NCBI GenBank assembly: GCA_965207885.1
Contig: OZ242311.1
Location: 5,952,001 to 6,016,000, forward strand
Length of the DNA stretch: 64,000 bases
Source of the DNA: Candidatus Latescibacterota bacterium
GTDB lineage: Bacteria; Latescibacterota; UBA2968
Direction of reading: 5' to 3'
The notes below the pieces were generated by a model. It saw nothing but the letters and a program-made list of their open reading frames with translations. It had not been told where the DNA came from and ran no database searches. A program made the position numbers and the translations under genes. Below, piece by piece: positions 1 to 64,000 of this stretch (within the stretch, counting starts at the first letter, position 1; every line of letters begins with the position of its first letter).

Positions 1-1310
1 TCTTTTTCCGTATAGGGATCGTCAAAGTCGTCTTTGGACCGCGCCTGCCACCACTGCGCCGAGAAGGGCTGGTCGCCCTGTGGCTGGACGTATTTGCCCA
101 TGTCCCGGGTGTTAAAGGCGTGTAGCCCCGGTGCATCGGTAAACGCGATGGGCGCCATCACGATGTGTTGCGGTGCGCGAAGTTGGCCTTCGGATGCATC
201 AACCGCATCCGAATCGGTATGGCCCAGTCGTTTGAAATACGGGTCGCCCGTGTCGTCGTATGGCGACAATGGGTTGTCGGAATCGCGGAAAATGCTGGCT
301 TTATACCCGGGGTCAAACGCACCCGCGTAGTTGCTCGCATCGGAATAAAAATAAATATCATCCACACCGCGACCACCCGACGTCACATAACCATCCCAGC
401 CAAAGGCTTGCATAACGCCCATTGCTGCGGACACCCAGGAGTTTACAAACGAGAAGTAGATATCGTGCTGCGTAGGCGTGCCGCCGGGATTGTCTTCCTG
501 CCCATCCCCGTCGAAATCACCCGTGTTGGTGAAGGTCAGATCGACGAGATAAAAATCGTCGAAGTCCGGATGGCTCCAATTATAGACCCGCCGCGTTACC
601 TGAATGCCCTGTTTGATGTGTACCCAGCGGGTGATGATGGTTTCTTCGGGGAGCGACAGATCGACGATATAGCCACTCAGATTGTAGTTTCCAATGACCA
701 GGGGACTGGTTTTGGAGGGATCTAACTCGGTCCCGTAATAGCTTCCGAAATCTGCCTGTGTTACACCGGGCCAGTAATTGGACAGCCACGGTTCTGATCC
801 ACCGCCGCTCCAGCCGCCCGAAGTGGCAAGTACGTTTGAGGCATCTCCGAGTGTCCGCAGTGGGTTGGGGACGCCCCAGTGTTCTTCTTCGTTGCCTTTG
901 GGATCATAAGGCAATGGACGAATAAAATCCCTGATCCACGGCGAAGGTCGTGGCCCGGTCAAACTGATTTGTCCGTCGGATGTCAAAATCCACAAACCAT
1001 CGCCCATCGAGGTTTTGTAGTCGTTATAGACCTGGGATTTTGGTCCGCTTGTGAATTGGGACAACACCTGTCCGAAGGAACCCGGTCCCACGCCATTGTG
1101 GGGATAGGCATTTCGGTCGCCGCCGCGGTTAATTTCGGGGCTGCCTCCCTGGATGCCCATGTTGTTCCAGGAATTGGAGATCAATGCCCTGGTGTTTTCC
1201 CTGAAAGGGATTATGTTCGGGTCGAATTGCGCTGTGGCATCGGTAGCTATAATAGCTCCCACCGCGGCGCATATTGCGACCCATCCTGTAAAAATTTTAA
1301 ATCGCGTCAT
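1..1310 (-). CDS. Large secreted/periplasmic protein, partial (runs off the left edge), in the TonB receptor operon
   Basis: Absent from the ORF track because it has no stop in the window. Manual translation from ATG 1310 (SD AAGGAGG upstream): MTRFKIFTGWVAICAAVGAIIATDATAQ (signal peptide)...WSHPDFDDFYLVDLTFTNTGDFDGDGQED..., open to the window end. Confidence 0.8.
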   Translation of the reverse strand, partial: MTRFKIFTGWVAICAAVGAIIATDATAQFDPNIIPFRENTRALISNSWNNMGIQGGSPEINRGGDRNAYPHNGVGPGSFGQVLSQFTSGPKSQVYNDYKTSMGDGLWILTSDGQISLTGPRPSPWIRDFIRPLPYDPKGNEEEHWGVPNPLRTLGDASNVLATSGGWSGGGSEPWLSNYWPGVTQADFGSYYGTELDPSKTSPLVIGNYNLSGYIVDLSLPEETIITRWVHIKQGIQVTRRVYNWSHPDFDDFYLVDLTFTNTGDFDGDGQEDNPGGTPTQHDIYFSFVNSWVSAAMGVMQAFGWDGYVTSGGRGVDDIYFYSDASNYAGAFDPGYKASIFRDSDNPLSPYDDTGDPYFKRLGHTDSDAVDASEGQLRAPQHIVMAPIAFTDAPGLHAFNTRDMGKYVQPQGDQPFSAQWWQARSKDDFDDPYTEK

Positions 1311-1342
1311 ATTGTTCCTCGCCCTCCTTAATGCCTGCCTGT

Positions 1343-1413
1343 GCCTGCCAAGGATTCACTGGCAGGCAGGGGTTTCGGAAAGGGTATGCGAGTGGGCACA
1401 AGACCCACTCGCA
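1343..1413. other. Two intergenic stem-loops (possible mRNA stabiliser or processing signals)
   Basis: gcctgcca..tggcaggc and tgcgagtggg-cacaaga-cccactcgca inverted repeats, with no U-tract. Confidence 0.5.
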
Positions 1414-1420
1414 CAACCCG

Positions 1421-4400
1421 CTACCAGTTAAATCGCACGCCTACCTGGGTCAACCTGGGTGTGTGCGCGTAAGTGCGATCGCGCACGTCGCCGTATTGCA
1501 GGTAGGTGCTGTCGGTCGGTCGGGGTCCGTCAACCCCGTAGTAGGTATAGTCATTCCTGTTGGTCGGGCTTGTCCGGTCTTTCTGATTAAACATATTGCG
1601 TATATCCAGGAAAACCGAGGTCTGAACTCGGGATGTCATAGCAAAGGACCTTTCCAATGCCAGGTCTGTGCGAGAGTCCATAGCCAGTTCGCGGTAGGGC
1701 CGCACGCCACCTTCTGGCGGGGCATAGCGGAACAATCCTCCCGTTTCAACCCGCGTGACCAGGTTGATGCGCATGTTGCGCAATACTCTGCTGACGATGG
1801 CACCGCCCCGTTCGTAATCGGCCGGGAAGGATGCCAGCATTGAGGCGGTTCCAAATTGCCGTCGATCTCCCCCGCGCGGTTTCAGGAATAGCTGGGTATA
1901 ACCGCCGGTGAGCAGGTAAATGCCCTTGCCTTTGGTCGGTCCCTCGAGGGGGCGCAGGCCATCCCATTCGCCCGTGCCCAGGGTCTTGCCATAAGCCTGA
2001 TTCACAGTAGCGGACTCGTATCGACGGTTGGCCTGCCCAGCAATCAGGTCGATGTCTTCCTGCGACATCAGCCTGGGTACTTCGCTGCCCGAGGGGTGGG
2101 GATCCCATTCTACCCACAAATCGGGAACCGGTACGCCGAATTCGGGATGCGTATAGGCGATGTTGACGGCGGCTTTTCTCGTGCCTTCCTCGTCCATATA
2201 GATATTGCGTATCACGTTGCCGCGCTTGCCCGTGGTAAACGACGCCCACTGGTAGTTGTAGGACAAATTGAACGAGAAATTGTGGCTGAACCGCTTGCGC
2301 AATGCGAGTTCCACGCCCCGCGTATCCCCATAAGCACCGTTGTCCAGGGTGCGGGAATAGCGAATGCGACTGATATACGGGCCCTGCCAGGTTTCGTTGG
2401 GATAGTGGGTGAATTGCTCGACCTCAGAGCGATAATAAGCCGTTAGCGCTAAGGTATAGTCCGAAACAAAGTTCCAGTCTGCACCCACTTCAAATGCCGT
2501 GGTTTTGGCGGGGCGCAACAGGTGCGTGCCATTTCGACCGCTATAAGTCGTTTCCAGGTTGTTGTAGCGCTCTGTGTCGTCGATGCGACCGTTGCCGTTG
2601 ACATCTCTGTCTTCGGCTTTGCCCGCTACCCAGAAGTCTTCGCCAAAGTAGAACCAAAGGTCAGCCCATTGCAGGTAAACACCCGACGAGAACCGGAACT
2701 GCGCCCGTTCGGTGATGGGATGCGAAATTCCGATGCGGGGGCTAAATACCACGTGCCAGGGGGCTTGTGTTGACCAGATCGATCCTTCATTATAGGCGTA
2801 ATCTCGCGCCAGATTGGGTCTGCGGAACATTTCGGAACCGCGGGCACTACCGAACGTTATTCTGCGGGCATTGGGATTGAAAGCATCCATGCGCAATCCC
2901 AGGTTCACGATCATGCCCTCAAATTCCATCTTGTCCTGCACGTAAGCATTGATGGAATACGGCTTGACGCCTTCCTCTCCGAATCGACCTTCATCTGCCA
3001 CAAACATCAGGTGTCGATCCGCAGGGGTGGCATTGGCGATGATCATCATCATGATGTCCCGGCGCATAAATTCAATACCGCCCTTGAGCAGGTGGCCCTT
3101 TGTAACCTGAGAGGTCATATCTACCTTCAAGCCCAGGCGGTTGCGGTCTGCCACTTTCCAGCGGGCAGCTGTTCGCCCGGTGTTAAACCAGTTGGCGTCG
3201 CCCCTGTTGTTGACCGATGTTGCGTGATATACGCCGCTGGTATCTGTTAATGAGCGGCTGCGCGAGATGCGCACTTCGTAAAATGTTTTGGGCGAGAGTG
3301 TGTGGGTTACGACCAGATATTGCATTTCTTCGCTTTCCATGCGCTTTCCAGCCCCCGACCAATCTGGCGGCAAAAACAGATCCCGACCACCGTTGCCGAG
3401 ACCCCGGTGTACGCCCGGAAGCGAATCTGCCGTGCGGATATAGGGATCGGCCACGCCGTCTGACCAGTATTCATATCCCTGGTAAAGCCCACCTAATTTG
3501 AGCTTCAGATTTGGGCTTGGTCTAAAGGTGAAGCTGCCGGAAAGCGTCAGGTTGTCCGGTCCCGTGGGGATAAATCTGTTGAGGTCGTTGTAAAATCCCG
3601 TCTGCTTGGATCCCGGATAGCGATTGGCTAAACGGCCGTGTTTTGCCGTGGCGACAAAGGAGACATTGGTGCCAATGGGACCCGAGAGATTTGCCTCTGC
3701 ATCCCAACCGCTGACCTCTGTGTAGTCCTCTCGAATATGCAGGGGTTCGCCAGCTAATTCTGTCAGTATCTGGTTGTCCAAACCCAGATCGGGGCGCCGT
3801 TCCGTCAGCCAGTTGGGATTGTCCCACTGCATTTTGTCCTGATGTTGGGGGGCGTCATAGACATTCATACCCCAGTGCTTTTTCCCGGCAGGCTCATAGC
3901 GAAATTCGCCCCAGCCATTGTACTGATTGCCGCCGTCTTTTGTCACGATTTGCACCACACCGGCCTGTGCATTGCCAAATTCGGCGGGTGTTACACCGGT
4001 GAGTACGGACAATTCCTGGATTGCCCCGCGGTTCACGGTTCGGAACTGCCCGCCAGCACCGCGGCCATCGTTGTAGTTTATCCGTATGCCATCGACCATA
4101 TAGGCCACGTCGCTGCCCCATACAACATCGCTGTAACCAGATCCGGGGCCGCCAACTCGGCTGCCGCGCAAGCGGTTGCTACCATCTACTGCCACGCCGG
4201 GCTGCAATTGCAAAAGCTCGGATGTGTTGCGCACGATGCTCAAAAGGCGTTCGGTTTCTTCAACGGTTACGGTGTATTTACTCGTGGTTTTGTCCGGTTC
4301 CACGAGTGGACGGTCGGCCACGACGACCAGTTCGCCGAGTTCTACAGCGGCTTCTTTGAGCGAGAAATTCACGGTGACGGTCTGATCGACGATGATCAGC

Positions 4401-4675
4401 ACGTCCTGAACCTGGACGGTCTCATAACCGACGAGAGAGCCGGTGAGGGTGACGCGCCCCGGGTCTGCCTGGATAATTGCGTAATACCCATCGGCATCGG
4501 TGACAGCGCCGCGCTGAGTGCCTTTGATCACTACGTTGGCTCCCGGCAGTGGTTGTCCGCTGTTATCTCGCACAACCCCGTTGATCTTACCCGTGCTACC
4601 CGCCCACAGGTCGCCGGTTCCGGCAAGCAGGAAACCAACAGTCAGAAAACTGAAAAACAACAGTCTGTGCTTCAT
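1421..4675 (-). CDS. TonB-dependent receptor with N-terminal carboxypeptidase-regulatory-like domain
   Basis: Signal peptide, GKINGVV..PLPGANVVIKGT..GAVTDADGYY domain, plug region (YMVDGI, AEFGNAQAGVVQIVTK), C-terminal PRLTQVGVRFNW. Confidence 0.92.
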   Translation of the reverse strand: MKHRLLFFSFLTVGFLLAGTGDLWAGSTGKINGVVRDNSGQPLPGANVVIKGTQRGAVTDADGYYAIIQADPGRVTLTGSLVGYETVQVQDVLIIVDQTVTVNFSLKEAAVELGELVVVADRPLVEPDKTTSKYTVTVEETERLLSIVRNTSELLQLQPGVAVDGSNRLRGSRVGGPGSGYSDVVWGSDVAYMVDGIRINYNDGRGAGGQFRTVNRGAIQELSVLTGVTPAEFGNAQAGVVQIVTKDGGNQYNGWGEFRYEPAGKKHWGMNVYDAPQHQDKMQWDNPNWLTERRPDLGLDNQILTELAGEPLHIREDYTEVSGWDAEANLSGPIGTNVSFVATAKHGRLANRYPGSKQTGFYNDLNRFIPTGPDNLTLSGSFTFRPSPNLKLKLGGLYQGYEYWSDGVADPYIRTADSLPGVHRGLGNGGRDLFLPPDWSGAGKRMESEEMQYLVVTHTLSPKTFYEVRISRSRSLTDTSGVYHATSVNNRGDANWFNTGRTAARWKVADRNRLGLKVDMTSQVTKGHLLKGGIEFMRRDIMMMIIANATPADRHLMFVADEGRFGEEGVKPYSINAYVQDKMEFEGMIVNLGLRMDAFNPNARRITFGSARGSEMFRRPNLARDYAYNEGSIWSTQAPWHVVFSPRIGISHPITERAQFRFSSGVYLQWADLWFYFGEDFWVAGKAEDRDVNGNGRIDDTERYNNLETTYSGRNGTHLLRPAKTTAFEVGADWNFVSDYTLALTAYYRSEVEQFTHYPNETWQGPYISRIRYSRTLDNGAYGDTRGVELALRKRFSHNFSFNLSYNYQWASFTTGKRGNVIRNIYMDEEGTRKAAVNIAYTHPEFGVPVPDLWVEWDPHPSGSEVPRLMSQEDIDLIAGQANRRYESATVNQAYGKTLGTGEWDGLRPLEGPTKGKGIYLLTGGYTQLFLKPRGGDRRQFGTASMLASFPADYERGGAIVSRVLRNMRINLVTRVETGGLFRYAPPEGGVRPYRELAMDSRTDLALERSFAMTSRVQTSVFLDIRNMFNQKDRTSPTNRNDYTYYGVDGPRPTDSTYLQYGDVRDRTYAHTPRLTQVGVRFNW

Positions 4676-4703
4676 AGCACGACCTCCTTAAAGGGTGAAT
4701 GGG

Positions 4704-5417
4704 TTAACGCCAGAAATAAAACTTAACTCCGGCTCCTATATCGAAGAACATTAACGGGCGAGCGCGTTCCAACTCGTAAAAGAGCATGGGTCTCAATTCG
4801 CCCACGACAAAGTTTAAGCGCCCGCGCACATCCAGACTGATATTATCGGTGACAAATGCCTCCATACCCGCACCCGTGGTGAGTGCTATGGTGGTGCGTT
4901 TGTCGATTTGCGGATCCATTACGGTATTTAAGTCGATTGGATCGCTGGTTTGAGCCGGCCACACCAGGTTGCTGTTTTCGGCGTTATAGCGGAAAAAACC
5001 ACCGCCGAGGGCTATGTAATGGCGATAGTCTTTTGCCCGAAATCCGTGTTGCCGGTTCTCTTCGCCCACAAAGACGAGCGCGTTTACGGCTACGCTGTTG
5101 AACGTCATTGTCGATGAGGCGTTGGGGCTGGTGTATTCAAGGCCGTCAATAGGATATACAAACGGTTTGGACGCGAGTTTCCCGTTGTCGAATTTGGAAT
5201 AGTGGTATTCCACTTCAACGGTTACCAGTTCGCTCGCCACATAGTTCACGTTTATGCCGTATTTCCCCGCCTGGTCATAGCGGTCCCGCAAATTGGACAG
5301 GGGTACGTGGTAATTGGCAAATCCACCGAGACCCCACCCGTTCTGCTGGGCAAATAAATCACCCGATGCAAGTACCAGTAATACGCTTGCGAGAAAAGAA
5401 GTCAACGTGCGTGTCAT
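4704..5417 (-). CDS. Outer-membrane beta-barrel protein (OmpA/Ail-like)
   Basis: Signal peptide, alternating amphipathic strands, C-terminal IGAGVKFYFWR; SD AAAGGAG. Confidence 0.75.
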   Translation of the reverse strand: MTRTLTSFLASVLLVLASGDLFAQQNGWGLGGFANYHVPLSNLRDRYDQAGKYGINVNYVASELVTVEVEYHYSKFDNGKLASKPFVYPIDGLEYTSPNASSTMTFNSVAVNALVFVGEENRQHGFRAKDYRHYIALGGGFFRYNAENSNLVWPAQTSDPIDLNTVMDPQIDKRTTIALTTGAGMEAFVTDNISLDVRGRLNFVVGELRPMLFYELERARPLMFFDIGAGVKFYFWR

Positions 5418-5704
5418 AAACTCTCCTTTCTACAGCTTAAAACTGCGGTGATGCAATTCTTCTGTTATACGTTTGACGAGATACTAAATGTGTTAACCCG
5501 GACTATTCAGTGCATTGGCCTCACCTCATTTCTTTGTTTAGAAATTTTAATAATAAGTAAAAATAAAACTTAACAAAACAATGATTTATATGCCATAATA
5601 CATAATAGCTCCATTGATATAGACATGTCAAATTTTTTTTTAGGCTATTGTAAACTTTTGTAAAAAAATCTCAAATTCCGATTGGAACTTGCGCAGTCGC
5701 GTAA

Positions 5705-7210
5705 TCAGGACGTCAATTTGTCAAACAGATTTTTTACTTCCCGTTCTTTGGCTGGGGTGCGCGTTCCGATCCATCCTTCGCCGAAGTACAAGCACAGGCC
5801 GACGAGGATTTCGCCTCCGGTATAAATGGCGAAGTTGTCCGTTATTTGTACGAGGATGGCGTAGGTCATCAGGCCGCCTGCAAGAGCTAATATTGCGCCT
5901 CGCGCTGTGGGTTTTCGAAAGAGCATGCCGAACATTAGGGGTATTGCTATGGGGGATAGGAGTGCGCCAAATATTTGGACAGTTGCGGTGAATACTTTTT
6001 CTGCGCCTTTGCTTTCGGCGATGATAACGCCCGTGATAATGATGGCTATTCCAAATATCAATGTGACGATTTTGCCTGCGCGGAAGAGTGATTGCTGCGT
6101 CCATGCGCGCTTGATATTGCGCTGATAGACATCTTTTGTGAATACGGCGGCGAGGGCGTTGAGGTCGCTGTCGATCATGGACATGGTGGCGGCGAACATG
6201 GAACAGATCAATAGGCCGATCAATCCGGGCATGAGTTCGGAGAGTACGCGCTGGGCCATCAATACGTAGGTTTGCTGGAGGTCAAAGCCGGGTAGGGGTG
6301 TGAGTGTTACGGGGTCGAAGTATTCGGTGAGTATTAATGGCGCGGCCCAGGCGGGCAGGAAGATGACGATGGGGTATAGCAGGTAGAGGAATCCCGAGAG
6401 GAGCGCGGCTTTTTGGGTGTCCCGTGGGTCGGATACAGATATGAATCGCTGCGCTAATCCCCAGGTGGCGCCGTTGTAACTGAAGATGACGACGATGAGA
6501 TAGACAAACCAGAAATCGATTCCAATGCCGGCTTCGGCGTTGAAGAATGTGCCGCGTTCGGCGGGCAATTGTTCCCACAGGGGGTTCCATCCGCCGATGT
6601 TGTCGAGTACGAGATAGAGTACGATTGAGCTGATGACGAGCTGGACGACAAATTGGATCAGGTCGGTTAATACCGCGGCCCACAGTCCGCCTATGAGGAC
6701 GTAGGCTACGGTGATTATGCCTGCGACCAGTACGACGGGCAATACGGCCCAGCCCGTGACGGTTTGTACGACGACGGATATCGCGTAGAGTTTGATTCCG
6801 AGGTCTATGAATTTGACGCCGATGCCAGAGAGTGCCACCAGAAAACGCACGGAGTTGCCGTATCGCGCTTCGAGATATTCCACGGGTGTGAGTACTTTGA
6901 GGCGAGACCAGCGCGGTGCCCAGACGAGGCAGCCGATCATCATGGCGATAAAACACGATAGGGAGAATAGCGTCCACATGCTGAATCCGGCGGTTGCTGC
7001 CCGTCCCGCAAAGCCCACGAAGACGACTGCGCTGTATCCAGAGACGTGGTGGGATATGGCGGCCATCCACCAGGGGAGGTTGTGTCCGGCGGCGAAGTAC
7101 GCATCCACGTCCTGAGATTTTCGTTTGGCAATCCCGCCCACCCAGGCCATGAGCAGGGCGTAGAGGAGGATGACGATAAAGTCTGTGGGTGATAGCATGT
7201 TTACGTCCAT
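5705..7210 (-). CDS. Sodium:solute symporter family protein
   Basis: YFAAGHNLPWW, GGLWAAVLTDLIQF, AATMSMIDSDLN motifs; many TM helices. Confidence 0.92.
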   Translation of the reverse strand: MDVNMLSPTDFIVILLYALLMAWVGGIAKRKSQDVDAYFAAGHNLPWWMAAISHHVSGYSAVVFVGFAGRAATAGFSMWTLFSLSCFIAMMIGCLVWAPRWSRLKVLTPVEYLEARYGNSVRFLVALSGIGVKFIDLGIKLYAISVVVQTVTGWAVLPVVLVAGIITVAYVLIGGLWAAVLTDLIQFVVQLVISSIVLYLVLDNIGGWNPLWEQLPAERGTFFNAEAGIGIDFWFVYLIVVIFSYNGATWGLAQRFISVSDPRDTQKAALLSGFLYLLYPIVIFLPAWAAPLILTEYFDPVTLTPLPGFDLQQTYVLMAQRVLSELMPGLIGLLICSMFAATMSMIDSDLNALAAVFTKDVYQRNIKRAWTQQSLFRAGKIVTLIFGIAIIITGVIIAESKGAEKVFTATVQIFGALLSPIAIPLMFGMLFRKPTARGAILALAGGLMTYAILVQITDNFAIYTGGEILVGLCLYFGEGWIGTRTPAKEREVKNLFDKLTS

Positions 7211-7214
7211 TCAG

Positions 7215-7319
7215 CGAATCAACGAATCAACGAATCAACGAACCCTGCCCATCCTCCCAAAATCAGTGTGTATTGCCATTCGTCTATTCGTCTATTCGCG
7301 CTTTTCTCGTCTATTCGTC
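7215..7319. repeat. Inverted pair of octamer tandem arrays (CGAATCAA)n / (ATTCGTCT)n
   Basis: cgaatcaa x3 at 7215-7238; attcgtct x2+ at 7278-7298 and again over the stop codon at 7307-7319. Confidence 0.8.
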
Positions 7320-8081
7320 CAATCCCGCGATTAGTTCTTCCGATGTCAGAGAATAGTGTCCGAACATTTCCAGGAAGAGTACGGCGCCCCGCGTCTGTCC
7401 GAGGGTTTCGTGCGTTTCAAAGGATTCCATTCCCGTGGTGCAGTCCCGCAGGAGGATGATTTCATATCCGCGGCGGCCCATTGCGAGGGTTCCGTAGTCT
7501 CTCATCAAGATGCAGGCGTTGGTGTTGAAGCCCAGATAGAAGAGGAAGAGTATGTCCTTTTGTTTGCACCAGCGATGGAGTTCTTCGCCGGTTGAGATGA
7601 CGGCTTCCTGCCCCTCTACCTGTACGAGGGGGTGCATTGCGAGTCTGGCGCGGGTTTCGGTGAGTTCTTCTTCGCGCGGTTCTATGGGGCGCGCATAGTG
7701 TTCATATATTCCCGTTTTGCTGCGAAATTCGGCTGGGGGCCAGTTGTTTTTGGCGTTGGTGGATGTTTTTCCCTTTTCGATCAGGTTCACCCAGGATGGA
7801 TGCGCTTCAGCCAGGCGAGGCGCCGGGGCGTGAACGATGGGCATTTCCGCTTTTCGACAGGCGTGTAGAAGGGGGACGATGTTGTTGCTTACGATTTCCT
7901 CGGATCGAGCTTTCGTGTCTTTCAGGTAGTGATGCGACCAGATATCGACGAGTACGAGTGCTGTTTGCGCTATCGGGATCTCCCAGTTGAGGTGGGCATA
8001 GCTCGTGTTCTTTTCGATCCAGACGATGCCTTCGTCAACGTGCCAGCGATAGTAGCGGGGGGCGATGGTTATTTTGTTCAT
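7311..8081 (-). CDS. Isochorismatase-family cysteine hydrolase
   Basis: TALVLVDIW (catalytic Asp), GFNTNACI (catalytic Cys), LLRDCT. Confidence 0.8.
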   Translation of the reverse strand: MNKITIAPRYYRWHVDEGIVWIEKNTSYAHLNWEIPIAQTALVLVDIWSHHYLKDTKARSEEIVSNNIVPLLHACRKAEMPIVHAPAPRLAEAHPSWVNLIEKGKTSTNAKNNWPPAEFRSKTGIYEHYARPIEPREEELTETRARLAMHPLVQVEGQEAVISTGEELHRWCKQKDILFLFYLGFNTNACILMRDYGTLAMGRRGYEIILLRDCTTGMESFETHETLGQTRGAVLFLEMFGHYSLTSEELIAGLDE

Positions 8082-8109
8082 CCTTCAAGTCTCCGTTCAA
8101 AGTGATGAA

Positions 8110-8251
8110 GAATCAACGAATCAATGAAACAGGTAATGTACCTGAAAGCCGTCATTGCGGCATGGTTTAAGCCGCCACGCGAAGCATGACGCCAGTAATC
8201 CAGAGGTTTTGGGTGGTAAGGCGGGGTTCGTCTATTCGTCTATTCGTCTAT
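8110..8251. repeat. Inverted octamer arrays enclosing a REP-like palindrome
   Basis: gaatcaacgaatcaatgaa at 8110-8128 and (ttcgtcta)x3 at 8228-8251. Confidence 0.75.
8151..8203 (+). repeat. REP-like palindrome, copy 1 (with internal insertion)
   Basis: GTCATTGCGGC-atggtttaa-GCCG[insert]TAATCCAG. Confidence 0.7.
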
Positions 8252-10642
8252 GCGCCTGATTTCTCCACGACCAATGGTGTGCGTTCTGTCTTCTCCTGCG
8301 ATTTTTACTTCTGCATGCTCGGAACTGGAGGCGTATAGTGCCCCGTCGGATATGGCGTCTATACGCGCATCGCCTTCTATGTTCAGTATTTGGGTTGCGC
8401 GGAGGAGGCAGGCTGATTCGCCGCCGATGGGGATGCGGTAGCGTGCGCGGTTTCCATGTGTTTCGAGGATGGTGCCGGGGAAGATGGGGAGTTGTTCGGT
8501 TCTGTTTGCGGTGAAAGTGCATATTTGTTGCGATGTGCCGAAGTTTGCGGCGGCGAGATATCCTTGGGCTATGAGGCCAACACCGTCTTCTGATGCAGTC
8601 AGAATTTCGAAGGGGGTGTCGGGTGTGTCAGCAGCGGTTTGTTCAGGGATTAGCAGGGCGGTGAGACGGCCCGCTTCTTCTCCTGCTCGAAGGGGTTTTT
8701 CACCCGATAGTCGAGATAGGGTGAGGTCGTCGGCTATGGCGCGGTAGGGGTTGAAATAGTGCCGGTTGTGGTAAATTGTGTCGCCATTTCCGGTAAAGTG
8801 TATGCCCAGACGGTTGTCTATGTTGAGATAGGGGGGTTGGCTCAGGTTGTCGATTATGTCGTCGGATTCCGATTCGCCGTGCCAGCCCGCGTACCGGGTT
8901 TCGCCGTCGGGGCGATATAGCACGCGCTCGCCTCGGCAGTTGGGGGCCAGGTGTGAGAAGTATTCGTTGGTGATGCGCAAGAATCCCTGGTTGAGTTCTT
9001 CCAGTACGAGTTCTTCCCGGGCAGTGAATTTTTCAAAGGACAAGATGCGGCCGTCTGGCAGGCTGGCAAAGAGTACGTGCTGCCGCAGGGATTCCTGGCA
9101 GCGGTCTATGACGAGGGCGGCGGCAAAGCTGTCGTCGTATTCGGCGATTCGCACGGTTTTGAGGCGGTGGCTGTCGGGGCGGTTTTGTACGATGGGTGTG
9201 CCGAGCCATGTGTCGGAACAGGGGGCGATGGTGTAGATGCCCTCTCGCGTGAGGGGTAGTGCCATTATTGAGTTGCGCCAGGCAAATGAGGTCTGTCCGT
9301 GCGGGTGTCTGTGGTGTACAAATCCCCCGTGGGGGAAGTGGCGCACGCCCGAGAGACGCGATTCCATTTCCGCGGTGGGTGCAGGCGATGGGCCTGGTCC
9401 CAGGAGGCGATGGAGGAGGTACAGGCCAGCGGCTCCCGAAATTGAGACTTCGCGCATGATCATGGGGTCTTGCTGGTCGTGTGCTTTTTGGGCGAGGTCC
9501 TGGTCGTACATCCGCCCGCCATTTCCGCGCTGACGGCGCTCGGCATGTTCCAGTCCCAGGCGTTCCAGGGCTGCGGCGTCCGCGTCGTCAAAATATACGG
9601 CGGCAATCGCATGCGCTGCAATGGTTGCGAATATGTTTAGATAATGCCAGTCCATTCCCTGAACGGCCTGGGCATATCCGCCACCGTCGGTGAGTGCTTT
9701 CAGGTTTTCGTACACGCGCCGTTTGTTCCAGAAGAGTTCTGGGGGCAGTTCGCGTCCCCAGAGTTGGTACAGGCAGCCTGCGCTCATGAGGGGAGAGAGG
9801 CCCGATGCCGTGTAGCTGGGGTGGACCATGCCGTGGTTTTCCGCGAGGTAATCGGGGAGTGCTGTGAAGATTTTTCCGGTCAGGGTTCGCGCGGTTTTGT
9901 CACCTACGATGCCGAGGTCTTTGGTGTCTTGCGGCGCAGCGCATGTGGAGAACATCCATCTGCGAGCGGTTGCTTCCCAGGCTGCGGCGTCCGCGTGTTC
10001 GGATAAGAAGAGGAAGCAAGAGGTGAGTCCGTGAGAGGTCCAGGCGTTTTCTTCCATTTGGGTGTCTGTATAGACGCCGCTTTTGGGCGCCATGTCGCCG
10101 AATCGCGCGGCGTAGTCTTCATGTACGCGGGCGACCATCATCCAGGTTTCTTCATCGATCCATTCCCGCAGTAACAAGCAGATGCGCGCGAGGCCAGCGA
10201 CGGTGCTGCCGCACTGGCTTTCGCGGAAGAAGCCTTTGCCCCGTTCGCCCCATTTGGTGTCGCAGTTTTCCGGGCGGCCCAGTCCTTCTGAGGGACGCAC
10301 GCAGTCTTCGGGACCGGAGTCGTGGGTGAAACACAGGTATCGCACGCCTTTGATCGCCATTTCCCGCAGGGTGTCGCGGGATACGCCCGTGGATGCTTCG
10401 TCGTATTCTGGAGATGTACTGGCGTAAGCAAAGGTTTCGGCACAGCTGATGGTTTCGATTCCGTACCAGTGACATCCGCCGAAGAAATGCCCGCAGTTGG
10501 GACGGTCGGGCCAGTCGGCAAAGTACGCGATGCCCGTTGGTATCCACTGTTCGATCATCCGAAGATAACGGCGACTCATTTCGTTTTCAGTGTCGGGAAG
10601 GTGCGGATGCTGCAGGTCTGTGATGTCGGTCATGCGTACCAT
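8240..10642 (-). CDS. Uncharacterised 800-aa protein, possibly polysaccharide-lyase-like (helical toroid plus beta-sandwich)
   Basis: Long ORF with SD AAAGGAG; helical N-half with ENHGMVHPSY and beta-rich C-half; adjacent to a heparinase-like gene. Function is inferred only. Confidence 0.55.
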   Translation of the reverse strand: MVRMTDITDLQHPHLPDTENEMSRRYLRMIEQWIPTGIAYFADWPDRPNCGHFFGGCHWYGIETISCAETFAYASTSPEYDEASTGVSRDTLREMAIKGVRYLCFTHDSGPEDCVRPSEGLGRPENCDTKWGERGKGFFRESQCGSTVAGLARICLLLREWIDEETWMMVARVHEDYAARFGDMAPKSGVYTDTQMEENAWTSHGLTSCFLFLSEHADAAAWEATARRWMFSTCAAPQDTKDLGIVGDKTARTLTGKIFTALPDYLAENHGMVHPSYTASGLSPLMSAGCLYQLWGRELPPELFWNKRRVYENLKALTDGGGYAQAVQGMDWHYLNIFATIAAHAIAAVYFDDADAAALERLGLEHAERRQRGNGGRMYDQDLAQKAHDQQDPMIMREVSISGAAGLYLLHRLLGPGPSPAPTAEMESRLSGVRHFPHGGFVHHRHPHGQTSFAWRNSIMALPLTREGIYTIAPCSDTWLGTPIVQNRPDSHRLKTVRIAEYDDSFAAALVIDRCQESLRQHVLFASLPDGRILSFEKFTAREELVLEELNQGFLRITNEYFSHLAPNCRGERVLYRPDGETRYAGWHGESESDDIIDNLSQPPYLNIDNRLGIHFTGNGDTIYHNRHYFNPYRAIADDLTLSRLSGEKPLRAGEEAGRLTALLIPEQTAADTPDTPFEILTASEDGVGLIAQGYLAAANFGTSQQICTFTANRTEQLPIFPGTILETHGNRARYRIPIGGESACLLRATQILNIEGDARIDAISDGALYASSSEHAEVKIAGEDRTHTIGRGEIRRIDE

Positions 10643-10675
10643 TTTGTTCTCCTTTCAAGGAGGCGGTCAACCACC

Positions 10676-10708
10676 GTCATCGCGGCATGATGTTGAGCCG
10701 CGATCCAG
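10676..10708 (+). repeat. REP-like palindrome, copy 2
   Basis: GTCATCGCGGC-atgatgttga-GCCGCGATCCAG. Confidence 0.8.
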
Positions 10709-10737
10709 AAGGGTTTTTTTAATTACTGACGTCGTGC

Positions 10738-13700
10738 CTATGCCTGTGTGCTGATCGCTGTAGTCCATTCATAATCGACGGTTGCACACATTGTTTCGAT
10801 TTCGCCATTGGCGATGTGAAGGTGTACGGCGTTTTGTATTTCGCACGGGTCACCTGTAGAAATATTATATGTGAAGCCTTCTTCGTAATCCTCGCGGGAT
10901 GCGAGTCCCCGGATGAAGGAGGTGTCACCCACTTCTACGCGTACTTTGTTTTTTGCTGAAGATACTATGTCGGAGATGGTGTAACAGGCGTCCCGAATGC
11001 CGTCGTTTAAGATGCGGAGTTGTGTGCCGATGAGGCGTTTGTCCGTGGGGAGAGGGCCTTCTATTTCGATCCAGGCGGGGCCGGTTTCTTCGCGGTGAAA
11101 GTCCGTTACGGTGCCGCGGTGAACTGGGGTGTTGATCCGCAGGGTTCCAGAGGTGGTGTTTACCTGCGTTCCGCCGAGTAAAAAGATGGATATTTGTCCG
11201 TTGTTCCGGGATATGACTGCAAATCGCCCCGCGGCTGCGATGTTTTCGCTCAGGTTAAATACGCGGTTTGGGTCGTCTGATGACAGGATGTGATCTGTTC
11301 GGCCTGTATGGGTTGTTATTTTTATAGCCGCTGCTGCTATGTCGCGTTCTTCTGTGCCGAGGTCAATGCGGGTGGCGTCTGCTATATGAGGCTGACCCTC
11401 GCGATAAGGCTCTATGATGGAGGCAAAGAGGCTTTTTCGGTCTGCACTGGCGTTGCGTAATAGTACGTAGCGGATGCGCCGGGGGTTGCCGGGTTTGTTT
11501 TGTGGGGGGTCGCCCCATGCAAGCGCCGCGTTTTCTGCGTTGGATAATACGCGGTAGCGCAGGTGCAGGGGGGTGTCACCGTGCTGGGTTTTCCAGGTAT
11601 CTGCGAGTTTCCAGTCTGCCCACCATCCAGCCGCGGGTTTCTCGGCGCGGTGAACGCCGTAGAGGTAGGCAAAGCCGCTGCCGCGGTAGCGTCCATCAGG
11701 TGGTCCGTCGTAGTGCGTGCCGAAGGAGATGGTTTTGCCTGCGTATGTTCCTTCTTCTTGTGGGGTGAGGTCGATGCCCTGGATGCTTACGTCGCCTTCT
11801 CCGGCGTGGAAGCTCATGATGTGGTCGTTTCCGCCATTCACGCGGAAGAAGTCGATGAGGTAAGATTCGGTGGGCGATACGTCGATCATTGCGAGGGTGC
11901 GCCGATAGTCCCGTGTGTCGGGATAGATTTCGGGGGATGCGATTTCGACGACGCCTATTCCCTGCGAGGTGGCAAAATATTGGCAGTGTCCTATCCAGTT
12001 CACTTCTTGTTGCTGCTGGTTTATCATTACTGTGTTGTGTGAGATGGTGTTTGTGGTCCAGCCCGCCCGTTTGGGCCATTTGCTGTCGGCGTATTCAGGA
12101 TATCCCAGGTCGGGCAATACGTCCATTCCGCGGTAGTACATTCCAATGTTCAATCGATCTCGGTGGCCGTGTCCGCCGTTGCGCCCGTAATACAGCCAGG
12201 CCGCCCGCTGGTCGTGTCCCTCGCCATGCCGGAATACGGTGAGTCCGTATCCGTTCAGGTTTTCGCTTTTGAGCTCTAATTCGCCGTGTTGTTTTGCGAT
12301 TTCGAGGACGGTTTTCTGGATTGCTTCGGGTTCGGGATCGAAGATGGAGGTGTGCAGACCTTCTACGCGGTTTCCGTTGAGTTTGTACGCAAGGCGCGCG
12401 AGGTCGGGGTCGCCAAGCCGGGCATAAGCGCTGATGATTGTTTGGAGTTCTACGCGTACCATGCCTTCGCCTCCGGTGTTGCCGGTGTCGCCGATGTGGG
12501 GGGTGTAGCGGTCCAGTGCGGTGAGGCGATAGGGCACGCTGTACATGCGTTTGAGGCGGGGATAGTCGCGATATAGATCGTAGTCCCGGTATTTGCGACA
12601 TCGATCCAGTATCCATGCACAGCGGGCAAATGCGTTCATCCAGCCGAAGCAATAGCCGGGGGCTGCTTCGTTGCCAACGCCGTCTCGATCTACTTTTCCG
12701 ATCAGGGTTGCCGGGATGTGTCCCCCATCAGTGCCCCGGGATTCTCCGGGTTCAAAGAGCCAGTCCAGTGCTTTGGGCGTTTCTCGTGGGTCGTCCAGTA
12801 CTGCCGCGGCTGTGGCCATGGCAGTTTGGGTCATGCCTTCGTTGCCGCGGATGCGCCGGTCTCGACAGGAGCGTATGAATTCTCGGAGGAGTCCGTGTTT
12901 GATGTTTTCGCGGATGTGGGCGATGCTCGATTTGGGCTGTGCGATCTGCCATTTTTCCGCTTGTGCGGATAGGAATTGGACGAGTTCATTGTCGTCTTCT
13001 ATTCCTTCGGAGATCATGTCGTAGGATAGGGATAGGGTCTCGGCCATGCCGTTTTCCCATATACAGCCTGTGATGCGGCCCATGCCCGTGCTGCCGTGGG
13101 AGTTGTAGAGGCCCAGGTCCGAGTAGGGGGTTAAGTCCATGTCGGGATAGACGTCTGCGATGCGGTCCAGGATGACGGCGCCTTTGTGGGCATAGGCGGT
13201 GTCTCCGGTGTAGAGATACGCTTTGCCCAGGGCGAGAGCGGCTGCTGGTAGTTCCTTCCATGTGCAATAATGGCTGTAGTAGGCGATGAACCACCAGCGG
13301 TTTCCCGATTCGTCGATCCAGCCCATGCCGTCATCTACTGCATAGTTTGGGGCATTGGCGTTTTCAGCGTTGTATAGCAGGGATTCATCGGCGAGGCTGC
13401 GTTCGAAGATTCCACCGGATCCCAGACCGCTTTTGTAAAATGCCTCGAAGTTGTTTTTGGGCCAGATCTCTCCGCACGACGGACATTCCAATTTGTAGGG
13501 GCGGTGCAGCGATACTTTCCAGGGGTAATTTCCGAATGCATAGACGTCTCGGCCACATTCGGGACAGCCGAGGTCGGGGTTGACGTGGATGCCGCGGGGG
13601 ATGGATTGTCCGGTGATCAGGTCCCAGATTTCTCCATCGCTTCGCGCCATATAGGGCGCGCATGTTTCGATTGCGGTATCTCGCTCAGCTCTCGCCCAGG

Positions 13701-13758
13701 CGTAGCGTTCGATGTTTCGCCGGGCATTGTTCATTTCTTCGGGTGTGTACAGGCCCAT
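10738..13758 (-). CDS. Heparinase II/III-family lyase-like protein with N-terminal CxxC..CxxC motif
   Basis: GHGHRDRLNI..LPDLGYP..SHNTVMIN heparinase II/III signature; GNEGM, EAAPGY; CPECG/CPSCG. Confidence 0.8.
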   Translation of the reverse strand: MGLYTPEEMNNARRNIERYAWARAERDTAIETCAPYMARSDGEIWDLITGQSIPRGIHVNPDLGCPECGRDVYAFGNYPWKVSLHRPYKLECPSCGEIWPKNNFEAFYKSGLGSGGIFERSLADESLLYNAENANAPNYAVDDGMGWIDESGNRWWFIAYYSHYCTWKELPAAALALGKAYLYTGDTAYAHKGAVILDRIADVYPDMDLTPYSDLGLYNSHGSTGMGRITGCIWENGMAETLSLSYDMISEGIEDDNELVQFLSAQAEKWQIAQPKSSIAHIRENIKHGLLREFIRSCRDRRIRGNEGMTQTAMATAAAVLDDPRETPKALDWLFEPGESRGTDGGHIPATLIGKVDRDGVGNEAAPGYCFGWMNAFARCAWILDRCRKYRDYDLYRDYPRLKRMYSVPYRLTALDRYTPHIGDTGNTGGEGMVRVELQTIISAYARLGDPDLARLAYKLNGNRVEGLHTSIFDPEPEAIQKTVLEIAKQHGELELKSENLNGYGLTVFRHGEGHDQRAAWLYYGRNGGHGHRDRLNIGMYYRGMDVLPDLGYPEYADSKWPKRAGWTTNTISHNTVMINQQQQEVNWIGHCQYFATSQGIGVVEIASPEIYPDTRDYRRTLAMIDVSPTESYLIDFFRVNGGNDHIMSFHAGEGDVSIQGIDLTPQEEGTYAGKTISFGTHYDGPPDGRYRGSGFAYLYGVHRAEKPAAGWWADWKLADTWKTQHGDTPLHLRYRVLSNAENAALAWGDPPQNKPGNPRRIRYVLLRNASADRKSLFASIIEPYREGQPHIADATRIDLGTEERDIAAAAIKITTHTGRTDHILSSDDPNRVFNLSENIAAAGRFAVISRNNGQISIFLLGGTQVNTTSGTLRINTPVHRGTVTDFHREETGPAWIEIEGPLPTDKRLIGTQLRILNDGIRDACYTISDIVSSAKNKVRVEVGDTSFIRGLASREDYEEGFTYNISTGDPCEIQNAVHLHIANGEIETMCATVDYEWTTAISTQA

Positions 13759-13926
13759 CGCGATGCTCCTTATTGGGTACCAGCGATAAATTTTTATGGC
13801 TTGTTGCCGCTATGTGTGACTATATTAGGTCGCAAATTTACATGACATATTTCCAAATTCAAGAAAATTTGGGTTTGCTTTAAATGAGTATTTGACGATA
13901 TCGCAGAGCATTTCTTCGAAAACACT

Positions 13927-15915
13927 ATGGCCCTTCCCGAAACCCTGTCTCCCACATCTGAAGATGCCCAGAGAAGAGCGGCGCGCATTACGCCTCGCAG
14001 TGTTGCGCTGGGGCTTCTGATTTCTTGTCTGGCGAGTGCATGGGTGACGTATTCCCGCACGGCTGCAAATACTTCCGCGGTTAATATTACGCATCTTCCG
14101 GTTTCTATTTTCGCGATTTTTTTGTGCGTTTTTATTGTCAATACGCTTTTGAAGATTCGGTTCGACAAACAGGGTCTGGCTTCTCGAGAACTGGCTGTTA
14201 TTTTTGCGATGGGCCTGATTGGGGCGATTATTCCCGCGCGTGGGTTGACCGGTGTTTGGCTGGGGCTGATGGCCGCGCCGCATTATCTGGCTACGCCGGA
14301 GAATGGGTGGATTGACAATGTTCAGCCCTTTCTTCCGCCTTATCTCTTTCCTTCCAATGATCACCAGCAGACGACGTTTTTGTACGAGGGGCTACCATCT
14401 GGGGTGTCCATTCCGTGGGAGGTCTGGATTGGTCCGATTTTCTGGTGGGTTACGCTGATTCTGGCGGGGTTTGTGGTGTGTTTTTGTATTGTGGTTATTC
14501 TTCGCAAGCAGTGGGTTGAGAGCGAGCGTCTGGATTATCCCCTGCTCGCACCTGTTCTGGAGATGGTTGCAGAGACGCGCGATTCTTCGGGTCGAAGTGG
14601 CTGGCCGATCCTTTTTCGGGGGTATCTTTTTTGGATTGGTTTTGGGCTGGCGTTTGGGATTATCGGGTGGAATATTGTTACTTATTTTTATACGACGGTT
14701 CCCCGCATTAGCATGAGTCCGAATGGCGGGCTTTTTTATTTTGCACGCCTTTTTCCGCCGCTGTTGACGCATATTAATACTTATACGATTGGTTTTGGAT
14801 ATTTTGTCAATCTGGAGATCCTTTTTTCGATCTGGTTCTTCCACTTTTTGCTGATGGGCGAGATTGCACTTATTCGGAAGACGGGTTTTCAGTTTGGACG
14901 CATGCACCAGAAGGGCGGCGGATGGGGCGATCCCCTGGTGCAGTGGCAGTGTATGGGCGCGCTTTTTGTGTTTGTGGGTTGGGGGCTGTGGACTGCGCGG
15001 CGGCACTTGAAGGCGGTTTTTCGGAAGGCCTGGAATGACGATCCCGATGTGGATGATGCGGGCGAGCTTCTTTCCTATCGCACGGCTGTGATTGGCCTGA
15101 TTGTGGGTGTTGCCTATATCATAGCCTATCTTTTGAAGGCGGGGGTTGCGCCGGGGCTCTTGATGATTACGATACCGGCGGCGATTGTTATTTATATCGC
15201 GCTTGCCCGTTTTGTGTGTGAGTCGGGTACGCTGTACCTGGGTATTCCCACGACGCCTCTGGATATGGGTTTTCAACTGATCGGTACGGTTACGATTGAT
15301 CCGAGGACGATTGCCGTGGGTTCTACGGCTCATGCGTTGCGCTGGATGCTGTTTATGCCGGCGCTGTCGCAGAATGCCAAAATTTTTGATCGCGTGCCGG
15401 GGAATAAGCGCGCGCTTTTCTGGGTGTTGCTTTTGGGGTTGGTCGGCGCGCTGGTGGTCAATATTTCGATGGTGCTCTATCTGGGCTATACACACGGGGC
15501 ATACAATTTTACGGAGTATCCGTTTACCCGGTACGCGCCCCGGCTGTACGACGCTATTGTTACGAAGATCAAATCTCCCGAGCCAGCTTCATGGGAGCGG
15601 ATGGTGCTGTTCGGTTTTGGGGGTCTCATTTTTGCGATTCTCACGGCGCTTCGGTATCGCCTGCCTTGGTGGCCCATCCATCCCGTGGGTTTTATTATTA
15701 CGACGACGAGTATTCTCCACGAGATTACGTCTCTTATTATTGTCTGGCTGTTCAAAGCTATTGTGATCCGGGTGGGTGGTGTGTCCCTTTATGAAAAATA
15801 CCGTCCGCTCTTTTTCGGGATTATTGCAGGCAGGGCGACGGGGGTGCTGGTTTCATTTGTTGTCGATTTGATCTGGTTTCCCGGGGGTGGGCACGGGGTA
15901 CACGGTTGGGCGTGA
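13927..15915 (+). CDS. DUF6785/DUF6784-type polytopic membrane protein (putative transporter)
   Basis: ITPRS, LRKQWVESERLDYPL, WWPIHPVGF and RPLFFGII motifs; many TM helices. Confidence 0.75.
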   Translation: MALPETLSPTSEDAQRRAARITPRSVALGLLISCLASAWVTYSRTAANTSAVNITHLPVSIFAIFLCVFIVNTLLKIRFDKQGLASRELAVIFAMGLIGAIIPARGLTGVWLGLMAAPHYLATPENGWIDNVQPFLPPYLFPSNDHQQTTFLYEGLPSGVSIPWEVWIGPIFWWVTLILAGFVVCFCIVVILRKQWVESERLDYPLLAPVLEMVAETRDSSGRSGWPILFRGYLFWIGFGLAFGIIGWNIVTYFYTTVPRISMSPNGGLFYFARLFPPLLTHINTYTIGFGYFVNLEILFSIWFFHFLLMGEIALIRKTGFQFGRMHQKGGGWGDPLVQWQCMGALFVFVGWGLWTARRHLKAVFRKAWNDDPDVDDAGELLSYRTAVIGLIVGVAYIIAYLLKAGVAPGLLMITIPAAIVIYIALARFVCESGTLYLGIPTTPLDMGFQLIGTVTIDPRTIAVGSTAHALRWMLFMPALSQNAKIFDRVPGNKRALFWVLLLGLVGALVVNISMVLYLGYTHGAYNFTEYPFTRYAPRLYDAIVTKIKSPEPASWERMVLFGFGGLIFAILTALRYRLPWWPIHPVGFIITTTSILHEITSLIIVWLFKAIVIRVGGVSLYEKYRPLFFGIIAGRATGVLVSFVVDLIWFPGGGHGVHGWA

Positions 15916-15948
15916 GGGGAAGTGTGAAGTGTGAAGGGTGAAGTGAGA
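15916..15948 (+). repeat. Heptamer tandem array (AGTGTGA)n after a stop codon
   Basis: agtgtga agtgtga agggtga agtgaga. Confidence 0.7.
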
Positions 15949-15954
15949 ACACCC

Positions 15955-15986
15955 GTCATCGCGGCATGGTTTTAGCCGCGATCCAG
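15955..15986 (+). repeat. REP-like palindrome, copy 3
   Basis: GTCATCGCGGC-atggtttta-GCCGCGATCCAG. Confidence 0.8.
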
Positions 15987-16012
15987 ATTGGATGGTCATC
16001 TCTATTGCATCA

Positions 16013-17107
16013 CTAAAAGTTGAATGTGAGTGCGGCGCGAAGCCCTTTGCTATATGTGGGAGCAAGGCTCAGGTTGAGGCGTTGGGGTGACACTTCGACC
16101 CATTTATCAGATTTTGTTATTGCGCCAATCAGTGTAGGGATAACTACAAGTGGGGGTACGTATATCGCAGTGGCTAATAGTTCAGCCAATCCTTGCAAAT
16201 CGCCCCCGCCCCAGTCTGGAACATTTATCAGGATAGTCATAATCGTCCCAGCAGCAAGACCGATTTTCAAGCCTTTGCCTGTGTTTCTATATTGTTTGAG
16301 GCTGACATCAAATTTAGAGATTGAAGAAACAGGCACTTGATAAAAGCTACGTCCTTTTTGGATAACGAGTGTGTCTTGCGTCATTTTAAGGAGCTTGCCA
16401 ATCATTTGTGCCTTCTGAATGGACGGAGCATACACACGCACTCGGGCATTGTATTTAGCACCCGTTTCTCGATAACTCTCGATCTCTCGCATGTGTTTGG
16501 CGACAATGAGGGTATCAATGTCGTTGTATGCTATGTCATAGGTATCAGCCCCATATTTGAGTGTGATACGGCTTGAGTCCTTATCTACAATTCGATTAAT
16601 GGCTTTTCCAGCACCTTGAGATGTATAGACGATGTGAGCATACCATCCCTTTGTGATCTCTGAGGGGTCAATCTGTCCGCGTGACATGACTGTAACGGTC
16701 TTTTGATTGAGCCGTTGGATAGCAGCCTGTTCAGTCTCTAATGCTTTTACCTCTCGTTTTTCCATCTCTTGAATAAACCGTTCCACCTCATTGATTTGTT
16801 TTCCTCGTGAGGTTACTTCCTCGCTCATGATTACTGACAACACTTTGTTGTAAGCAATGGTCTTCTTTCCAAAAAGTGCTCTGAATCGAATCTGAAATGT
16901 GGTCTCGTCAATAGCCTCAATCCAGCCCTTTTCCAATTGCTGTTTATTCTTACTATCGCAATAGGTGACCACAACGTAGGCATCTTGAATGAGCGTATCG
17001 GCATTGACCTGTGCACCTTGCAGGTATGTGGCTGCATACGCCAGCGTTGGAGCCATCGCATTGAGCAAGAGGGTCGCAACTACAAAGATAGTGGCTAATT
17101 TTTTCAT
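16013..17107 (-). CDS. Hypothetical exported protein with three internal beta-rich repeats and a hydrophobic C-terminus
   Basis: Signal peptide; repeats ending IAYNKVLSVI / IAYNDIDTLI / VPVSSISKFD; ends AALTFNF. Confidence 0.7.
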   Translation of the reverse strand: MKKLATIFVVATLLLNAMAPTLAYAATYLQGAQVNADTLIQDAYVVVTYCDSKNKQQLEKGWIEAIDETTFQIRFRALFGKKTIAYNKVLSVIMSEEVTSRGKQINEVERFIQEMEKREVKALETEQAAIQRLNQKTVTVMSRGQIDPSEITKGWYAHIVYTSQGAGKAINRIVDKDSSRITLKYGADTYDIAYNDIDTLIVAKHMREIESYRETGAKYNARVRVYAPSIQKAQMIGKLLKMTQDTLVIQKGRSFYQVPVSSISKFDVSLKQYRNTGKGLKIGLAAGTIMTILINVPDWGGGDLQGLAELLATAIYVPPLVVIPTLIGAITKSDKWVEVSPQRLNLSLAPTYSKGLRAALTFNF

Positions 17108-17146
17108 GAGGTTCTTCCTTGTGAGACGAGTGCACTGGGCAGCTAC

Positions 17147-17728
17147 TTAAAATCGAAGCGTGGCAACAGCGGACAGTCTGCCTTTGGGACCGGACAACAG
17201 ACCTATGGAGACGCGACGAACCTCTGGAGGTTTTCGAAAAAACTCGGACATGATCGCCGTGCTGACAAGGGGGCAGACAACAAGGGCTGGCCAGATTTTT
17301 TCCACTGTCTCGTTTTCCACCATCTTGAACACAGCAAGACTTACCGCACCTCCGATCAAGCTACCTGCCAATGAATATGTGAAGTGATCGTGTGGATCCA
17401 TTCGGTTCATGCCGATGGGCACGCCGACGAGATAGCCAAGCAATAAACCAGGGGTACCATATTCTAATTTACAATATGGGTCCTCTGTGCTGCAGTCACT
17501 AATCGCCCCACCGGCTACGCCTCCCACAAGGCTGAAAAGGACCCCTCCAAGAACACCACCCGCCAACTTGCCAACAATCCGCCTGGATTTGTTCTCTTTT
17601 TTCACAGAAAGCGTATCCGTTTTCTCTTTAAGTCTGTCAATTTCACCGTCTTGAAGGATCACTCCTGCCATCAGTATCTGTGGCAGACATAGACCTAAAA
17701 TCAGAACGATGGCTGTTAAATGTATCAT
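17147..17728 (-). CDS. Hypothetical membrane protein with glycine-zipper helices
   Basis: Signal peptide, GGVLGGVLFSLVGGVAGG, ends SAVATLRF. Confidence 0.65.
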   Translation of the reverse strand: MIHLTAIVLILGLCLPQILMAGVILQDGEIDRLKEKTDTLSVKKENKSRRIVGKLAGGVLGGVLFSLVGGVAGGAISDCSTEDPYCKLEYGTPGLLLGYLVGVPIGMNRMDPHDHFTYSLAGSLIGGAVSLAVFKMVENETVEKIWPALVVCPLVSTAIMSEFFRKPPEVRRVSIGLLSGPKGRLSAVATLRF

Positions 17729-17760
17729 GTATTCACTCTTGAAAAAAGCTGTCTCCTGCC

Positions 17761-17940
17761 TTAAAAAAGCTGATCAGCATTGGGAAAGTGACTTGAAAAT
17801 ATCAGAAAATCGGCAATATCAATGGTTCCATCGCCATTCAGATCCATCTCACCATTAAAACCATCCTCGCCTTCTGATAGCCCAAATGTGGCTACAAATA
17901 GCACATGATCTGATGTATTGACTGCACCATCACCATTAAA
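17761..17940 (-). pseudogene. Startless dockerin-like double EF-hand remnant
   Basis: Manual translation FNGDGAVNTSDHVLFVATFGLSEGEDGFNGEMDLNGDGTIDIADFLIFSSHFPNADQLF*; in-frame stop about 14 codons upstream and no ATG in that interval. Confidence 0.7.
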
Positions 17941-17941
17941 T

Positions 17942-17974
17942 AAGAAAGGTGCATCCGCCAGGATGCACCTGTTT
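17942..17974 (-). terminator. Rho-independent terminator after the P450 gene
   Basis: aggtgcatcc-gcca-ggatgcacct 10-bp stem with U-rich flanks. Confidence 0.65.
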
Positions 17975-18066
17975 TGCGTTTATTTTAATCTAATCAGTAT
18001 GAAGTGTGAGATGAAGTACCAGCCTTTTGGAGGTTGGATGGCCTTCTAACTTCTTCCTTCTAACTT

Positions 18067-19320
18067 CTAACTTCTTTCCACCTCCACCCACAATTCACTT
18101 AGCCCGCGCAAAGTGATCTGGTGCCGGCGCACGGGTTCGGCGCTTAGTCGAATCGAAGCGTATCGCTTCAGCAGGGCGGCAAAGGCCACTTTGGCCTCCA
18201 TGACGGCAAGCGACGCGCCCAGGCAGTAATGGATGCCGCGTCCGAAAGAGAGGTGGCTCGTTTTCTTTCGGCCTATGTCCAGGGTAGAGGGATCGGAAAA
18301 CACGGCGGGGTCGCGGTTTGCTGCGCCGATCAGGGAGAAGATGGGTTGGCCTGCGCGGATTCGCTTGTTGCGGATTTCCACATCTTCGAGCGCGATGCGC
18401 CGGTCAATCTGAACGGGTGGGTCGTATCTCAGGAATTCGTGTATTGCCAGATCCAGCAAGTCGGGCTGGCGGCGGAGACGCTGGAACTGGTCGGGGTTTC
18501 TCAAGAGGGCGAGCATGCCGTTGCCGATCAGGTTGCGCGTTGTTTCGTTGCCAGCCACGAGCAAGAGGATCAGGGTTGTCACCAGTTCTGCGTGCGTCAA
18601 GCGGTCGCCCGCTTCTTCTGCGGCCACGAGATCGCTGGTCAGGTCGGCCTGTGGTTTGCGCCGTCGCTGTGCTATGATTTCCTCGAAGTACGCTTCCAAC
18701 TCCACCCGGGCCTGCCGCGCCCGTTTGATGTTTTCGTCGTCGAGGATCGGTTCGATGCTAAGTGAAATCAGATTTGACCACGCTTTGAACCGGTCCAGGT
18801 CCTCGGTGTGGACCCCCAGCATTTGGGCGATGACAATAACCGGCAGGGGAAATGCGAAGGCGTTCATCAGGTCGAAGCGGGTTTGTCCTTCGATGGCGTG
18901 CAAGAGGTCATCGGCAATTTTTTCGACTTTGGGCTGAAGAGCCGCGACGGATTTGGGGGTGAATGCCCTGGAGACCAGGGCGCGCAGCCGGGTGTGGTCG
19001 GGAGGATCGAGGGCGAGCATGCCCAGAGGGCCGATGCGGACATAGGTATCGGTGGGCAGTCCCTGGTTGGAAAAACGCGCGTGATCCCGCAAAATAGCAT
19101 CTACGTCCCGGTAGCTGCTCACAGCCCACGCATCGATCAGTCTCATGCGGTGGATTGGGTCTTTGAGGCGCAATTGTTCGTACAGGTCGTACGGATCGGC
19201 GAGAACTTCGTCGGATCCGGGGTGGTAGGCAACGCCCGTTTCGAGGCGTTCATAGGTGAGTAGCGCCCGTGCGGCAAGCGGCTTGAGACTGTTCTCGATT
19301 GCCCGAGTTATTGAAGTCAT
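18067..19320 (-). CDS. Cytochrome P450
   Basis: DPPDHTRLR, AGNETT I-helix, EFLR, heme motif FGRGIHYCLG. Confidence 0.96.
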   Translation of the reverse strand: MTSITRAIENSLKPLAARALLTYERLETGVAYHPGSDEVLADPYDLYEQLRLKDPIHRMRLIDAWAVSSYRDVDAILRDHARFSNQGLPTDTYVRIGPLGMLALDPPDHTRLRALVSRAFTPKSVAALQPKVEKIADDLLHAIEGQTRFDLMNAFAFPLPVIVIAQMLGVHTEDLDRFKAWSNLISLSIEPILDDENIKRARQARVELEAYFEEIIAQRRRKPQADLTSDLVAAEEAGDRLTHAELVTTLILLLVAGNETTRNLIGNGMLALLRNPDQFQRLRRQPDLLDLAIHEFLRYDPPVQIDRRIALEDVEIRNKRIRAGQPIFSLIGAANRDPAVFSDPSTLDIGRKKTSHLSFGRGIHYCLGASLAVMEAKVAFAALLKRYASIRLSAEPVRRHQITLRGLSELWVEVERS

Positions 19321-19337
19321 CGTTGCGCTCCTTCACA

Positions 19338-19375
19338 CGAAAGCCCCGTTTGACTTTTGTCAGACGGGGCTTTCG
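19338..19375. terminator. Intrinsic terminator-like hairpin
   Basis: cgaaagccccgtttgac-tttt-gtcagacggggctttcg. Confidence 0.7.
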
Positions 19376-19394
19376 ATATTGGTGGGTATATGCT

Positions 19395-20594
19395 TCAAGC
19401 GTTTTTCAGGGCGTTTACGGCTTCTATCAATCGCCGGTCGGCTTTGTAGCGCAATTCTAAGATCGCGTCTATATCAGCCAGTGCGTTGGACTCGGCCTGT
19501 AGGCGGCACACGTCAATGCGGTCTGACAGGGCATTCATCACCACGTCGAGCAACATCAAATCTGTGACATCGTCGGCTACCATACACTCGTCGGCCAGGA
19601 CTTTGCGGATCATTTGCAGAGGTGCTTTGAGCTTCTCGGCATCTGGAATGGTTTCGCTTTTTCCATTGTTGACCAGTTCGGGCGACAAGCTGCCGAGAAA
19701 GCCTTCGCTGATGAATTGCCGCGTTTTGTCTTCGGTCCACGATTGCGCCAATATTTGTGTCAATCTGTTCGATGGTTGTTCGGGTTTCTGGCGGCGATTG
19801 CGACCGCGATCGCTTGTGCGCTTTGAAGTCCGCTGTTTGTTCTGATCGCCCTGATTGCGTCCGCTATGTGGACGAGATACTTTGCGGGTATCTTGCACAT
19901 TGCGGGTATCTTCTTTTTTTGGTTCATCCCGCTGGGCCTGAGGAGGTGTTTCGGTTCGCGCTTGCGGTGGTGCTTCCACTGGTTCTGCAGATGCTTCAAC
20001 GGGTTGGTTCTCTGCAGTCGCGTCCTGCCGCCGCGTGGGTTGAGCAGGTGTGCTTACACCGGCGCGATCTTCCCAGCCAATTGGTGCAGACCGCCTTGTT
20101 CGACGCCCCCATTGCATTTCTTCTGGTTGCACATCCTGGGGCGTTTGTGTTTGCGCGGTTTCTGCCTCTTTTCGATTCTGTTCGGCGGAAGCCGTTGCTT
20201 CGACCTTTTCCCTTTCTCTACGCCGTCTGGATGGCGGCGATGAAATTACCGTGCGCTCTTCCTGTGCGGCAGGCATTTCAGCCTTTTTTTCAGACTTCTT
20301 GGCTTGCTGCGCTGGTTTCCTGGCCTTTTTTGTTGGCTTTTTGGCTTTTTGCACAGGTTTTTTGGCTGATTGCTTTTTCGCTGTTTTTTTGGATGGTTGC
20401 TTTTTTGCAGGCTTTTTGGACGACCGCTTTTTCGATACACGCGGTGTAGAAGATCTGGTGTTCGTTTTCTTTGCAGGTTTTTTGGCTGTTTTTTTTGTTG
20501 CCTGCTTTTTTGACGGGCGTTTTGCTTTTTTTGCTGTGGATGTCGCGCCTTGTGTTTCCCGAGGTTCTTCAGCCTGTGTTTTCGCTTTTGCCAT
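19395..20594 (-). CDS. Protein with a histone-H1-like Lys/Ala/Pro-rich N-terminus, disordered linker and helical C-terminal domain
   Basis: PAKK/TAKK/PSKK repeats; start at MAKAK after SD GAAAGGA. Confidence 0.7.
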   Translation of the reverse strand: MAKAKTQAEEPRETQGATSTAKKAKRPSKKQATKKTAKKPAKKTNTRSSTPRVSKKRSSKKPAKKQPSKKTAKKQSAKKPVQKAKKPTKKARKPAQQAKKSEKKAEMPAAQEERTVISSPPSRRRREREKVEATASAEQNRKEAETAQTQTPQDVQPEEMQWGRRTRRSAPIGWEDRAGVSTPAQPTRRQDATAENQPVEASAEPVEAPPQARTETPPQAQRDEPKKEDTRNVQDTRKVSRPHSGRNQGDQNKQRTSKRTSDRGRNRRQKPEQPSNRLTQILAQSWTEDKTRQFISEGFLGSLSPELVNNGKSETIPDAEKLKAPLQMIRKVLADECMVADDVTDLMLLDVVMNALSDRIDVCRLQAESNALADIDAILELRYKADRRLIEAVNALKNA

Positions 20595-20679
20595 AATTTC
20601 CTTTCGCAAATGGTTAGCTCAAATTTGGTTTAAGTCTTTGATAATATAGATAAAACTGCCCACAAATTCAACCAAACAC

Positions 20680-20711
20680 AAAAAAAAGGGCTGACCAGCG
20701 GTCAGCCCTTT
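20680..20711 (-). terminator. groEL terminator
   Basis: aaagggctgacc-agc-ggtcagcccttt with a U8 tract on the minus strand. Confidence 0.85.
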
Positions 20712-20742
20712 GTGGAGGTCAAGCATATTTTGACAATCCGAT

Positions 20743-22362
20743 TTAGTGCATGTGCCCGTGATCGTGGGCGGGCGCTGCACCTTCGTTTTCTTCTGGCAGA
20801 TCTGTCACCAGGGCTTCGGTTGTCAATAACAGTCCCGCGATGGACGCTGCATTTTCCATCGCAGTACGCACTACTTTTGTGGGATCAATTACACCGGAAT
20901 CTACGAGGTCTTCGTATTGCTCGGTGCGTGCATTAAACCCGTAAGCGCCTTCGCCTTCGTTCACTTTTTGCACGACGAGGCTGCCTTCTATGCCGGCATT
21001 ATCGGCGATTTGACGCAGGGGGGCTTGCAGTGCGCGACGCACGATATCTACGCCTGTGCTCTGGTCGCCATGCACATCCGTTTCGTCTAATGCGCCAAGG
21101 CTGCGCAGGAGGGCGACTCCGCCGCCGGGTACGATGCCTTCTTCAACTGCAGCGCGCACGGAGTGAAGTGCGTCTTCGACGCGGGCTTTCTTTTCTTTCA
21201 TTTCTGTTTCTGTTGCCGCACCAACGTTGATGACGGCCACGCCTCCGGCCAATTTTGCCAATCGCTCTTCGAGTTTTTCGCGGTCATAGTCAGAGGTGGT
21301 ATCTTCAATTTGCCGACGAATCTGGCTCGTTCGACCTTGAATATCGGCTATAGACCCAATGCCTTCTACAACTGTGGTGTTGTCTTTGTCGATCACTACG
21401 CGCTTGGCCTGCCCGAGGTCGCTAATCTCGACGTTTTCGAGCTTTATGCCGAGGTCTTCCGTTATCACGCGCCCACCTGTTAGCACGGCGATGTCACCCA
21501 ACATTTCTTTGCGGCGGTCGCCATATCCCGGTGCTTTTACCGCACAGGCAGCGAGGGTGCCGCGCACTTTGTTGACGACAAAAGTGGCGAGAGCTTCACC
21601 TTCGACGTCTTCGGCGATGACCAGAAGCGGCTTGCCTGCACCGGCAACTTTTTCGAGCAGAGGCAATAAGTCGTTCATGTTTGACAACTTCGCCTCGTGA
21701 ATGAGGATCAGCGCGTCTTCCAGTATGGCTTCCATGTTTTCCTGATCGGTCACAAAATAGGGCGATAGATAACCGCGGTCAAACTGCATTCCTTCGACCA
21801 CATCCAGTGTTGTCTCGATGCTTTTGGCCTCTTCGACCGTGATTGTGCCATCTTTGCCGACTTTGTCCATTGCGTCGGCTATAATTTCACCAATGCTGCT
21901 GTCACTGTTGGCGGATATTGTCCCTACTTGTGCAATTGAGTTGCGGTCTTTTACCGGCTGGCTCTGGTCTCCCAGTGCTTTGACTACGGATGCAACAGCC
22001 GCGTCGATACCGCGTTTGAGATCCATCGGGTTGGCTCCGGCGGTCACATTGCGCAAGCCTTCGCGGAAAATCGCTTCGGCGAGTACTGTCGCTGTGGTTG
22101 TGCCGTCGCCCGCAATGTCAGAAGTCTTGGAAGCGACTTCTTTGACCATCTGTACGCCCATGTTTTCGTAGGCGTCTTCGAGTTCGATTTCTTTTGCAAC
22201 GGTCACGCCGTCTTTTGTCACGGTGGGGGATCCCCAGGATTTTGCGACAACCACATTTCGTCCAGCAGGTCCCAACGTGGCTTTCACGGCTTTGCTCAAG
22301 AGCGTTACACCGTCGAGAATACGCTCGCGAGCATCTATTCCATAGGCAATCTGTTTTGCCAT
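20743..22362 (-). CDS. groL: Chaperonin GroEL
   Basis: [35 protein letters not shown]. Confidence 0.99.
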
Positions 22363-22377
22363 AACACCAATCTCCTT

Positions 22378-22665
22378 CTACTGAATAATGCCCAATACGT
22401 CATCTTCGTTTACGATTACGTACTCATCGCCGTCAACTTCAATTTCTGTGCCGGCGTATTTGCCAATTAAAATTTTTTCTCCGGATTTTACCGCTGGCGC
22501 AATCACGTCGCCGTTCTTATTGCGTTTGCCCGGCCCAACGGCAACGACCTCTGCTTCCTGAGGCGTTTCTTTAGCAGTATCGGGGATGATAATGCCCCCC
22601 TTCACTTGCTCTTCAGCATCCACCCGTCGCACCAGAATGCGATCGGAAAGCGGACGGACATTCAT
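22378..22665 (-). CDS. groS: Co-chaperonin GroES
   Basis: RPLSDRILV, GGIIIPDTAKE, VVAVGPG. Confidence 0.99.
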   Translation of the reverse strand: MNVRPLSDRILVRRVDAEEQVKGGIIIPDTAKETPQEAEVVAVGPGKRNKNGDVIAPAVKSGEKILIGKYAGTEIEVDGDEYVIVNEDDVLGIIQ

Positions 22666-22724
22666 GAGAACCCTCCTTGAAAAACAGTTGGTTAAATGTA
22701 ATAAATTTAACTTGTTATATGTTA

Positions 22725-22751
22725 TTAGCCACTCATCCTGTTGAGTGCTAA
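22725..22751 (-). promoter_or_regulatory. CIRCE-like operator (HrcA site), variant
   Basis: TTAGCACTC-aacaggat-GAGTGGCTAA versus consensus TTAGCACTC-N9-GAGTGCTAA; lies upstream of groES. Confidence 0.85.
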
Positions 22752-22759
22752 GGCGGGAA

Positions 22760-22788
22760 AATATACAAGTGCATCAATATTTGTGCAA
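22760..22788 (-). promoter_or_regulatory. Sigma70-type promoter of groESL
   Basis: TTGCAC-N17-TATATT immediately upstream of CIRCE. Confidence 0.65.
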
Positions 22789-22796
22789 GTGAAAAG

Positions 22797-22869
22797 ACGG
22801 TGAGACGTGAGATGTGAGACGTGAGAGGGGATAGGGTGGTCCTCTCACCTTTTACGTCTTACCTCTTAC
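22797..22869. repeat. Inverted heptamer arrays (GTGAGAC)n / (CTCTTAC)n
   Basis: gtgagac gtgagat gtgagac gtgagag ... ctctcac cttttac gtcttac ctcttac, overlapping the rhodanese stop. Confidence 0.75.
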
Positions 22870-23339
22870 CCGCTTTCAGCCAACTTCGTTTTTTTCTGAG
22901 CCAATACTTTTTCCAGATGATCAATTTGCTCTTTGAGTAGTTCAGGAGTTTCTGGCGCGCCCGTTTCTTCCGGTGGCGGCGGTATTTCAGCCGGCAAATG
23001 CGCATCTTCCCAATCCCCGTATCCGCCGTCCATTGAGATCACTTTTTCGTATCCCATGGCTTTCAAGGTTTCGCCAGCGAGGAGTGAGCGCACGCCGCCT
23101 GCGCAGATTACAATGACTTCACGCGATTTGTCGGGTATTGCCGATTCTGCCTGGTATTCCAATTCTCCGCGCGGTATGTGTACTGATCCTTTTAAGTGCC
23201 CGCGCTCCCATTCGTCCAGTCCGCGCACGTCGAGTAATACGGGATTCTCACCTTCTTCTATGTACTCATGTACTTCCTGTACAGTCATTTCTGGAATGTT
23301 TTGACGCGCATCATCCAGCAAATTTTCACGCGACTTCAT
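22866..23339 (-). CDS. Rhodanese-like domain protein
   Basis: LLDVR..EWERGHLKGSVHIP, CAGGVRS active loop. Confidence 0.9.
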   Translation of the reverse strand: MKSRENLLDDARQNIPEMTVQEVHEYIEEGENPVLLDVRGLDEWERGHLKGSVHIPRGELEYQAESAIPDKSREVIVICAGGVRSLLAGETLKAMGYEKVISMDGGYGDWEDAHLPAEIPPPPEETGAPETPELLKEQIDHLEKVLAQKKTKLAESG

Positions 23340-23360
23340 ACGTTTATCTCCTCATTGCTT

Positions 23361-26300
23361 TTAAACTCTTCCATGGCAGTGTTTGTACTTTTTTCCACTT
23401 CCGCACGGACACGGCGCGTTTCGCCCCACCTTTTTTTCAACGCGCACAGGCTGTTTTTTCGGCGTATCGCCTTCTGTGGAATTGGCGGTCAATTCATCGG
23501 TGCCCGGTTCGGGCATGCCGGCAAAGCCCATTCCCGTGGCATCGCGGTGTTCCAATGACAGGCGTGCGGGCTGTTGGGTGCGCGGTTGTGCGGGTGTTTC
23601 TTCAACAGAAATGCGGAATAACAATCGCAGGGTTTCGCGGTTGATGTCTTCGAGCAATGCCACAAACATTTCATAACCTTCGCGCTTGTACTCGATCAAT
23701 GGATTTTTTTGTCCATAACCGCGAAGGCCAATGCCCTCTTTCAGATCGTCCATCTCGCGGAGGTGTTCTTTCCACTTTTCATCAAAGACGCTCAGGTAAA
23801 TCATGCGTTCTATCTGGCGCATGCGGTCTTCCCCCAGAACCCTTTCGCGGCGATCATAAGCCTCGCGGAGCCCGCGCAACACGCGATCTCGCAAACCCGC
23901 TTCGCGCAATTGGGGCAGATCTTCATCGGGTATGATGGGGGCTTGCAAAAACACATTGCGCAAATCTTCCATCAAGCCATCAAAATTCCAGTCTTCGGGA
24001 TGTGCGTCGGGCGGTATGTGAATATCGAGTAGTGCATCGACGGTTTCGTCGATCATTTCGCTGATCATCGCCGATATATCTTCTTCTTCCAGCGCGTGTC
24101 TGCGTCTGTCGTAAATCACTTCGCGCTGTTGATTCATGACGTCGTCGTAATCCAGCACCTGTTTTCGAAATTCAAAATTTCGCGCTTCAACCCGTTTTTG
24201 CGCGGTCTCAATGGACTTTGTCACCCAGCTGTGTTCGATCACTTCGCCTTCTTCGGCTCCCAGGCGGTCCATGACGCGGGCAATGCGCTCGGATCCAAAT
24301 AGGCGCATCAAATCGTCTTCCAGTGAGATGAAAAACCGCGAGCTTCCCGGGTCCCCTTGCCGCCCAGAGCGACCGCGCAATTGCCGGTCAATGCGCCGGG
24401 ATTCGTGTCGTTCGGTGCCGATAATATTCAATCCACACGGGACTTCATCCCGACATCCGTATTCGTCTATGTAGGGACACAGGGGCCGGGTGTTATCGGG
24501 ATCTGCAATCAATGCACACTGGTGTCCTTCGGGTGCTTTTATGATGCCGGGTCCCAGTTTGATATCTGTACCGCGCCCGGCCATATTGGTTGCTATTGTC
24601 ACGGCACCGGGTTGCCCGGCCTGCGCGATGATCTGCGCTTCTTGTACATTTTGTCGGGCATTGAGCACCTGGTGTTTGATTTTTTTGCGCGTGAGCATCC
24701 GCGAAATCAATTCGGAGGTTTCAACGGAAATTGTGCCGACCAGGACTGGCAATTTTTGTTCGTGCAAATGCACGATTTCATCGAGTAGGGCATTGTATTT
24801 TTCGCGTTTTGTGCGGTATATCCAGTCGTTGAAGTCGATGCGGCGCACTGGCTCATGCGTTGGGATCGATACCACATCGAGCTTGTAGATTTGATGAAAT
24901 TCTTCTGCTTCTGTTTCGGCAGTGCCCGTCATTCCCGCCAGTCGGTCATAGAGTCTGAAGTAATTTTGCAACGTAATGGTTGCCACTGTTTGCGTGTCGC
25001 GTTCGACTTTTACCTTTTCTTTTGCTTCCAATGCCTGGTGCAATCCATCGGCAAAACGGCGTCCGGGCTGTGGCCGTCCCGTAAATTCATCGACGATGAC
25101 AACCTTGCCGTCGTCGATCATATATTGCACGTCTTTTTCGTATAGAGAATAGGCTTGCAACAATTTTCGCACGCTGTGGATGGATTCATTTTTTTCTCCA
25201 TAGTCCTGATAGGCGGCTTCTTTTGCGTGGTCTTTGTCTGAATCGGATAGCGATTTATTCTGTTCGATATCCCCAAGTACTTCATCGAGGTCTGGCAATA
25301 CAAAGTCGTCTGGATTGCGGCTGATTTCGTCGCGACCCTTTTCTGTCAGGTCGATGATGTGGCTTTTTTCATCGATGCTAAAATAGAGGTCTTCGTCCAG
25401 TTCCCCGGTGCGCTTGTCGCGGATATAATCGGATTCAACCCGCTGTACGAGGCGCTTGATGCCCTCTTCCTGAAGTCGCTTCATGAAGCGACTATTTTTG
25501 GGCATTCCACGCTGGACCTGCAATAACAAGATGCCGGCCTCGTATTCGTCGCCAGACTCGAGTTCTTCTTCTGCTTGCTTTAAAATATTGTTTACGATTC
25601 GGGTTTGGGCGCGTACCAATTTTTCGACCAGCGGACGCATTTCTTCATACCGATGCGACGAGGATTCCGACACGGGTCCCGAAATGATCAGCGGTGTGCG
25701 CGCCTCGTCAATCAGGATGCTATCTACTTCGTCGATAATTGCAAAATAGTGCTCGCGCTGTATCAGGTCTTCGGGGCGTATTGCCATGTTATCGTAGAGA
25801 TAATCAAAACCAAACTGGTCTTTTGTGCCGTACACGATATCCATGAGACAGGCGTCTTTGTGGTCACACGCGCGCATGCGATACCCGTCTTTCCCCTCTT
25901 CTTCCATAATAAAACCTTCCACGCCCAACGCGCGATCCTGAATGACGCCTACGGTGAGGCCCAGGAACAAATACACGGGTCCCAACCACATGGCGTCGCG
26001 CTTGGCCAGGTAGGAGTTTACGGTGACGAGATGCACGCCGCGCCCGAGCAAGCCATTTAAGTACAGAGCCAGGCCCGCAGCCAGTGTTTTGCCTTCGCCC
26101 GTGGCCATTTCGGCGATTTTGCCCTGATGCAATACGGTTGCACCGACCAATTGCACGTCATAGGGTATTTCATGCCACACGATTTGATCGCCAGCCCGAT
26201 CCCAGGACTTCTCCCGCTCTTTGAAGCGGCGACACGTTTCCTTAAAGACGGCAAATGCCTCTGGATGGATTTCATCGAGTACGTCGCGTTCAATATCCTT

Positions 26301-26579
26301 GATTTCGGCTTCGATTTCGGCAATGGCTTCCAATTGTTCGGTGCGGTCTTCGTCTCGCTGCATCGCGTCCAGTTCTTCTTTGAGCTGATTGAGCTGCTCT
26401 TGAGCATCATCAGTCGCTTCGGCAATGCGCGCGCGGAACTCCGCTGTTTTGCCCTTTAATGCCTCGTCGGACAAAGAGGCATATTCTTCGTAGAGTTGAT
26501 TAATTTCATCCACGATCGGTTGCATTTTCTTTACGTCCCGATCGTGTTTGCTGCCGAAAATTTTTGTTAGGAAGTTCAT
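23361..26579 (-). CDS. secA: Preprotein translocase SecA (long FCB type)
   Basis: [40 protein letters not shown]-terminal [13 protein letters not shown]. Confidence 0.99.
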
Positions 26580-26606
26580 TGTGATTATCCTGTGGATAAT
26601 GAGGTG

Positions 26607-27341
26607 TCACATCCCAAGTTCGATGCGTTCGGCCAAAAAAGGCGGAAGTCCCGCGGATAGAATTTTGGCCTGTGCTGTCGCCACATCGTAAGACACGCGG
26701 CGCAATTGGAGGTTCCCATTTTCCCGGTCCCATACGACAAAAGCCGCCCGCGCATCGCCGTCGCGAGGTTGTCCTACACTGCCGACATTTACGAGATAGC
26801 GATCATTGTCGGACAACTGCACTTCTCCTTCGCGCGTAAGCACTGTTTTTTGAGATGCCGAACACACAAATGCACGGTGAGAATGCCCGACAAAACACAT
26901 CTCGAAATTAGTTTGAGCGAGCATTGACCAGCCATCTTCGGGATCGAATAAATAGTGCCACAACTCGGGTTCAATTGGCGAAGCGTGGGCATAACAATAA
27001 GCAGATTCATTTTGAAAGGGTTGGTAAGAACGCAATAGCGAGGCGTTCTCATCACTCAGCATTTGAACGGTCCATTGTATTGCCGCCAGTGCCACGGGGT
27101 TGAAAAACCCCGGATCTTCCAAGCCCACAGCTGCCCAATCGTGATTGCCCGCCAGCACGAGGTCCGATACTTCGCGCACGCGCTCTATACACATATTGGG
27201 GTCTGCGCCGTATCCGACCATATCGCCCAAACAAATAATCCGATCCACCTGTGCTTCTGCAATTTTTTCCAGCACGGTTTGCAAGGCTTCGAGGTTCCCG
27301 TGTACATCTGAAAAAATTGCAATGCGTCCAATATTATCCAT
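26607..27341 (-). CDS. Metallophosphoesterase (calcineurin-like)
   Basis: SDVHGN, GDMVGYG, GNHD, GHSH, NVGSVGQPRD; start could also be 27356. Confidence 0.92.
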   Translation of the reverse strand: MDNIGRIAIFSDVHGNLEALQTVLEKIAEAQVDRIICLGDMVGYGADPNMCIERVREVSDLVLAGNHDWAAVGLEDPGFFNPVALAAIQWTVQMLSDENASLLRSYQPFQNESAYCYAHASPIEPELWHYLFDPEDGWSMLAQTNFEMCFVGHSHRAFVCSASQKTVLTREGEVQLSDNDRYLVNVGSVGQPRDGDARAAFVVWDRENGNLQLRRVSYDVATAQAKILSAGLPPFLAERIELGM

Positions 27342-27756
27342 TGGGTTGTTCCGCATTCATCCTGGACAGGGTATCGAGAATACCGTTGATAAAGTTAGAA
27401 GCATTGGCTTCGCTAAATTGCTTGGCCAGTTCTATGGCTTCGTCAATAGAGACTTTGTAGGGAATATCTTTGAAATAGCGCATTTCCGCAAGGGCCATCC
27501 AGAGCACGATGCGATCGATGCGCGAAACCCGGTCCAATGACCAATTTTCCAGTACGGGTTCAATAGATGCGTCCAGTTCTTCGCGGTGTTCCCAGGCTGT
27601 TTGAGCCAGATTGATCGCAAAATCCGAGGTTGATGCCGAAAGACGCGCGCGGATGCACATGGTCTGCGCTGTCTGTTGTACTGGATCGCCCACACTTGCA
27701 GTCCAATAAAGTGCTTGCAACGCAGCCTGACGCGCTTTGCGCCTCGATTTAATCAT
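27334..27756 (-). CDS. nusB: Transcription antitermination factor NusB
   Basis: [29 protein letters not shown]; ATGA overlap with ribH. Confidence 0.95.
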
Positions 27757-28229
27757 TTTTCCGCCTCCCATGCGGCGATAACGCCAATCATTTCAATCGC
27801 GCCCAGAGCAGCTTCCCAGCCCTTATTCCCGGCTTTTGTTCCCGCCCGCTCAATCGCCTGTTCAATGGTGTCGGTTGTCAAAATGCCAAATATGGTGGGC
27901 ACACCTGTTTCGCGGCCAACGGACGCCACCCCTTTTGAGGCTTCGTTGCATACGTAGTCAAAATGTGGCGTGCTACCTCTGATTACTGCGCCCAGACAGA
28001 TCAGCGCGTCATATCGACCGCTTTGCGCCATTTTTTGTGCCATCGTGGGAATTTCAAAACTTCCCGGTACCCATACCACGTCTATGGCGTCTGTATCGCC
28101 ACCGTGTCGCGCAATACAATCGAGCGCACCGCCGAGCAATTCTTTGCTGATAAACGCATTGAATCGTCCCACCACAATGCCAAATCGCATGCCTTCTGCC
28201 GATAACTGACCTTCATAAACTCTGGGCAT
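27753..28229 (-). CDS. ribH: 6,7-dimethyl-8-ribityllumazine synthase
   Basis: [30 protein letters not shown]. Confidence 0.97.
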
Positions 28230-29463
28230 CACTATCTCCTTCATCGCCTAATTGCAATTCGTCCTCTTTAAATAAATGCCCCATCTTTTCCTGCTTGGTT
28301 CGCATATATGTCAAGTTCCACTTGTTGACCTGAATGGCGACCGGGATGCTGTCTATAATTTCTATTCCATACGCTTCTAATCCCACGCGCTTTGATGGAT
28401 TATTGGTGATGAGTAAGACTTTTCTGATTCCCAAATCCGACAAAATTTGCGCGCCAATGCCATAGTCTCGTTCGTCCATTTTAAATCCGAGTTTCAGGTT
28501 GGCCTCTACGGTATCATATCCCTCTTCCTGCAGTTTGTACGCGTGCAATTTTGCCCGCAGGCCAATACCCCGCCCTTCCTGCCGCATATACACCAGTGCC
28601 CCGCGTCCTTCTTTTTCGATCATCTCGAGTGCTGAGTGTAAGTTTTTTTCGCAGTCACAGCGCAATGAGCCGAGCGAGTCGCCCGTCAGGCATTCGGAGT
28701 GCATCCGCACCATTACGGGTGTATCGCCGGAAAGGTCGCCTTTTACCAGTGCGACGTGTTCGCGTTCATCTACGTCGCTTTCATACAGGTGTAATTGAAA
28801 TGCGCCAAATCGCGTGGGCATATCCACTTGCTCGACACAGCGCACCAGTTTTTCGGAGCGACGGCGATAGGCAATCAAATCGCGAATTGTCGTCACTTTC
28901 AAGCCAAATTGATCGGCAAGTTCCAAAAGCTGTGGCAAACGTGCCATGGTGCCGTCTTCATTCAGTATTTCACACAGTACACCGGCGGGATACAGGCCGG
29001 CCAAACGCGCCAGATCTACCGCTGCTTCTGTGTGTCCCGCTCGCCGCAAGACCCCGCCGGGCATTGCGCGGAGTGGAAAAATGTGACCTGGTCGGCCAAA
29101 GTTCTCAGACCGCGATTTGGGATCTACAAATTGTCGAATTGTTTCGGCGCGATCCTGTGCGGAGATACCGGTTGTCACGCCGTAGAGCGCGTCGATGCTC
29201 ACCGTGAATGGCGTGCCGTGAAGCGCTGTGTTGGTATTGACCATCATGTCCAGGTCGAGTTCTTTGAGGCGGTCGGGCGTTGCGGGCAAACAGATCAGTC
29301 CGCGTCCATGGCGCGCCATAAAATTAATGGCCTCAGATGTGACCTTTTCCGCCGCCATGATGAAATCGCCTTCGTTTTCCCGGTCTTCGTCATCGACCAC
29401 AATGACGATTTTTCCCGCTCGAATATCTTCGAGGGTGTCTTCGATTGTTGCGATTTTGCCCAT
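28213..29463 (-). CDS. ribBA: Bifunctional DHBP synthase / GTP cyclohydrolase II
   Basis: [36 protein letters not shown]. Confidence 0.97.
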
Positions 29464-29480
29464 ATATATCTCTCTGTAAA

Positions 29481-30125
29481 TTAACGGTCGCTCATCATCG
29501 CCCGAATGCGATCTTCCGTGAGCATATTTTTTCCATTCATAGGTTGCACCAATCGCTCCAGATAACGCGCGATTATATCCACTTCGATATTTACCCGGTC
29601 ACCCGGATATTTTTCCGATAATGTCGTAACTTTTAGTGTGTGCGGAATTGCCGCAATCGAAAAGGTGCGGTCGGTTACTGCAATTACTGTCAGGCTGATT
29701 CCATTGACGGTGATGGATCCTTTTTCGGCAATATAAGGGGCCAACTCAGGCGGTACTTCAAATTCAAATACAATTTGATCCGAAGATTCCGTTCGGCCTT
29801 TCACGTGGCCCACACCATCGATGTGTGCGGCTACGAGATGACCGTCGAGGCGGTCGCCGAGTTTTAAAGATCGCTCTAAATTAACGCGGTTGCCCACGCG
29901 ACAATCACCCAATGTGGTTCTTTGCAGTGTTTCTGCTATGGATTCGATCACAAATGTGTCGGCATCAAAATGTACGACGGTATGGCACGCACCTTCAATG
30001 GCAATGCTGTCGCCTATTTTTACGCCATTGAGAACTTGCTTTGCCGCTATGGTCGTGCGCTGATAATCCGCGCGCGATTCAATATGCCGAATCGTTCCCA
30101 CTTCCTCTACAATGCCAGTAAACAT
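29481..30125 (-). CDS. ribE: Riboflavin synthase alpha chain
   Basis: MFTGIVEE N-terminus, VNLERSL, GISLTV. Confidence 0.96.
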
Positions 30126-30823
30126 GATTGCTCAGCCGTTTTTGGACGTTTTTTTACGCGAGCAGTGAACAGAAAATCATTGCCGATGGATTCGACTTTT
30201 ACGTTTTCAAGTTCGATTGCATCGGTTATTGAAGTGATGTTTAAGGATCCGATTGCGGGTATGCCTGCACCCAGTATTTTGGGCGCAACAAATGCGGCTA
30301 TCCGATCTACCAGGCTCAGGCGCAATGCCGATGCAGCTACGCGACTGCCGCCTTCGATCAGGATGTGTCGCAATCCCATTTGAGCGGCTTTTTGCAAGAC
30401 TGCTTTCAAGTCTATTTGACCATTCAGTATTGGCAACTGCCAGACCTGCGCTCCTTTTTTTTTTCGTTCTTTTATCCGTTTTTTGCACACTTCTTCAGCG
30501 GTTGCTATAATCAGAGGTGCCCCGCCAAAAATTTTAGCGTTTAGTCCAATTTTTAGCTGAGAGTCCAGAACGATCTTTGTCGGGCTGCATCCATCGACAT
30601 ATCGCACGGATAATTCCGGGTCGTCGGCCATCACAGTGCCGCGCCCGACCAGAATTGCGTCGGCCTCTGCGCGAAGTTGATGTCCGCGCACCCGCGATGC
30701 TTTTGATGTGATCCACTTCGAGTCGCCCGTGCAGGTGGCGATGTTGCCGTCCAGTGTTTGCGCCAGCTTTAAGGTGACAAAAGGCAATCCGGTTGACCGG
30801 TATTTGGTTTCGTTTTCATTCAT
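30107..30823 (-). CDS. ribD: RibD C-terminal reductase domain only (no deaminase domain)
   Basis: PFVTLKLAQTLDG, SKWIT, DAILVGRGTVMADDP, IEGG; no HAE/PCxxC deaminase motif. Confidence 0.85.
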   Translation of the reverse strand: MNENETKYRSTGLPFVTLKLAQTLDGNIATCTGDSKWITSKASRVRGHQLRAEADAILVGRGTVMADDPELSVRYVDGCSPTKIVLDSQLKIGLNAKIFGGAPLIIATAEEVCKKRIKERKKKGAQVWQLPILNGQIDLKAVLQKAAQMGLRHILIEGGSRVAASALRLSLVDRIAAFVAPKILGAGIPAIGSLNITSITDAIELENVKVESIGNDFLFTARVKKRPKTAEQSCLLAL

Positions 30824-32853
30824 TATTTCACTTCAAAAACGGTTTTTCCAACACCCACATTGCCCAGTGCATCTTCCGCTTTTACTACGAGTGTATAAGA
30901 GCCGGTTTTCAGATTTTGAATAGAGAAATTCAGTGTCTCTATTGGCGAGTCAAATATCTGGTCAGTGGGAAAGACCACCTTCCAATCGTCGGAATTGAGT
31001 GAGTAAGCTGCCTTGTGAATTGCAGTGGCAGCGTCCTGGATTGAACCGGTTACGCGTACTTTTTTGTCGATCTGCCTTATGTTGTGCAACTGCACAGTTG
31101 GTGCCGAATTATCAATTTCAAAGGGCGCGCTGACCGCCTCGGCTGTTAATTCGATGGGATTGTCCAATCTGTCTGATGCGACGACCTTAACTTCTACCGT
31201 GCCATCGGGAACAGCTTCGGTGTGCCAAAAATAATGTGAGGTCTTCAAGTCGTCTTTTAACAGCCGCCAGTTCGGTTCTCCAATACTTCTAAAATACAGG
31301 GTATAAATCAAGGCGTCGTCGTTGGCATCACCGGCAGTCCAATCAATTTTCCACACGCCTTTTTCCATAAATTCTGGATTTTCACCTTCGTTACCAGACA
31401 AGTCGGCCTCGGCTTTAACCCGTAATATTCTGGGATGAACATTGTCCTGCAGGCCCGCGAGTTTGATAGAACGCACCATTGGTGTCGCATCTTCTGATTG
31501 TGTCTTCAATATCAACCGATATTGCAAAAAACGCCCTGGGCGACTGGTAATGGGTTTTCCCGATGTGGTGATTGGCTCTGACCACGCGCTCCACGTATCG
31601 TCGGGTTCTTCGCTGTTGCCGGACCGCGTTTGAACAGCGACCAATGTTTCTGCTGGTGTTTCGCTTTGCCACGATACGCGCCCCCAATGCGATACCCGAT
31701 CAAAGTCATAAGGTTCAGAAGTGAGTTGTCCTTCTCTGGCAAATTCTTTTTCTATTCGATAAATTTCTCCTGATCCGCTGCATCCAATCCACATTGCATT
31801 ATTGTGCGCGGCAATCATTACCCAGGGATTTACATCTTTTAATTCTGCGAGCAAAGTGGCGTTGCCATCGGGCCAAACGCGATACACGCGCCCGTGTTTT
31901 CCCGTGACTACTTTTACTGTGCCGTCGGGATCTATTACAGAATCCAACAACATCGGGTCATCGGTGTTCCACAGTCGCATTGCCAATCCCGAAGGTCGGA
32001 TCGCATACAGTGTTGCGCCGGATTGATCTGACCTTTTTTGCTCTCTTCCATTTCCTTCTGTCCGACCGCTTTGCGCCATCGCTGTCGCATAAATTGTGCC
32101 ATTTGGCCCTACACTCAGCGAGTGAATCTCTTTTTCACGGGCATCGTAAAGTACATCTGCACCACCCTGATCGCGCACCCGATAAATCAGGCCGCTGTTA
32201 TCTGTGCTCGCATAAAGCGCGCCCTGAGCACCTATCGCGAGCGATACCACATTGGGATCTTTGCTCGCGTAGAGCGCGGTGACTTTGCCCTGTTTGTCAA
32301 TTTTCAAAATGCGCCCCTGGTCCCCACCTGTGCCCGCATATAAGCCACCGTTTGGGCGTGCGACTATTGCAAATACATGGCGATCACCTGTCTGACAAAA
32401 TTCCGTGGGTTCTCGTCCCGGGGCGATGCGGTAGATCAGCCCGCCCGGCGATGTGCCCGCGTAAATAGCGCCATCTGCGCCAATGGCGAGGCTAAAAATG
32501 TGAACTGTTGCGGAATCGGGGGCATCAAATAACAGTTCTGCCCGATCGCTGTCGGGTTTGAGCATGTAAATTCGACCTTTATTGCCGGTTCCGATGTACA
32601 GGGTTTTGTCCTTATCTACAGATAGTGCCCACACAAAGTCTTCACCTGTATCTGCTACCCGTTTATAGGATGGCGCCAATGTCACTGTGCCTTCCCGCGT
32701 GAGCGACACGCCATCGGGTTCTCCTTTCAGGAAAGCCGTCTGTGAATCTTCTCGCCAAATTTTGGGCGACACTGCGTTTGCGATTGTTCCAAAGAAGATG
32801 AAAAGCAGCACATGTGTCATCCCCGCTCTCAATATTCTATCTTTTTTCTTCAC
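30823..32853 (-). CDS. Exported beta-propeller protein with C-terminal Ig-like domains
   Basis: Repeated LA..DG.LYAGT...G.IY blades; signal peptide; likely GTG start at 32853 after GGAGAGG. Confidence 0.75.
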   Translation of the reverse strand: MKKKDRILRAGMTHVLLFIFFGTIANAVSPKIWREDSQTAFLKGEPDGVSLTREGTVTLAPSYKRVADTGEDFVWALSVDKDKTLYIGTGNKGRIYMLKPDSDRAELLFDAPDSATVHIFSLAIGADGAIYAGTSPGGLIYRIAPGREPTEFCQTGDRHVFAIVARPNGGLYAGTGGDQGRILKIDKQGKVTALYASKDPNVVSLAIGAQGALYASTDNSGLIYRVRDQGGADVLYDAREKEIHSLSVGPNGTIYATAMAQSGRTEGNGREQKRSDQSGATLYAIRPSGLAMRLWNTDDPMLLDSVIDPDGTVKVVTGKHGRVYRVWPDGNATLLAELKDVNPWVMIAAHNNAMWIGCSGSGEIYRIEKEFAREGQLTSEPYDFDRVSHWGRVSWQSETPAETLVAVQTRSGNSEEPDDTWSAWSEPITTSGKPITSRPGRFLQYRLILKTQSEDATPMVRSIKLAGLQDNVHPRILRVKAEADLSGNEGENPEFMEKGVWKIDWTAGDANDDALIYTLYFRSIGEPNWRLLKDDLKTSHYFWHTEAVPDGTVEVKVVASDRLDNPIELTAEAVSAPFEIDNSAPTVQLHNIRQIDKKVRVTGSIQDAATAIHKAAYSLNSDDWKVVFPTDQIFDSPIETLNFSIQNLKTGSYTLVVKAEDALGNVGVGKTVFEVK

Positions 32854-34609
32854 CCGAACCTCTCCTGCTTGAAAATGTTGCACTACCGTCTTTGCCCACG
32901 ACCAGAAGCGCCGTTTGACTGCCGGTCAATACATAGTTGGTCCGTACGTGTTTTTGGCTATATACCGACTGCTGTGATTTTTGCACGACATCTGACCCTC
33001 GTGCCAGTGATAGTGCTGACAGAACCGAAGTGGGCAGTCCCGAAATTTCGCGTCCGCCCATTGTCACGCTGGGGCGGGAAGCTATGAATCTTGCAACGAG
33101 CACATCATTGCGCCCCGATTTCTCGATCAGACCAATCAGTCCATCCAGTGTTTTGGGTTGATAAGCGGTGCGTTTCATATCTTGTAATCGCTGTTCGCGT
33201 TCATTTACAATCTGCAATATCAAACGTCCTGATGCCATAAACCCGGGAATTGGCAAGGCGACATCTACGGTCTCGCGCTTGCCCAGCAACGGAGCCAGCG
33301 CAATAGAGACGTGTACTGTATCGCCCGGTTCGTAGCGCGAACGATCCAATCGCAGCCCTTCAATACGCGCACTTTGGGTGCGTTCCTCAACGGATAATTG
33401 AAATATAGCCGAGTCAATATTGGCATCGACAAAAGGATTCTGGATCACTTGCGCAAGGGGTTGTGTCAAGCCCAATACCGCCAACCCAAGCCCCTGAGTC
33501 CCTGCGTACTTATTTTTTATTTTCACGGGTTCGCGTTTGGGCATGTGCAACGTCAATTGTCCTGCAACAGTGGTTTCACCCGTCAATTTCTCAGCGGAGA
33601 TAACAGAGGTCGCTACGGCCATTCGCACCAGCAATGGGCCCAATTCTCTGTGTCGAAATACCTCCATATTAAACGAAGCGTCGTGGTTGGGAGATACGAC
33701 AGAGATACGCACGGGCATCATTTCTGCTTCAGATCCTATTACGCCAGCAATGCCCGGTGCGCGATCTTGTAAGATCACACCGATATGTCGCGATGCTGTG
33801 CCTACCTTAAACGAAAGCATCTGGCTGGAAATCACTTCGTGAATAAATGCTGCGGTCATAGACATCGCCGTGCGACCACCAAATAACAGGGGATGTCCAA
33901 ATCCCACTACCTTATCACCCACGCGATGCGTGAGCGTGCCAATACCCGTGACACTGAGATCGCCCCGGACCAGTTGCACGCCCAGAGGCGCGCCCGGTTC
34001 AAATGGACCGATAGATAGAGATGGGTCTGTTCCGCCGCCGCCCTGCATGGGCAACAGGCCGTATTTTGACAATTCTTCTCGATATTCCACGACCACTTGC
34101 TGAGCAAATCCCGAGAGCATCAAAGGTACAGCCACGGGTTTTAGCACACCGCCATGTACGCCATCTATTTGTCCATTCCACGGCGCAGATCCAAATGTCG
34201 CGTTCGACAGGGTGTCTCGCGATGTGCGTTGGAGTACCGTCATCATTTCGCCAATTGGCGTGATTCCCGCAATTGGCTCTTCGGCGAATGCACCAATGCT
34301 GTAGCCGACTGCGCCGACGAGTTTGCCCTCGATATATACCGGACTGCCACTCATGCCGGCGATGACGCCCGTTTGCGCCATGGGGCCACCGGATAACCGG
34401 GCGAGAATCATATCGCTTTTTGGGCCAAAGACATTGCGTAAAACACCCAAAACTTCGACGCCAAATGTATCGATGCGGGTGCCCTGAAATACCGTGCGGC
34501 CAACGCCTTTCATGCCGCGCTGGATATCATCGACGGACATGTACAACTCGGCACTGCTCGATCCATATAGTATGCAGATTGTGAAAAATGTCAAAAATCG
34601 AGAGAGCAT
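32837..34609 (-). CDS. SpoIVB peptidase S55 domain protein
   Basis: GMKGVGRTVFQG, IAGMSGSPVYIEGKLVGAV, FGHP. Confidence 0.88.
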   Translation of the reverse strand: MLSRFLTFFTICILYGSSSAELYMSVDDIQRGMKGVGRTVFQGTRIDTFGVEVLGVLRNVFGPKSDMILARLSGGPMAQTGVIAGMSGSPVYIEGKLVGAVGYSIGAFAEEPIAGITPIGEMMTVLQRTSRDTLSNATFGSAPWNGQIDGVHGGVLKPVAVPLMLSGFAQQVVVEYREELSKYGLLPMQGGGGTDPSLSIGPFEPGAPLGVQLVRGDLSVTGIGTLTHRVGDKVVGFGHPLLFGGRTAMSMTAAFIHEVISSQMLSFKVGTASRHIGVILQDRAPGIAGVIGSEAEMMPVRISVVSPNHDASFNMEVFRHRELGPLLVRMAVATSVISAEKLTGETTVAGQLTLHMPKREPVKIKNKYAGTQGLGLAVLGLTQPLAQVIQNPFVDANIDSAIFQLSVEERTQSARIEGLRLDRSRYEPGDTVHVSIALAPLLGKRETVDVALPIPGFMASGRLILQIVNEREQRLQDMKRTAYQPKTLDGLIGLIEKSGRNDVLVARFIASRPSVTMGGREISGLPTSVLSALSLARGSDVVQKSQQSVYSQKHVRTNYVLTGSQTALLVVGKDGSATFSSRRGSGEEKR

Positions 34610-34693
34610 GCATTCACTTCCGCGTAGAAGGGGATAAGAGAAAATTTTTGCATTCTGATATTATACCGTTTTTTGGGGCGGTGAACAAGTTTC

Positions 34694-34722
34694 TTGTAAA
34701 ACATATCAAATCTGAGTATAAT
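34694..34722 (+). promoter_or_regulatory. Sigma70 promoter of rlmH
   Basis: TTGTAA-N17-TATAAT; a divergent TTGTTC-N17-TATAAT lies on the minus strand at about 34660-34688. Confidence 0.6.
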
Positions 34723-34729
34723 GACAAAT

Positions 34730-35200
34730 ATGCAGATCACTTTGGTCACTGTGGGCAGGTTCAAAGACGCGTGTTATCGAGACGCCGCACAAAATTATAT
34801 CAAGCGACTACAACACTACGTCGCTTATGATGAGATTGAGGTGCGCGAAGAGCGCGGTGGCAAAAATGCCCGCGTGTCTGATATTATTGAGAAAGAAGGC
34901 CATCGCCTTTTAAGTGCGCTGCATCCAGATGCCACTGTGGTTGCTCTCGGGCCTTCTGGCAAATTGTGTCGTTCTGAAATTTTAGCCAAAAGATTGAACC
35001 ATGTGCGCGTACAAAGAAAAAGCCGCCTCTTTTTTCTCATTGGCGGCCCTTTTGGGCTTGCATCTCGAGTTTTGTCGCGTGCAGATTGGCATTTGTCACT
35101 TTCACCTATGACCTTTCCGCACGAATTGGCGCGCGTTATCTTGCTCGAGCAACTCTATCGCGCCTTTACGATTATCAGAGGTGAAAATTACCACAAATAA
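34730..35200 (+). CDS. rlmH: 23S rRNA pseudouridine-1915 N3-methyltransferase
   Basis: FLIGGPFG, LSLSPMTFPHELARVILLEQLYRAFTIIRGENYHK. Confidence 0.96.
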   Translation: MQITLVTVGRFKDACYRDAAQNYIKRLQHYVAYDEIEVREERGGKNARVSDIIEKEGHRLLSALHPDATVVALGPSGKLCRSEILAKRLNHVRVQRKSRLFFLIGGPFGLASRVLSRADWHLSLSPMTFPHELARVILLEQLYRAFTIIRGENYHK

Positions 35201-35224
35201 AACAATTTAGAAACCGCTTAAAAT

Positions 35225-35504
35225 CAGCCCGGGGGCAGGCGACTCACACAGCCTGGGAGAGATGATTCTGCAGAGAATCCGGCTACGTTGAGTCAACTCG
35301 CCCCCGGGTTTTAACATGTCAAAACCAAACCTGTGCTGATAAGGGGTAAATCAGTAATAGCGAGTTCACTAACTCAAATATATGGTAGAAAAATTGGAAC
35401 GGGGAGTTTAGATAAGCTATTCACAGATGACTGAGAAAATCCGATGGGGAATCGGGGTCACCTGCTTGACTCAGGGGGAGTTGACGAGTTTTTGCCACAA
35501 GAAC
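35225..35504 (-). ncRNA. Candidate structured ncRNA (6S-like rod or novel sRNA)
   Basis: Own promoter TTGACT-N17-TATTTT (35539-35511); long-range pairing of 35485-35472 with 35306-35292; alternative 3' hairpin 35229-35308; no convincing ORF. Confidence 0.5.
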
Positions 35505-35586
35505 GGGCTTAAAATAAGCCATTGTTTTTATTAAGTCAAGAGTAGTTTTTTTTAAATCTGATATGAGCCAGATATTGTGTATCACA

Positions 35587-36891
35587 TCATTGTTTACCAC
35601 AGCCCAATGTGGTTCTATTTTTAAATAATCGCGTGTACAGGGTCGGTTCTTCAAAAATCCCTCCGCTTTGATCGTAGTAGTTCCCATCTAACACAAATGC
35701 ACCACCTCTGGGTCGCAACCACGATGCATTGGGCACGGGATATTCCGAGAGCATGCGATCCCATGTTCCGTAATTTTCCGGGCCGTTGGATTCCATCAGT
35801 CCCCCTTTCACACCGGGAAATGCAGGCAATCGCGCGGCCACGTTTTTGTTCCATTCCACCAGCACGGGTACACACGCATTATCCGCCACAAAACACGGTA
35901 CATTATATCGCATTGTGGCTTTGATCATGCGAAAAGCCAATGAGAGGGTTTTACCCGCGGGTTTGATCGCCATAGCGCCATATCCCTGTTCCAGACGGGT
36001 GTGTACATCCGCAATGGTTTCGATGCTCTCATCCCCTGCAAAACGGGCAGGCAAGTCGTGTACATCGATATCTGCTGGGCGGGAAAAGGGTTCTTCAATC
36101 AGGACAATGCGATCCAGAATACCTTCATTGTCCGCGTGATCTAATAAGCGCGCCATGCTGTTTTTTTCGCCATAACGACCATTGGCGTCGAGATAATAGA
36201 GCACATGGCCCGAATCCGTCATCTCCGTTTCGTACTGAGATGCCAGACTGTGAATCTGCGACAGGCAGGCCATGTCTGTTTTTACCATTTCAGTTTCATC
36301 TCCCGGATGCCCAATTTTGATTTTTAGTATGTACGCTCCGCTATCTAAAATTGCCCGCAATTCATCTATGGGCAGGGTATAACTCACTGCGGGTACGAGC
36401 GCGACATGCGATTGGCGATGGGATAAAAATGAGCGAAATTTTTCCGGGATTAAGGCGTCGAAGGTCGTCAATCCCGTCCGCTTTGCATACAAGATCCATG
36501 CGGCATTGTCCAGCGCTACCAGTGCAATTAGCGCAAATGTTCGGCGCAAATCCCCCTGGCCTGTGATCGCTTTGGCATAAGAAAAGACTTCGTTTTCAAT
36601 GGTGTCGAACAATGCGATTGGATCGGCAAATTCTTTCCCTTTGATGTGCTGTAGTGCAAATTCCAGGAGAGACGCCTGGAGCAAATTGCCGCCCATTTCC
36701 GTATGTGCAGCAAATACGGTAGCGTCTGACCACAGTACGGCCAAACCACCTATCCCAAAAGCCTCATACCCATCGGCATCTTTCAAGCGCACGACGAGAT
36801 TCCACTTTTCGTGAAAAGCCGATCCCTTAAACGCAAAGGGCCGTGCGAATGGCTCGCGCTGAATTTCTAAATCTGTTTCGACAATACGCAT
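35587..36891 (-). CDS. Enolase-superfamily protein (mandelate racemase/epimerase-like)
   Basis: KIKIG, YLDANG, IEEPF, GDES, IKP metal and catalytic residues. Confidence 0.8.
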   Translation of the reverse strand: MRIVETDLEIQREPFARPFAFKGSAFHEKWNLVVRLKDADGYEAFGIGGLAVLWSDATVFAAHTEMGGNLLQASLLEFALQHIKGKEFADPIALFDTIENEVFSYAKAITGQGDLRRTFALIALVALDNAAWILYAKRTGLTTFDALIPEKFRSFLSHRQSHVALVPAVSYTLPIDELRAILDSGAYILKIKIGHPGDETEMVKTDMACLSQIHSLASQYETEMTDSGHVLYYLDANGRYGEKNSMARLLDHADNEGILDRIVLIEEPFSRPADIDVHDLPARFAGDESIETIADVHTRLEQGYGAMAIKPAGKTLSLAFRMIKATMRYNVPCFVADNACVPVLVEWNKNVAARLPAFPGVKGGLMESNGPENYGTWDRMLSEYPVPNASWLRPRGGAFVLDGNYYDQSGGIFEEPTLYTRLFKNRTTLGCGKQ

Positions 36892-36934
36892 TTGTTTGTA
36901 TCCTTTGATGTAGCGGTCAGACCAACCAGCCCCC

Positions 36935-36966
36935 GTCATCGCGGCAGGCTGTTAGCCGCGATCCAG
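36935..36966 (+). repeat. REP-like palindrome, copy 4
   Basis: GTCATCGCGGC-aggctgtta-GCCGCGATCCAG. Confidence 0.8.
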
Positions 36967-37013
36967 GAAGTTTTTTTTTATTATTTTGTACTGCGGATTT
37001 TAGGATAATATAC

Positions 37014-37643
37014 ATGCCCAACGCGATTTGCAAGCCCTATATAGTTGGTATTGCCGGAGGCACTGGCGCGGGTAAGACCACACTGTCAAATATACTTTTT
37101 GATCATCTCGGGGATGATTGTGCGCTACGGATTTCCCACGATGCGTATTATCGCGATTTTGCCCATGTCCCGGCAGACCAGCGCAGGCAAATCAATTTCG
37201 ATCATCCCGATGCACTCGAGACAGATTTGCTGGTGCAACATCTTCAGGCATTATCCCGCGGGGAGACCGTGTTGATACCCACTTATGATTTTACTACCCA
37301 TTCCCGTTCTAATAGAACCCTTGAGTTATGCCCTCGCCCCATTATTATTGTCGAAGGCATTCTCCTGTTGGTCGAACAAATGCTGCGCGACGCTCTGAAT
37401 TTGAAAATTTTTGTGGATACGCCACCAGATATTCGCTTGATTCGTCGCGTCAACCGCGATGTTGATGAACGCGGACGCTCTCCCGAATCCGTTACCCTTC
37501 AATACCGCGAAACCGTGCGCCCCATGCACGATATTTATGTCGAACCCTCCCGCAAATATGCCGATCTCATCGTTTGCGGAGATCGCGATTTTACCATTGC
37601 GACAGATTTGATTTTGGGACATCTATGTACCTTAAAAAAATAA
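37014..37643 (+). CDS. udk: Uridine kinase
   Basis: GIAGGTGAGKTT, NFDHPDA, IIVEGIL, VRPMHDIYVEPS. Confidence 0.95.
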   Translation: MPNAICKPYIVGIAGGTGAGKTTLSNILFDHLGDDCALRISHDAYYRDFAHVPADQRRQINFDHPDALETDLLVQHLQALSRGETVLIPTYDFTTHSRSNRTLELCPRPIIIVEGILLLVEQMLRDALNLKIFVDTPPDIRLIRRVNRDVDERGRSPESVTLQYRETVRPMHDIYVEPSRKYADLIVCGDRDFTIATDLILGHLCTLKK

Positions 37644-37644
37644 A

Positions 37645-37668
37645 GGGGAGACCTCAAAAGGTCTCCCC
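37645..37668. terminator. Hairpin between convergent udk and porin genes
   Basis: ggggagacc-tcaaaa-ggtctcccc. Confidence 0.6.
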
Positions 37669-37745
37669 CTCTCGCCTGGTCGCATCTGATTAACCACGCC
37701 ACGAAGCAAACCAGAAATGCCGACCCGGATCGAGAATTGAATAAC

Positions 37746-38492
37746 TTACTGCCCAAATCCGATGCTTACGCCTCCCCAAATAGTGCGGTTGTCGGGATTG
37801 ATTTCTGTATCGGCATAAGAAAATCCAATGGTTGGCGCAATCGAGATTGCGCAGGCATTACAACTGAGAGAAGCTGTAACCGTGAGATCGTTAAAACCTA
37901 TTTTATTAGCACCCGTTTCATCTAATACGTAATTGCTCATCGCAACACTTGCACCGATGCTCAATACTTGCCCATCTTCTGAGCCGAGCGGAATGTCATA
38001 GCCTCCCGACAAAGACGCATACCAGGCCTCTACCAGACCAAAATCGTAATAAAATGTCAGTGCAGGTGATATGGCGTTATCCAGAGAAAGCCCAATATAA
38101 GCTTCTTGCGAGAGATTTGAGTCTTCATCTGCACTGGGAAATACGTATTGGATATAACCGATGGAAACGCCCAGGCCCATGTCCTCGCTCAAGGATCTCG
38201 AATAGTCGGCATAAAAGTCGAGTTCATCGACATTTTGGGTTTGGGTATCGGGATTTCTGTCATCAACGCGGTCTTGCACAAACCACGATCCCCACGCGCC
38301 TAATGACAAACCCGTTTCACCGAATCCCACCTCAATACCCGGCTGGGCCACAATTTTGTCATCGGCTCCGAGCACATAACCGCGCCAAATATATCCCGTA
38401 TAGCTATCTAGAGTAATACCGACCGACATCTGAGCATTTGCGGGGGCGATTAGAAAAATTCCCGCAATCAAAATGCCACATAATTTCTTCAT
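37746..38492 (-). CDS. TorF-like (TIGR02001-like) putative porin
   Basis: Signal peptide, YIWRG, QPG, WGS, ELDFYADY, GYIQYVFP. Confidence 0.75.
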   Translation of the reverse strand: MKKLCGILIAGIFLIAPANAQMSVGITLDSYTGYIWRGYVLGADDKIVAQPGIEVGFGETGLSLGAWGSWFVQDRVDDRNPDTQTQNVDELDFYADYSRSLSEDMGLGVSIGYIQYVFPSADEDSNLSQEAYIGLSLDNAISPALTFYYDFGLVEAWYASLSGGYDIPLGSEDGQVLSIGASVAMSNYVLDETGANKIGFNDLTVTASLSCNACAISIAPTIGFSYADTEINPDNRTIWGGVSIGFGQ

Positions 38493-38721
38493 AAGTCCCT
38501 CCTGATGAGTTTATACACAGTGATACATTATGACCTGTATGCAAAATTTTGTGGCGTACACACAGACCATATTTTGGATTTTGAAGCGTGTACTTTTAGT
38601 TTTTCATTTTCTCCTTTCTAAAAATATATGCGGAAGATGTTTCATTAGGGTTTCTTAAACATAAAAAAAAATGAAATAAAAAACAAAAATACGTCCAATG
38701 TTTCAAGTGTGTAAACGGCTT

Positions 38722-40473
38722 TTAAAAATAATAAATCAGATAAATTGCAAGAAAAATAATTGCGATGAGCACATTGCTTTGCGATAACCACGAGCGGCCA
38801 AACAATCCCCTATTACTGTGTTGCGCCCGAATACCCGCAATGAGTTTTCGAACCACCGCCTTTACATTCTGAAAAAAGGCATTGACGAGCGGTCCGCCTG
38901 TGCGGACAACGGCGCGAATACCTTTTGGTAAAGCGCGTCGATAAATCCAGTCTGAGTCGAGATTTACACCGGGCAATTCGGGAGGGTGCTTGCCTATTAA
39001 TATCAGTATCCCGACAATACCTCGCTTCCTCTGTGTTTCCAGAAATACGTCGATTTCACTCGTCAACATCAGTACCGCAAATGCCAGCACTGCGAAGAAG
39101 ACCAGTTGGAGTTGGAGCACGACGTGGGTCGTGGTATAGGGCACGTAATCTACGGGATGCGGCAACAGGTTGTAGAGCAGCGGTGGATAGGAGCCTATGA
39201 CAATACAGAGTATGGCAGAGATCGTCATGGCGATCCGCATGTTGAGGGGGGCTTCGGGACAGCGAATTCCAGAGTCGTGTGCAAAAAATGAAAAAAATGG
39301 AATTTTGACGCCTGCGTGGTGAAGCACGCCCGCCGATGCAAATAAGAGCACCAGCCAGATGGCCACAGCACCGCTGTCCGCGACGCCCTGCATGACCATG
39401 GATTTGCTGATAAACGCGTTGAACAGGGGTATTGCGGATATGGATGCGGCGCCTATAATACAGCAAGCACAGGTCCAGGGCATGGATTTATAAAGGCCAC
39501 CCAGTTCTGAGGCATTGATACGCCCGCTGGAAAATAAGACAGCGCCCATGGACATGAATAGCAGCCCTTTGAAAAGTACGTCATTGAATGCATGCGATAC
39601 TGCGCCGTTAATGCCCAGTGCGCCTCCGATGCCAATGCCCGCGACCATAAATCCGATCTGGTTGATCATGCTGTAGCTCAATACGCGGCGCATATCGTTT
39701 TCGATGGCTGCGTAGAATATCGGAAAGATGGTCATGATGGTGCCGATGTAGATGAGCAGGTCTTCACCGGGAAATCCGCGTGCGAGGGCATATACGGCGG
39801 TTTTGGTTGTAAAGGCACTCAAAAATACGGTACCCACGGGCGTGGATTCTGGATAGGCGTCGATCAGCCAGTTGTGGAGGAGGGGAAAGGCGCATTTGAT
39901 TCCAAAGGCGAAAAATATCAGGTAGTGATGTCCCTCATTTAGTCCGATGTGATCAAAGGCGAGGGATTTTGTGTTTAAATAGTAGAATACCGCGCCGAGC
40001 AGGAGTAGCAAGCCCGACGAGATGTGCATGACCAGATAGCGCATTCCCGACCGCAGTGCACACTCACCGCCGCGCGCCCACACGAGGAATACCGATGTGA
40101 TCGCCAGTAATTCCCAGAAGATGAACAGGGTGATCAGATCGCCGGCAAATACCGCCCCAATCGCCGATCCCGCGTAGATTAATCCCGTGCCGATTTGCAA
40201 CCGGTCTTTGAGATGTAGCGCGTAAATTGCGCCGATAAAGGCCGCCAGGTGGAACAGGTATCCAAATAGCATGCTCAAGCGGTCTGCACGCAGTATGGTC
40301 AGTTCGTAGCCGCCCCAGGTGATGTGCCACAGGGTGTCATCGGCAATGGTCAGCAGGTTTAAAAATCCGAGCACGGGCAAGCATACCGACGCGATGCGGC
40401 GCGGTGTGGTTGGCAGGCAAAATAAAAGCAGGCCACCCGCCAGCAGGATCAGTGCGGGATGAACCTCACTCAT
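38722..40473 (-). CDS. Mrp Na+/H+ antiporter subunit D/A-like (third copy)
   Basis: FIFWE, KCAFPLLHNWLIDAYP, RRVLSYSMINQIG, HAFNDVLFKGLLF. Confidence 0.88.
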   Translation of the reverse strand: MSEVHPALILLAGGLLLFCLPTTPRRIASVCLPVLGFLNLLTIADDTLWHITWGGYELTILRADRLSMLFGYLFHLAAFIGAIYALHLKDRLQIGTGLIYAGSAIGAVFAGDLITLFIFWELLAITSVFLVWARGGECALRSGMRYLVMHISSGLLLLLGAVFYYLNTKSLAFDHIGLNEGHHYLIFFAFGIKCAFPLLHNWLIDAYPESTPVGTVFLSAFTTKTAVYALARGFPGEDLLIYIGTIMTIFPIFYAAIENDMRRVLSYSMINQIGFMVAGIGIGGALGINGAVSHAFNDVLFKGLLFMSMGAVLFSSGRINASELGGLYKSMPWTCACCIIGAASISAIPLFNAFISKSMVMQGVADSGAVAIWLVLLFASAGVLHHAGVKIPFFSFFAHDSGIRCPEAPLNMRIAMTISAILCIVIGSYPPLLYNLLPHPVDYVPYTTTHVVLQLQLVFFAVLAFAVLMLTSEIDVFLETQRKRGIVGILILIGKHPPELPGVNLDSDWIYRRALPKGIRAVVRTGGPLVNAFFQNVKAVVRKLIAGIRAQHSNRGLFGRSWLSQSNVLIAIIFLAIYLIYYF

Positions 40474-40744
40474 CGTAATAGTCCTCCGACCGTAACAGCG
40501 TTTTTCTCAAGAGTATGGAGCCCCAGACGATTATCAAATAAGCGACAAATCCGTAAATGGCGTAGAATCCAAATCGGCCTTCAATTGGCAATTCGCCTTC
40601 GGCAAAAGTCAAGTGTCGATGCACGATGAGGTCGGTCAGGACCAACAACGTACACCACGCGAAGAAGCCCAAAATCAGCCAGCGCACGGATCCGAGATGG
40701 GCCACAAAGCGTTCATTCTGTTTTGGGGATTCGGGATGGTTCAT
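40466..40744 (-). CDS. Small two-TM protein in the Mrp operon
   Basis: FGFYAIYGFV..LR..EDYY; ATGA overlap with the upstream gene. Confidence 0.7.
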   Translation of the reverse strand: MNHPESPKQNERFVAHLGSVRWLILGFFAWCTLLVLTDLIVHRHLTFAEGELPIEGRFGFYAIYGFVAYLIIVWGSILLRKTLLRSEDYYDE

Positions 40745-42204
40745 GGCATGGCCCCTCCGATCATAAGCAACAGGTTCAGAACAGGTTCGGGATAGATATA
40801 GAGTACCAGGCAGCCGACGGCTGTAAATGATAAGGGGAGTACGCACGCAAGCGGTGCTTCGTGCAGGCCGTCGTGGTCATTGGTTGCGGACGCAAAAAAT
40901 GCATAAATGGGAATTGGCAACAAATAGAGGACGTTGAGTAGCGAACTGATGAGCAATACGCCCGCGGCCACATATTGATGGGCTTCAATAGAAGCCATAA
41001 CCAGATACCACTTGCTCCACGCACCCGCAAAAGGCGGAATTCCGATAATGCTCAGAGAGCCGATCAAAAAGGCGAACATCGTAAAGGGCATCTGCCGTCC
41101 AATGCCCTTCATGTCGCTGATTTCTGTTTTGTGCAAAGCTACCAGGATGGCTCCGGCACAGAAGAACAGGGTGATTTTGCCAAAGGCATGCGTTACGATG
41201 TGCATGCTACCGCCCAGCACACCCAGGTCATTTGCCAGCGACGCTCCCAGCACGATGTAGGATAACTGGCTGATTGTGGAATACGCCAGTCGTGCTTTCA
41301 AGTTGTCCTTTGTCATCGCTACCAACGATCCCACCAGTATGGTGAAGCCAGCGATATAGGTCAGCCATTCGCTAAGACCCGCATTCGAAAGCAGGTCTGT
41401 GCCAAAGAGGTAGATCACCACTTTCATTATTGTAAATACGCCGGCTTTTACCACGGCTACTGCATGTAGCAATGCGCTGACAGGCGTGGGTGCGACCATT
41501 GCCGCGGGCAACCATCGGTGGAATGGCATTAACGCCGCTTTTCCGGTTCCAAAGGCATAGAGACCGAGGAGGACGATTACAATACCTTCGCTCGCTTTTC
41601 CGGTTAGAATACCGCCCGGCGCAAATTCCAGCGTGCCGGTCAGTTGCCAGGTCCACACCATGCCTAGCAACAGAAAACCCACCGATGTGCTCATCAAAAT
41701 GCCCATGTAAATGCGTCCGGCGCGCATGGCTTCTTCACTGCGGTGGTGCGTTACAAGTGGATATGTCGATAGGGTCAAAATCTCGTAAAATATGAACAGA
41801 GTGAACATATTGCGGGCAAAAGCCACGCCCAGAGCAGCCGAGATCGCAAATGCGAAGAACACAAAAAACCGCGTCTGATTTTCTTCGTGATGCCCGCGCA
41901 TGTATCCGATAGCATAGATCGTGGTGACAATCCACAAACCCGATGCGATGAGGGCAAATATCATGCCCAATGGCTCTACCTGAAATGCCAGTGATAGGCC
42001 CGGCATTACGTCTATGACATGCGCGGCGGGTTGTGCGCCGTCCATTACCGAAGGCAGGAGTGAAATGACTGTGCCAAAGGTCAATACAGCCGCAACCAAT
42101 CCGATAGCTTCGCGCACATTGGGGCTGCGCGAGGTCAGTGCAATAAAGGGCATGCCCAGAAGCGGTAACGCAATGGATACGAGTATGGCGGTTGATCCAC
42201 TCAC
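40741..42204 (-). CDS. Mrp antiporter subunit D-family (second copy)
   Basis: KAALMPFHRWLPAAMVAPTPVSALLHAV, LAYSTISQL; GTGA overlap start. Confidence 0.9.
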   Translation of the reverse strand: MSGSTAILVSIALPLLGMPFIALTSRSPNVREAIGLVAAVLTFGTVISLLPSVMDGAQPAAHVIDVMPGLSLAFQVEPLGMIFALIASGLWIVTTIYAIGYMRGHHEENQTRFFVFFAFAISAALGVAFARNMFTLFIFYEILTLSTYPLVTHHRSEEAMRAGRIYMGILMSTSVGFLLLGMVWTWQLTGTLEFAPGGILTGKASEGIVIVLLGLYAFGTGKAALMPFHRWLPAAMVAPTPVSALLHAVAVVKAGVFTIMKVVIYLFGTDLLSNAGLSEWLTYIAGFTILVGSLVAMTKDNLKARLAYSTISQLSYIVLGASLANDLGVLGGSMHIVTHAFGKITLFFCAGAILVALHKTEISDMKGIGRQMPFTMFAFLIGSLSIIGIPPFAGAWSKWYLVMASIEAHQYVAAGVLLISSLLNVLYLLPIPIYAFFASATNDHDGLHEAPLACVLPLSFTAVGCLVLYIYPEPVLNLLLMIGGAMP

Positions 42205-43679
42205 GGCGTTACCCCTATCAATAATCCGGCGGCGCGTTGTGCCACGTTGACGGTTAAGTCCGTTTGAATACCAAAATACAATGTCGCTCCTGTCAAAATC
42301 CACATGGAGATCTGCATCATTAACGGCGCTTCCTTTATATTGGAATCATCATCGGCTTTCTGAAAATAGGCCACTTCAACGACGCGCCACACATATACTA
42401 CGGCGAGTAGAGAGCTGAGCAGGGCCAGCAGTGCTACGGGCCACCATCCGGCTTCCAGCGCGGCCAGGATCAAATACCATTTGCTGACAAAGCCCACTGT
42501 TAACGGCACGCCGATCAAGCTCAGACCCGCCAGTACAAAAGCCGCCATTGTTACGGGCATGCGTCGCCCCAGGCCTTTCCAATCGGTGAGGTCAGATGAG
42601 CCGAGGCGCAATACCGCGCAGCCTACGGCCAAAAATAGGGCGGCTTTCATCAGGGCGTGGTTAAACAGGTGAACAATCCCGCCGGTCAATCCGGTTATGG
42701 AAACAAAGCCGATGCCCAGCATCATGTACCCGATTTGCGCCACGCTGGAATAGGCCAATAATCGCTTTATATTGGTCTGGTAAATAGCGGATAGGGATGC
42801 CACGTAAATCCCGATGAGGGATAGGGGGATCAAAAAGATGTCGAGGTTGAGTTTTTCAAATACAAACTCGGCACCCCATACGGTAAATGTGAATCTCAGA
42901 AATACGTAGATGGATACTTTTGTCGCTGTTGCAGCCAGGAAAGCCGTGACTAAAGAGGGCGCGTAACAATAGGCATTGGGCAACCACATATGCATGGGGA
43001 ACATCGCCAGTTTGATCAACATGCCCACGGTTAAGAAGGCGAATGCGACCATTGCGGTGCGGGTTTCGAACATGGCGGGCAAGCGCTGGGATAGATCAAA
43101 CATATTCAGGGTGCCGGTCATCATGTACATCAGTCCGATGCCGATGACAATAAATGTGGCTCCCAATGTGCCCATGAGCAGATATTGATAGGATGCTGTC
43201 AATGCGCGCCGATCGCGTCCCATGGCGATGAGGGTATAGGACGATAGCGATGATATTTCCAAAAATACAAAGACGTTAAACGCATCGCCCGTGATTGTAA
43301 TGCCCATCAGTCCGGTGAGGCAGAGCAAATAAGCTGTGTAAAATAAATAATGCTGCTTACCGGCGACTTCATCTACCACGCTCGGCAGTGCAAAAAACGT
43401 CAGCACGGCGGCGATGGTCGAAACCAGCAGCAGCACATAAGCGTTGATCGTATCGACGCGGTATTCAATGCCCCAGGGGGCAATCCATCCGCCTATTGCA
43501 TACGAGATCACGCCTTCTTCGAGCACGCGGATGAGCAGCATAGATGCTATGCCCAGAGAGGCCAAACACACGAGAGATGCAAAAGCCCACACCAGCGTTT
43601 TTTGCCGCAATAACACACATAAGGGGGCCGATACAAGGGGTACAACGATCAACAATATGGGCAGATGCATATCAATCAT
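42201..43679 (-). CDS. mrpD: Mrp antiporter subunit D
   Basis: DAFNVFVFLEI, KLAMFPMHMWLPNAY, KRLLAYSSVAQIG. Confidence 0.92.
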   Translation of the reverse strand: MIDMHLPILLIVVPLVSAPLCVLLRQKTLVWAFASLVCLASLGIASMLLIRVLEEGVISYAIGGWIAPWGIEYRVDTINAYVLLLVSTIAAVLTFFALPSVVDEVAGKQHYLFYTAYLLCLTGLMGITITGDAFNVFVFLEISSLSSYTLIAMGRDRRALTASYQYLLMGTLGATFIVIGIGLMYMMTGTLNMFDLSQRLPAMFETRTAMVAFAFLTVGMLIKLAMFPMHMWLPNAYCYAPSLVTAFLAATATKVSIYVFLRFTFTVWGAEFVFEKLNLDIFLIPLSLIGIYVASLSAIYQTNIKRLLAYSSVAQIGYMMLGIGFVSITGLTGGIVHLFNHALMKAALFLAVGCAVLRLGSSDLTDWKGLGRRMPVTMAAFVLAGLSLIGVPLTVGFVSKWYLILAALEAGWWPVALLALLSSLLAVVYVWRVVEVAYFQKADDDSNIKEAPLMMQISMWILTGATLYFGIQTDLTVNVAQRAAGLLIGVTP

Positions 43680-44028
43680 TCACGCGGTCCTGTTCTATGA
43701 TTTCATCTTCCTCAATTGTATCATAAGCTTCTCCAATTCGCACGACGAGTGCCAAACCCAGGGAGAGCGTTGCGATGCCCACGACAATTGCCGTCAGGAT
43801 GAGTACATGGGGCAATGGGTTGGAATACACCTCAATACCTTCTTCCAAAATTGGCGCAGTACCACCGCTGACCTTTCCCACGGTGATATAGAGCAAGAAA
43901 ACCGAAACCTGAAAGATACTCAGACCAATCAATTTTTTGATGAGATTGGGACGCGCAATTGCTGTGTACAATCCAATCATCATCAAGACCATACAGGCCC
44001 AGTAGTTGAATAATCCAACGGAGATCAT
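43672..44028 (-). CDS. mrpC: Mrp antiporter subunit C
   Basis: NLIKKLIGL, NPLPHVLILTAIVVG. Confidence 0.93.
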   Translation of the reverse strand: MISVGLFNYWACMVLMMIGLYTAIARPNLIKKLIGLSIFQVSVFLLYITVGKVSGGTAPILEEGIEVYSNPLPHVLILTAIVVGIATLSLGLALVVRIGEAYDTIEEDEIIEQDRVND

Positions 44029-44450
44029 CGCAATCGCCTCCGGCCTGCAAAAGAAAAAAAGATGGCTATCATCACTGCGGCCACGGTAATACCCACGCCG
44101 AGTTCGACCAGAAAGATGCCCAGATGTTGTCCGTGCGATGCATGTTCCGGATCCAGAGCAGTGTAATTCAGGAAATTGTAACCGAGAAATAGGGAGACCA
44201 CTCCCGTGCCCGCATAGAGCAAGACGCCGAGTGAGACGAGCGTTTCAATGATGCGGGGTTTTACAATTCTTTTTGCGGCTTGCAGGCCAAAAATCAGCGT
44301 GTAGAGGACTACTGCTGCGGCAAAAATCACACCGGCTTGAAATCCTCCTCCGGGTCCGAAGTCGCCGTGAAATTGCACGTAGAGCGCGAATAACAGTATC
44401 GGAGGAATGAACCACTTGCCCACTACGCGGGGAATACTCTGATGTCTCAC
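44025..44450 (-). CDS. mrpB: Mrp antiporter subunit B
   Basis: HGDFGPGGGFQAG, ELGVGITV; GTG start. Confidence 0.92.
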   Translation of the reverse strand: MRHQSIPRVVGKWFIPPILLFALYVQFHGDFGPGGGFQAGVIFAAAVVLYTLIFGLQAAKRIVKPRIIETLVSLGVLLYAGTGVVSLFLGYNFLNYTALDPEHASHGQHLGIFLVELGVGITVAAVMIAIFFSFAGRRRLR

Positions 44451-44992
44451 TGCTTGTCCTCCTTGCGCCTGATATGTCCCAGGAGCAATATTACGCCGAT
44501 ACCGGCTGTAAAAATCACGGCTACTTCACCCAGTGTATCGTATCCCCGGTAGCTCGCCAATACCGATGTTACAATATTGGGGATTCCCATTTCTTTTCCC
44601 GATTTTTCAATATAGCGATCGGCAACGTGCTGGTGAACGGGCGCATTGGGGTCGCCGAACATCGGCATGTCCAGTGTGCCGTAAATAAGCGCGCTGCCCG
44701 TAATGAGCACGACGAGCAGTGCCAATGCGTTATTTTTTTTGATAATTTTTTCTTCGCGCGTGGTCAATGATAGGGTGCCCAGCAAGAGCACGGTTGATAC
44801 GCCTGCTCCGACAGCCGCTTCGGTAAATGCGACATCGACGGCGTCGAGCAATGTAAATACGATAGCCGCGAGGAAGCTGAATATGCCCAGCATCACTGCG
44901 GCCATAAACAAATTGTGCATTCGGGAAACCGCAATCGCGAGTACTATCATAAAAGACAGCAGGGCGATGTCCAGAATTTCAGTCATGCTCAT
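44447..44992 (-). CDS. DUF4040 / MrpA C-terminal-like stand-alone subunit
   Basis: AVDVAFTEAAVGAG, NIVTSVLASYRGYDTLGE. Confidence 0.88.
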   Translation of the reverse strand: MSMTEILDIALLSFMIVLAIAVSRMHNLFMAAVMLGIFSFLAAIVFTLLDAVDVAFTEAAVGAGVSTVLLLGTLSLTTREEKIIKKNNALALLVVLITGSALIYGTLDMPMFGDPNAPVHQHVADRYIEKSGKEMGIPNIVTSVLASYRGYDTLGEVAVIFTAGIGVILLLGHIRRKEDKQ

Positions 44993-45311
44993 TTTTCCCT
45001 TTGTTGTCGGGGTCGTCAACAAATGGCTTGAGGCCCGACGTCAATGCCGCTTTGCCCACTGCGTGGGTCGATGTGGGACTGGTGATAAGTAATATCACCA
45101 GAATCATCACCAGTTTTACTGTGACCGTTGTCAGGCCGCCCTGAAACATCAATCCTATGAGAACGAGGCCCGCCCCCAGTGTGTCGGTAATGCCACCGCC
45201 GTGCATGCGGCTGTAAAAATCGGGCAAGCGCAACAGCCCCAGGCCGCCTATCATACACAGAATACATCCCGGGATGAGGCAAATCCAGCTCAATATATCG
45301 AGAATCGTCAT
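44979..45311 (-). CDS. mrpG: Mrp antiporter subunit G
   Basis: GLLRLPDFYSRMH, DTLG, SPTSTHA. Confidence 0.92.
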   Translation of the reverse strand: MTILDILSWICLIPGCILCMIGGLGLLRLPDFYSRMHGGGITDTLGAGLVLIGLMFQGGLTTVTVKLVMILVILLITSPTSTHAVGKAALTSGLKPFVDDPDNKGKNEHD

Positions 45312-45364
45312 GGTTTTTGGGTCCTGTTTAGCGGTCAGCAAATCAGGTGCTGTATCTGAAAGCC

Positions 45365-45424
45365 GTCATTGCGGCATGGTCCCCGTATAAAGGCACTACG
45401 GGGCATGCTTGAGCCGCAATCCAG
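45365..45424 (+). repeat. REP-like palindrome, copy 5, with nested hairpin
   Basis: GTCATTGCGGCATG-[gtccccgta taaaggcac tacggggcatg]-cttgaGCCGCAATCCAG. Confidence 0.75.
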
Positions 45425-45438
45425 TGGTTTTTCCTTTT

Positions 45439-45708
45439 TTATTTTTCCGGATCGGCACCCAGATCATTATAGGTCACAAATTTTAGAACGGCCAATGTAC
45501 CGATAAAGTTGATCAATACATAAATAAGGGCGAGGTCCAGAAAATCGGGTCGGTCAGTTAAAAATCCGAGTACGGCAATGAATAATACGGTTTTGGTGCC
45601 AAACATATTTACCGATAGGATGCGATCGTACACAGTCGGCCCCAATAGGGCGCGGCAAAGTGCCAGTGCCATGGTGACCAATATGCCGATCATTGCCGCA
45701 ATAAACAT
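45439..45708 (-). CDS. mrpF: Mrp antiporter subunit F
   Basis: GPTVYDRIL, DLALIY..INFIGT. Confidence 0.92.
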   Translation of the reverse strand: MFIAAMIGILVTMALALCRALLGPTVYDRILSVNMFGTKTVLFIAVLGFLTDRPDFLDLALIYVLINFIGTLAVLKFVTYNDLGADPEK

Positions 45709-45709
45709 C

Positions 45710-46189
45710 TCATTGCTCCAGTGCCGTCGTCACGCGGCGGTCCATATCGCCGCTCTGTACATCGTCAGCGGCTTCTTTTGTCAGGGCATGTACCACAATA
45801 TCTTCTTCGTCCAGGTCGAGTGATACAGTGCCGGGGGTCAGGGTTATTGAATTGGCAAAAATGACGCGACATAGATTGGTTTTTTGCGTTCCCGTTACGC
45901 GCACTATGCGCGGGGCAATGGGCAATCTGGGATTCAAAATGCGTTTTGCCACGTCGATATTCGCTTTGATAATGGCCCAGGCCAGCCAGGGAATATACAC
46001 AACTATGTGTCGGGCCAGATTAATCTGGATCCCTTCTTCATCTACAATATCCAGACGTCCCGCCAGATAAACGACAAAAGCGCAGGACAATATACCCATG
46101 GTGAGGACGAGTGTGTGATAAAATGAGTAATGTCCGGACAAGAGTAGCCAGAGGGCAAATGACAAAACGAAAAAAAAGATGTATCGCAT
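45710..46189 (-). CDS. mrpE: Mrp antiporter subunit E
   Basis: WLLLSG, ANSITLTPGT, VHAL; start at MRYIF. Confidence 0.93.
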   Translation of the reverse strand: MRYIFFFVLSFALWLLLSGHYSFYHTLVLTMGILSCAFVVYLAGRLDIVDEEGIQINLARHIVVYIPWLAWAIIKANIDVAKRILNPRLPIAPRIVRVTGTQKTNLCRVIFANSITLTPGTVSLDLDEEDIVVHALTKEAADDVQSGDMDRRVTTALEQ

Positions 46190-46280
46190 ATAAACCTCGG
46201 ATGAAAAGCGGTGAGATGTAAGACGTAAGAGGAGAGTACACCGCCCAGCCCCACAGGTGGAACGCAATCGGGAAAGGCAC

Positions 46281-46308
46281 AAAAAACCCATTCGTTCGCT
46301 CGAATGGG
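46281..46308 (-). terminator. Terminator-like hairpin upstream of mrpE
   Basis: cccattcg-agcgaa-cgaatggg followed by U6 on the minus strand. Confidence 0.6.
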
Positions 46309-46422
46309 GGATGTGCAAACTATTCTATTTAATATTTTTTAACGCAAAAAATCAAGCGAAATATCGCGTTACGTCTTATTTTAAGATACTGCAATCCCAG
46401 ATTTAACAGAAAGGTACAGTCT

Positions 46423-46722
46423 GTGTCAACTATTTTGATCGCATATCTGTTTACAGCACTCGTTTTTGGATTTTTTCTCTATTATTTTGTTTGGCGAAAT
46501 CGCTATGTGACGCAGATTCGCCTATCTGTTTACAAAGTTGAAGGGCGGGTTGTGAGTATTGAGCGCGTGGTGAGGGATATTCAGGTGAATGAACATCAGG
46601 ATCTGCTGGCATTAAAACGCATTGAGTGGAAGGTTATTTACAAAGACCGGGATGACAATCTCTGCGAGACCCGTTGCCGCGTTGAAGGAGGACAACTCGA
46701 CTGGTATCCTCCATTGAGCTGA
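46423..46722 (+). CDS. Hypothetical single-pass membrane protein
   Basis: SD GAAAGG, GTG start, N-terminal TM helix. Confidence 0.6.
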   Translation: MSTILIAYLFTALVFGFFLYYFVWRNRYVTQIRLSVYKVEGRVVSIERVVRDIQVNEHQDLLALKRIEWKVIYKDRDDNLCETRCRVEGGQLDWYPPLS

Positions 46723-46725
46723 TTA

Positions 46726-46950
46726 TCACACCTTTTCCGCGATGGAGACGGTGTTCTGATCTTTTTCCGCTTTTTTGCGCCGTGGGCATGTAAAGCACGC
46801 GGAGTCTTCGTCCAAATCCTGTTCAGAGGTTTCCAGGACATCGCCACAACAACTCTGCTGCTTTTTTTTGTACTGCGCAAATGTCAACGCACCTGCCATA
46901 AACGCAAATGCTATGATGAGAAAGATCGTCGCTGTCAATATGGTTTCCAT
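46726..46950 (-). CDS. nqrM: NqrM-like Na+-NQR maturation protein
   Basis: One TM helix followed by SCCG...CFTC; same strand as and downstream of apbE/nqr. Confidence 0.6.
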   Translation of the reverse strand: METILTATIFLIIAFAFMAGALTFAQYKKKQQSCCGDVLETSEQDLDEDSACFTCPRRKKAEKDQNTVSIAEKV

Positions 46951-46976
46951 GTTGTTGTCCCTAATGGAAATTGCGC

Positions 46977-47005
46977 TTGAAAGCGGAAGGTGGGATGGCT
47001 ATACT
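46977..47005 (+). promoter_or_regulatory. Probable native promoter of the TA operon
   Basis: TTGAAA-N17-TATACT directly before the element insertion site. Confidence 0.65.
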
Positions 47006-47008
47006 TAT

Positions 47009-47300
47009 CTGATAGTCCGTAAAACCCACAGCCTTCAGGCGTGGGATAATAAGGGCATAAATTTGTAGCTTTAGCGTATAGACACATTGACATACCACCC
47101 TTGTGTGAGTATCATACCATCAGGTATGGCGTTCTACACGAAACATCCCCCCTGTGTAGGTAAAACCTGAAGGTCAGCCCTATTTGGCTGCTTTTACCCA
47201 GTGAACAAGCTACACAGAATTGCCCATGGGTCCAGGACGATGTACCCAGGCGGGGTCAATCGCCAAGAAGCCCAACACGTTCACGGTTGGGAGTCGTCAC
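47009..47300 (+). mobile_element. Non-autonomous IS200/IS605-family element (PATE/MITE) without tnpA/tnpB
   Basis: Left hairpin cccacagcc-ttca-ggcgtggg (47025-47045) preceded by AAAA and upstream TTAT; right hairpin cccaacacg-ttca-cggttggg (47271-47291) preceded by GAAG and ending TCAC. Confidence 0.8.
47087..47115 (+). promoter_or_regulatory. Element-internal sigma70 promoter
   Basis: TTGACA-N17-TATCAT. Confidence 0.7.
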
Positions 47301-47316
47301 GTGTGTTCTACGCTAA
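47122..47316 (+). ncRNA. Candidate omegaRNA (TnpB guide RNA) scaffold plus flanking guide
   Basis: Nested stems ctgtgtag/ctacacag, ggtaaaa/ttttacc, cagcc/ggctg, tgggt/accca, tggcg/cgcca, ending at the IS right end TCAC. Confidence 0.5.
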
Positions 47317-47338
47317 AAGCATTAGAAAGGAATGAAAA

Positions 47339-47569
47339 ATGAAATTTCAACGTATCACTATTTCTGCCGACCAAATGGGGGGATTGCCCTGTATAAGGGG
47401 TCTCCGTATCCCCGTTTCTGTCATTGTTGATCTCGTCGCTGCAAACACATCTGATGAGGAAATTTTGAGGCTCTATCCCGATCTTGAACCCGAAGACATA
47501 CGCGAAGCACTCGCCTATGCAGCGGTCGCAGTGCGTGAACGAGAACTTCCTCTTCAGATGACACCATGA
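47339..47569 (+). CDS. DUF433 antitoxin (VapB45-like)
   Basis: [36 protein letters not shown]. Confidence 0.92.
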
Positions 47570-47934
47570 GATTTCTGGTTGATAATGCGCTTTCGCCATT
47601 GCTGGCTCAAAGGCTCGTTGAAGAGGGATACGATACTGTACACATTCGCGAATATAACATGCAATCTGCATCCGATGAAGATATTTTTCGACTTGCTCAA
47701 AGAGAGGATAGGATCATCATTTCGGCTGACACTGACTTTGGCACATTACTCGCATTGAGAACTGCTATCAAACCATCTGTAATCCTTTTTCGAAGAGGTA
47801 CAGAGAGGCATCCAGAGCAACAATTTAAACTTTTACAGGCCAATCTACCGACTATTTCCAATGATCTTCAAGATGGTAGCATTGTTGTTTTTACTCAAAA
47901 TAGCATACGGATCAGGCCTCTTCCCATTGTATAA
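47566..47934 (+). CDS. DUF5615 PIN-like toxin (VapC45-like)
   Basis: [26 protein letters not shown]; ATGA overlap with the antitoxin. Confidence 0.9.
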
Positions 47935-47956
47935 AAAACAAACGTCTTCTCTCCTC

Positions 47957-48961
47957 TTACTTCTCCCCTCTTATCATTTTCTCAAAACTTTCCGTCATTT
48001 TTTCTACGAATCCATCTCCATGTCTTACAATCATAAATACGGCGAGGTTGTGTTTTTCTGCAAATGCAAATCCCTTTTTCGGTCCCATTACGTTGATTGC
48101 CGTGGCCAATCCATCGGCGTAGGCGCAGCTTTTGTGTAGTACTGTTACGGAGGCCAGGGCATGCGTTATTGGCCGCCCTGTGCGCGGGTCAATGGTGTGG
48201 GAATACCGTATGCCGTCGCGTTCAAAATAATTGTGGTAATCACCCGATGTCGCCATGGATATGTTGTCCAGGGCGAGTGCTTTTTGTAGTTCACCCTGTC
48301 CGGCTGGACTCGCGATGCCAATTCGCCAGAGTTGTCTCAGGTGATTGTGTCCCTTTGTCCGCAGTTCGCCGCCGATTTCGATAAAATAGTGATTGATGCC
48401 CAAACTGTCCAGATAACTCGCTATGCGATCTACACCAAATCCCTTGGCTATTGCGGATAAGTCGCAATAGATTTCAGGGATTTCTTTTTTTATGGTAGGA
48501 GCAGATAGATCGACGCGAATTTTTTCGTAGCCGACCAGCGCTCTGTGAGCGTTAATTGAGTCGGGCGATGGTACGCGCTCGGGGATGGCGTTGGGTCCAA
48601 AACCCCACAGGTTGACCAGCGGCCCAATGGTGACGTCAAACGCGCCATCAGACCAGGTGCTGATTTCTCGGGCGATGTGTAAAACATAAGCAAAGTCCGA
48701 TGAGACTGCAAACCAGTCTGTTGAAGGCGAGCGATTGAATTGGGTGATTTCGGAGTTGTCCCGATAAGTGGACATCTGGCGATTGACTTCTTCTAATCGA
48801 GCGAAAATTTCTTTGCTCAATACCTTCACGTCCAGAGTTATCTCACTTTGGACGATCTTGACCTGAAATGTCGTTCCCATCGTAGGACCGGAAATTGTCA
48901 CCAGCTGATCCTGACATCCGATTAACAGGATTGGAAATATCCATCGCCAAATTCTGTTCAT
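47957..48961 (-). CDS. apbE: FAD:protein FMN transferase (lipoprotein)
   Basis: LLIGC lipobox, TMGT, DLSAIAKGFGVD, ATSGDY, HTIDPRTG, ADGLATA. Confidence 0.96.
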   Translation of the reverse strand: MNRIWRWIFPILLIGCQDQLVTISGPTMGTTFQVKIVQSEITLDVKVLSKEIFARLEEVNRQMSTYRDNSEITQFNRSPSTDWFAVSSDFAYVLHIAREISTWSDGAFDVTIGPLVNLWGFGPNAIPERVPSPDSINAHRALVGYEKIRVDLSAPTIKKEIPEIYCDLSAIAKGFGVDRIASYLDSLGINHYFIEIGGELRTKGHNHLRQLWRIGIASPAGQGELQKALALDNISMATSGDYHNYFERDGIRYSHTIDPRTGRPITHALASVTVLHKSCAYADGLATAINVMGPKKGFAFAEKHNLAVFMIVRHGDGFVEKMTESFEKMIRGEK

Positions 48962-49155
48962 TTTCCTTCATATGCCCCGAATGTCGTGTTGAAAGCTGTG
49001 TCTCTCTATCTCAGGTATTAGCAGGTCTGAATGGGAATTGGGAATTATATTACGCACACTATACCCATCGCTTCACTTCAAAATACAATTTAAAATTTGA
49101 TCGCACTGTAAATATAAATAATTTCAATGGTTTATACAAGTATTATTAAACTTGT

Positions 49156-49184
49156 TTGACACGGCGTTTTGATCTCTTTATATT
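49156..49184 (+). promoter_or_regulatory. Sigma70 promoter for the CBS gene leader
   Basis: TTGACA-N17-TATATT. Confidence 0.7.
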
Positions 49185-49369
49185 CTCCAAAACAGCGAAT
49201 AATCCGACAATTCAATGAGGAGGTTGACGATGTTGCCCAAACCCGATTCATAGTTGGGTTGCAATAAAGTATTTGGTGGAGATTTTTCGGCATACAGCCT
49301 GTGCTTTTAGGCGGGTTTTGACAATTGACACGCACACAAGGAGGAGGGCCATGCCACCAACGAATTTAT

Positions 49370-49426
49370 GCGGCTCCGATGAGAAGTCATACTGTGAATC
49401 ACTTTTGATCGAGGCCGCTTTTTTTT
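49370..49426 (+). terminator. Terminator-like hairpin inside the CBS leader
   Basis: gcggc..cgat..aagt / actt..atcg..gccgc followed by T8. Confidence 0.55.
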
Positions 49427-49465
49427 CCCCAAACTCGTGGAACTTTTCCCCAAACTCATGGAGGT

Positions 49466-49915
49466 ATGATCATGACCATTCAAGATATTCTCGACCAAAA
49501 AGGTCGCCGCGTGATTACGATTGGCCCTTATCACACATTGGATGTGGTGCTGGCTACGCTGATTCAAAATAGCGTGGGTGCGCTTGTCGTGCAGAATCGA
49601 ATAGGAGATTTGCTCGGTATTATCACGGAGCGAGATCTGATGCGCGAGGTGTATAATGACGCGGATTTGCAGGCTGTGCGCGTTGAAGATGTGATGACGC
49701 GCGATCTTGTTACAAGCAATCCGGATTCCGATATTGAATATGTGATGGCAGCGATGACAGAGGGACGATTCCGGCACATGCCGATTGTTGACGAGGCGGG
49801 TCGTCTCGCTGGCATTGTGTCGATTGGCGATATTGTTAAGGCCAAGTTGGAATATGTTGAGGAAGAAGTGATGATATACAAGGACTTTGTCACGCTGGAT
49901 TGGCGGGCATCATAA
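49466..49915 (+). CDS. CBS-domain pair protein
   Basis: VGALVV, GIITERD, RFRHMPIVD, GIVSIGDIVK. Confidence 0.93.
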   Translation: MIMTIQDILDQKGRRVITIGPYHTLDVVLATLIQNSVGALVVQNRIGDLLGIITERDLMREVYNDADLQAVRVEDVMTRDLVTSNPDSDIEYVMAAMTEGRFRHMPIVDEAGRLAGIVSIGDIVKAKLEYVEEEVMIYKDFVTLDWRAS

Positions 49916-49948
49916 CACAGGAGGTTGATGTGTCTGAAGAACTACCCG

Positions 49949-49990
49949 AAAAAAAAGTCTTCGGTTGCTGGTGAACCGAAGACTTTTTTT
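49949..49990. terminator. Bidirectional terminator between the CBS gene and nqrF
   Basis: A8-gtcttcggtt-gctggtg-aaccgaagac-T7. Confidence 0.85.
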
Positions 49991-50009
49991 ATGTACTTTT
50001 TGAACTGGA

Positions 50010-51260
50010 TTATCCGCCAAAGTCGTCGAATAAGATATTCTCGGGTTCCACGCCCATATCGTCCAGCATATCCATGCAGGCCACTAACATCAGTGGGGGA
50101 CCGCAGATATAATATTCACAATCTTCAGGTGCCGGGTGATCTTTTAAGTACTCATCGTAGAGGACCTGGTGAATAAATCCGGTCAGGCCAGTCCAGTTGT
50201 CTTCCGGCATGGGGTCGGATAATGCCACATGCCATGTAAAGTTATCGAAATCGCGCTGCAATCCGTCGAAGTCATCGACATAGAACATTTCATTCAGGCT
50301 GCGCGCGCCATACCAGAAGGTTACTTTGCGGTCTGTCCCAATGCGTTTGAATTGATCGAAGATGTGCGACCGCATGGGCGCCATGCCAGCGCCGCCACCG
50401 ATGAAGATCATTTCGGCATCGGTTTCTTTGGCAAAGAACTCGCCGTAGGGTCCCGAAATGGTCACGTCATCGCCGGGTTTTAGATCAAAAGTCCACGACG
50501 ACATTTTGCCCGGTGGTATGCCCGTTGTGCCCGGAGGGGGAGATGCCACGCGGATGTTGAGCATGATGACCCCTTTTTCTTCGGGATAATTCGCCATTGA
50601 GTACGCGCGGAAGACGGGTTCATCTACTACCGAGACATTGTCCCATACATTGAAATGATCCCAGGTACTTTTAAAGCGGTCTTCCCCGTCGGCGGCTTTG
50701 ATGTCGAAGTCGCGGTAGTCAACGGTGTGGGGTGGACATTCGATTTGAATAAAACCACCGGCTCGGAACCCGACGTCTTCCCCTGGCGGCAGTTCGAGGA
50801 CGAGTTCTTTGATGAATGTGGCGACATTGTAATTTGAGAGCACTTTGCAGTCCCACTTTTTGATGCTAAATACTTCGGCGGGTACTTCGATATCCATATC
50901 GCCTTTCACTGTTACCTGGCACGAAAGCCGACACCCTTCCCGCGCTTCTTTGCGGTTGATGTGCGATCGTTCGGTGGCTAAGATATCGCCGCCGCCTTCG
51001 CTGATCGTCACTTTGCACTGTCCACAGGTGCCGCCTCCGCCGCATGCGGAGGATACAAAAATTTTATTGTCGGCCAATGTGTTGAGCAATTTGCCGCCCA
51101 TGGGAACCGAAATGCTGTGGTCGGGATCGTCGTTGATGGTGATGTGAGCCTGTCCCGAGGCAACCAATCGCGATCTGGCAATGAGTATAACCGCTACCAG
51201 CATCAGTACAATGGTGGTAAACATCCCTACACTGAGTAAAATTAGCCTTACGTCTTCCAT
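50010..51260 (-). CDS. nqrF: Na+-NQR subunit F
   Basis: [12 protein letters not shown] 2Fe-2S motif, [26 protein letters not shown]. Confidence 0.98.
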
Positions 51261-51283
51261 ATTATCTCCACGCTTGCCTGGAT

Positions 51284-51895
51284 CTAAAGTTGAATCCCCG
51301 AAAAGAGCATAAATGCCATTGCCATCAATCCTACGGTCATAAATGTAATGCCCAGCCCACGCAATGCAGGTGGGACATTGCTGTATTTCATTTTTTCGCG
51401 TATGCCCGCCAGTCCGACTATGGCGAGCGCCCAGCCCGTGCCACTGCCCAGTCCAAAGACGACGCTTTCTGAAAAGTTAAAGTCGCGCTCGACCATGAGT
51501 AGCGAACCGCCCAGGATGGCACAGTTCACTGTGATGAGCGGCAAGAATATGCCCAGGGCGTTGTACAGGGTGGGTACGTATTTGTCCAGTACCATTTCCA
51601 GAATTTGAATCATCGCGGCGATGACGCCGATATATGTGACCAGGCCCAAAAATGTGAGATCCACATTTGGCAAACCCGCCCAGGCGAGCGCGCCTTCGGT
51701 CAGGACATGGGTAAAAATGAGGTTGTTGATCGGCACTGTAATCGTCTGCACCACGATCACCGCAATGCCCAGTCCGACAGCGGTTGCCACCTGTTTGGAG
51801 ACGGCGAGATATGTACACATGCCCAGGAAGAAAGCGAGGGCCATATTTTCGACAAAAACGGCTTTGACAAATAAGCTGATATAGTGTTCGGCCAT
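51284..51895 (-). CDS. nqrE: Na+-NQR subunit E
   Basis: [28 protein letters not shown]. Confidence 0.97.
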
Positions 51896-51896
51896 T

Positions 51897-52580
51897 TTAA
51901 TCCTCTTCCACTTGCTCGGGTTTCCACGCTCGCACAACCCAGATGAAGAACCCGATTAAGAAAAACGCACTCGGCGATAATAACATCAAGCCGTTGGGCA
52001 TGTACCAGCCGCCTTCGGTGACGAGTGGCAAAACGTCAACGCCCAGAAGTTTACCCGATCCCAACAGTTCGCGGAAAAAACCCACCACAATTAAGATGGT
52101 GCTGTAACCAAATCCATTTCCCAGGCCATCTAATAAGCTGTGCGTGGGGGGATTTTTCATTGCAAATCCTTCGGCACGTCCCATGATGATGCAGTTGGTA
52201 ATGATCAGGCCGACAAAGATCGACAACTGCTTGGATATATTGTAAGCAAATGCCTGGATAGCTTCGTCGGCGATAATCACAAGCGCGGCAATAATGGTCA
52301 TTTGAACGATGATGCGCACGCTGGATGGAATGTGATTTCTGATCAGGCTTACCGATATATTGGAAAGCGCCATAACAAAAATGACCGCCATAGACATGAC
52401 GATTGAGGTTTCCAGCTTTGTGGTTACCGCGAGTGCCGAACAAACTCCCAATACCTGACGCCCGATGGGGTTGTCATCAAAGACGGGCGTCCATAACAGG
52501 CTTTTGGCTTCTTTCGCCGTCAGAGACGGAGATGGTGGCACTTCTGGCGCTTGTTCTTCCCGTTCGATTACTTCAGCCAC
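51897..52580 (-). CDS. nqrD: Na+-NQR subunit D
   Basis: [24 protein letters not shown]; GTG start after GGAGGT. Confidence 0.97.
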
Positions 52581-53370
52581 GAACACCTCCTTGTTTCAGG
52601 GTGTCTAAAAATCGACCGTATCCTTCGTTGCCCAACCAATATTTGAGCATGCTGTCTAATCCCCGCGTGGTGATGGTCGCCCCCGAGAGGCCATCGACCT
52701 GATATTTTGCTTTTACACTTTTGGGATTTACCTGGCCTTTGATTACGGAGATGGCGACATTGCCCGCATCGTCATAAGCCTGTTTGCCCGGCCATAATCC
52801 CTTCCATCTGGCGTTATCCACCTCGCCACCCAATCCCGGGGTTTCGCCGTGTTCGTAAAATGTGATGCCCTGAATGCTTTGCAGGTCATTGCCCAGAGAT
52901 ACAAAGCCGTAGAGCGTGGACCAGAGGCCATAGCCGTAGATGGGCAAGATAATGCGCTGCAATTTGTCGTTTTCCATCACTTTATAGACGAAGATGTATT
53001 TCGGACGGTTGCGAATATTTGCAATGTCTCTATCCGCATCAACAGAACGCCCAAAAGTGGGGTCGGCGGCCATTTTCTTTAAGTCATACGTATCTATGTC
53101 GATGCCAGCGGGATATTCTTCAGTGTTCAAGATCTGCCCCGTGTCCAGTTCAATAAGCAGTGGTACGACTTTATTTTCGTAAACGGACTGGACATCGACC
53201 GAGGGATCGTACAATCCACCCGCAATCAGAATATTTTTTACTTTGTCGAGGCGTTTGTTTTCTTTTTGGATATCGTGTAAGGACACAGCAGTCAGAGAAA
53301 CAAAAAGAGAACAGACGAGACAGAGGGCCACCGCAACAAAGATCGTTTTTTGGATGCTGTCATTCTGCAC
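52573..53370 (-). CDS. nqrC: Na+-NQR subunit C
   Basis: [15 protein letters not shown] attachment site DGLSGAT. Confidence 0.97.
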
Positions 53371-54559
53371 GGGCCAGTCTCCTTTGGATATTGCGGTTGA
53401 TAAAGACGCGGTCGATGATGGGCGCGAATACGTTGGCGAATAATATGGCCAGCATGATGCCTTCGGGATAGGCCGGGTTGGTCACGCGGATCAATACTGT
53501 CATGACGCCTATTAAGATGCCATAGATCCATTTGCCCTGGCGCGTCATGGTTGCGCTGACTGGATCGGTTGCCATAAATACCGTGCCAAATGCAAAGCCG
53601 CCGATGACAAAATGCCAGGCTGGAGATACGTTGAGTAGCGGATTGGTGGTGCTGCCGATCCAGTTGAAGAATAGTGCAGATACAATCATGCCGATGGTTA
53701 CACCGGCCATGATTTGCCACGAGCCAACGCGGGTTAATATCAAAACGCCTGCGCCCAATAAACAGCAAAGGGTTGAGGTTTCTCCCATGGATCCCGGAAT
53801 AAGACCGATAAAGGACTCCCACCATGTGTAATCCAGCTGGATATGGGTATCGGCATAGGCCGCCAATGGCGTTGCCTGGCTATATCCATCGACGGCGATC
53901 CAGACTGCATCGCCCGAGATTTGCGCGGGATAGGCAAAATAGAGAAATGCGCGGCCCGTGAGCGCGGGGTTTAAGAAGTTCATTCCCACGCCGCCGAAAA
54001 TTTCTTTGCCTATTACAACGCCAAAGATGATGCCTATGGCAACTTGCCACAGGGGTATCAGGGGCGGCATTGTGAGGGGGAATAGCGTGCTGGTGACGAG
54101 AAATCCCTCGTTGATCTCGTGTTTGCGGATGACTGCGAAGATGGCTTCGCAGATGCCGCCTGCGGCTATGGTTACGAGTTGTACGGGTACAAAATAAATG
54201 GCGCCTATCGCAAAACAACTGATTATATCGGAGGGCAGGAAAGACAAGCCCAGTGCCTGGGCGATCCAGATGTGCCAATCGCCAGTGCCGATTGCGCCGA
54301 TGTTTTGATAGGCCAGGCTCGCTTGCAAGCCCGTGTTGTACAGGGCGAATAAAATACAGGGTTGTAGCGAAAGGACGACTGTGATCATCATGCGCTTCAG
54401 GTCCATGCCGTCGCGCACATGGGCATCGGCCTGAGTGACTTCGCCGGGGGTATATAAAAATGTATCTCCGGCTTCGTAAAACGGATACAGTTTTTCGAGT
54501 TTGCCGCCTTCTTCGAAGTGTTCGGCCTGTTTGTCCAATAAATCGCGTAGGGGCTTCAC
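53360..54559 (-). CDS. nqrB: Na+-NQR subunit B
   Basis: [15 protein letters not shown] site [21 protein letters not shown]. Confidence 0.98.
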
Positions 54560-55911
54560 TATCCTTCCTTTTCAATTTCGGTGAGATTTTCGCGCAAAAT
54601 AGGTCCAAAGTCCATTTTTGATGAGCACGAAAATGTGCATAGTGATAGGTCTTCTTCCTCCAATTCCAGTATGCCGAGTTTTTCGGCGTCGTCGAGGTCG
54701 CGGGTCACGAGTGCCCGAATCAAAAAGTTGGGCAAGATGTCCAGCGGCATGACGTCGTCGTAATTGCCATGCGGCACGAGTGCGCGATGGCTGCCATTGG
54801 TGGAGGTGTTTAATTTGAGGCGTTGGCCAAAGAACATTTTGGACAGTGCCAGGTTCTTGATGGTGAAAAATTCGAATCCCGGCGTGATCCAGCCCAAAAA
54901 GGCGCGTTTGTTGCCTTCTTCCAGTGCGGTAATTTGCTGGTGATACCGCCCCAAAAAGGCGCGGGTTTCATCTGCTTTGCGCCCGGAGAGAACAGAGCCG
55001 CTGATGATTCGGTTTTCGACGTTTTCGAGTTCGCCTTCTATCAGGTCTATTATTGAAGCTCCCAGACGGGTGCGGATCAATTTGGGGTGTTTCACGGTGG
55101 GGCCGCTCAGAGCGACTATGCGTTCGGTCATAATCCGCCCGGTTGTGAACAGATACCCCCATGCTATGACGTCCTGAAGGCCGATGTGCCAGACTGTTTT
55201 GTTGCGGTGAACGGGGTCTAAGAAGTGGATGTGCGTGCCGACCAATCCAGCGGGGTGCGGTCCAGTAAATTCTTCGATCTGTACGCGGTCGTCGTCGATT
55301 TCGGGCAGGTCCAACTCCGGGTCTCTGCAGAGAAAGATCGTCCCATCTACGAGTTTTGAGATGATTTTCAAGCCCAATGCGAGATTTTTTTCCTGTCCAG
55401 CCAATACACGCGCCATGTCAGGGGATAGGGGGTTGGTATCCATCGCGTTGACAAAGATGGATCGGGGTTCTGTCGCGGGGTCGGCTACCTTGCCAAATGG
55501 CCGCGCTCTCAAGGCGGTCCACTGTCCCGATGAGATGAGTTGTTCTTTGACTGTTTCCCGGTCCAGGTTGTCGATTTCGTCTGCTCGATGGGATTCAAAG
55601 GTAACTTCATCGTTGCCTTCCAGGCGGATGACCGTTGATAAGAAGGCGCGTTTTATTCCCCGGTTTATGGAGATTACTTCGCCTGCACCGGGTGAGGTGT
55701 AAAGAACACCTTCCATTTTTTTGTCGGTGAACAATACATCGCCGAGTTTGACGCGGTCTCCCACTTGAGCCACGATTGTGGGACGCATGCCCACATAATC
55801 TTCACCTGAGAGTGCTACGGTCTGGACTGGCTTGCCATTTTGTACTGTGGATTGATCGGGTACGCCGCTAATGGGAAGGTCGAGTCCTTGTTTAATTTTT
55901 GTCAATGCCAT
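54559..55911 (-). CDS. nqrA: Na+-NQR subunit A
   Basis: [38 protein letters not shown]. Confidence 0.97.
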
Positions 55912-56143
55912 TATGGTCCTCAATTTTTCCAATAAAAAAAGCAACCACAACTGTCAAATAGCCTTAATAAACAAGGGGGAGGACAGACAGTGCAGTTGCT
56001 ATTTTGCAGGTGCTATGAGCACCTGCATGCATTGGAAACAAATCCATCGTAATCCAGATAAAGAACAGATGTGTTGTTCAAAAATGCAATAGTTTTCTTG
56101 TTTGCGAATAAATTTATTATAAGCGTTTTTAATTGTCAAGCAA
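55912..56143 (-). promoter_or_regulatory. nqrA promoter and structured leader with terminator-like element
   Basis: TATAAT at 56121-56116; perfect hairpin 56005-56027; agcaac..ctgtc/gacag..gttgct plus U7 at 56000-55934. Confidence 0.5.
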
Positions 56144-56326
56144 AAGGCGTTGTGTCAGGGGAAATAAATTGTGTGAGGGTTTTCATGGTACAGGAAGGGA
56201 ACCCGTATGTTCCCCAATTCGTTATAAAGTTCAATAGAAGATTTGCACTTGTGCAAATGGGGCGAATAGGGTATTTATGAGAGCGGTGGGAAGATTCTCG
56301 AAAACTTTTACAGACATGGATGCGAT

Positions 56327-58672
56327 GTGAAACACACGATACTCAATTTGTGGATTATTTTGTTTCTGATATTACCTGGGCGGGCGACTTCAGAGGTGGT
56401 GGATTCGCTGTCTGTTTTGGAAGAGGCTGTGAAAGTTGCGCCAAAAGATGGCGATGCATGGGTTGTGTTGGGCAATTTGTATCTCAATGCTGGGGAGATT
56501 GAGAAGGCTGATAATGCATTTCGCAAAGGGATTCGGTATGCCGGGACGGCAGAAGCTTATGTGGGGTTGGGGCGGGCGTATATGGCGCGGGGACGGACGC
56601 GGGCGCGACAGGGGTTGCCGTATTTTCGGATGGCGCGGGCAAAGGATCCGAAGTCGATAGATGCCGAGTTGTATCTGGCGCGGGCAAAGGTGATGCTGCG
56701 CGATCTGGATGCTGAGGATGCGTTTCGCCGAGTGATTGCAATAGCACCGGATTACGCGCCGGTGTATCTGGAATTGGCGAATTGGTATGTGAATAACAAT
56801 TATGAAATGTATTACGGCGAGATTCGCCTGCTGTACGAAAAGTATCTGAGACTGAGGCCGGGTGATGTCGAGGCGCTCTACGGATTGGCGGTGTCTTATA
56901 CGGAGGAGCACGAGTATCGGAATGTAGTCGAGATTGGCGAGACGGCGTTGGCGAAGAATCCGGGTGAAGCGCGATTGTTGGCGCTGCTTGCACAAGCTTA
57001 TGCAGGTCTGGGTGATCCGGATCGGGCGTTGGCGTTGTTCGCGCAGTATTTCGATGTGATTCCGGCAGAAGAACGGGTGCTTTACAAAGATTTGCAGTTG
57101 GTGGCAAGGCCGGAGGAGTTGCAAGAATATGAATTGCTGCCAGAAGATGAGCGCGCCGCGTTTTTGACGACGTTTTGGCGCAAGCGCGATTTGACCCTGA
57201 TATCGGGTGGTCTTGCGCGAGAGGCAGAGCACTATCGTCGGGTGTGGTTCGCGCGGACGCATTTTGCAAAAGCCGTGCAGCCGTGGGACAGGCGCGGCGA
57301 GGTGTATATTCGGTATGGAGAGCCGGATTATCGGTCGCGTTCACACGCGCCCAATGCGGTGCCGAGTGCCGAGGCTGAGGCGGTGAAGGAGCGATTGGCT
57401 CTGGATATTGAGGGTGATTTTGTGGCGTCGGGTGAAATGACTGCGGAGTCGTTTTTTGGCGGTGTGGAGGATGAACAGCCAGTTGGGGATTACGAGGGTG
57501 TTAATCTAATTGAACCGGTTTATCCCGTGACTTTTAACGAGCGGTCAATGCCGTGGGAGTCGTGGATTTACACGCAAGTTGGCGGTGGTGTGGAGTTTGT
57601 GTTTGTGGATGAGTTGCTCAATGGCAAGTGGCAGTTTCCCCCGCTGCCAGATGGTACGCGTATGTCGGGCGAGCGGTTGTCCGCGCTTTTGCGAATCCAT
57701 CCGGGCGCGGTGTTGAACGATGTGGTGGCTTCCACACCGGAGTATTTTGATTTGCCGCCGGGGATTGAACCGCTGGCGTTTTATTACGATGTGGCGCGCT
57801 TTAGAGGAGAAGAGGGCAAGACCGGGGTCGAGGTGTATTACGGGGTGCCGACGCTGGAGGTGGGTATTGAGAATGAGAACGGGCATGTGCGCCGTTCAGT
57901 GGTGATTTCAGACGATGAGGGTGAGGAGGTGTTTCGGACGCGGGATGATTTGTATTTTGGGGGTATTGATTCCGGGCAGTTGAAGAGAGGGACATTTGTG
58001 CCCGATGTGGCTTATCTGGAAGTGCCACCTGGTACCTATCGCATGGCGGTGCATTTGGCTGATGTAAATTCGGGTAAGTGGGGGGTTTATGTGCAGGATC
58101 TGGAAGCGCCGGTATTTTCCGATTCACTGGCGATGAGCGATCTGGAACTGGCGTGGTCCATTGGTGATGAGGAGAGGTTTCACGACAAGTACCTCAAGGG
58201 CGATGTGTGGGTGATGCCCATGCCGTCGCGCAGTTTTGTGAATGATCGCAGTGTGTTCGTTTATTACGAGGTCTATAATTTGCAACGCGATGAATTTGGG
58301 CAGACGCGATACAAGGTGTCCTATACGATCCAGCAGGATGTGCGGTCGGGGTCTTCGATTTTTGGGCTGTTGAGTGGGGGATTCAAAAGATTGATGGCGA
58401 GGGGTAGAAAGCCACAGGTGGCGGTGAGTTATGAGCATGTGGGGCGAGATGTGTGGGAGCCGATCCATCTGGAGCTGGATTCAAAGAAGATGATCCTGGG
58501 CCTCAATCAGGTTGAGGTTGAAGTGACGGATTTGTCGAGTGGTCAATCTGTGAAGCGCGAGGCTATTTTTAGATTGGAATCACCGCCAGTGGCCGAGAGA
58601 CAACGGCGAATTCAGGGCGATGATGTGCGACAGGGCAGGCGCGGGAGACGGGGGGTGAACGATGAGAGGTGA
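56327..58672 (+). CDS. TPR-repeat and GWxTD-domain exported protein
   Basis: Signal peptide, TPR repeats, FWRKRD..EHYRRV..F..WDRRGEVYIRYGEPD, WESWIY. Confidence 0.85.
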   Translation: MKHTILNLWIILFLILPGRATSEVVDSLSVLEEAVKVAPKDGDAWVVLGNLYLNAGEIEKADNAFRKGIRYAGTAEAYVGLGRAYMARGRTRARQGLPYFRMARAKDPKSIDAELYLARAKVMLRDLDAEDAFRRVIAIAPDYAPVYLELANWYVNNNYEMYYGEIRLLYEKYLRLRPGDVEALYGLAVSYTEEHEYRNVVEIGETALAKNPGEARLLALLAQAYAGLGDPDRALALFAQYFDVIPAEERVLYKDLQLVARPEELQEYELLPEDERAAFLTTFWRKRDLTLISGGLAREAEHYRRVWFARTHFAKAVQPWDRRGEVYIRYGEPDYRSRSHAPNAVPSAEAEAVKERLALDIEGDFVASGEMTAESFFGGVEDEQPVGDYEGVNLIEPVYPVTFNERSMPWESWIYTQVGGGVEFVFVDELLNGKWQFPPLPDGTRMSGERLSALLRIHPGAVLNDVVASTPEYFDLPPGIEPLAFYYDVARFRGEEGKTGVEVYYGVPTLEVGIENENGHVRRSVVISDDEGEEVFRTRDDLYFGGIDSGQLKRGTFVPDVAYLEVPPGTYRMAVHLADVNSGKWGVYVQDLEAPVFSDSLAMSDLELAWSIGDEERFHDKYLKGDVWVMPMPSRSFVNDRSVFVYYEVYNLQRDEFGQTRYKVSYTIQQDVRSGSSIFGLLSGGFKRLMARGRKPQVAVSYEHVGRDVWEPIHLELDSKKMILGLNQVEVEVTDLSSGQSVKREAIFRLESPPVAERQRRIQGDDVRQGRRGRRGVNDER

Positions 58673-58691
58673 AGTTTTAGAGAAAAGCGAG

Positions 58692-58723
58692 AGGCGATCA
58701 CATAATTGTGATCGCCTTTTTTT
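58692..58723 (+). terminator. Intrinsic terminator
   Basis: aggcgatcaca-taat-tgtgatcgcct followed by a T-tract. Confidence 0.8.
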
Positions 58724-59963
58724 ATGTGCCGGATGGTGTCCATCCCAGATCGCCGAACTGTCGGGAGGTCAGAGCGCGAATTTCACGGGCGCGGGCGAGG
58801 GTTTCGTCGCGTTCTTCCCGAAGGGATTCGGGACGATAGACTTTGCCAGCCCGGATGGTGAGTACGGGATGGATGTTTTTGCGACCGATTTCCAAATTGT
58901 CTCTGACGTCGTGAAATTGGAATTCGCCTTCGCGGATTTCAAAGGCCGATAGGTCTGCGACGGTGCCGATTTTGAGGGTGCCCAGATGCTCGCTTCTGCC
59001 AATGGCGGCTGCAGCTGCGGTGGTGGTTTGGCGGATGATGTCGGGGAGTTCGATACCCAGATTGAGCAGTTTAGAGGCGGTTTCTGGGAGACTATAGACG
59101 GGATCGTTGATTGAACCGGAGTGGATGTCGGTGCTGATGACGTCGGGGAGAAAGTCCTGGGCGAGGGCTTTTTTGGCGGTTTCAAAAAGGAAACTGCCGC
59201 CGCCATGACCGACGTCGAAGAGAATTCCCTGCTGGCGGGCATGGTGGACTTCGGGGCGGATGATGTGCTGGCGGTTTAAAATGGTGTCGCCAATGGTGGC
59301 GTCTCCGTCTCCGCGATAGCAGTGGGTGACGATGTCGCCCGGGCGCAGTTCGGCCAGGATGTCGGAGAGGGCGATGCCAGCACCCATGTGGACCATGACG
59401 GGGGTGTGGGACATGTCGGCGGCTTGAACGGCCAATTGTAAGGGGACGATACCGTTTTCTCCGGTGATGGTTTTGCTGATGCGTACTTTGACGCCTACGC
59501 AGGTTTCGGGATAGGTGTGGACGACGTAGGCGGTGCGTTCGGGGTCGGCATATTTGATGTCGGTCATTTCTCCAATGGGGCCGTAGGTAAGACCGATGCC
59601 GCTGATGTGGACAAAGGTGAGAATCTGGGTGCGGGCAGGAGTGGCGATGAAGTCGCGGAAGGCGAGGAAATTGGCCCAGCCGGGGCTGCCAGCGTCAACG
59701 ATGGTGGTGACGCCGGTGGCGAGACAGAGGGCATCGGCTTGAATGCCCCAGGTGGTCGCGCCGGCAAAAACATGGGCATGGATATCGATCCAGCCAGGGG
59801 TGAGGATTTTGCCGGTAAGGTCCAGGGTTTCTCTGGCGGGATCGGTGATGGATTCGGAGAGGGCGGCAATGGTGGCGTTTTGGATGGCGACATCGCGGAT
59901 GGCGTTGAGGTTTTGGGAGGGATCAATGACGGTGGCGTTTTTCAGGAGGAGGTCGTAGGGCAT
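58722..59963 (-). CDS. Amidohydrolase/deacetylase (dihydroorotase-like) metallohydrolase
   Basis: PGWIDIHAH, VTTIVDAGS, GVKVR, DVGHGGGSF, ISTDIH. Confidence 0.9.
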   Translation of the reverse strand: MPYDLLLKNATVIDPSQNLNAIRDVAIQNATIAALSESITDPARETLDLTGKILTPGWIDIHAHVFAGATTWGIQADALCLATGVTTIVDAGSPGWANFLAFRDFIATPARTQILTFVHISGIGLTYGPIGEMTDIKYADPERTAYVVHTYPETCVGVKVRISKTITGENGIVPLQLAVQAADMSHTPVMVHMGAGIALSDILAELRPGDIVTHCYRGDGDATIGDTILNRQHIIRPEVHHARQQGILFDVGHGGGSFLFETAKKALAQDFLPDVISTDIHSGSINDPVYSLPETASKLLNLGIELPDIIRQTTTAAAAAIGRSEHLGTLKIGTVADLSAFEIREGEFQFHDVRDNLEIGRKNIHPVLTIRAGKVYRPESLREERDETLARAREIRALTSRQFGDLGWTPSGT

Positions 59964-59976
59964 GAGGGTATTCCTC

Positions 59977-60672
59977 TTACTTCAAGTGCCGGTCGAAAAA
60001 TTCAATGGTTCTGGGCCAGGATGTGCGGTCGCCTGCTTCGTTGTAGCGAGAGCCGGTAAAGTCCATGAAAGCGTGGCCAGCGTTGGGGTAAGCGAAGAAT
60101 TCGTGTTCTTTGTTGTGGCGGGTGAGTTCGGCGTCGAGGGTTTTCATGTCTTCGGGGGATGGGTTCTGGTCTGCTTCGCCAAAATGGAACAGGAGCGGGC
60201 AGGCAATGTCGGCGGTTCGCTCGAAAGGAGATGGGATGTTTTCGCCCAGGGCGGTCATCGTGTTGCCACCGTAATAGGCAACAGCGGCTTTGAAGCCGGG
60301 GATGGCGGCGGCCATAAGATAGGCTACGCGGCCGCCCATGCAAAAGCCAGTGATGCCAAGGGCGTTGTTATCGACCCCGGGATGGTCGTTCAGGAAAGCA
60401 ACGGTGGCTTCGATGTCGGCGATCATTTCCAAGTCTTTGAGGATGCCTGGACTTCGCGTGTCATTGATGCCCAGGCGGTGGTAGAGGTCGGGTGCTGCGG
60501 CGACATAGCCAGCCTCTGAGAGACGGTCGCACATGGCGTGAATGAAGGCATCGGTGCCACCGGCATGCATGCCGACGACGACACCGGGAAAGGGACTGTC
60601 GCCATCGGGGAGGGAGAGATAGAGGCCCATGTTTTGGTCGTTAACGGGGATGGTTTCTGTGAAGGCTGGCAT
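59977..60672 (-). CDS. Dienelactone hydrolase family protein
   Basis: GFCMGG nucleophile elbow, APDLY, AGHAF. Confidence 0.92.
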   Translation of the reverse strand: MPAFTETIPVNDQNMGLYLSLPDGDSPFPGVVVGMHAGGTDAFIHAMCDRLSEAGYVAAAPDLYHRLGINDTRSPGILKDLEMIADIEATVAFLNDHPGVDNNALGITGFCMGGRVAYLMAAAIPGFKAAVAYYGGNTMTALGENIPSPFERTADIACPLLFHFGEADQNPSPEDMKTLDAELTRHNKEHEFFAYPNAGHAFMDFTGSRYNEAGDRTSWPRTIEFFDRHLK

Positions 60673-60696
60673 TGGGAGTCTCCTTTTTTGTTGTGT

Positions 60697-61611
60697 TTAG
60701 CCCCTGCGATCGCTCCAGATATTGTCGGCGTCGATGGGTTCTTCTGTATAGACAATGCCCTGATCGTCAATGCCCAGGACGGGCAGTTCTTCGTGATAAT
60801 TGGAATAAGGTCCCCACATGACTGCGAGTTGCTCAGGTGTCATGCCGTCGGTGATTGACTGATCCCAATAATTTTTGGGCGGTGCAACTTCTTCTGCGGT
60901 TCCCTGCCGGGCAGACGTTCTGCTGGTGTATTTGTAGAGTATGGATCGGCGCTGGTGTTCTGCTTGCCAGGGCAAGGTGCCGTGCGTTTGCGCGCCGTCC
61001 ATGAAAAAGAGGACATCTCCCGCTTTCATGGCGGGTTGAACGAGTACGTCCCTGTCGCTTTTGAAGTATTTGAGGTCTTCGGGTATGATGTATTTGGATT
61101 TGTGTGATCCCGGTACGGCGACAAATCCGCCATCGCCTTTGCCGACGTCTGATAGTTGATAGGAGACCGTGACGCCGCCGCAGTGCATTTCGCCGTTTTG
61201 ATTGCGATAGGCCACATAGGGTTTGTGGCGGTCGCCCGATCCGTGCAGCCGGAGGCCATCTACGCCTTTGACGTGACCGATTAACTCGGGGCCGTGGTCG
61301 AGACGGAAGCCTCGGCCACACATTCTGTTGAGGCGAGATACGATCTGGGGATGGACGAGCATTTTTCTGAAGGGATCGGAATACGGCGAAGGCATTTCCA
61401 GGAAATAGGGATGCTTGTTGCTGGTTCTGACGACTGTGGTTGCCCGAACATCCGGCCTTCCGGGCAGGTTGTCAGAGTCCTGGATTTTTAAAATTTCCCG
61501 GGTGTAATAATCGATGGCTTCATTTGCTTCTGCGATTTCATCGGGGCTGAGTACTTGAGGTACGACGAGATGCCCGGTGAGGTCCCAGAAGTATCTTTCT
61601 TTTGCGTCCAT
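60697..61611 (-). CDS. Phytanoyl-CoA dioxygenase (PhyH)-family Fe/2OG enzyme
   Basis: VPGSHK, AGDVLFF, THGT..W...RR. Confidence 0.85.
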   Translation of the reverse strand: MDAKERYFWDLTGHLVVPQVLSPDEIAEANEAIDYYTREILKIQDSDNLPGRPDVRATTVVRTSNKHPYFLEMPSPYSDPFRKMLVHPQIVSRLNRMCGRGFRLDHGPELIGHVKGVDGLRLHGSGDRHKPYVAYRNQNGEMHCGGVTVSYQLSDVGKGDGGFVAVPGSHKSKYIIPEDLKYFKSDRDVLVQPAMKAGDVLFFMDGAQTHGTLPWQAEHQRRSILYKYTSRTSARQGTAEEVAPPKNYWDQSITDGMTPEQLAVMWGPYSNYHEELPVLGIDDQGIVYTEEPIDADNIWSDRRG

Positions 61612-61660
61612 TGCGGGTTTCCTCGCGTTTTTATTCTGGAAGTAGAGTCCGTAATGAACT

Positions 61661-62641
61661 TCAAAAATGTTTAAAATTCAAGATAAAAAAGCGGTCAGTG
61701 TTTTGTATCCGTTGTTTTGCCAGCGCGACTGCGCCGAGAAGTACAGAGCGGTTTTTGAGTTTGGCAGGGGCGATTCTAAGGCTTGGACGGTGAACCGGCA
61801 TGAGGAATCGAAGGGTTTCTCTTCGCAGCGATTCAAATAGGATGCGTCCTGCGTTTGAGACGCCGCCTCCGATGACGATGACGTCGGGGGCGAATGCGTT
61901 TACGGCCATTGCCAGACCCTGTCCGAGGTCGGTGCAGATTTCATCGACGAGTGCTCTGGCATAAGGGTCTCCAGAACGCGCGGTGTCGAATAGGGTTTTG
62001 GCTGTGATGGGGTTGTTGTTTGCGGTTCGCGCGATTGCGATGCCTTTGCGTGGATGTTTTTGCACCGCTTCTGTTGCGCGCTTGCCGATGGCAGTGCCAG
62101 AGCACAGGGCTTCGAGGCAGCCGCGATTGCCGCAGTCGCATTGGGGCCCGTCGCGCAAGATAGGGACATGTCCGAGTTCGCCGGCATATCCGTTGCCACC
62201 GCGGTAGATTTCGCCGTTGATGATGATACCCCCACCAATGCCGGTGCTGACCGTGTAGTAGATGATGTGACGACTGTTTTTGCCCGCGCCAAAAGTAAAT
62301 TCTCCCAGTGCGCCCACGTTGGCGTCGTTGTCGATTATTGCGGGTAAGCCGAGGTGTTTTTCGACAATTTCCGGCAGTGGGCAATCGTCCCATCCGACGA
62401 CGTGGGTGGAGTTGACGATGCGCTGTGTGTCGAAGTTGACGGGGCCACCAAATCCAATGCCGCAGGCCGATACGGATGATTGTGCGATCAGTGTTTTGCT
62501 TGCTGCGAGTATGCGGTCAATTCTTTTGTCGGCGTGGTCTGCGCGATCTGTTTGGTGCTGGATGTGTTTGATGACGCGGCCGTCGGGCGTGGCAAGGGCC
62601 AGGCCAAATTGGGTGCCGCCGATGTCAATGGCGAGGATCAC
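61661..62641 (-). CDS. ROK-family sugar kinase
   Basis: AIDIGGT, DNDANVGALGE, STGIGGG, GELGH, CDCGNRGCLE; GTGA overlap start. Confidence 0.93.
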   Translation of the reverse strand: MILAIDIGGTQFGLALATPDGRVIKHIQHQTDRADHADKRIDRILAASKTLIAQSSVSACGIGFGGPVNFDTQRIVNSTHVVGWDDCPLPEIVEKHLGLPAIIDNDANVGALGEFTFGAGKNSRHIIYYTVSTGIGGGIIINGEIYRGGNGYAGELGHVPILRDGPQCDCGNRGCLEALCSGTAIGKRATEAVQKHPRKGIAIARTANNNPITAKTLFDTARSGDPYARALVDEICTDLGQGLAMAVNAFAPDVIVIGGGVSNAGRILFESLRRETLRFLMPVHRPSLRIAPAKLKNRSVLLGAVALAKQRIQNTDRFFILNFKHF

Positions 62642-63843
62642 GGTGTGGCTCCAGATGGCAATAGCGTACGGCGCACGAGCAGGGCAATGACGCCTGAGAT
62701 GGCAATGGCTGTGACCATGGAGATGGATGAGGCGCTGTAAAACTGACTGAAGAGGGTGACAAATAATCCCGCTGTGCTCATTTGTATAAATCCCATGAGG
62801 GCGGAGGCGAGTCCGGCTTTTTCCGGATAGGGCACGATTGCGCCAGCCATTGCCTGGGGGCGCACCATACCGCCGCCTATTGTGAATAAACACATTGGGG
62901 CGATGATGGTGATGACCGAAAATACGCCCGCGAGTTTGAGTCCCAATAAAAGCATGCCCGCGCCTGCTGCGATCAGGCTGCCAATTTGAATGATGCGTGC
63001 GCTGCCGAGGCGATTGTTGAGGCGGCCAGATAAAAATGCGCCGATCATGAGTCCCACGGCGACCGATCCAAAACAGAAGCCGTAGAGTTGGGGCGAGACG
63101 CCCAGTTCGGTGATGAGTACAAAAGATGAGTTCGTGATAAAGGCAAACATGCCCCAGAATAGAATGGCGACCATAAAGGTATATCCGAGGTACTGGCGGC
63201 TGCTCAGGAGGTCGCGGTAATTGGCTATCATGCGCGTTGGATTCAGGGCTGTGGGGTCCATCATGTTATTTGTTTCGGGTACTGCCCACAGGTAGCCCAA
63301 AAAAAACAGAGTGCCCAGCGCGCTGAGTACGACAAAGACGGCTTGCCATCCAAAATAGGTTTGTAAGAATCCACCTATTATGGGGGCGAGTATGGGGGCG
63401 AGAGCAATGGCTGTGGCCATGTAGGACATTATTCTGGCGGCGTGGATTTCGCCGTATATGTCGCGTACTACAGCGCGGCTTACAGAAGGGCCACTGCCCC
63501 CTGCAAATCCCTGTAATACGCGAGCCAAAATGAGTGCGCCCACTGTGGGGGCAAATAGGCAGCCCAGGCCCGCGAGGGCGTAACAGGCCAGGCCGATGAG
63601 CAAGATGGGGCGGCGGCCAAATCGGTCAGAGAGGGGACCAAAGACGAGTTGTGCTGCGCCCAGTGCCATCAGGAATAGGGTGACGGCGGGCTGGATGTGG
63701 GTGGGTTGGGTTTGAAATTCCCGCACCATTGCCGGCATGGAGGGCAAAAACATGTCAATGGACAGGGGGGGCAGACCAGACAGGCCGGTTAGCAAGATGG
63801 GAATGAGGATGCGGGAGGTGGGAGATTGTCGTTCTGAACTCAA
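62638..63843 (-). CDS. Bcr/CflA-family MFS transporter
   Basis: IDMFLPSMP, GPLSDRFGRRP, APIIGG, PET; probable TTG start. Confidence 0.92.
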   Translation of the reverse strand: MSSERQSPTSRILIPILLTGLSGLPPLSIDMFLPSMPAMVREFQTQPTHIQPAVTLFLMALGAAQLVFGPLSDRFGRRPILLIGLACYALAGLGCLFAPTVGALILARVLQGFAGGSGPSVSRAVVRDIYGEIHAARIMSYMATAIALAPILAPIIGGFLQTYFGWQAVFVVLSALGTLFFLGYLWAVPETNNMMDPTALNPTRMIANYRDLLSSRQYLGYTFMVAILFWGMFAFITNSSFVLITELGVSPQLYGFCFGSVAVGLMIGAFLSGRLNNRLGSARIIQIGSLIAAGAGMLLLGLKLAGVFSVITIIAPMCLFTIGGGMVRPQAMAGAIVPYPEKAGLASALMGFIQMSTAGLFVTLFSQFYSASSISMVTAIAISGVIALLVRRTLLPSGATP

Positions 63844-63857
63844 ATTATGCCCTTCCG

Positions 63858-64000
63858 CTAAATCAGGGATATGATGAACCAGATAATGACGATGGCGACA
63901 AAGGGCGATATGTCCAGGCCGCCCAGGTCGGGCAACACGCGGCGAATGGGTACGAGTACTGGATCTGTGATGGCGCATATTATTCTGATGAGTGGGTTGT
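63858..64000 (-). CDS. YggT-family membrane protein, 3' part
   Basis: Manual translation [46 protein letters not shown]. Confidence 0.85.

Follow-up and report, generated by a model that had tools for sequence, protein, structure and literature searches.

Mobile elements that carry a guide RNA and no protein gene have been described before. Meers et al. (PMC10055086) reported PATEs, palindrome-associated nonautonomous elements of the IS200/IS605 type, from Geobacillus stearothermophilus, and standalone mobilized omegaRNAs without an effector, functional in trans, were identified by Altae-Tran et al. in 2021, as summarized in PMC10691335. The idea of a guide-RNA-only mobile element is already published (PMC10055086, PMC10691335). 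Two further systems describe the parts of such elements. In the omegaRNA of ISDra2, positions -5 to -3 pair with -103 to -105 in the stem 1 region, and this pseudoknot stacks on stem 1; the RuvC residues of the ISDra2 TnpB are numbered D191, E278, and D361 (PMC10097598). In IS608, the cleavage tetramers are read by a 4-nt guide located 5' of each hairpin foot, with TTAC going with AAAG on the left; cleavage falls outside the element on the left and, at TCAA, inside it on the right (PMC3201880).

The window analyzed here is a stretch of 64,000 nucleotides from the genome of a Candidatus Latescibacterota bacterium (the home genome). An earlier note, made from the letters of the window, described a protein-free IS605 mini-element of 292 bp with both TnpA hairpins, and this description is correct. 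Positions 47009 to 47300 are a nonautonomous IS200/IS605 element of the PATE type, 292 bp in length, with the following parts.

47005-47008, plus strand: TTAT target and cleavage tetramer, the letters that precede the element in 9 of 9 left-end copies
47009-47300, plus strand: the entire mini-element, delimited by its ends, by copies at other sites, and by an empty site
47021-47024, plus strand: left-end guide tetramer AAAA, 5' of the left hairpin foot
47025-47045, plus strand: left imperfect hairpin CCCAC..GTGGG, homologous to the left ends of full-length family-1 elements
47267-47270, plus strand: right-end guide tetramer GAAG, 5' of the right hairpin foot
47271-47291, plus strand: right hairpin CCCAAC..GUUGGG, homologous to the ends of full-length tnpB elements
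up to 47300, plus strand: element tail after the right hairpin, AGTCGTCAC, which includes the cleavage tetramer
47297-47300, plus strand: cleavage tetramer TCAC, the last four letters of the element

Subterminal imperfect hairpins are thus present at both ends, and no ORF of at least 60 amino acids (aa) lies inside; only frames of 40 to 52 aa overlap the element, running off its ends, and substitutions among the copies track base pairs. The empty site was found in two contigs from RNA libraries (X15 and X16), which belong to a related strain differing by about 5% and join 47008 straight to the homologue of 47301 onward. It reads TTAT and then the right flank, without a target duplication. In every copy of the element, the flanks diverge right after TCAC, and conservation and pairing end there.

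The tetramers had been said to follow the IS608-type pairing rule, AAAA with TTAT and GAAG with TCAC, and the counts agree with this. All 11 AAAA-type left ends with left-end context in the home genome are preceded by TTAT, and its sole AAAG-type left end is preceded by TTAC (1/1); 14 of the 26 motif matches had no left-end context and were set aside as chance. The nine copies of the mini-element with a left end all lie after TTAT, at six distinct insertion sites. On the right, GAAG goes with TCAC in the family of the mini-element (family 1), and the right ends of another resident IS family have GAAT or CAAT with TCAA. The right guide of IS608 is GAAT. Our data also contain single-hairpin elements of about 50 nt, so mobility by TnpA needs no interior.

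We think it probable that the mini-element is a PATE-type transposon that has lost tnpB and retains all that is required for a guide RNA, namely, the left end, a tnpB-type promoter, a 179-nt omegaRNA scaffold, and the right end, and that a resident TnpB uses its RNA in trans for a second cut at the vacated site. Transcription would start at about 47122 and pass the right end into the flank, and a resident family-1 TnpB would bind the resulting RNA in trans; we infer this use in trans from the sequence. The complex would then cut TTAT plus flank (guide, 47301-47316), which is the scarless joint after excision by a Y1 TnpA, so that TTAT at 47005-47008 would also be the TAM for a TnpB guided by this RNA. 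Recombination with a sister copy of the element would then restore it, as in the homing model of Meers et al.

We investigated the distribution of the core (47122-47300) by BLAST in 61 genomes, the home genome included. A match was found in 17 genomes, all of the same genus, and in 0 of the 40 genomes outside the genus. Full-length or near-full-length core matches, with 81 to 93% identity, occur in seven other species, one each. Whole elements lie at different sites in seven further species of the genus, within which the element is thus mobile, and there are two divergent scaffold copies without a recognizable left end. The home genome has two copies of the scaffold, the second of which (hereafter the sister copy) is likewise a full-length or near-full-length core match; it lacks the left hairpin but retains a promoter-like site, and its scaffold is intact (220 bits). 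The other nine scaffold-bearing genomes have one copy each. These copy numbers do not support the dispersed mobile guide array proposed in the earlier note. The low copy number (one or two per genome) also counts against the explanation that we prefer. Because the sister copy has lost its left hairpin, it cannot be excised and gains nothing from a retention role. A DNA pattern scan of genome contigs gave seven loci, all within one group of Latescibacterota/Latescibacteria metagenome-assembled genomes (MAGs), and the sequencing runs that hold the stretch are mostly labeled as sponge metagenomes. The contigs from RNA libraries add three further, different flanks after the core.

One insertion site is common to four species. 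Three of the elements at this site (in G005, G012, and G006) are 96.9 to 98.6% alike, while their 300-nt flanks are 90 to 93% alike, except for the right flanks of G005 and G012 (98.7%). We count the greater likeness of the elements than of most flanks as a sign of constraint on the element. The fourth element at the same site, in G017, is only 82 to 85% like the other three, whereas its core and the sister copy in the home genome are 97.2% alike; replacement or gene conversion between copies would explain this pattern.

The interior of the element consists of a promoter and a scaffold with the following parts, where P denotes hairpins and PK long-range pairings.

47087-47115, plus strand: sigma-70-like promoter TTGACA-17-TATCAT, matching the consensus at 11 of 12 positions
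47122-47300, plus strand: omegaRNA-like scaffold of 179 nt, the conserved core; the start at 47122 is predicted
47133-47139 with 47154-47160, plus strand: hairpin P1, 7 pairs, 4 changed on both sides
47175-47179 with 47186-47190, plus strand: hairpin P2, 6 pairs, 3 changed on both sides
47201-47206, plus strand: 5' strand of PK2, GUGAAC, pairing with GUUCAC (47279-47284) of the right-hairpin loop
47227-47231 with 47244-47248, plus strand: hairpin P3, from the covariation screen, whose loop supplies one strand of PK1
47236-47241 with 47293-47298, plus strand: pseudoknot PK1, loop GACGAU with tail GUCGUC, the tail strand standing just before the final AC
47249-47264, plus strand: hairpin P4, GGCGG..UCGCC, homologous to GGCGG..CCGCC in full-length elements

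The near-consensus internal promoter that the earlier note had seen is kept in 7 of 8 aligned copies and is placed for a start at about 47122. It is homologous to the tnpB promoter, which has the same position in full-length left ends. As the left-end homology runs through the promoter preceding tnpB, the "internal promoter" of the mini-element is the tnpB promoter, standing directly before the RNA.

The densely paired region of about 180 nt, said to end at the right end, was tested by comparing copies. A consensus computed with RNAalifold from the first alignment contained helices that fail in at least one copy (for example, 2-7 with 23-29) and used the right-hairpin region differently. The RNAalifold helices were replaced by P1 to P4 and the right hairpin, which were chosen by a screen for pairing kept despite change, and these were then tested. 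Among eight copies, 98.5% of the cells are paired and 10 of the 41 pairs are changed on both sides; shuffles of the eight copies gave a mean of 4.5 both-side changes, 0 of 500 reached the observed 10, and slid partners gave 0 to 2. The set of 10 copies, which adds the two divergent ones found by covariance model (129 and 98 bits), again has 98.5% of the cells paired, with 15 of the 41 pairs changed on both sides. Here, the shuffles had a mean of 8.3, 0 of 500 reached 15, and slid partners gave 1 to 3. The region is therefore paired as had been described, and the pattern of changes indicates that the fold of the RNA is under selection. Single-sequence folds barely beat shuffles (the window copy had a z of -2.1, the sister copy one of -1.0) and were not used as evidence. 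An Rfam scan of 46500-47800 up to an E value of 10 gave no match, which is likely explained by the absence of a curated RNA family for this lineage.

The two long-range pairings differ from the pseudoknot in the earlier note, where GTGA(AC) at 47201 was paired with the terminal TCAC. The partner of GUGAAC is instead GUUCAC of the right-hairpin loop, and that of the tail is the P3 loop. The six pairs of PK2 are 100% paired in 10 of 10 copies and two of them are changed on both sides, the two divergent copies having CUGGAG or CUGAAG with CUUCAG. PK1 also has six pairs, formed in all 10 copies, one of them changed on both sides; the divergent copies have GGCUAC with GUAGUC, a change from G:C to U:A on both strands. 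The 10-copy alignment had been fitted to the nested helices and not to these two pairings. As the two divergent copies are related, the both-side changes in PK1 and PK2 may be a single event each.

These results bear on whether the element does anything. It could be an inert relic, a decaying deletion derivative moved only by TnpA, with a functionless interior that looks conserved through recent spread. The low copy number fits this reading, as do decayed copies, namely, a 38-nt left-end remnant in the home genome at a site that is occupied in G010, the sister copy without its left hairpin, and the shortened (truncated) copies in G004; the single-hairpin elements of about 50 nt likewise move without an interior. 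The copies, however, are only 81 to 93% alike at different sites and in different species, and yet they keep the pairing given above, with both-side changes at 15 of 41 pairs. With the promoter kept in 7 of 8 copies and three shared-site elements more alike than most of their flanks, we regard an inert relic as improbable.

The presence of a related tnpB in the genome, which the earlier note had proposed to check, is confirmed. The home genome has 24 matches to the TnpB TNB domain and one Y1 transposase TnpA (PF01797 match at 125 bits). Family-1 TnpB, of 374 aa and apparently active, is present there in about 11 full-length copies, including a subfamily with 75% identity, and is found in 19 of the 21 genomes of the genus and in 10 of the 10 scaffold-bearing genomes. 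The right ends of family 1 are homologous to the last ~50 nt of the mini-element, and some family-1 left ends are homologous to its left end as far as the promoter. The family-1 protein P0001 aligns over its full length with ISDra2 TnpB (8bf8/8h1j, E value of 6e-51), and its RuvC site still has D, E, and D, as its zinc finger has all four cysteines. Among seven aligned resident TnpB representatives, the catalytic D, E, and D are kept in six, including both from family 1; the only exception is an unrelated TnpB family at 224474, in which G replaces the E.

The RNA can be compared with these parents as well. With a covariance model of the scaffold (R1), the parents score 30 to 44 bits, and their alignment is confined to the last ~110 nt. 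We built an alignment of full-length elements from 25 distinct 3' ends, with 23 rows after the rearranged L022 and L032 were dropped, and in this alignment the counterpart of PK1 covaries (GGCUAC/GUAGUC, GAUUAC/GUAAUC, and GACGAC/GUCGUC), which supports PK1 independently of the mini-element copies. The 3' ~75 to 80 nt of the mini-element and the parents have the same order of parts: a hairpin whose loop enters the pseudoknot comes first, followed by the GGCGG hairpin, AAGAAG, the right hairpin, and the tail. This hairpin order and the tail-to-loop pseudoknot, both shared with the resident ISDra2-like elements, identify the 3' module, at the level of sequence, as a TnpB omegaRNA core. The best R1 parents belong to the GUCGUC subfamily, which was seen in two other species (G019 and G006). 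No full-length element of the home genome has a GUCGUC tail; the right ends there have GUAGUC or GUAAUC. This mismatch in tail type within the home genome counts against use in trans by the resident TnpB.

The 5' ~100 nt of the RNA, comprising P1, P2, and the linker with GUGAAC, gave a different result. BLAST of the interior against the home genome found the sister copy only and no parent with the 5' domain. No tnpB-bearing parent with the same 5' domain was found among the 61 genomes by BLAST, in 31 genomes of the family with model R1, or in 132 genomes of the class with model R2, which was built from the 5' domain alone. R2 gave 12 places in 10 of the 132 genomes, which are the 11 known copies and one further locus, in G006. 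That locus has a similar promoter and a P1-like hairpin and is a chimera, in which the promoter/P1 leader is fused to the last ~160 nt of the gene of a different TnpB family and its right end. From this single case in G006, the promoter-plus-P1 leader looks modular. A pattern scan of metagenome contigs for the P1-P2 region gave one locus, coding-like DNA without the other features, which was rejected as a chance match. The proposal that BLAST of the genome should find copies and a parent with the same ends therefore holds for the sister copy and the homologous ends of family 1 and fails for a parent with the 5' domain. Likewise, of the interior that had been expected to relate to a parental omegaRNA, the 3' ~75 to 110 nt does so and the 5' ~100 nt does not. 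By these comparisons, the 5' ~100 nt is unrelated to the parent omegaRNA, and only part of the mini-element RNA is demonstrably omegaRNA. The 5' domain, with P1, P2, and the pairing to the right-hairpin loop, probably stabilizes the RNA or aids its folding outside a tnpB mRNA.

The 5' domain can also be read as the mark of a parasite of TnpB, in which a self-promoted RNA with an extra 5' domain competes with the omegaRNAs of the full-length elements and gains retention at their expense. With its own promoter, such an RNA would not need processing of a tnpB mRNA; the 5' domain shows covariation and has no counterpart in the parents, and in one case the same promoter and P1 leader is joined to the omegaRNA of another TnpB family. 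That chimera, however, is a single locus, and competition itself is conjectural; the reading moreover refines the main explanation rather than being a true alternative to it, and we consider parasitism unlikely. Somewhat less doubtful, although still tentative, is the idea that the mini-element is not just a reduced IS but an evolved free-standing guide-RNA gene that exploits TnpB without encoding it, composed of a minimal TnpB-binding core, a new, selected 5' domain, and a portable promoter-P1 leader. If this is true, a free-standing guide gene could persist immobilized, as the sister copy does, and would be a natural stage on the way to guides with genes of their own, such as those of CRISPR systems.

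The surroundings of the element and its would-be guide are as follows.

46726-46950, minus strand: ORF of 74 aa, left neighbor of the intergenic stretch
46977-47005, plus strand: promoter-like TTGAAA-17-TATACT, a consensus match only, just left of the insertion point
47301-47316, plus strand: would-be 16-nt guide in the flank, assigned from its position, unique in the genome
47339-47569, plus strand: DUF433 gene, right neighbor, toward which the promoter of the element reads
47566-47934, plus strand: DUF5615/PIN-like gene, second gene of the pair after DUF433

The site TTGAAA-17-TATACT is possibly the native promoter of the downstream operon. A likeness of the right flank to the 5' end of the RNA and to a left-end segment is absent in other copies and was taken as chance.

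This neighborhood could be read to mean that the host has taken over the element, with its RNA guiding a nuclease-dead TnpB-like repressor of the TldR type or with the element acting mainly as a movable outward promoter. The window copy directly follows a promoter-like site and stands 39 nt upstream of the DUF433/PIN-like pair; it is oriented toward this pair, with no terminator-like site between. The copy in G010 reads toward a thiC leader, the sister copy is immobilized and still has an intact scaffold, and one site is common to four species. Promoter delivery is not general, however, as other copies point toward a convergent gene, at its 3' end. A partner of the TldR type, which the earlier note had allowed for, is not supported: family-1 TnpB keeps its catalytic residues, the glutamate being missing only in the one unrelated resident family. 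In addition, allowing up to three mismatches, no further TTAT-adjacent match in the genome was found for the guide of the window copy or for that of the sister copy, as would be expected of guides directed at their own sites and not of guides with a regulatory target. Takeover by the host is in our view very unlikely, and we retain re-cutting of the vacated site as the preferred explanation.

Contigs from RNA libraries of three studies contain the scaffold core. One of them (X17, 306 nt) starts exactly at 47122, covers 47122-47300 with five differences, and continues beyond the right end for 127 nt of a different flank; in another (X15), the 58 nt upstream of the core are included. The start of X17 at 47122 is a weak hint of expression. 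The RNA-library contigs, one of which takes in the promoter region, may derive from DNA carry-over, and the start of X17 could be an assembly break where variants diverge. The depth of the RNA libraries does not rank expression, and uncovered parts, for example 47074-47107, are not evidence of absence.

The locus is a clean natural guide-RNA-only transposon, with exact ends, an empty site in a related strain, and a covariation-backed fold, in an uncultured host lineage. It indicates that the promoter and RNA of such elements are kept by selection over species-level divergence. The central idea of the earlier note is sound, and the mini-element opens no new kind of system; the result agrees with the view, already in print, of omegaRNA and TnpB as modules that can be separated.

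Like PATEs, the mini-element has no protein gene, has both TnpA hairpin ends, and is inserted after a fixed tetranucleotide, and its omegaRNA would depend on a TnpB from another locus (PMC10055086). Its host lineage differs from G. stearothermophilus, being Latescibacterota found in sponge metagenomes, and, set against the passages on PATEs in that paper, it has a tnpB promoter fused directly to the RNA and a covarying ~100-nt 5' domain that is absent from the parents searched (PMC10055086). Like the standalone OMEGA omegaRNAs, it lacks an effector and a transposase and resides in genomes that hold effector-bearing loci; those omegaRNAs were reported to work in trans with compatible effectors, while we infer the trans function of the mini-element from its sequence (PMC10691335). 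Unlike them, it belongs to a family of low copy number that has been maintained in several species of a single genus (PMC10691335).

At the DNA ends, the mini-element resembles IS608 in its subterminal imperfect hairpins, its tetramer guides, and its left cleavage site outside and right site inside the element (PMC3201880). The left tetramer is TTAC with AAAG in IS608 and TTAT with AAAA here. There are 16 nt between TTAT and the left hairpin foot, compared with a TTAC that lies 19 nt 5' of the foot in IS608, and the right tetramer ends 9 nt after the foot, compared with a TCAA that lies 10 nt 3' of it (PMC3201880).

At the RNA level, the mini-element resembles the omegaRNA of ISDra2, whose TnpB is a close sequence relative of the resident one. 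Both scaffolds end at the right end with the right hairpin adjoining the guide, and in both, a pseudoknot (PK1 here) links the last nucleotides before the guide to an upstream stem loop (PMC10097598). The core of the mini-element, from P3 to the end, is about 75 to 80 nt, compared with 116 nt for ISDra2, and the predicted TAM is TTAT rather than TTGAT (PMC10097598). A pairing of the PK2 type, between an upstream linker and the right-hairpin loop, is present in the mini-element and absent from the description of ISDra2 (PMC10097598). The 5' region of the ISDra2 omegaRNA is dispensable and removed, whereas the 5' domain of the mini-element covaries (PMC10097598). This conserved 5' domain and the compact core of about 75 to 80 nt with its two covarying long-range pairings offer testable variants of TnpB guide RNAs.

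The mini-element in the window (292 bp, 47009-47300) was inserted directly 3' of a promoter-like TTGAAA-17-TATACT site (within window 46977-47008). On its other side, a DUF433/PIN-like gene pair starts 39 nt downstream of the element, and no terminator-like site was found in the intervening gap (window 47301-47340). The DUF433/PIN-like operon may now be driven or altered by the element's own promoter. The right flank (window 47301-47318) resembles the start of the RNA at 47131-47143 (GTTCTACACGAAA versus GTTCTACGCTAAA) and also, in reverse complement, a left-end segment at 47066-47087. Because the other copies of the element do not have this resemblance, that in the window copy is probably due to chance.

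The following features were noted in the element's own genome and in other species of the genus.

Own genome C1:5582419-5582600, outside the window: sister copy of the scaffold (L026)
Own genome C1:1654673-1654720: left-end remnant, orthologous to a site occupied in G010
Own genome C1:886369-886413 (+): single-hairpin element of ~50 nt
Own genome about C1:5438590-5438640 (-): single-hairpin element of ~50 nt
Own genome C1:4549260-4549510: deletion derivative of another resident family, ~240 bp
Own genome C1:224474-224832: TnpB of a further family
L012-L015: one insertion site common to G005, G012, G017, and G006
G006 C1:1144699-1145019: chimeric mini-element, a single case (L078/L079)

At two sites (L012, L014, L015, and L026), a long convergent open reading frame on the opposite strand ends within the last bases of the element. 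Its stop codon, TGA, is the reverse complement of the TCA in the element's TCAC, while the predicted reading of the empty site is ..A TAA, with TAA supplied by the reverse complement of TTAT. Insertion therefore exchanges one stop codon for the other, and the convergent gene stays whole. At the site shared by four species (L012-L015), the elements of three species are near-identical (96.9 to 98.6%), although for most of their flanks the likeness is 90 to 93%; the fourth species carries a different element variant (82 to 85%) at exactly the same position. The pattern suggests that element copies replaced one another or underwent gene conversion.

The sister copy is flanked by genes resembling those for methylisocitrate lyase and EF-G. 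Its scaffold is intact and a TTGACG-17-TATATT site is still present; in its core it shares 97.2% identity with the copy of a different species, G017. Its left hairpin has been deleted, which would prevent excision by TnpA. At the site followed downstream by a thiamine-riboswitch-like leader and a thiC-like gene, the left end is represented by its initial ~38 nt alone, which identifies it as a deletion remnant. The two ~50-nt elements are minimal single-hairpin derivatives without the RNA module: the 5' side of their one hairpin is of the left-end type (TTAT followed by the CCGTAAAACCC motif) and the 3' side is of the right-end type (GGGAGTAGTCAC). In the ~240-bp derivative, TTAC precedes a left end whose guide is AAAG; the terminal tnpB codons (DLNAAINIH.. 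region) come next, then the omegaRNA region, and finally a right end closing in GTCAA.

The chimeric mini-element joins parts of different origin. Its promoter (TTGACA-17-TATCCT) is accompanied by a hairpin like P1, the first of the scaffold's 5' domain (37 bits with the covariance model of that domain), and its 3' part comes from a different TnpB family, of which it carries the final ~160 nt together with the right end (..GGGAGCACGTCGAT). That right end is the one of the TnpB family at C1:224474-224832, whose resident member has an open frame of only 254 amino acids and a glycine aligned at the RuvC-II glutamate (..ILGDL..); this TnpB may be inactive or rearranged. The chimera, at one locus, suggests that the promoter-plus-P1 leader can move as a module.
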